Assembly (NCBI GenBank): GCA_028713935.1 | Contig: JAQTNI010000046.1 | Coordinates: 1 to 9,199 of the forward strand | Direction: 5' to 3' | DNA: 9,199 nt | DNA from: Candidatus Iainarchaeum sp. | Lineage (GTDB): Archaea; Iainarchaeota; Iainarchaeia; Iainarchaeales; GCA-2688035 | Shown: positions 1 through 9,199 of the stretch, piece by piece | Layout of the letters: each line of letters starts with the position of its first letter | Numbering within the stretch: position 1 is the stretch's first letter | The notes under the pieces: model-generated | Databases searched by the model: none | What the model saw: the letters and a program-made list of their open reading frames with translations, nothing else | Told to the model about the DNA's origin: nothing | Program-made: the position numbers and the translations under genes

Positions 1-120
1 GAAGCCGAGGACGGTTTTCCCGATGACGCGCGCAAGCTCACCGCCAAGGGCGGGAAGCAGGCGGCGAAAATGGCGGCCTGGCTGAAGGCGCGGCTACCGT
101 CCCACGCGCTGATTCTGGTC
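1..120 (+). CDS. Partial internal fragment of a histidine-phosphatase-family protein (SixA-like phosphohistidine phosphatase), in a GC-rich segment unlike the rest of the window
   Basis: Frame +1 reads EAEDGFPDDARKLTAKGGKQAAKMAAWLKARLPSHALILVS. This fits the SixA pattern D..R.LT..G..Q...MA.WL.....ILVSP. My hand count gives 81/120 GC, against 22/60 in the next 60 nt. The fragment has no start or stop codon. Confidence 0.4.
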
Positions 121-785
121 TCAAAACAATCCTTTATTATATGCGGGATTACAACCCTTGAATCAGTGTCCTCAACCCATTCAACGGGAATTTCCTTTAT
201 TTTATAGCCCGCCATTATTGCAAGAAGCAATAATTCCGTGTCAAAAAACCATTCCTTGTTTTTTGCATAAGGCAGCAAATTCTGCGCAGCACTTCTCTTT
301 ATCGCCTTGAAGCCGCACTGCGTGTCAGTAAGGCCAGTGAAAAAAAGAACCTTGAGAAGAAGCAGGAAAGCCCTTGAAATAAACCATCTTCCAAGGCTCC
401 TGTGAGTATCGGAGCCTTTCGCGTATCTCGAACCGATTGCAATGTCATTGCCCTGCTTTACCGCATTAACCAATGCGGGAAAATGCTTCAGCCTTGTTGA
501 AAGGTCAATGTCCATATAAGCGAGAATATCCGCCTTGCTCTGCATCCAGGCAGTTTTCAAAGCATAACCCCTGCCTTTCTGCTTTAACAGCAATGCATTC
601 ACTTCTTTGTGTTTTTTTGAAAGCGCTTTTGCAAGTTCAGGCGTTGAATCTTTCGAACCGTTATCCACAATAGTAATTGCAAATTCATCCCTGATATTTT
701 TTTTCAAAAAGCCAAGCAGGGTTTCAACTGAGGATTTTAACTGCTCTTCCTCATTGTAAACAGGGAGAAAAACCTCAATAAGCAT
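121..785 (-). CDS. Family 2 glycosyltransferase (dolichyl-phosphate sugar transferase-like), with its 3' end cut by the composition junction at about 120/121
   Basis: Hand translation from the ATG at 785..783 gives MLIEVFLPVYNEEEQLKSSVETLLGFLKKN...ITIVDNGSKDSTPELA...KGRGYALKTAWMQSKADILAYMDIDLS...IAIGSRY...TDTQCGFKAIKR...WFFDTELLLLA...IKEIPVEWVEDTDSRV. The GT2 hallmarks are present (VDNGS.D, DxD as DID, QCGFK, FDTEL). The ORF stays open to the left edge, so it has no stop and is absent from the ORF track. Confidence 0.85.
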
Positions 786-808
786 ACCCCAAAATTAGTG
801 AAAAGGCA

Positions 809-816
809 TTTAAAAA
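809..816 (-). promoter_or_regulatory. Candidate archaeal TATA-like box for the GT2 gene, implying a leaderless or near-leaderless transcript
   Basis: The minus strand reads TTTTTAAA, centred about 27 nt upstream of the ATG at 785. It sits in the 60-nt spacer after the upstream gene's stop. Confidence 0.3.
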
Positions 817-845
817 GGAATATTTTCGGGATTTGCGCTAGAAAA

Positions 846-1814
846 TTAAGTGTTTTTTATTTTGCGCAAAAAAAAAGCGCCAAAAAAAGCCTCGATTATT
901 TCAATAAGCAGTATTGTCAATGAAAAAGAAATTGCTGTTTCTTTCGCCATTCCCATGAGCCCGAACAATCCAAGCAATGTGAAGTCCCTTGTTCCAATGC
1001 CAAAAACAGTCGGGACTATTTCAGCGAGAGTTGTTATCGGCATCATCGCGGAAACAGTCGCAAGAGAAATTTCAATGTTAAGCGAAAACGCAAGAAAATA
1101 AGCCTGGAAAAAAAACAAAATCCATGAAAAAACAGTCAGGAGCAATGCAAAAAAAACAAGTTTTTTGTTGTTTTTATAAGCCTGGATTCCCTCAAAAAAA
1201 TCGTGAAAGCCAGACCTGGCTTTTTCCTTGAACCTTCGCGGCACAAGCCTGAAAAGCGGCCTTCCAATCCGCAGCGCTGTTTCCTTTCGCGTGAGCAAAA
1301 GGAATAAAATTATAAAAAATGCCAGCACAATGCAGAGAACAAAAACTATGCTTTGCGGCAGCCCGAAAAGAAGCGAAAAATAAATAAAGCCGATTATTCC
1401 CGCAATAAGGAGAAAGCCGACATCCAGAACCCTTTCAATCAGGATGCAGCTAACGCCATTGCCTGTTTTTATGCCAAAATTTTTTTTGAAATAAACAGCG
1501 CGAAAAAAATCCCCGCTTCTTCCAGGGCTGATTGCCCCCAAAAGATATCCCGCAAGCCATATTTCAGATGACTCTTTGAGAGAAATTTTTTTTCCAAAAT
1601 TCCCCAACAGCAGCGACTGCTTCCAGCCCTTCAAAAGAATTCCGGGAATTATAAGCAGAAGCGCAAATAAAAAAACAAAAGGATTCGCACTGGAGATTAT
1701 TGAAGCAATCCCCGCAATGCCCTGAAAGCCGAGAGACCACAGGAGAAGCCCGAACAAAACCAGGCCAATCAAAAAAAGGAATTTTGAATAATGCATAAGT
1801 AATTTAAAAAGCAT
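846..1814 (-). CDS. Flippase-like / lysylphosphatidylglycerol-synthase TM-domain (UPF0104) family polytopic membrane protein
   Basis: The 322-aa ORF has about 8 hydrophobic segments. The motifs ISPGRSGDFFRAVYFKK and ILIERVLDVGFLL match the family signatures P-G-x-x-G-[DE]-x-x-R and ER-x-x-D. It lies directly upstream of a GT2 gene on the same strand, which is the usual pairing for this family. Confidence 0.72.
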   Translation of the reverse strand: MLFKLLMHYSKFLFLIGLVLFGLLLWSLGFQGIAGIASIISSANPFVFLFALLLIIPGILLKGWKQSLLLGNFGKKISLKESSEIWLAGYLLGAISPGRSGDFFRAVYFKKNFGIKTGNGVSCILIERVLDVGFLLIAGIIGFIYFSLLFGLPQSIVFVLCIVLAFFIILFLLLTRKETALRIGRPLFRLVPRRFKEKARSGFHDFFEGIQAYKNNKKLVFFALLLTVFSWILFFFQAYFLAFSLNIEISLATVSAMMPITTLAEIVPTVFGIGTRDFTLLGLFGLMGMAKETAISFSLTILLIEIIEAFFGAFFLRKIKNT

Positions 1815-1829
1815 GAATTTTTAATTAAT

Positions 1830-1869
1830 AGCGAACGACATAAATATGCAAATTTATTGGTCGTTTGCT
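1830..1869. promoter_or_regulatory. Imperfect palindrome in the divergent intergenic region; candidate operator overlapping a TATA-like ATAAATAT (1840..1847)
   Basis: The left arm is AGCGAACGAC-ATAAAT. The reverse complement of the right arm is AGCAAACGACCAATAAAT. That is one mismatch and a 2-nt bulge, with a 5-nt spacer ATGCA. The ATAAATAT box is centred about 29 nt upstream of the minus-strand ATG at 1814. Confidence 0.4.
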
Positions 1870-1872
1870 ATT

Positions 1873-1909
1873 TGTAAAGGATATCTGTTCTGAATTTTTG
1901 TCCTTTACA
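1873..1909. promoter_or_regulatory. Perfect 9-bp inverted repeat (TGTAAAGGA ... TCCTTTACA) with a 19-nt spacer, overlapping a TATA-like TTTACATAA upstream of apt
   Basis: 1873..1881 (tgtaaagga) is the exact reverse complement of 1901..1909 (tcctttaca). The right arm overlaps tttacataa (1904..1912), about 34 nt upstream of the apt ATG at 1942. Confidence 0.4.
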
Positions 1910-1941
1910 TAATTGTTTCACAATTCCTATGCAGTGATTTG

Positions 1942-2478
1942 ATGGCAAAAACAGATTTCAAGAAACATATCAGGACAGTGCCGCATTTCCCTAAAAAAGG
2001 CGTAATGTTCAGGGACATCACTACTCTGCTGAAAGATGCGAATGCCCTGAAAGAAGTGGCGGATGAAATGGCCGGTTACTACTTAAAAAAACCGTATTCA
2101 ATTGACAAGGTTGTAAGCGCAGAATCGCGCGGATTCATTTTCGGCGCAATTCTCGCAAAAGAACTGCATGCGGGATTTGTGCCATTGCGCAAGCCTGGAA
2201 AACTGCCTGCAAAAACAATCCGCGAAGAATTTGACACTGAGTACAGCAAAGACGCCTTTGAAATCCACGAAGATGCAATCCAGAAAGGCGACAAGTGCAT
2301 TATCTGTGATGACCTGCTTGCAACAGGCGGCACAAGCAAGGCAGCAATCAGGCTTGTTGAAAAGCTCGGCGGGGAAGTAAAAAGCCTTTTTTTCCTGATT
2401 GAACTGGAATTTCTCAATGGAAAAGAAAAACTGAAAGGATACGATGTTTTTTCACTGGTAAAATATGACAAAGAATAA
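1942..2478 (+). CDS. apt: Adenine phosphoribosyltransferase
   Basis: The sequence has IRTVPHFPKKGVMFRDITTLLKD, then VVSAESRGFIFGAILAKELHAGFVPLRKPGKLP, then the PRPP-binding loop CIICDDLLATGGT. Together these span the full length of a typical APRT. The track start at 1939 is a TTG; the adjacent ATG at 1942 is preferred. Confidence 0.92.
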   Translation: MAKTDFKKHIRTVPHFPKKGVMFRDITTLLKDANALKEVADEMAGYYLKKPYSIDKVVSAESRGFIFGAILAKELHAGFVPLRKPGKLPAKTIREEFDTEYSKDAFEIHEDAIQKGDKCIICDDLLATGGTSKAAIRLVEKLGGEVKSLFFLIELEFLNGKEKLKGYDVFSLVKYDKE

Positions 2479-3385
2479 TTCTCCAGAAATAGTCATAGTC
2501 GGCTCAATGGCGCTTGACACTGTTGAAACCCCATTCGGAAAAGTGGAAAATGCGCTTGGAGGCAGCGCCTCTTATGCGGGCCTCGCCTCAGGCTTTTTTG
2601 CAAAAACAGGCCTTGTAAGCATAATCGGAAAAGACTTTCCTGAAAAACACCTTGATTTTTTCAAAGAACACGGCATTGGAATTGAAGGCATAGAAAAAAG
2701 CGAAAAAAACACTTTTCACTGGGAAGGAAAATACGGGTTTGACGTGAACTCTGCGCAGACAATCAAAACAGAATTAAATTCCCTGCTTGACTTTAATCCA
2801 AAATTGCCAGAGCACTATAAAAATGCCGATTTTTTGTTTCTTGGAAATTTTGACCCTGAAAAACAATTGCAGGTCCTTTTCCAGATGAAAAAAAGGCCAA
2901 GGCTTGTTGTATCCGATACAATGAACTTTTACATTTCAAGCAAGCCTGAAAAAGTCCTTGAAGTAGTGAAAGCATCTGACATTGCACTGATGAATGATGC
3001 TGAAGCAAGGCAATTGTTCAAAACGCCAAACCTTGTAAAAGCAGCAAAAAAAATTTTGGAACTGGATTCGGAATTTGCAATTATCAAGAAAGGCGAGCAC
3101 GGCTGCCTGTTGTTTTCAAAAAAAAGCTTTTTCTCGGCCCCAGGATATCCTCTTGAAAACGTTGTCGACCCCACTGGATGCGGAGACAGCTTTGCAGGCG
3201 CATTAATCGGATACCTTGCAAAAACAAAAGACTTGGGCGAAAAAAATTTCAGAAAAGCAATTATCACTGCCTCAACAATCGCCTCTTTCAATGCGGAAGA
3301 CTTTTCCCTCAACAGGCTAAGCAGGTTAAAAAAAACAGAAATTTCAAAAAGAATAAGCGAATTCAAAAAAATAACAAAATTCTGA
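2465..3385 (+). CDS. PfkB/ribokinase-family sugar or nucleoside kinase; substrate not determinable from sequence
   Basis: The N-terminus is IVIVGSMALDTVETPFG...LGGSASY. The C-terminal anion-hole/catalytic motif is DPTGCGDSFAGALIGYL, a DxTGAGD variant. The ATG overlaps the apt stop by 14 nt, which suggests translational coupling. Confidence 0.85.
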   Translation: MTKNNSPEIVIVGSMALDTVETPFGKVENALGGSASYAGLASGFFAKTGLVSIIGKDFPEKHLDFFKEHGIGIEGIEKSEKNTFHWEGKYGFDVNSAQTIKTELNSLLDFNPKLPEHYKNADFLFLGNFDPEKQLQVLFQMKKRPRLVVSDTMNFYISSKPEKVLEVVKASDIALMNDAEARQLFKTPNLVKAAKKILELDSEFAIIKKGEHGCLLFSKKSFFSAPGYPLENVVDPTGCGDSFAGALIGYLAKTKDLGEKNFRKAIITASTIASFNAEDFSLNRLSRLKKTEISKRISEFKKITKF

Positions 3386-3418
3386 AAACAGGAAAGATTA
3401 TTGCTTTCAGGTTAGAAT

Positions 3419-4162
3419 ATGGTTCGGGCTTCGAAAAGAAGGTTTGACCCAGGGCGCAGGGCTTTTTTGATAAAAGCGGCAAAAGCTGCCGGCAGCGTTT
3501 CTGTTGGGACAGCACTGTATAACGCGCCAAAATTCTGGCGCTGGATTTTAAGGAAAAGAGACACAAAAATAAATTCTCCTGTTTCAGCGCGAGGCAAAAG
3601 CGTTAAACAAATAATTGAAGAGTGGCCAGAAATTCAGAACAAGGAAATGGTTTGGATAAAAGAAAAGGGAAAACCCGGCAGTTTGCTCCCCAAAGCATAT
3701 GAGCGTGGTGAAAATTATGCTGGTTATTTTTTGAAAGGGAATGAAAGGTCAATTATTCACACTCACCCCATGGGAAGAAGCAATATTCCTTCTCCGGATG
3801 ACATATGCAGTTTCTTGAACAGGCTTGAAACTGACCTCAATAAAACACCAAAAATTGAGCACATTGCTGCGCTTAATCATGAAGGCAAAGTAATGGGTTA
3901 TTTTTCTTTGCGTGCAGGAAAAAAAATGGTTCAGGCAATTGAACAAAAAAATCCTGCATTAAAACCTTTGTTGGAAGAATTGGAAAGATTAAAGGTAAGC
4001 CCAAATTGGGAAAAAGACCCTATTGCGTTCGTGCGCGACCCAAATTATTGGAACATTTTGGAACGTTTTCAAAAAATTGGCTTGCAAATGCGCGCAACCT
4101 CCATGCCAGGTTACAAATTTGAAAATTGGCATTTTCAGGAAAAAGGAAATCCAATGGCATAA
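3419..4162 (+). CDS. Hypothetical protein with an N-terminal twin-arginine (Tat)-type signal and a RadC/JAB (MPN+)-like metalloprotease motif
   Basis: The N-terminus is MVRASKRRFDPGRRAFLIKAAKAAGSVSVGTALYNAP. It contains RRxFLxK, close to the Tat consensus [ST]RRxFLK, followed by a mildly hydrophobic h-region. Mid-protein, IIHTHPMGRSNIPSPDDI matches JAMM HxHx7SxxD with one extra spacer residue. It is followed by IEHIAAL, which resembles the RadC DHiIv element. A partial SD (AGGT) lies 7 nt upstream of the ATG. The coding call is solid; the functional call is tentative. Confidence 0.55.
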   Translation: MVRASKRRFDPGRRAFLIKAAKAAGSVSVGTALYNAPKFWRWILRKRDTKINSPVSARGKSVKQIIEEWPEIQNKEMVWIKEKGKPGSLLPKAYERGENYAGYFLKGNERSIIHTHPMGRSNIPSPDDICSFLNRLETDLNKTPKIEHIAALNHEGKVMGYFSLRAGKKMVQAIEQKNPALKPLLEELERLKVSPNWEKDPIAFVRDPNYWNILERFQKIGLQMRATSMPGYKFENWHFQEKGNPMA

Positions 4163-4239
4163 TTGCATATAATAATTCTTGCTGTACAAATTGTATAAAT
4201 ATTGCAGAATAAAAAATAACAAAAACATAGTTGATTTTC

Positions 4240-4599
4240 ATGGTAAAAAATTTTGATGCTTTCAGCAATGCGCAAAGAGAAGCAATTCTGGAAAGGGATA
4301 ACTTCCAATGTGTTTTTTGTGGTTTAGGCAAGAGAGAGGGGCTTGCGCTTCAAGTTGTTCAGGTTATTCCAAAAGACCTTGGTGGAAGAGCAGAAATATC
4401 TAATGGGCAAACCTTGTGTGCACAACACAACTTCAAAAAGAAAAATTATAAACAAACAGAAACAGGCAAAAAAATGTTTATTCGGCTCTATGAATTAGCA
4501 AAAGAAAAAGGTGACAAAGAAACCCAAGAATTTTGTGCACAAATACTGGAAGTATTCGAAAAAAATAATGTTAATGGGCATATTGTCTGGAAGAAATAG
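4240..4599 (+). CDS. Small HNH-fold (beta-beta-alpha-Me) zinc-finger protein with a substituted catalytic Asp-His; possibly inactive or divergent
   Basis: The sequence REAILERDNFQCVFCG...LQVVQVIPKDLGGRAEISNGQTLCAQHNFKKKN aligns to the HNH template RD..C..CG...LevDHiiP...GG...N...LC..C[HN]..K. The CxxC...CxxH zinc ligands and the Asn are kept, but D-H has become V-Q. The track start at 4231 is a TTG; the first ATG is at 4240. Confidence 0.65.
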   Translation: MVKNFDAFSNAQREAILERDNFQCVFCGLGKREGLALQVVQVIPKDLGGRAEISNGQTLCAQHNFKKKNYKQTETGKKMFIRLYELAKEKGDKETQEFCAQILEVFEKNNVNGHIVWKK

Positions 4600-4616
4600 A
4601 CAAAATTAAGTGAAAC

Positions 4617-4625
4617 TTTAAATTT
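4617..4625 (+). promoter_or_regulatory. Candidate TATA-like box (TTTAAATTT) for the MTA phosphorylase gene
   Basis: The box is centred about 25 nt upstream of the second ATG (4646, MIGIIGGSG) and only about 13 nt from the first ATG (4634). That spacing favours a leaderless transcript starting at 4646. Confidence 0.3.
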
Positions 4626-4633
4626 GAAAGAAG

Positions 4634-5428
4634 ATGGCATTTTTTATGATTGGAATTATAGGCGGTTCTGGCTTGGAAGACCCGCGCATTATTGCGGATT
4701 TTGAGGAAAAAGAAATTGACACCCCATTCGGAAAGCCATCAGACAAAATTGTTCTTGGCAAAATTGAAAAAATTGATGTTGCAATTGTTTCTAGGCACGG
4801 AAAAAAACATTCAATCAATCCCACAAATGTGCCTTACAAGGCAAACATCTGGGCATTGAAGCAGCTTGGCTGCACACACATATTGGCTTCAACTGCCTGC
4901 GGAAGCCTGCGTGAAAAAATAAAGCCGGGCTCAATTGTTTTTCCTGACCAGTTCATTGACTGGACAAAAAAAAGAGGCTATACCTTTTTTGATTCTGAAA
5001 AAGTAATGCATATCCCGATGGCAGACCCTTTCTGCCCTGATTTGAGAAAAATCCTTGCAAAAACAGCAAAAGAATTAAAACTGCGGTTTCATCCAAAAGG
5101 CACAATAATAACAATTGAAGGCCCAAGATTCAGCACCCGCGCAGAAAGCAAAATGTTCAGAATGCTCGGCGCAGACATAATAAACATGAGCACTGTGCCG
5201 GAAGTGATTCTTGCAAGGGAACTTGGAATGTGCTATCAAACAATTGCAATGGCAACTGATTATGACTGTTTCATGGAGAATGAAAAAACAGTGGACATTG
5301 AAACTGTCCTGAAAACAATGGCAAAAAATTCCGAGAATGTGAAAAAAATTTTGATGAAAACAATTCCCGCAATCCCGCCAAAAAGAAACTGTATATGCGA
5401 AGAACACGCAAAAAAAGCCCAGATTTAA
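4634..5428 (+). CDS. mtnP: S-methyl-5'-thioadenosine phosphorylase (MTAP / purine nucleoside phosphorylase family 2)
   Basis: The sequence includes [99 protein letters not shown] and AMATDYDC. These cover the full-length MTAP signature. The likely true start is the ATG at 4646; 4634 is the longest ORF. Confidence 0.92.
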
Positions 5429-6301
5429 TCATTGGTCCAAATCAATATTACCTGAAAGAAGCCGTATGCCATTCTCACAAATAGTATAAGGAATAAGGCC
5501 TTTTACCTGCTTTGCGCTTCTAATCTTAAGAATTTCAGCCGCATTCATTCTCTTGTTCCTGATTTTAATATTATAAAAAACAATTACAACATCAGCCAAA
5601 AATTCTTCTATCCCCTGTGAGCTGTAAACAGTCGGGTCCTGAGTTGTTTCTGAAATAACAAGGCTGACACAATTATACTTTTCAAGCAGGTCAAACAATT
5701 CCTTCACATAACGCCTGAATTTCTGCTCGCTTTCAAAAGTAACTGAAAGCGCTGAAAGCGAATCAATTACTATCCTGTCGGGCTTGAATGGCAATTCAAG
5801 CTCTGCAACTTCAATCATTAATTCGCCCGACTGCTTCTCAATCATTGCCTCAACAGTCTTGGCAACCTTTAACGGGTCAAACTTGATTATTGCAAAATTG
5901 CCCTTTTTTTCCAGAGGCGCAACATCCCAGCCATAATTGCTTTTCATGTGCTTCTTTATTCTTTCAGGGTCTTCTTCAAAAGAAACATAAATGCATTTTT
6001 CGCCCGCAAGCGCGCTTTCAAAAAGCGATTGGAAACAAAAAGTTGTTTTTCCAGTTCCCGCTCCCCCCGCAATAAGGACAACACTGCCCCTTTCAAAGCC
6101 ATGGCTTGAAACAAGCTTGTCAAAAGAATCAACCCTTATAGGCAGAACCTCAAATTGTTTTTCCTCTGTTTTTTCATTCGGCTTTATGACATTGTGCCTC
6201 TCGCCTATTTCCGGGCTTTCATGCACAATGCCTTCTTCAGGCTCGCCAGTTTTCTGGGATTTTTTGCCAGTACCCTTAAAAACTTCTTTCAGCAAGCCCA
6301 T
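5429..6301 (-). CDS. Single-domain KaiC/RecA-superfamily ATPase (COG0467-like) with a charged N-terminal extension of about 55 aa
   Basis: The core is FDKLVSSHGFERGSVVLIAGGAGTGKTTFCFQSLFESALAGEKCIYVSFEEDPERI. It has Walker A GGAGTGKT and Walker B-like RIVIDSLSAL. The C-terminus EILKIRSAKQVKGLIPYTICENGIRL is typical of KaiC-like proteins. Its stop codon (5429..5431) abuts the MTAP stop (5426..5428). Confidence 0.85.
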   Translation of the reverse strand: MGLLKEVFKGTGKKSQKTGEPEEGIVHESPEIGERHNVIKPNEKTEEKQFEVLPIRVDSFDKLVSSHGFERGSVVLIAGGAGTGKTTFCFQSLFESALAGEKCIYVSFEEDPERIKKHMKSNYGWDVAPLEKKGNFAIIKFDPLKVAKTVEAMIEKQSGELMIEVAELELPFKPDRIVIDSLSALSVTFESEQKFRRYVKELFDLLEKYNCVSLVISETTQDPTVYSSQGIEEFLADVVIVFYNIKIRNKRMNAAEILKIRSAKQVKGLIPYTICENGIRLLSGNIDLDQ

Positions 6302-6332
6302 AAAAAAAACCAGTGAATAAAATTCATAATAA

Positions 6333-7538
6333 TTAAGACTTTTTCCTATTTAATTGTTTCCCGGCTTCGGAAATCTCAAGCTTGAATTCACTGAGCCTTT
6401 TCCTGTAATATTCCTCTGAAATAGACCTTTCCTTGAAATACTTTGCCTGCAAATTCTCAATTTCCCTGTTCAAAAAAGCAATTTTTTTCTCCAGGCCTTT
6501 TTTTGAAGAACGCCTTTTTTCAAAAAAAACAGCCAAAAAAACAGCAGCCAAAATCACAATTATAATTGCGCCAAAAGCAAGCTGATTCCCAAAGCCAAGC
6601 CAAAAGCCCTTTTCAACAAAAAAAGTCTCTTCCCTTGAAGCGGAATTGCCAAAAGCATCTGTAACAGCCAGCACAACAGTGTGAGGCCCAATGCTTTCCC
6701 CGCCAAAAAGCTTCTGATAAGAAAACCTTTTTTCAGAAACCTGCTGCAAAAACCCCTTATTGCCACAGCATTCAATGGAAACAACAGGCTCCTTCAGCGG
6801 AGTTCCATCAGCATAAGTAATTTCAACCAGAATATTCTGCAGCACCCCTGCTTCAATCCTGCCTATCACCACAGGCTCAATAACGGAAATAATCATTTTT
6901 GCTTTTTCAATTCCAAAAGCCTTTACAAATTGCCCCCTTATTTTTTGAACAGGGTTTACTGCAACCATGACCAGGTTCCAGCTTGATTCATTAAAATCCA
7001 CTGGAACCAAAAAATTGCCCTTAAACAAGCCATTGCCAACAGGAGTCAAAACAGACTTTGAACCATCGGGCACCCAATAAAAAACATTCGCATCATTGAA
7101 AGAAGCATTGTTAAAAATCACCTGCACAGTAAAATCAACGGAATCATTGCGGCTCAATTTTTCAACTGCAGGGGTGAGAAGCACCAGGGAAAGCAAAACA
7201 GTTTCCTGCTTCGGATAAATAAATGTGTCAACAGAATTTTTGTCCCGAGAATCGGAAAAATCAAATTCCCATTTTCCGGTCGGATAATCAAGGCCTGTCT
7301 GGAATTCAACGGAATAAAAAAAATTCAGGCATTTTGCAGACTTCAAAAAAAGAGTTTCATTGTAAATGGAAACCCGCGCCTCAACAGAACTGCCTGTGCA
7401 GCTTCCCGAAAAAACAATTTTGTCCCCCAAAAAAAAATCTTTTTGCCCGGCATCCATTGAAAGCGCAGCCGCATTCGCCGCAAAAAAACAAAAAACAGCA
7501 AAAAAAACAAAAAATCCAAAACCAATCCTTATAGACAT
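6333..7538 (-). CDS. Type-I membrane surface protein: signal peptide, about 3 Ig/MG-like beta-rich modules, one C-terminal TM helix and a cytoplasmic SHOCT-like coiled-coil tail; paralog of the upstream gene
   Basis: From the ATG at 7538 the protein begins MSIRIGFGFFVFFAVFCFFAANAAA, a signal-like sequence. The TM helix is LAFGAIIIVILAAVFLAVFF (about 6522..6605). The tail is EKRRSSKKGLEKKIAFLNREIENLQAKYFKERSISEEYYRKRL.... The track start at 7571 adds MKSLKRQKGGK and would overlap the upstream gene by 32 nt. The 7538 start leaves a 1-nt gap and has AGGCGGT 4 nt upstream. Confidence 0.7.
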   Translation of the reverse strand: MSIRIGFGFFVFFAVFCFFAANAAALSMDAGQKDFFLGDKIVFSGSCTGSSVEARVSIYNETLFLKSAKCLNFFYSVEFQTGLDYPTGKWEFDFSDSRDKNSVDTFIYPKQETVLLSLVLLTPAVEKLSRNDSVDFTVQVIFNNASFNDANVFYWVPDGSKSVLTPVGNGLFKGNFLVPVDFNESSWNLVMVAVNPVQKIRGQFVKAFGIEKAKMIISVIEPVVIGRIEAGVLQNILVEITYADGTPLKEPVVSIECCGNKGFLQQVSEKRFSYQKLFGGESIGPHTVVLAVTDAFGNSASREETFFVEKGFWLGFGNQLAFGAIIIVILAAVFLAVFFEKRRSSKKGLEKKIAFLNREIENLQAKYFKERSISEEYYRKRLSEFKLEISEAGKQLNRKKS

Positions 7539-7539
7539 T

Positions 7540-9199
7540 TTACCGCCTTTTTGCCTTTTCAAGCTTTTCACTTAGCTTCTGCATTTCAGATTCATACTGC
7601 GCCCTGCTCATCAGGCCTTTCTGGAAATAATTTTCCTGCAACTCCCTTATTCTTGCCTCTGCCAAAGAAATGTTTTTTTTCTTTGAAGTTGCAAACGACC
7701 TTGCAAGTGCGCCCCTGAAAACAAAGAAAAATAATGCGGCCGCAATTGCAAGCACCGCAATCAGCTGCAATGCATTCCTGGCAAGCACATAGGAAAAGCT
7801 TTCCCCTATAACACTCACTTTTTTTTCAACGGAAACAACATTTCCATAAGAATCAGCAACCTTGATTGAAACAAAAGGGCTCCCAACATCTTCCTCGGAA
7901 AAAGCATAGCTCCCAACAAAGCGCCCCGGCTCTGCCTGGCGCAATGGAATTTCCTTTGCATTCACCAAAACAAATGCCTTTGCATCAACAACCTTTGATT
8001 TGTCAGGATAATAAGCCAGGATTTCAAATTCAATAATGTCGCCAATCTGAAAAAAATCATCTTTAGGCAAAATTGTTTCAATTATGGGAGTGGTTTTTTC
8101 AACAACAATTTTGCCAGTTGCAGTTGCCTCTGCAACAATCAATGAACCGTCTTTTTTTGCAGCGGAAACAGAAAAAGAATTTTCGCCTTCCTTTGCAGAA
8201 AACGGAATTACAAGCGAAACAGAATACTTGCCAGGCTCAAATTCAAAAAACCTGGTTTTTTGCCCAAACACCTCTACAAAAGCCTCTGCCTTTTCCACAC
8301 CATTGCCGGATTCATCGGAAATCGCAATAACAAGCGGAACCTCTTCGCCTCTCCCAAAAGACTCTTTTTGAAGCGGCTCTATTGCAATTGAAAGCTTTTT
8401 TGCAAAAACCTTTTCCTTAACTTCAAAAGCCCTCTGGAAAAAAGCCTTGTTTCCATTGCCATCAATTCCCGTAATCAAAAGGGAATATTCCCCAAGCTTG
8501 CCAAGCAATGAAACAGGATAAGAAAAAGAAAAAGCCCCTGTATTTACATCAGAAGCAAAAACACTGTTGAAAACACTTTTTCCCTGGAAAAAAATATTTG
8601 CATCAAGCATTATGCCAACAGGCTTCGCCTTTGCCCTTACAAAGCCCTGCAAATCCAAAACATCACCCAAAGCAACGCTTTGAGGAATATCAAGAACAAC
8701 ATTCAGGTCAGGTTTCACCAAAAAATTTGCCTTTGCTGTTCCAGTAACCCCCCTGAAAACAGCAGTGAATTCAACAGGATTAGGGCCAAGCATTGAAGGC
8801 AAAACATTTACAAAATTGCCATAAATTGCATCAAAAGAACTGCTGTCCCCATGCCTGCTGTCATTGTAAAGCACATAATTCTTTGAGCCAATCCTGAAGC
8901 TCGCTTCCGCGCCAATCACTTTTGATTTCCCATCAGCAAGAATCTCAACAACAACATTTGCCTTTTCCCCAAAAACAAAATAATCATTTACAGAAGGCAC
9001 AATAACAGAAATATCAATGCTCTTCGGAGTGCAATCTGCAGGGCAGCCCTCATAAGTTTCGCTTGATTCACAGGTTGCATTGCCGCAGCAATTTGTCTTT
9101 AAAATAATTTTGCAGACACCGCTGACACAGCCAAGCTCTTTGCAGGCATCATTCCCGTACTGGCCGGAACAATTGCCACAATCGCCTGGGCAACTGCAC
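7540..9199 (-). CDS. Partial (5' end outside the window) large surface protein: Cys-rich head, four tandem Ig/MG-like modules of about 95 aa, a C-terminal TM helix and a SHOCT-like cytoplasmic tail
   Basis: The track start at 9000 is a GTG. The frame stays open upstream to 9199 and reads CSCPGDCGNCSGQYGNDACKELGCVSGVCKIILKTNCCGNATCESSETYEGCPADCTPKSIDISVIV. The modules recur with the pattern G[DE].h.h.h.....A.hFh......G.Y.h.h.h......G....h...D..GN. The TM helix is LQLIAVLAIAAALFFFVF (about 7717..7788). The tail is KKKNISLAEARIRELQENYFQKGLMSRAQYESEMQKL. Confidence 0.72.
   Translation of the reverse strand, partial: CSCPGDCGNCSGQYGNDACKELGCVSGVCKIILKTNCCGNATCESSETYEGCPADCTPKSIDISVIVPSVNDYFVFGEKANVVVEILADGKSKVIGAEASFRIGSKNYVLYNDSRHGDSSSFDAIYGNFVNVLPSMLGPNPVEFTAVFRGVTGTAKANFLVKPDLNVVLDIPQSVALGDVLDLQGFVRAKAKPVGIMLDANIFFQGKSVFNSVFASDVNTGAFSFSYPVSLLGKLGEYSLLITGIDGNGNKAFFQRAFEVKEKVFAKKLSIAIEPLQKESFGRGEEVPLVIAISDESGNGVEKAEAFVEVFGQKTRFFEFEPGKYSVSLVIPFSAKEGENSFSVSAAKKDGSLIVAEATATGKIVVEKTTPIIETILPKDDFFQIGDIIEFEILAYYPDKSKVVDAKAFVLVNAKEIPLRQAEPGRFVGSYAFSEEDVGSPFVSIKVADSYGNVVSVEKKVSVIGESFSYVLARNALQLIAVLAIAAALFFFVFRGALARSFATSKKKNISLAEARIRELQENYFQKGLMSRAQYESEMQKLSEKLEKAKRR

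Follow-up and report, generated by a model that had tools for sequence, protein, structure and literature searches.

A small archaeal branch of JAB/MPN+ hydrolases with conserved twin-arginine signals, probably exported to the outer face of the membrane

The window examined here (the whole stretch of DNA analysed, 9,199 nucleotides) carries the gene order APRT - PfkB kinase - [JAB] - HNH - MTAP, in which the bracketed gene is a complete open reading frame for a JAB/MPN+ protein (P0001) with a twin-arginine signal at its N-terminus (Table 1). The window is 40% GC, encodes Lys-rich proteins and is not recognisably haloarchaeal. An in-frame TAG (3413-3415) lies one codon 5' of the ATG, and the next Met of P0001, M77, falls within the conserved core, so that the twin-arginine region is part of any full-length product. 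A preliminary description had read the protein as a RadC/JAB-like metalloprotease behind a Tat export signal. This signal is not an artefact of start-site choice, as the orthologs do not begin past the twin arginines and the window reading frame cannot.

Table 1. Features of the P0001 gene and its product in the window
Feature	Residues	Position	Strand	Remarks
Complete ORF, Tat-signal-bearing JAB/MPN+ protein (P0001)	247 aa + stop	3419..4162	+	ATG start
Basic n-region	1-14	3419..3460	+	net charge +5; ends in twin arginines R13 R14
Tat consensus G-R-R-A-F-L-I-K	12-19	3452..3475	+	aligns with S/T-R-R-x-F-L-K of relatives
Weakly hydrophobic h-region AAKAAGSVSVGTALYNAP	20-36	3476..3526	+	uncharged run of 15 residues; without lipobox Cys
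Basic, aromatic c-region and linker (KFWRWILRKRDTK...)	37-60	3527..3598	+	low-confidence helix in model
JAB/MPN+ catalytic core	61-167	3599..3919	+	pLDDT 93-98; Foldseek JAMM/MPN matches
E67, also conserved	67	3617-3619	+	93/102
E76, candidate catalytic glutamate	76	3644..3646	+	100/102; before strand 78-82, after helix 62-68
H114-T115-H116, candidate His metal ligands	114-116	3758..3766	+	end of strand 109-116; H 101/102, T/S 99/102, H 100/102
S125-P-D-D128, Ser and candidate Asp metal ligand	125-128	3791..3802	+	start of helix 126-138; S 96/102, D 101/102
H148 of IEHIAAL, extra conserved His	148	3860..3862	+	strand 146-152; 88/102
Family-specific C-terminal module	168-247	3920..4159	+	five short helices, then three strands (model)
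Conserved C-terminal motif G-L-x-h-R-x-T-P-M-P-G-Y-x-F-x-x-G-x-F-x-x-K	221-242	4079..4144	+	

The peptide GRRAFLIKAAKAAGSVSVGTAL, quoted in the preliminary description, occupies residues 12-33 of the 247-residue product, and its reading as a Tat-type signal is borne out by the position of G-R-R-A-F-L-I-K between a basic n-region and a weakly hydrophobic h-region (residues 20-36). The S/T-R-R-x-F-L-K sequence is the consensus recognised by TatC rather than a sign of generic basicity, and a weakly hydrophobic h-region and a basic c-region are the features by which Tat signals avoid Sec. In P0001 the h-region has a Kyte-Doolittle maximum of 1.25 (15-residue window), contains one Lys and ranks among the least hydrophobic of the family, while the 12 residues past it bear a net charge of +4; the c-region and linker may serve as a Sec-avoidance or interface segment. 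There is no Cys before residue 130, so that P0001 lacks the lipobox pattern [LVI][ASTVI][GAS]C. No match to TIGR01409 was found for this protein, and a Pfam search returned the Rieske Tat-signal model PF10399 as a weak match below the cutoff (E 0.009). The order of an S/T-R-R-x-F-L-K motif and then an h-region is shared with archaeal Tat lipoproteins of the haloarchaeal type and with the Tat signal anchors of Rieske proteins, whose signal model is the one weakly matched by P0001. The lipobox Cys of the former is present in many relatives, although not in P0001 itself, and both known groups differ from the present one in that the passenger here is a JAB hydrolase and the organisms are not recognisably haloarchaea.

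The AlphaFold2 model of P0001, built on an alignment of 102 sequences, has an overall pLDDT of 86.7, with higher values throughout the core (Table 1); a single-sequence prediction (pLDDT 39) was useless. A Foldseek search of the PDB with this model returned mainly JAMM/MPN domains, namely Sst2/AMSH, BubCD, Prp8 Jab1, CSN5, BRCC36 and PfJAMM1, the best match being Sst2 (E 9.4e-4, probability 0.99) and PfJAMM1 aligning over 124 columns with an rmsd of 3.8 A and a TMt of 0.52. Matches in BFVD were named 'MPN family protein', 'Deubiquitination hydrolase' and 'Metalloprotease', and the best of these structures include proteins of an iridovirus, a mimivirus and a pithovirus along with p25 of the Xanthomonas phage Xop411. 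The MPN fold is thus evident in the predicted structure. The positions of the Glu, HxH and SxxD elements within its secondary structure are those standard for JAMM enzymes such as AfJAMM, AMSH and Rpn11: the Glu lies before the strand that follows helix 1, HxH ends a strand, and SxxD starts a helix. The core is followed by a C-terminal module for which no counterpart was identified; its conserved motif, in which G221 and F239 are at least 90% conserved, is modelled as three strands (222-228, 232-235 and 238-241).

Both core peptides of the preliminary description are found in the product: IIHTHPMGRSNIPSPDDI at residues 112-129, reading HTHPx8SPDD, and IEHIAAL at residues 146-152. The spacer between HxH and the Ser is eight residues, one above the canonical seven, as was originally noted; in the family it ranges from 6 to 31 with a median of 15, and the change is a variable loop insertion and not a loss of residues. 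When the window is translated in all six frames, the expression H.H.{6,9}S..D occurs a single time. Of 300 mononucleotide shuffles of the window, however, 16.7% contain it one or more times, a frequency that makes the HxH...SxxD motif alone weak evidence. It is family conservation, fold and signal together that make the pattern real, the conservation counts of Table 1 having been taken over 102 relatives with a mean core identity of about 25-28%.

With the JAMM/MPN+ isopeptidases (AMSH/Sst2, Rpn11, CSN5, BRCC36, and the archaeal PfJAMM1/HvJAMM1), P0001 shares the MPN fold as matched by Foldseek and the full conserved E...H-x-H...S-x-x-D set, and its H-T-H-P signature is AMSH-like. It differs from them in the length of the spacer (8 here and 6-31 in the family, not 7), in the addition of the conserved 80-residue C-terminal module and the N-terminal Tat signal, in the absence of a UBL, E1 or E2 gene nearby and in the absence of an HMM match above threshold.

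An exhaustive phmmer search returned 103 representatives (clusters at 50% identity), of which three were spurious and were excluded: P0031, P0037 and P0095, repeat proteins of the Listeria-Bacteroides type, match only through 'PGYxFxGW'. The family is exposed by exhaustive HMMER searching only, as k-mer searches with P0001 and with a 43-sequence profile returned no more than P0001 itself and six close relatives from one clade. An alignment-based scan of GTDB for one narrow clade yielded two 'uncultured archaeon' MAGs, and a degenerate DNA pattern located only two more loci in JGI metagenomes. The relatives sit on archaeal contigs and are stand-alone proteins of 190-310 residues. None of the curated JAB HMMs of Pfam (PF01398, PF14464, PF04002) or NCBIfam matches P0001 above threshold. 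Prok-JAB (PF14464) matches three of the 102 relatives, each with a short spacer; the scores of 13-17.6 bits (best E 0.0036) stay below the cutoff of 25, and the matches fall exactly on the HxH-SxxD part of the profile. No JAB family of Pfam, NCBIfam, PHROG or PADLOC covers the clade, and the database members looked up were all unnamed. A sequence search of the PDB with P0001 gave the non-significant PeiW only (E 0.48); the sole PDB match of the family profile, a proteasome coiled coil, is due to chance, and the PADLOC CARF_HEPN match (E 7.8e-4, residues 8-78) is regarded as spurious, spanning the signal and linker region only. Within the JAB/MPN+ superfamily of zinc hydrolases, these roughly 100 clusters constitute a small archaeal branch that had not been described before.

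The original RadC/JAB-like label holds for its JAB part, by fold and conserved motif, and not for RadC: PF04002 gives no match at E <= 1, and in place of the helix-hairpin-helix N-domain there is a signal peptide. What the P0001 family shares with RadC and Prok-JAB (PF14464) is the HxHP...PSxxD layout. The tail-tip protein K of phage lambda (JAB + NlpC/P60) has a JAB domain that works outside a cytoplasm, as is proposed for P0001; kinship with it found no support, with an hhalign probability of 0.5%, no NlpC/P60 domain and no phage context. A phage or viral origin found no support in tblastn against 50,697 phage records, which gave no match, or in two pattern scans of IMG/VR, which gave no relative.

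An exported JAB domain has precedent in the Tox-JAB-1/2 toxin domains and the secreted JABs of phages and giant viruses described in 2012 (Zhang et al. 2012, PMC3482391). Tox-JAB-2, or DUF4329 (PF14220), occurs as a toxin domain in polymorphic toxins and in secreted proteins of phages and giant viruses, and has in common with the present family a JAB domain acting outside the producing cytoplasm and a signature of E, H[ST]H, S and D (PMC3482391). Xop411 p25, one of the structural matches noted above, itself matches DUF4329. Membership of P0001 in DUF4329 was not supported: hhalign against eight phage DUF4329 proteins gave a probability of 10.8% over 12 columns, hhalign against Xop411 p25 did not support membership, and DUF4329 does not appear among the listed Pfam matches of family members. 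The P0001 family further differs from Tox-JAB-2 in that its proteins lack an N-terminus for toxin delivery, of the RHS or another type, and an accompanying immunity gene, would be delivered by a Tat or lipoprotein signal, and belong to archaea.

Twin arginines followed by an h-region, with the canonical S/T-R-R-x-F-L-K motif, are present in 44 of the 102 relatives, and the signal-bearing orthologs retain both this element and the E...HxH...S..D set, in line with the preliminary description. RR is present without exception in an alignment of 11 signal-bearing relatives, the uncharged run of the h-region has a family median of 14 residues, and a lipobox-like [GAS]C occurs in 21 of the 44, lying 16-24 residues past the first Arg in 20 of these 21. 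The n-regions are long and very basic, with a mean net charge of +6.8, such that RR pairs arise easily, and neither TatA/TatC genes (by Pfam matches and a TatA motif scan) nor further Tat substrates were found in the window and the related loci, about 100 kb in all. Tat genes have been reported in at least one DPANN archaeon, Mia14 (PMC5498576), and lipoproteins are prevalent in DPANN, while most lipoproteins of non-halophilic archaea are predicted to go through Sec (PMC12462473). The basic n-regions, the lack of Tat genes in this DNA and the predicted prevalence of Sec would suit a domain exported or anchored outside through a Sec/YidC signal or signal anchor, with RR as simply part of an Arg/Lys-rich N-terminus. 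We judge this to be distinctly unlikely, since the positions flanking RR (43/43 in a logo of 43 sequences) are conserved too (of the 43 sequences, 36 have S/T at -1, 25 have F at +3, 34 have L at +4 and 19 have K at +5), since weakly hydrophobic h-regions with net basic c-regions indicate Sec avoidance, and since the TAT_signal HMMs PF10518 / TIGR01409 match 13-14 relatives at E <= 0.1.

Export is a subfamily trait and not a trait of the fold, given that about half of the family is signal-less: 52 of the 102 relatives, some clustering near P0001, have a short basic tail and no signal of any kind, and the catalytic domain evidently works in the cytoplasm too. P0001 might accordingly be imagined as a cytoplasmic protein that does the same job as these relatives, its N-terminal segment being either a non-functional relic or a tether to the membrane periphery. 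Its weak h-region, which lacks both a lipobox and a clear AxA cleavage site, and the similar net charge on either side (+5 and +4) would agree with this. Such a location appears decidedly improbable when set against the family. Maintenance of RR and the h-region across 44 divergent relatives argues for selection on the signal, a lipobox Cys at a fixed distance in 21 relatives is sensible only outside the membrane, and the closest relatives of P0001 by E-value (P0002, P0003, P0005 and P0011) are all signal-bearing. Export by Tat is therefore the reading preferred here: an enzyme type that is normally cytoplasmic probably reaches the outside of the membrane in a form folded before export.

The neighbouring genes are housekeeping genes that are not conserved between loci, and all-against-all BLAST of eight loci showed synteny only between closely related genomes, with no conserved neighbour; small open reading frames in the neighbourhood looked uninformative. 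Ubiquitin-like, E1-like and E2-like genes are absent from the window and from seven related loci, which sets the family apart from UBL-linked JAMM systems such as SAMP/JAMM1, CBASS Cap3 and the Bub operons. Their absence, the placement of the window gene in a run of APRT, PfkB kinase, HNH and MTAP genes, and the surrounding of the P0002 gene by purD, purF and purS might indicate that the enzyme, in the same location, is not an (iso)peptidase but cleaves nucleic acids or a nucleotide-like substrate, supplying purine salvage from outside the cell. A nuclease role has been proposed for the divergent RadC and Tox-JAB clades; according to Zhang et al., JAB clades that are divergent and secreted may be nucleases and not UBL peptidases (PMC3482391), and the JAB fold belongs to the deaminase-like fold, which is linked to nucleotide substrates (PMC3239186). 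Nuclease activity is a prediction and not an established fact for any JAB domain, however, and purine genes are neighbours in only two of about nine contexts. The best solved-structure match of P0001 is the isopeptidase Sst2/AMSH, and HTHP...S..D resembles the AMSH signature; a nuclease role is considered unlikely.

On balance, we favour P0001 as a Zn-dependent JAB/MPN+ (JAMM-type) hydrolase that leaves the cytoplasm through Tat and stays attached to the outer face of the membrane, and regard the mechanism as a whole as likely, if far from certain. P0001 would fold and take up its metal in the cytoplasm through the putative ligands H114, H116 and D128, with E76 as the proposed general base and S125 as the proposed stabiliser of the intermediate. 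TatC would then recognise the n-region, G-R-R-A-F-L-I-K, the h-region and the basic c-region, and the folded protein would cross the cytoplasmic membrane. In the 21 of 44 signal-bearing relatives with a lipobox-like Cys, this residue would carry a lipid that anchors the mature enzyme in the outer leaflet; P0001, which is without it, may keep its signal as an N-terminal anchor in a Rieske-like manner, or may be cleaved near G-T-A/L (between Ala and Leu). Outside the cell, the putative target of hydrolysis would be a peptide or isopeptide bond of a substrate in the envelope or the extracellular space.

Nearly all that is known of JAB/MPN+ enzymes concerns isopeptidases that serve ubiquitin-like systems in the cytoplasm or nucleus. 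A bolder proposal, which we find speculative and unlikely, is that the present proteins form the first cellular JAMM family dedicated to extracytoplasmic work, a zinc isopeptidase that is folded and loaded with metal inside the cell, exported by Tat and in many members lipid-anchored on small-genome archaea, where it cuts isopeptide or peptide links in an envelope polymer or a surface-protein conjugate of its own cell or of a host; if true, deubiquitinase chemistry would have a counterpart outside the cell. A conserved family with the JAMM domain behind a canonical Tat signal, in many cases followed by a lipobox, implies that archaea have a JAMM activity at the membrane surface. The family would offer a clean example of the rationale of Tat export, in which a metal site is loaded and then exported, and its signal-less and exported members provide a natural contrast. 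For protein space that has so far gone unannotated, about 100 sequence clusters are gained.

The three peptides quoted in the preliminary description are all present in the translation of the JAB gene, a 247-codon open reading frame whose GC content (approximately 0.39) is the same as that of its neighbours. Its twin arginines (RR) are not a start-codon artefact of annotation, since the ATG is preceded, one codon 5′, by an in-frame TAG stop, and no further Met occurs before M77, which falls inside the conserved core. The JAMM-like motif by itself is within chance expectation, the pattern H.H.{6,9}S..D occurring once in the six-frame translation of the window and 16.7% of shuffled windows containing it one or more times; it is the family, fold and signal data that make the observation of a Tat-like N-terminus joined to a JAMM-like motif real.

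The window protein has no JAB match in Pfam, NCBIfam, PHROGs or PADLOC, and its sole Pfam match is sub-threshold (E = 0.009), pairing residues 10-33 with PF10399, the Tat-signal model of Rieske proteins. A k-mer based homology search returned only the protein itself and missed the family, which was exposed only by an exhaustive phmmer search of 1.84 billion cluster representatives (103 proteins at E ≤ 0.001, 34 at E ≤ 1e-10). Three matches (P0031, P0037 and P0095) were dropped as Listeria-Bacteroides-type repeat proteins matching via 'PGYxFxGW' only. The remaining relatives span 125-385 aa, and all those looked up are without a name in every source. Across the 102-sequence family alignment, the columns of E67, E76, H114, H116, S125, D128 and G160 are near-invariant: H114 and D128 are kept in 101 sequences, E76 and H116 in 100, and S125 in 96, with Thr or Ser at position 115 in 99 and H148 kept in 88. 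Since core mean pairwise identity is merely 25-28%, this conservation reflects selection on a predicted catalytic site. The HxH-to-Ser loop comprises 8 residues in the window protein and 6-31 across the family.

An AlphaFold model built with this alignment reached a pTM of 0.76 and a pLDDT of 86.7 (39 from the single sequence), and most positions between residues 61 and 240 have a pLDDT of 93-98. The MPN fold suspected earlier is borne out by Foldseek, where JAMM/MPN domains predominate among PDB matches, including Sst2/AMSH (E = 9.4e-4, probability 0.99), Citrobacter BubCD, Prp8 Jab1/MPN, CSN5, BRCC36 and Pyrococcus JAMM1 (rmsd 3.8 Å over 124 columns, target-normalised TM 0.52). Predicted viral structures gave slightly better E-values, to 2.7e-5, and comprise entries named MPN family protein, Deubiquitination hydrolase and Metalloprotease, along with iridovirus, mimivirus and pithovirus proteins and p25 of Xanthomonas phage Xop411. 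In the model, E76 directly precedes the strand after helix 1, strand 109-116 ends with H114 and H116, and S125 and D128 begin helix 126-138; by this secondary-structure placement the conserved residues appear to occupy the JAMM catalytic positions, an arrangement that agrees with the layout of AfJAMM, AMSH-LP and Rpn11. Three relatives with near-canonical spacers match Pfam Prok-JAB below threshold, exactly over the HxH-SxxD part of the profile. The C-terminal module is family-specific and bears the conserved motif G-L-x-h-R-x-T-P-M-P-G-Y-x-F-x-x-G-x-F-x-x-K.

When the aligned members are sorted by N-terminus, 44 carry RR followed by a hydrophobic stretch, 6 have the stretch without RR and resemble truncated gene calls, and 52 have no hydrophobic N-terminus, just a basic tail of 10-30 residues. 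The logo around RR (n = 43; S/T 36, R, R, x, F 25, L 34, K 19) is the textbook Tat consensus, S/T-R-R-x-F-L-K, and an alignment of 11 relatives with the signal shows no variation at R13 or R14; these results uphold the near-consensus reading of the N-terminus. The Tat-signal models PF10518 and TIGR01409 match 13 and 14 members, respectively. Signal-bearing members have strongly basic n-regions (mean net charge +6.8), uncharged h-runs of median length 14 and a net positive charge after the h-region; 21 of the 44 also carry a lipobox-like [GAS]C motif, and in all but one of these the Cys falls 16-24 residues past the first Arg. With RR at residues 13-14, an uncharged run of 15 and a net charge of +4 over the next 12 residues, the window protein fits this pattern. 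Its N-terminus lacks both a lipobox Cys and a clear AxA site; cleavage might occur at G-T-A|L, failing which the signal would be retained as an anchor.

The most economical reading of these features, and as a whole package a rather probable one, is an exported zinc JAMM hydrolase held at the outer membrane face. The enzyme would fold and take up its metal in the cytoplasm and be exported, folded, by Tat; lipobox-bearing relatives would then be lipid-anchored at the outer face, and the window protein signal-anchored there or released. The Tat-exported JAB enzyme proposed at the outset is supported, with caveats that include the signal-less half of the family. The signal-less class is real, since the start of one such member, P0016, is fixed by an in-frame stop five codons before it. 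The expectation that orthologs keep both RR and HxH thus holds in the long subfamily and fails family-wide (52 of 102 without a signal), so that the JAB fold as such is not tied to export. P0029 and P0065 (~380 aa) show a third architecture, in which the signal peptide is replaced by some 200 strongly basic N-terminal residues that contain no recognisable domain. A cytoplasmic protein whose N-terminus is vestigial or tethering would accord with the signal-less members and sits poorly with the conserved Tat consensus; it is the least probable alternative considered. Export through a non-Tat route is about as improbable. In its favour, neither TatA nor TatC was found within the ~100 kb of related DNA examined, and lipoproteins, prevalent in DPANN, are predicted to be routed mostly via Sec in non-halophilic archaea (PMC12462473). 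The DPANN archaeon Mia14 does possess Tat genes (PMC5498576).

Features of the window, the window protein and related loci
Feature	Position	Strand	Remarks
GT2 glycosyltransferase	window 1-790	-	runs off window start
LPG_synthase_TM (flippase-like) membrane protein	window 846-1814	-	adjoins GT2
APRT	window 1939-2478	+	
PfkB-type kinase	window 2465-3385	+	best NCBIfam match Thermoplasmatales nucleoside kinase, far below cutoff
JAB gene	window 3419-4162	+	
GRRAFLIKAAKAAGSVSVGTAL	residues 12-33	+	ORF translation
IIHTHPMGRSNIPSPDDI	residues 112-129	+	ORF translation
IEHIAAL	residues 146-152	+	ORF translation
C-terminal module	residues 168-247		short helices, then three strands (model)
HNH nuclease, stand-alone, 122 aa	window 4231-4599	+	between JAB gene and MTAP
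MTAP	window 4634-5428	+	
KaiC-like ATPase, single-domain	window 5429-6301	-	two genes from JAB gene
Surface protein	window 6333-7571	-	large; no Pfam match; Sec-type signal
Surface protein	window 7540-9000	-	large; no Pfam match; overlaps the preceding, paralogous-looking
KaiC-like ATPase	L026 868-1608	-	directly convergent to a relative's JAB gene
JAB-locus genes, lipobox-bearing clade	L002 8631-9173 and 10767-11567		
JAB-locus genes, same clade	L004 2093-2635 and 4564-5280		
Signal-peptide-peptidase family gene (PF06550)	L013 1076-1912	-	divergent, adjoins JAB gene of relative P0011; single occurrence

As far as sampled, the family is archaeal, since two relatives are located in archaeal MAGs (NCBI) and others occur next to MCM, LSM, aIF5A, class-I LysRS and family-B polymerase fragments. 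Gene neighbourhoods around JAB are shared by close relatives only. In the window, the genes from APRT to MTAP form a tight co-directional run (1939-5428, + strand), and the putative envelope-targeted hydrolase is thus embedded within a purine-salvage cluster; the relative P0002 neighbours purD, purF and purS. These purine-salvage and purine-biosynthesis neighbours are the only hints towards a nuclease or nucleotide chemistry at the same location, as proposed for other divergent JAB clades, and such a chemistry is unlikely.

The HNH nuclease of the run may have arrived as a mobile or selfish element; its best NCBIfam match is to the HNH region of IscB, an RNA-guided nuclease (E = 8e-9, 35 bits where the cutoff is 175), and it also matches HNH families of phages and models of type II restriction enzymes. 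Archaea carry many KaiC-like ATPase paralogs, and the proximity of such genes to JAB genes in the window and in L026 may therefore be coincidence. The two surface proteins each have a large ectodomain, one anchoring C-terminal transmembrane helix and a basic coiled-coil tail, and the frame of the second extends beyond its listed GTG start into a Cys-rich stretch running off the window end. GC content is higher over the initial 500 nt of the window (0.49) than over the remainder.

In the lipobox-bearing clade of L002 and L004, an exosortase/archaeosortase-like gene (PF09721) and a GT2 gene are found two to three genes upstream of the JAB gene, which is convergent with a Peptidase_C39-like gene; this envelope-processing neighbourhood was observed in these two closely related MAGs alone. 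At the loci examined, no ubiquitin-like (UBL), E1, E2, toxin-delivery or immunity genes lie near the JAB gene or its relatives, unlike UBL-linked JAMM systems with their partner genes. That the anchored hydrolase, with its presumed peptidase chemistry, is more specifically a surface isopeptidase with an envelope or host substrate is a tentative and rather doubtful proposal.

By predicted fold and motif the window protein belongs to the JAB/MPN+ superfamily, and it falls outside every named family compared within it. RadC was rejected, with no HMM match and no HhH domain, and the family is not similar to lambda K; matches to Prok-JAB stay below threshold. Tox-JAB-2/DUF4329 has the same residue signature (E, H[ST]H, S, D) and an extracytoplasmic destination (PMC3482391) like the one predicted here, but its toxin architecture is missing, and a profile-profile comparison with eight phage DUF4329 proteins gave 10.8% probability over only 12 columns, so membership is not supported. 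Exported JABs do exist, as toxin and secreted viral versions have been reported (PMC3482391); no report was found in the literature of a chromosomal, Tat- and lipobox-targeted archaeal JAB family. The family is a new clade of JAB proteins, predicted to be targeted through Tat or as lipoproteins, one that establishes no new principle and stands as a solid, testable oddity.

Follow-up and report, generated by a model that had tools for sequence, protein, structure and literature searches.

Do two surface proteins and a KaiC-like ATPase that are encoded side by side in "Candidatus Iainarchaeum" (DPANN), a tiny archaeon, act together, and if so, in what capacity? The window that we analyzed is an entire contig (9.2 kb), and on its minus strand the open reading frame (ORF) listing placed gene A, then gene B, and then the KaiC-like ATPase gene (gene C). 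Because the trio recurs in several archaeal phyla, we conclude that it probably represents a unit, not described before, through which the cell surface is linked with an ATPase in the cytoplasm. The more specific proposal, namely, that the three genes constitute one functional unit in which a transmembrane receptor/adhesin pair is coupled to a KaiC-like signaling ATPase, has in our judgment about an even chance of being correct.

Gene layout of the locus

7540..9199, minus strand: gene A, larger surface protein (ORF open to the window edge; 5' end just outside)
6333..7538, minus strand: gene B, smaller paralogous surface protein (ATG start, 401 aa)
6302..6332, minus strand: A+T-rich spacer between gene B and the ATPase gene, 31 nt (sequence)
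5429..6301, minus strand: gene C, single-domain KaiC-like ATPase of the RecA superfamily, 290 aa (ORF and Pfam PF06745)

The first-pass annotation had described three co-directional minus-strand genes separated by a 1-nt gap (or a 32-nt overlap) and a 31-nt gap. The ORFs (7540-9198, 6333-7538, and 5429-6301) were confirmed, and the spacings proved exact in the sequence. The stop codon of gene A lies 1 nt from the ATG of gene B, which is also the NCBI start (product identical to NCBI protein P0121; 401 aa); the 32-nt overlap arises if gene B starts at an alternative GTG at 7571 (6333-7571; 412 aa). The contig ends inside gene A, leaving at least 552 aa visible out of the ~586 aa of the complete protein. 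Compared with its full-length ortholog from locus L086 (590 aa; 51% identity over 557 aa), it is missing ~34 N-terminal residues (i.e., the signal peptide).

Such proximity could be a coincidence: in a compact genome, genes may be neighbors without being functionally linked. DPANN genomes are gene-dense, and short intergenic gaps are common in them. Furthermore, the 31-nt spacer ends in a T8 run immediately preceding the ATPase ATG, which could terminate archaeal transcription ahead of the ATPase gene and also counts against the receptor-ATPase proposal. The distribution of the trio across archaea bears on this point (see below).

Architecture of the surface proteins

9019..9198, minus strand: Cys-rich N-terminal extracellular module of A, visible aa 1-60 (CSCPGDCGNC...CPADCTPKS; translation)
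7717..7791, minus strand: C-terminal transmembrane (TM) helix of A, aa 470-494 (hydropathy scan and sequence)
7552..7665, minus strand: tail motif of A, LAEARIRELQENYFQKGLMSRAQYESEMQKLSEKLEKA (motif scan of the A/B family)
7464..7538, minus strand: signal peptide of B, aa 1-25, MSIRIGFGFFVFFAVFCFFAANAAA (hydropathy scan and sequence read by eye)
6522..6581, minus strand: C-terminal TM helix of B, aa 320-339 (hydropathy scan; inside the modeled helix 312-369)
6363..6494, minus strand: tail motif of B, LEKKIAFLNREIENLQAKYFKERSISEEYYRKRLSEFKLEISEA, modeled as a helix-loop-helix hairpin (alignment and AlphaFold)

A and B are built alike, in agreement with the shared architecture first proposed for them: a signal peptide is followed by tandem beta-sandwiches of the macroglobulin (MG)/Ig-like type, then by a single TM helix near the C terminus, and finally by a cytoplasmic tail of ~60 aa that is basic in composition (58 aa in A and 62 aa in B). 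Hydrophobic N-terminal segments are kept in the B orthologs. The AlphaFold model of B (mean pLDDT, 77.9) contains three beta-sandwich domains (approximately aa 35-110, 117-211, and 215-309), and Foldseek matches its ectodomain both to bacterial Ig-like adhesin repeats and to the MG domains found in alpha-2-macroglobulin, C3, and CD109 (E, ~1e-10). The A orthologs match Pfam MG2, Big_7, and NPCBM_assoc, with MG2 above the cut-off in the L080 ortholog, and the Cys residues of the N-terminal module are invariant or nearly so in a 12-sequence A-family alignment. These ectodomains are generic and uninformative on the ligand. Pairwise BLASTP between A and B was marginal (E, 0.009 to 0.027). Profile-profile alignment of the two families by hhalign paired A residues 164-552 with the whole of mature B (probability, 100%; E, 4.7e-59); the paralogy claimed at the outset thus held, and on this alignment we regard A and B as true paralogs.

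The same features would suit a structural envelope or adhesion complex. A and B could then be a large and a small S-layer-like protein or a fixed adhesin held in place by C-terminal helices, and the ATPase, instead of transducing signals, would help to assemble, anchor, or turn over the complex, much as ArlH supports archaellum assembly. Archaeal S-layer proteins commonly combine a signal peptide with a TM anchor at the C terminus, as A and B do. Moreover, the A-type proteins of Woesearchaeota reach up to 1300-2300 aa, A carries an extracellular Cys-rich module, and the ectodomains evolve fast, with only 3 to 4 B homologs detectable in a word-indexed search of 5.8 billion proteins. On the other side, B is small, consisting of three beta-sandwich domains only, and we know of no S-layer that needs a cytoplasmic ATPase. 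Together with the module numbers and gene contexts described below, these points make an envelope complex unlikely, though still a credible explanation.

A conserved motif in the cytoplasmic tails

Both tails are rich in basic residues (14 K+R versus 7 D+E in A; 19 K+R versus 9 D+E in B) and contain the motif L-Q-x-x-Y-F...I-S...Y; no Pfam family matches the tail. The tails had initially been described as coiled coils, a description that the AlphaFold model of B does not bear out: it consists of a helix (312-369, TM included), a loop (370-374), and a second helix (375-400) at pLDDT 76 to 84, that is, a helix-loop-helix hairpin and not a long classic coiled coil. Q364 and Y367 of B are invariant in a 12-sequence B alignment, and among 42 tails the corresponding Q and Y reach 90% conservation or more. 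Of 84 A/B-family proteins, 52 carry the motif at most 80 aa beyond a TM helix, compared with none of the 968 other ORFs in the loci, which makes it specific to the A/B family. It is kept from Iainarchaeota to Hadarchaeota and occurs as a tandem duplicate in the large Woesearchaeal A-type proteins. The tail overall is no more conserved than the ectodomain (mean pairwise identity, 0.255 versus 0.23 to 0.30), which weakens the case for a tail-borne coupling to the ATPase. Given that the conserved Q, Y, and F residues are located at the hairpin turn, their role may be structural rather than that of a docking surface.

When a profile of 42 tail sequences was compared with the PDB, 8WHN ranked first (E, 0.059); this structure is the cytoplasmic 4-helix bundle of an Asgard OST1, a domain that binds ribosomes (PMC11417166). 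A and B could accordingly be Ribophorin-I/OST1-like proteins whose helical tails bind ribosomes at the translocon, with the KaiC-like neighbor unrelated to tail function. OST1 has the same overall layout, with an ectodomain of beta-sandwich type, a single TM helix, and a helical domain in the cytoplasm, and the two hairpin motifs in Woesearchaeal A-type tails would be enough for a 4-helix bundle. The match is nonsignificant, however, with a second aligned repeat of only 1.1 bits; no Ribophorin_I Pfam match was present in 13 A/B proteins; AglB/STT3 or Sec genes are not consistently adjacent; and the conserved adjacency of the KaiC-like gene would be left unexplained. We assign this reading a very slim chance.

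The KaiC-like ATPase

6152..6301, minus strand: low-confidence, charged N-terminal extension, aa 1-50 (AlphaFold pLDDT 43-62)
6044..6067, minus strand: Walker A, GGAGTGKT (sequence)
5969-5986, minus strand: catalytic Glu pair in VSFEED (sequence)
5759-5779, minus strand: Walker B, DRIVIDS (sequence)

Gene C was annotated from the outset as a single-domain KaiC/RecA-like ATPase with a charged N terminus, and this assignment stands. Its product matches Pfam KaiC (PF06745) over aa 55-282 (E, 6e-50), its best PDB sequence match is KaiC (E, 4e-51), and its AlphaFold model (mean pLDDT, 81) has as top Foldseek matches PH0186 and the KaiC CI domain (target-normalized TM-score, 0.86). The first 55 aa comprise 36% K/R/D/E. 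Among the ATPase homologs, the N-terminal extension ranges from ~20 to 590 aa. Some paralogous KaiC-like proteins carry apparent hemerythrin-type or winged-helix N-terminal domains, as judged by eye.

Residues G79, G80, G82, G84, K85, E110, D180, and S181 are invariant in 39 ATPase homologs. With both Walker motifs and the catalytic Glu residues kept, the enzyme is predicted to be catalytically competent; the intact motifs also count in favor of an envelope complex. The ATPase is 48 to 59% identical among Iainarchaeota, versus only ~20% for B in the same loci, and by this measure it evolves slowly.

We compared gene C with the NCBIfam models of well-characterized families, including those (RadA/RadB and ArlH) that could have given it a known partner set. 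All scores were far under the cut-offs, and identity with ArlH (47 bits versus 215), RadB (27 versus 172), RadA (24 versus 259), and clock KaiC (125 versus 408; equivalog model) was rejected.

Conserved adjacency across archaea

We examined 80 genome loci anchored on ATPase homologs, with genes within two genes of the ATPase being defined as near. Where the ATPase was at least 48% identical, all 10 well-flanked loci had A/B homologs near; so did 12 of 18 loci at 43 to 48% identity and 6 of 20 below 43%. The A/B family accounted for 58 of the 282 genes at most two positions from the ATPase and for 15 of the 622 more distant ones (Fisher P = 8e-19, which is optimistic because the loci are phylogenetically related; odds ratio, 10.5). 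In the reciprocal, B-anchored test, a KaiC-like gene was adjacent in three of four loci. The adjacency is thus conserved in related genomes. The trio occurs in Iainarchaeota, Woese-/Nanoarchaeia, Aenigmatarchaeota, and Hadarchaeota, in the orders A-B-K, K-A-B, and A-K-B (K, KaiC-like gene) and in divergent or convergent arrangements. These differences in gene order between lineages argue for selected proximity over inherited synteny, and translational coupling is suggested where the ATPase gene and B overlap by 4 nt (L005, L011, and L088), as A and B also do. The recurrence of the adjacency, in altered gene order, in four or more phylum-level lineages, corroborated reciprocally, contradicts chance neighborhood, to which we give scarcely any chance. 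Two exceptions count against the receptor-ATPase proposal: a Woesearchaeal sub-clade of homologs (L022-L028) is without A/B neighbors, and a KaiC gene is missing downstream of one Micrarchaeal A-B pair.

One genome appears to carry at least two separate modules, and a locus may contain up to three A/B paralogs. Several modules per genome are easier to reconcile with a family of receptors than with one structural protein of the envelope. The module multiplicity and its presence in Hadarchaeota, which are not known as episymbionts, also leave the suggested role in host attachment by an episymbiont unsupported.

Signaling context

Response regulators were found in 16 related loci, and HAMP-HisKA-HATPase kinases were found in 10. 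Extra KaiC paralogs also cluster with the module (e.g., K-A-B-K-RR-HK in L021; RR, response regulator; HK, histidine kinase), and the three kinds of genes cluster in Woesearchaeota/Nanoarchaeia and Hadarchaeota loci. This association speaks against an envelope complex and agrees with the role of signaling hub that has been proposed in print for the KaiC-like ATPases of archaea (Makarova et al. 2017, mBio, as summarized in PMC5847659). Of the outside-in adhesion or sensing role first suggested for the locus, the sensing or signaling part is therefore supported by related loci. The window itself contains no response regulator or kinase gene, a point against the receptor-ATPase proposal. The statement that this is not a described system holds within the literature covered, on DPANN and KaiC, which contains no description of a surface-protein pair with a KaiC-like module; Makarova et al. 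2017 itself lies outside that coverage.

KaiC-family ATPases have also been reported with archaeal type IV pilus (T4P) systems (PMC4858521). The ATPase could act like ArlH or these T4P-linked enzymes, with A and B as accessory surface components, and in L091 a T2SSE gene and two T2SSF genes lie 1 kb downstream of the trio. However, L091 is the only A/B-bearing locus with T2SSE homologs, and no T4P or archaellum genes were found in the window (Pfam and gene content), as previously noted. Class III (pilin-type) signal features are absent from A and B, the signal peptide of B being ordinary, and the ArlH score given above is low. A T4P- or archaellum-like regulator retains a small chance.

Proposed mechanism

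According to the receptor-ATPase proposal, A and B would be paralogous type I membrane proteins that display tandem MG/Ig-like beta-sandwiches outside the cell, each crossing the membrane with one helix and ending in a cytoplasmic hairpin around L-Q-x-x-Y-F...I-S...Y. The single-domain ATPase would presumably form a hexamer, as in its relatives, and the A and B tails would pair and dock it at the membrane. A surface event (ligand, partner cell, or envelope contact) might then alter the nucleotide or autophosphorylation state of the ATPase, which would relay the change to downstream partners; in many relatives, these would be response regulators, histidine kinases, and other KaiC paralogs. A signal in the opposite direction, with the ATPase state altering the ectodomains, is equally allowed.

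Comparison with known systems

As an analogy only, the pair resembles integrin alpha/beta pairs, which are likewise paralogous type I proteins with beta-sandwich ectodomains, single TMs, and short tails, here possibly coupling outside and inside. There is no homology, the cytoplasmic partner here is an ATPase and not a cytoskeletal adaptor, and an A-B heterodimer would be an additional assumption. Ribophorin I/OST1 (8WHN) shares the three-part layout and is the top tail-profile match, but at E 0.059, with no Ribophorin_I Pfam match and no oligosaccharyltransferase context. The ectodomain fold matches the MG/BIg repeats of bacterial alpha-2-macroglobulin/Big-domain adhesins (ECAM and SiiE), with MG2 above the cut-off in L080; unlike these, A and B are much shorter, with a C-terminal TM anchor and a motif-bearing tail, and no thioester or bait region was detected in them.

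Cyanobacterial clock KaiC has the same fold and is the best PDB match of gene C (E, 4e-51; ~25 to 31% identity in Foldseek alignments). Gene C encodes one domain instead of two and scores 125 bits versus 408, and kaiA and kaiB are absent from the window. ArlH (FlaH) with ArlX/ArlCDE in the archaellum motor likewise combines a single-domain KaiC-like ATPase at the membrane with one-TM proteins that have helical cytoplasmic parts (PMC8978795). Gene C scores 47 bits versus the ArlH cut-off of 215, arlI/arlJ and archaellin genes are absent here, and the partners have large ectodomains and C-terminal, not N-terminal, anchors. The archaeal KaiC-like ATPases proposed as signal-transduction hubs (Makarova, Galperin and Koonin 2017; structures with one domain, PH0186/2ZTS and PH0284/2DR3) share with gene C a single KaiC/RecA-like domain with intact Walker A, Walker B, and catalytic Glu pair, variable N-terminal add-ons, and signaling genes nearby in related loci, and among solved structures PH0186 and the KaiC CI domain are nearest in fold. 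What distinguishes gene C from these proposed hubs is its partner, a bitopic MG/Ig-like pair with a Pfam-unmatched cytoplasmic hairpin motif.

Gene layout of the window

ORF calling and the sequence itself support three minus-strand ORFs in the region from 5429 to 9199, with a gap of 1 nt between the stop codon of A and the ATG of B and a gap of 31 nt between the stop codon of B and the start of the ATPase gene, as described in the first-pass annotation. The features referred to below are as follows.

7540-9198, minus strand: gene A, the larger surface protein; ORF without an upstream stop that runs off the window
ATG at 7538, minus strand: gene B, the smaller paralog, 401 aa; same start as in the NCBI annotation (P0121)
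6302-6332: B/ATPase spacer, TTATTATGAATTTTATTCACTGGTTTTTTTT; A+T-rich, with a T8 run abutting the ATPase ATG
5429-6301, minus strand: gene K, the KaiC-like ATPase
3-785, minus strand: GT2 glycosyltransferase gene; runs off the left end and contains the G+C-rich stretch at 1-500

Gene A lacks approximately 34 N-terminal residues relative to a full-length ortholog at locus L086 (590 aa, 51% identical). Judged from its sequence, the B/ATPase spacer could either be an oligo-T terminator of the archaeal type or contain a TATA-like box; thus, cotranscription of the ATPase gene with A and B is not guaranteed in this genome.

The remaining genes of the window are unrelated housekeeping genes (GT2 glycosyltransferase, LPG-synthase-like membrane protein, phosphoribosyltransferase, PfkB kinase, HNH protein, and PNP/MTAP-type phosphorylase), the last of which converges on the ATPase gene. 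Scans for tRNAs and Rfam families returned none in the window, nor does the window contain a response regulator or histidine kinase gene. The G+C content is 0.49 at positions 1 to 500 versus 0.36 to 0.44 elsewhere in the window. A 247-aa ORF on the plus strand (3419-4162) has no Pfam domain; its N terminus carries a twin-arginine-like signal (GRRAFLIKAAKAAG; weak match to the TAT-signal family PF10399, E = 0.009), and a JAMM-like stretch (HTHPMGRSNIPSPDD) was recognized by eye. At L085, a locus from a close relative, an N6_N4 DNA methyltransferase gene occupies the corresponding position beside the HNH gene, which suggests that the slot is a swapped cassette.

A single-domain KaiC-like ATPase

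The ATPase matched the Pfam KaiC family (PF06745, RecA superfamily) over aa 55 to 282 (170.1 bits; cut-off, 26.6; E = 6e-50), and a PDB sequence search retrieved cyanobacterial KaiC structures (E = 4e-51). Its AlphaFold model, built from 39 homologs, had a mean pLDDT of 81 and a confident RecA-like core; aa 1 to 50, of which 36% are charged, were modeled with low confidence. The nearest solved folds identified by Foldseek were the single-domain KaiC-like protein PH0186 and the KaiC CI domain (target-normalized TM-score, 0.86). Given that Walker A (GGAGTGKT), the catalytic Glu pair (in VSFEED), and Walker B (DRIVIDS) are all present and invariant in the 39 homologs, ATP hydrolysis or autophosphorylation by this protein is plausible. 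The family match, the modeled fold, and the intact motifs agree with its earlier description as a single-domain KaiC/RecA-like ATPase.

Several named families were ruled out, i.e., circadian KaiC (single domain of 290 aa; NF006799, 124.8 bits versus a cut-off of 408; TIGR02655, 96.4 versus 546), ArlH/FlaH (NF052589, 47.2 bits versus 215), and RadA/RadB (RadB, 27.3 versus 172; RadA, 23.6 versus 259). Among the best NCBIfam matches was TIGR03880 (KaiC_arch_3), which was still under its cut-off (124.1 bits versus 249.45). There are no arlI/arlJ or archaellin genes in the window. By NCBIfam scoring, the ATPase is placed outside every named equivalog (ArlH, RadB, RadA, clock KaiC, and KaiC_arch_3), and the assignments to RadA/RadB or ArlH contemplated in the first-pass annotation are contradicted by scores far under the cut-offs.

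Paralogous surface proteins with MG/Ig-like ectodomains

Neither A nor B from the window had a match in Pfam or NCBIfam. The AlphaFold model of B (mean pLDDT, 77.9), which rests on a four-sequence alignment, begins with a disordered signal-peptide region followed by three beta-sandwich domains. A 58-residue helix (residues 312-369) holds the transmembrane (TM) segment and extends into the cytoplasm, where a loop (370-374) leads into another helix (375-400); the tail, previously regarded as a coiled coil, is thus modeled as a helix-loop-helix. Foldseek matched the B ectodomain to macroglobulin (MG) domains of CD109, C3, and bacterial alpha-2-macroglobulin (ECAM) and to bacterial (SiiE) and eukaryotic Ig repeats at E values of ~1e-10, with low TM-scores because the domain orientations differ. 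Orthologs of A matched the Pfam families MG2 (above the cut-off in L080), Big_7, NPCBM_assoc, and Ig_Rha78A_N. On the basis of the modeled fold, A and B are predicted to be surface proteins of tandem MG/Ig-like beta-sandwich domains.

A and B showed marginal similarity in BLASTP; comparison of a profile built from 12 A orthologs against one from 12 B orthologs gave a probability of 100% (E = 4.7e-59). Residues 164 to 552 of A aligned to the entire mature B, which indicates at the sequence level that A consists of a B-like module that follows a Cys-rich domain and further beta-sandwich sequence. The profile comparison and the B model corroborate the proposed paralogy and the shared layout of beta-sandwich modules, C-terminal TM helix, and tail.

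Word-indexed homolog searches with B and a 12-sequence B alignment returned only three to four proteins. The B profile was also run with full HMMER against 1.84 billion representatives of 50% identity clusters; this detected 1,393 clusters at E values of ≤1e-3, 593 at ≤1e-10, and 184 at ≤1e-30. The top matches were mostly B-type proteins (390 to 420 aa), followed by A-type proteins, of which the C-terminal 380 aa spanned the whole profile. Against PDB sequences, the full B profile gave only matches graded as nonsignificant, among them a SiiE Ig repeat (E = 0.0015).

Flanking surface proteins of a third sort were observed at two loci (L087:7999-11136, 1,045 aa; L088:1962-4037, 691 aa). These have a Cys-rich stretch just ahead of the C-terminal TM helix, which recalls the Cys-rich N-terminal module of A, and a very short tail without the tail motif described below.

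A family-specific motif in the cytoplasmic tail

The tails comprise aa 495 to 552 of the visible A ORF and aa 340 to 401 of B. A few tens of residues past the TM helix, tails of the A/B family carry the pattern L..(E/K)......(I/L)K.LQ..YF....IS...Y......Y...L..I, in which the Q and the first Y were at least 90% conserved across 42 tails from several phyla. Counted with a regular expression at positions up to 80 aa after the TM helix, the motif occurred in 52 of the 84 members of the family and in none of 968 other ORFs of the same loci. Large Woesearchaeal A-type proteins contain it twice in tandem. In the B model, the conserved Q, Y, and F lie at the end of the first helix, beside the turn, and thus may define the hairpin itself.

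Pfam searches with eight tails at E values of up to 10 yielded only scattered coiled-coil noise. The SHOCT domain (PF09851), which the tail presumably resembles by eye, was rejected, with zero matches among these eight tails at that threshold. Also rejected was the idea that the tail is the sole conserved part of A and B (mean pairwise identity, 0.255 for the tail versus 0.23 to 0.30 for the ectodomains).

Conservation of the gene neighborhood

Homologs of the ATPase served as anchors for a set of 80 genome loci, in which ORFs were called and relatives of A and B were detected with iterative HMM searches run locally. Genes of the A/B family were found no more than two genes from the ATPase gene in 10 of 10 well-flanked loci at ≥48% ATPase identity, 12 of 18 at 43 to 48%, and 6 of 20 at <43%. 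The family accounted for 58 of 282 near genes versus 15 of 622 genes at greater distance (odds ratio, 10.5; p = 8e-19, uncorrected for relatedness). Reciprocally, a KaiC-like gene adjoined three of four B-family representatives located on long contigs; the fourth was a Micrarchaeal A-B pair with no KaiC-like gene downstream and the contig end upstream. The pairing of surface protein and KaiC-like genes first noticed in this window is therefore conserved in related genomes, whether the loci are anchored on the ATPase or on B.

Gene order was A-B-K in many Iainarchaeota (L002, L005, L011, L017, L080, and L086), K-A-B in other Iainarchaeota and in Woesearchaeota/Nanoarchaeia (L010, L012, L018, L021, L029, L032, L038, and L069), and A-K-B in L034; neighbors on the opposite strand occurred in L019, L030, L039, and L049. 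Consecutive genes frequently overlapped by 4 nt. We consider it very likely that A and B are functionally linked to the ATPase, because the adjacency is shuffled yet persistent, translational coupling is apparent, and the cytoplasmic motif is family specific.

The Hadarchaeota loci contained the ATPase together with one (L047 and L055) or two (L054) A/B-family proteins, at least one of them motif bearing. Given that the module also exists in Hadarchaeota, the specific role in episymbiont-host attachment suggested in the first-pass annotation finds no support.

At least two separate trios appear to be present in one organism (contexts of the homologous proteins P0032 and P0039, both with motif-bearing A and B). 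This bears on the main rival explanation, namely, that A and B form a structural envelope or adhesion complex and that the ATPase is used for its assembly. The combination of a signal peptide and a C-terminal TM helix is that expected of an S-layer pair (SlaA/SlaB type), but the occurrence of two or more modules per genome is a weak argument against a lattice-forming, dominant envelope protein.

Type IV pilus genes were rejected as a core component of the module, since L091 was the only locus in which they, or a T2SSE homolog, were near the trio; there, a group of type IV pilus-like genes (for a T2SSE ATPase and two T2SSF platform proteins; L091:8081-11154) lies 1 kb downstream of the A-B-KaiC trio. 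FtsX/MacB permeases, seen in L002 and L090 only, were likewise rejected. At these loci, a pair of MacB_PCD/FtsX-type permease genes comes next after the KaiC-like gene (L002:8994-11480; L090:7121-9595), and no gene for an ABC ATPase lies nearby.

Signaling genes near the module

Among the Woesearchaeota/Nanoarchaeia and Hadarchaeota loci, response regulators were found near the module in 16 and HAMP-HisKA-HATPase histidine kinases in 10. Extra KaiC-like paralogs also surround the module, for example, in the arrangements K-A-B-K-RR-HK (L021) and K-K-A-RR-x-HK (L047). Because two-component genes and KaiC paralogs recur as neighbors, a signaling role of the module is favored.

"Signaling islands" that combine KaiC-like paralogs, CheY-like response regulators, and HAMP-HisKA-HATPase kinases with A/B genes were observed in L021, L029, L047, L054, L037, L046, and others. 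Some KaiC-like paralogs have long N-terminal extensions, which by eye are hemerythrin-like (L035:7236-8714, L043:7359-8819, and L045:158-1696) or winged-helix-like (L025:7446-8711). In two others (L072:4401-6377 and L076:6297-8711), a unit of ~60 aa (...NGKNDF..W...) was seen three times by eye.

Proposed mechanism and comparison with known systems

In the simplest mechanism, the tails of A and B would bring the KaiC-like ATPase to the membrane, perhaps pairing into a small helical bundle, and events at the MG/Ig ectodomains would be coupled to the nucleotide or phosphorylation state of the ATPase. Such coupling, if true, would give the proposed KaiC signaling network a membrane input and would provide a marker to annotate hundreds of "hypothetical" surface proteins. 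A more elaborate version, which we put forward tentatively and hold to be possible though doubtful, is a new archaeal transmembrane signaling system. Here, an integrin-like MG/Ig receptor heterodimer would present its hairpins as a membrane platform for a KaiC-like hexamer, so that contact at the surface, be it with a host cell, a partner, or a substrate, would alter the ATPase or autophosphorylation state and, in turn, response regulators and KaiC paralogs. If this version holds, the module would be the first membrane input to be defined for the "KaiC hub" network of archaea and, in DPANN archaea, a candidate sensor of contact.

Likeness to ribophorin I/OST1 is a minor rival explanation. The best match of a 42-sequence tail profile against PDB sequences was 8WHN, the ribosome-binding cytoplasmic bundle of an Asgard OST1 (PMC11417166), at a nonsignificant E value of 0.059. 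OST1/ribophorin I and A/B have in common a beta-sandwich ectodomain, one TM helix, and a helical tail, but none of 13 A/B proteins searched matched the Pfam family Ribophorin_I. The "novel secretion system" in which MoxR/vWA proteins accompany Ig-like S-layer proteins (PMC5898192) was rejected as an equivalent, as it has no KaiC and involves other families.

Archaea encode many KaiC-like ATPases, and few of their partners and inputs are known. Two papers (PMC5847659 and PMC4858521) summarize the proposal that such ATPases are archaeal signaling hubs, an idea with which a signaling role of the A/B-ATPase module fits. The A/B-KaiC pairing was not described in the literature on DPANN and KaiC that we searched, and within that scope the module is, as first supposed, not a described system; the 2017 KaiC-hub paper of Makarova et al. 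falls outside that scope, and its supplements may mention the family. We therefore regard the module as an extension of the KaiC-hub idea. It is a concrete and testable pairing, in which a sizeable surface protein family with a defined cytoplasmic motif is genomically tied to one KaiC-like clade in several phyla. The hub itself has been proposed before; the new element is a defined membrane partner family for a KaiC-like hub ATPase.
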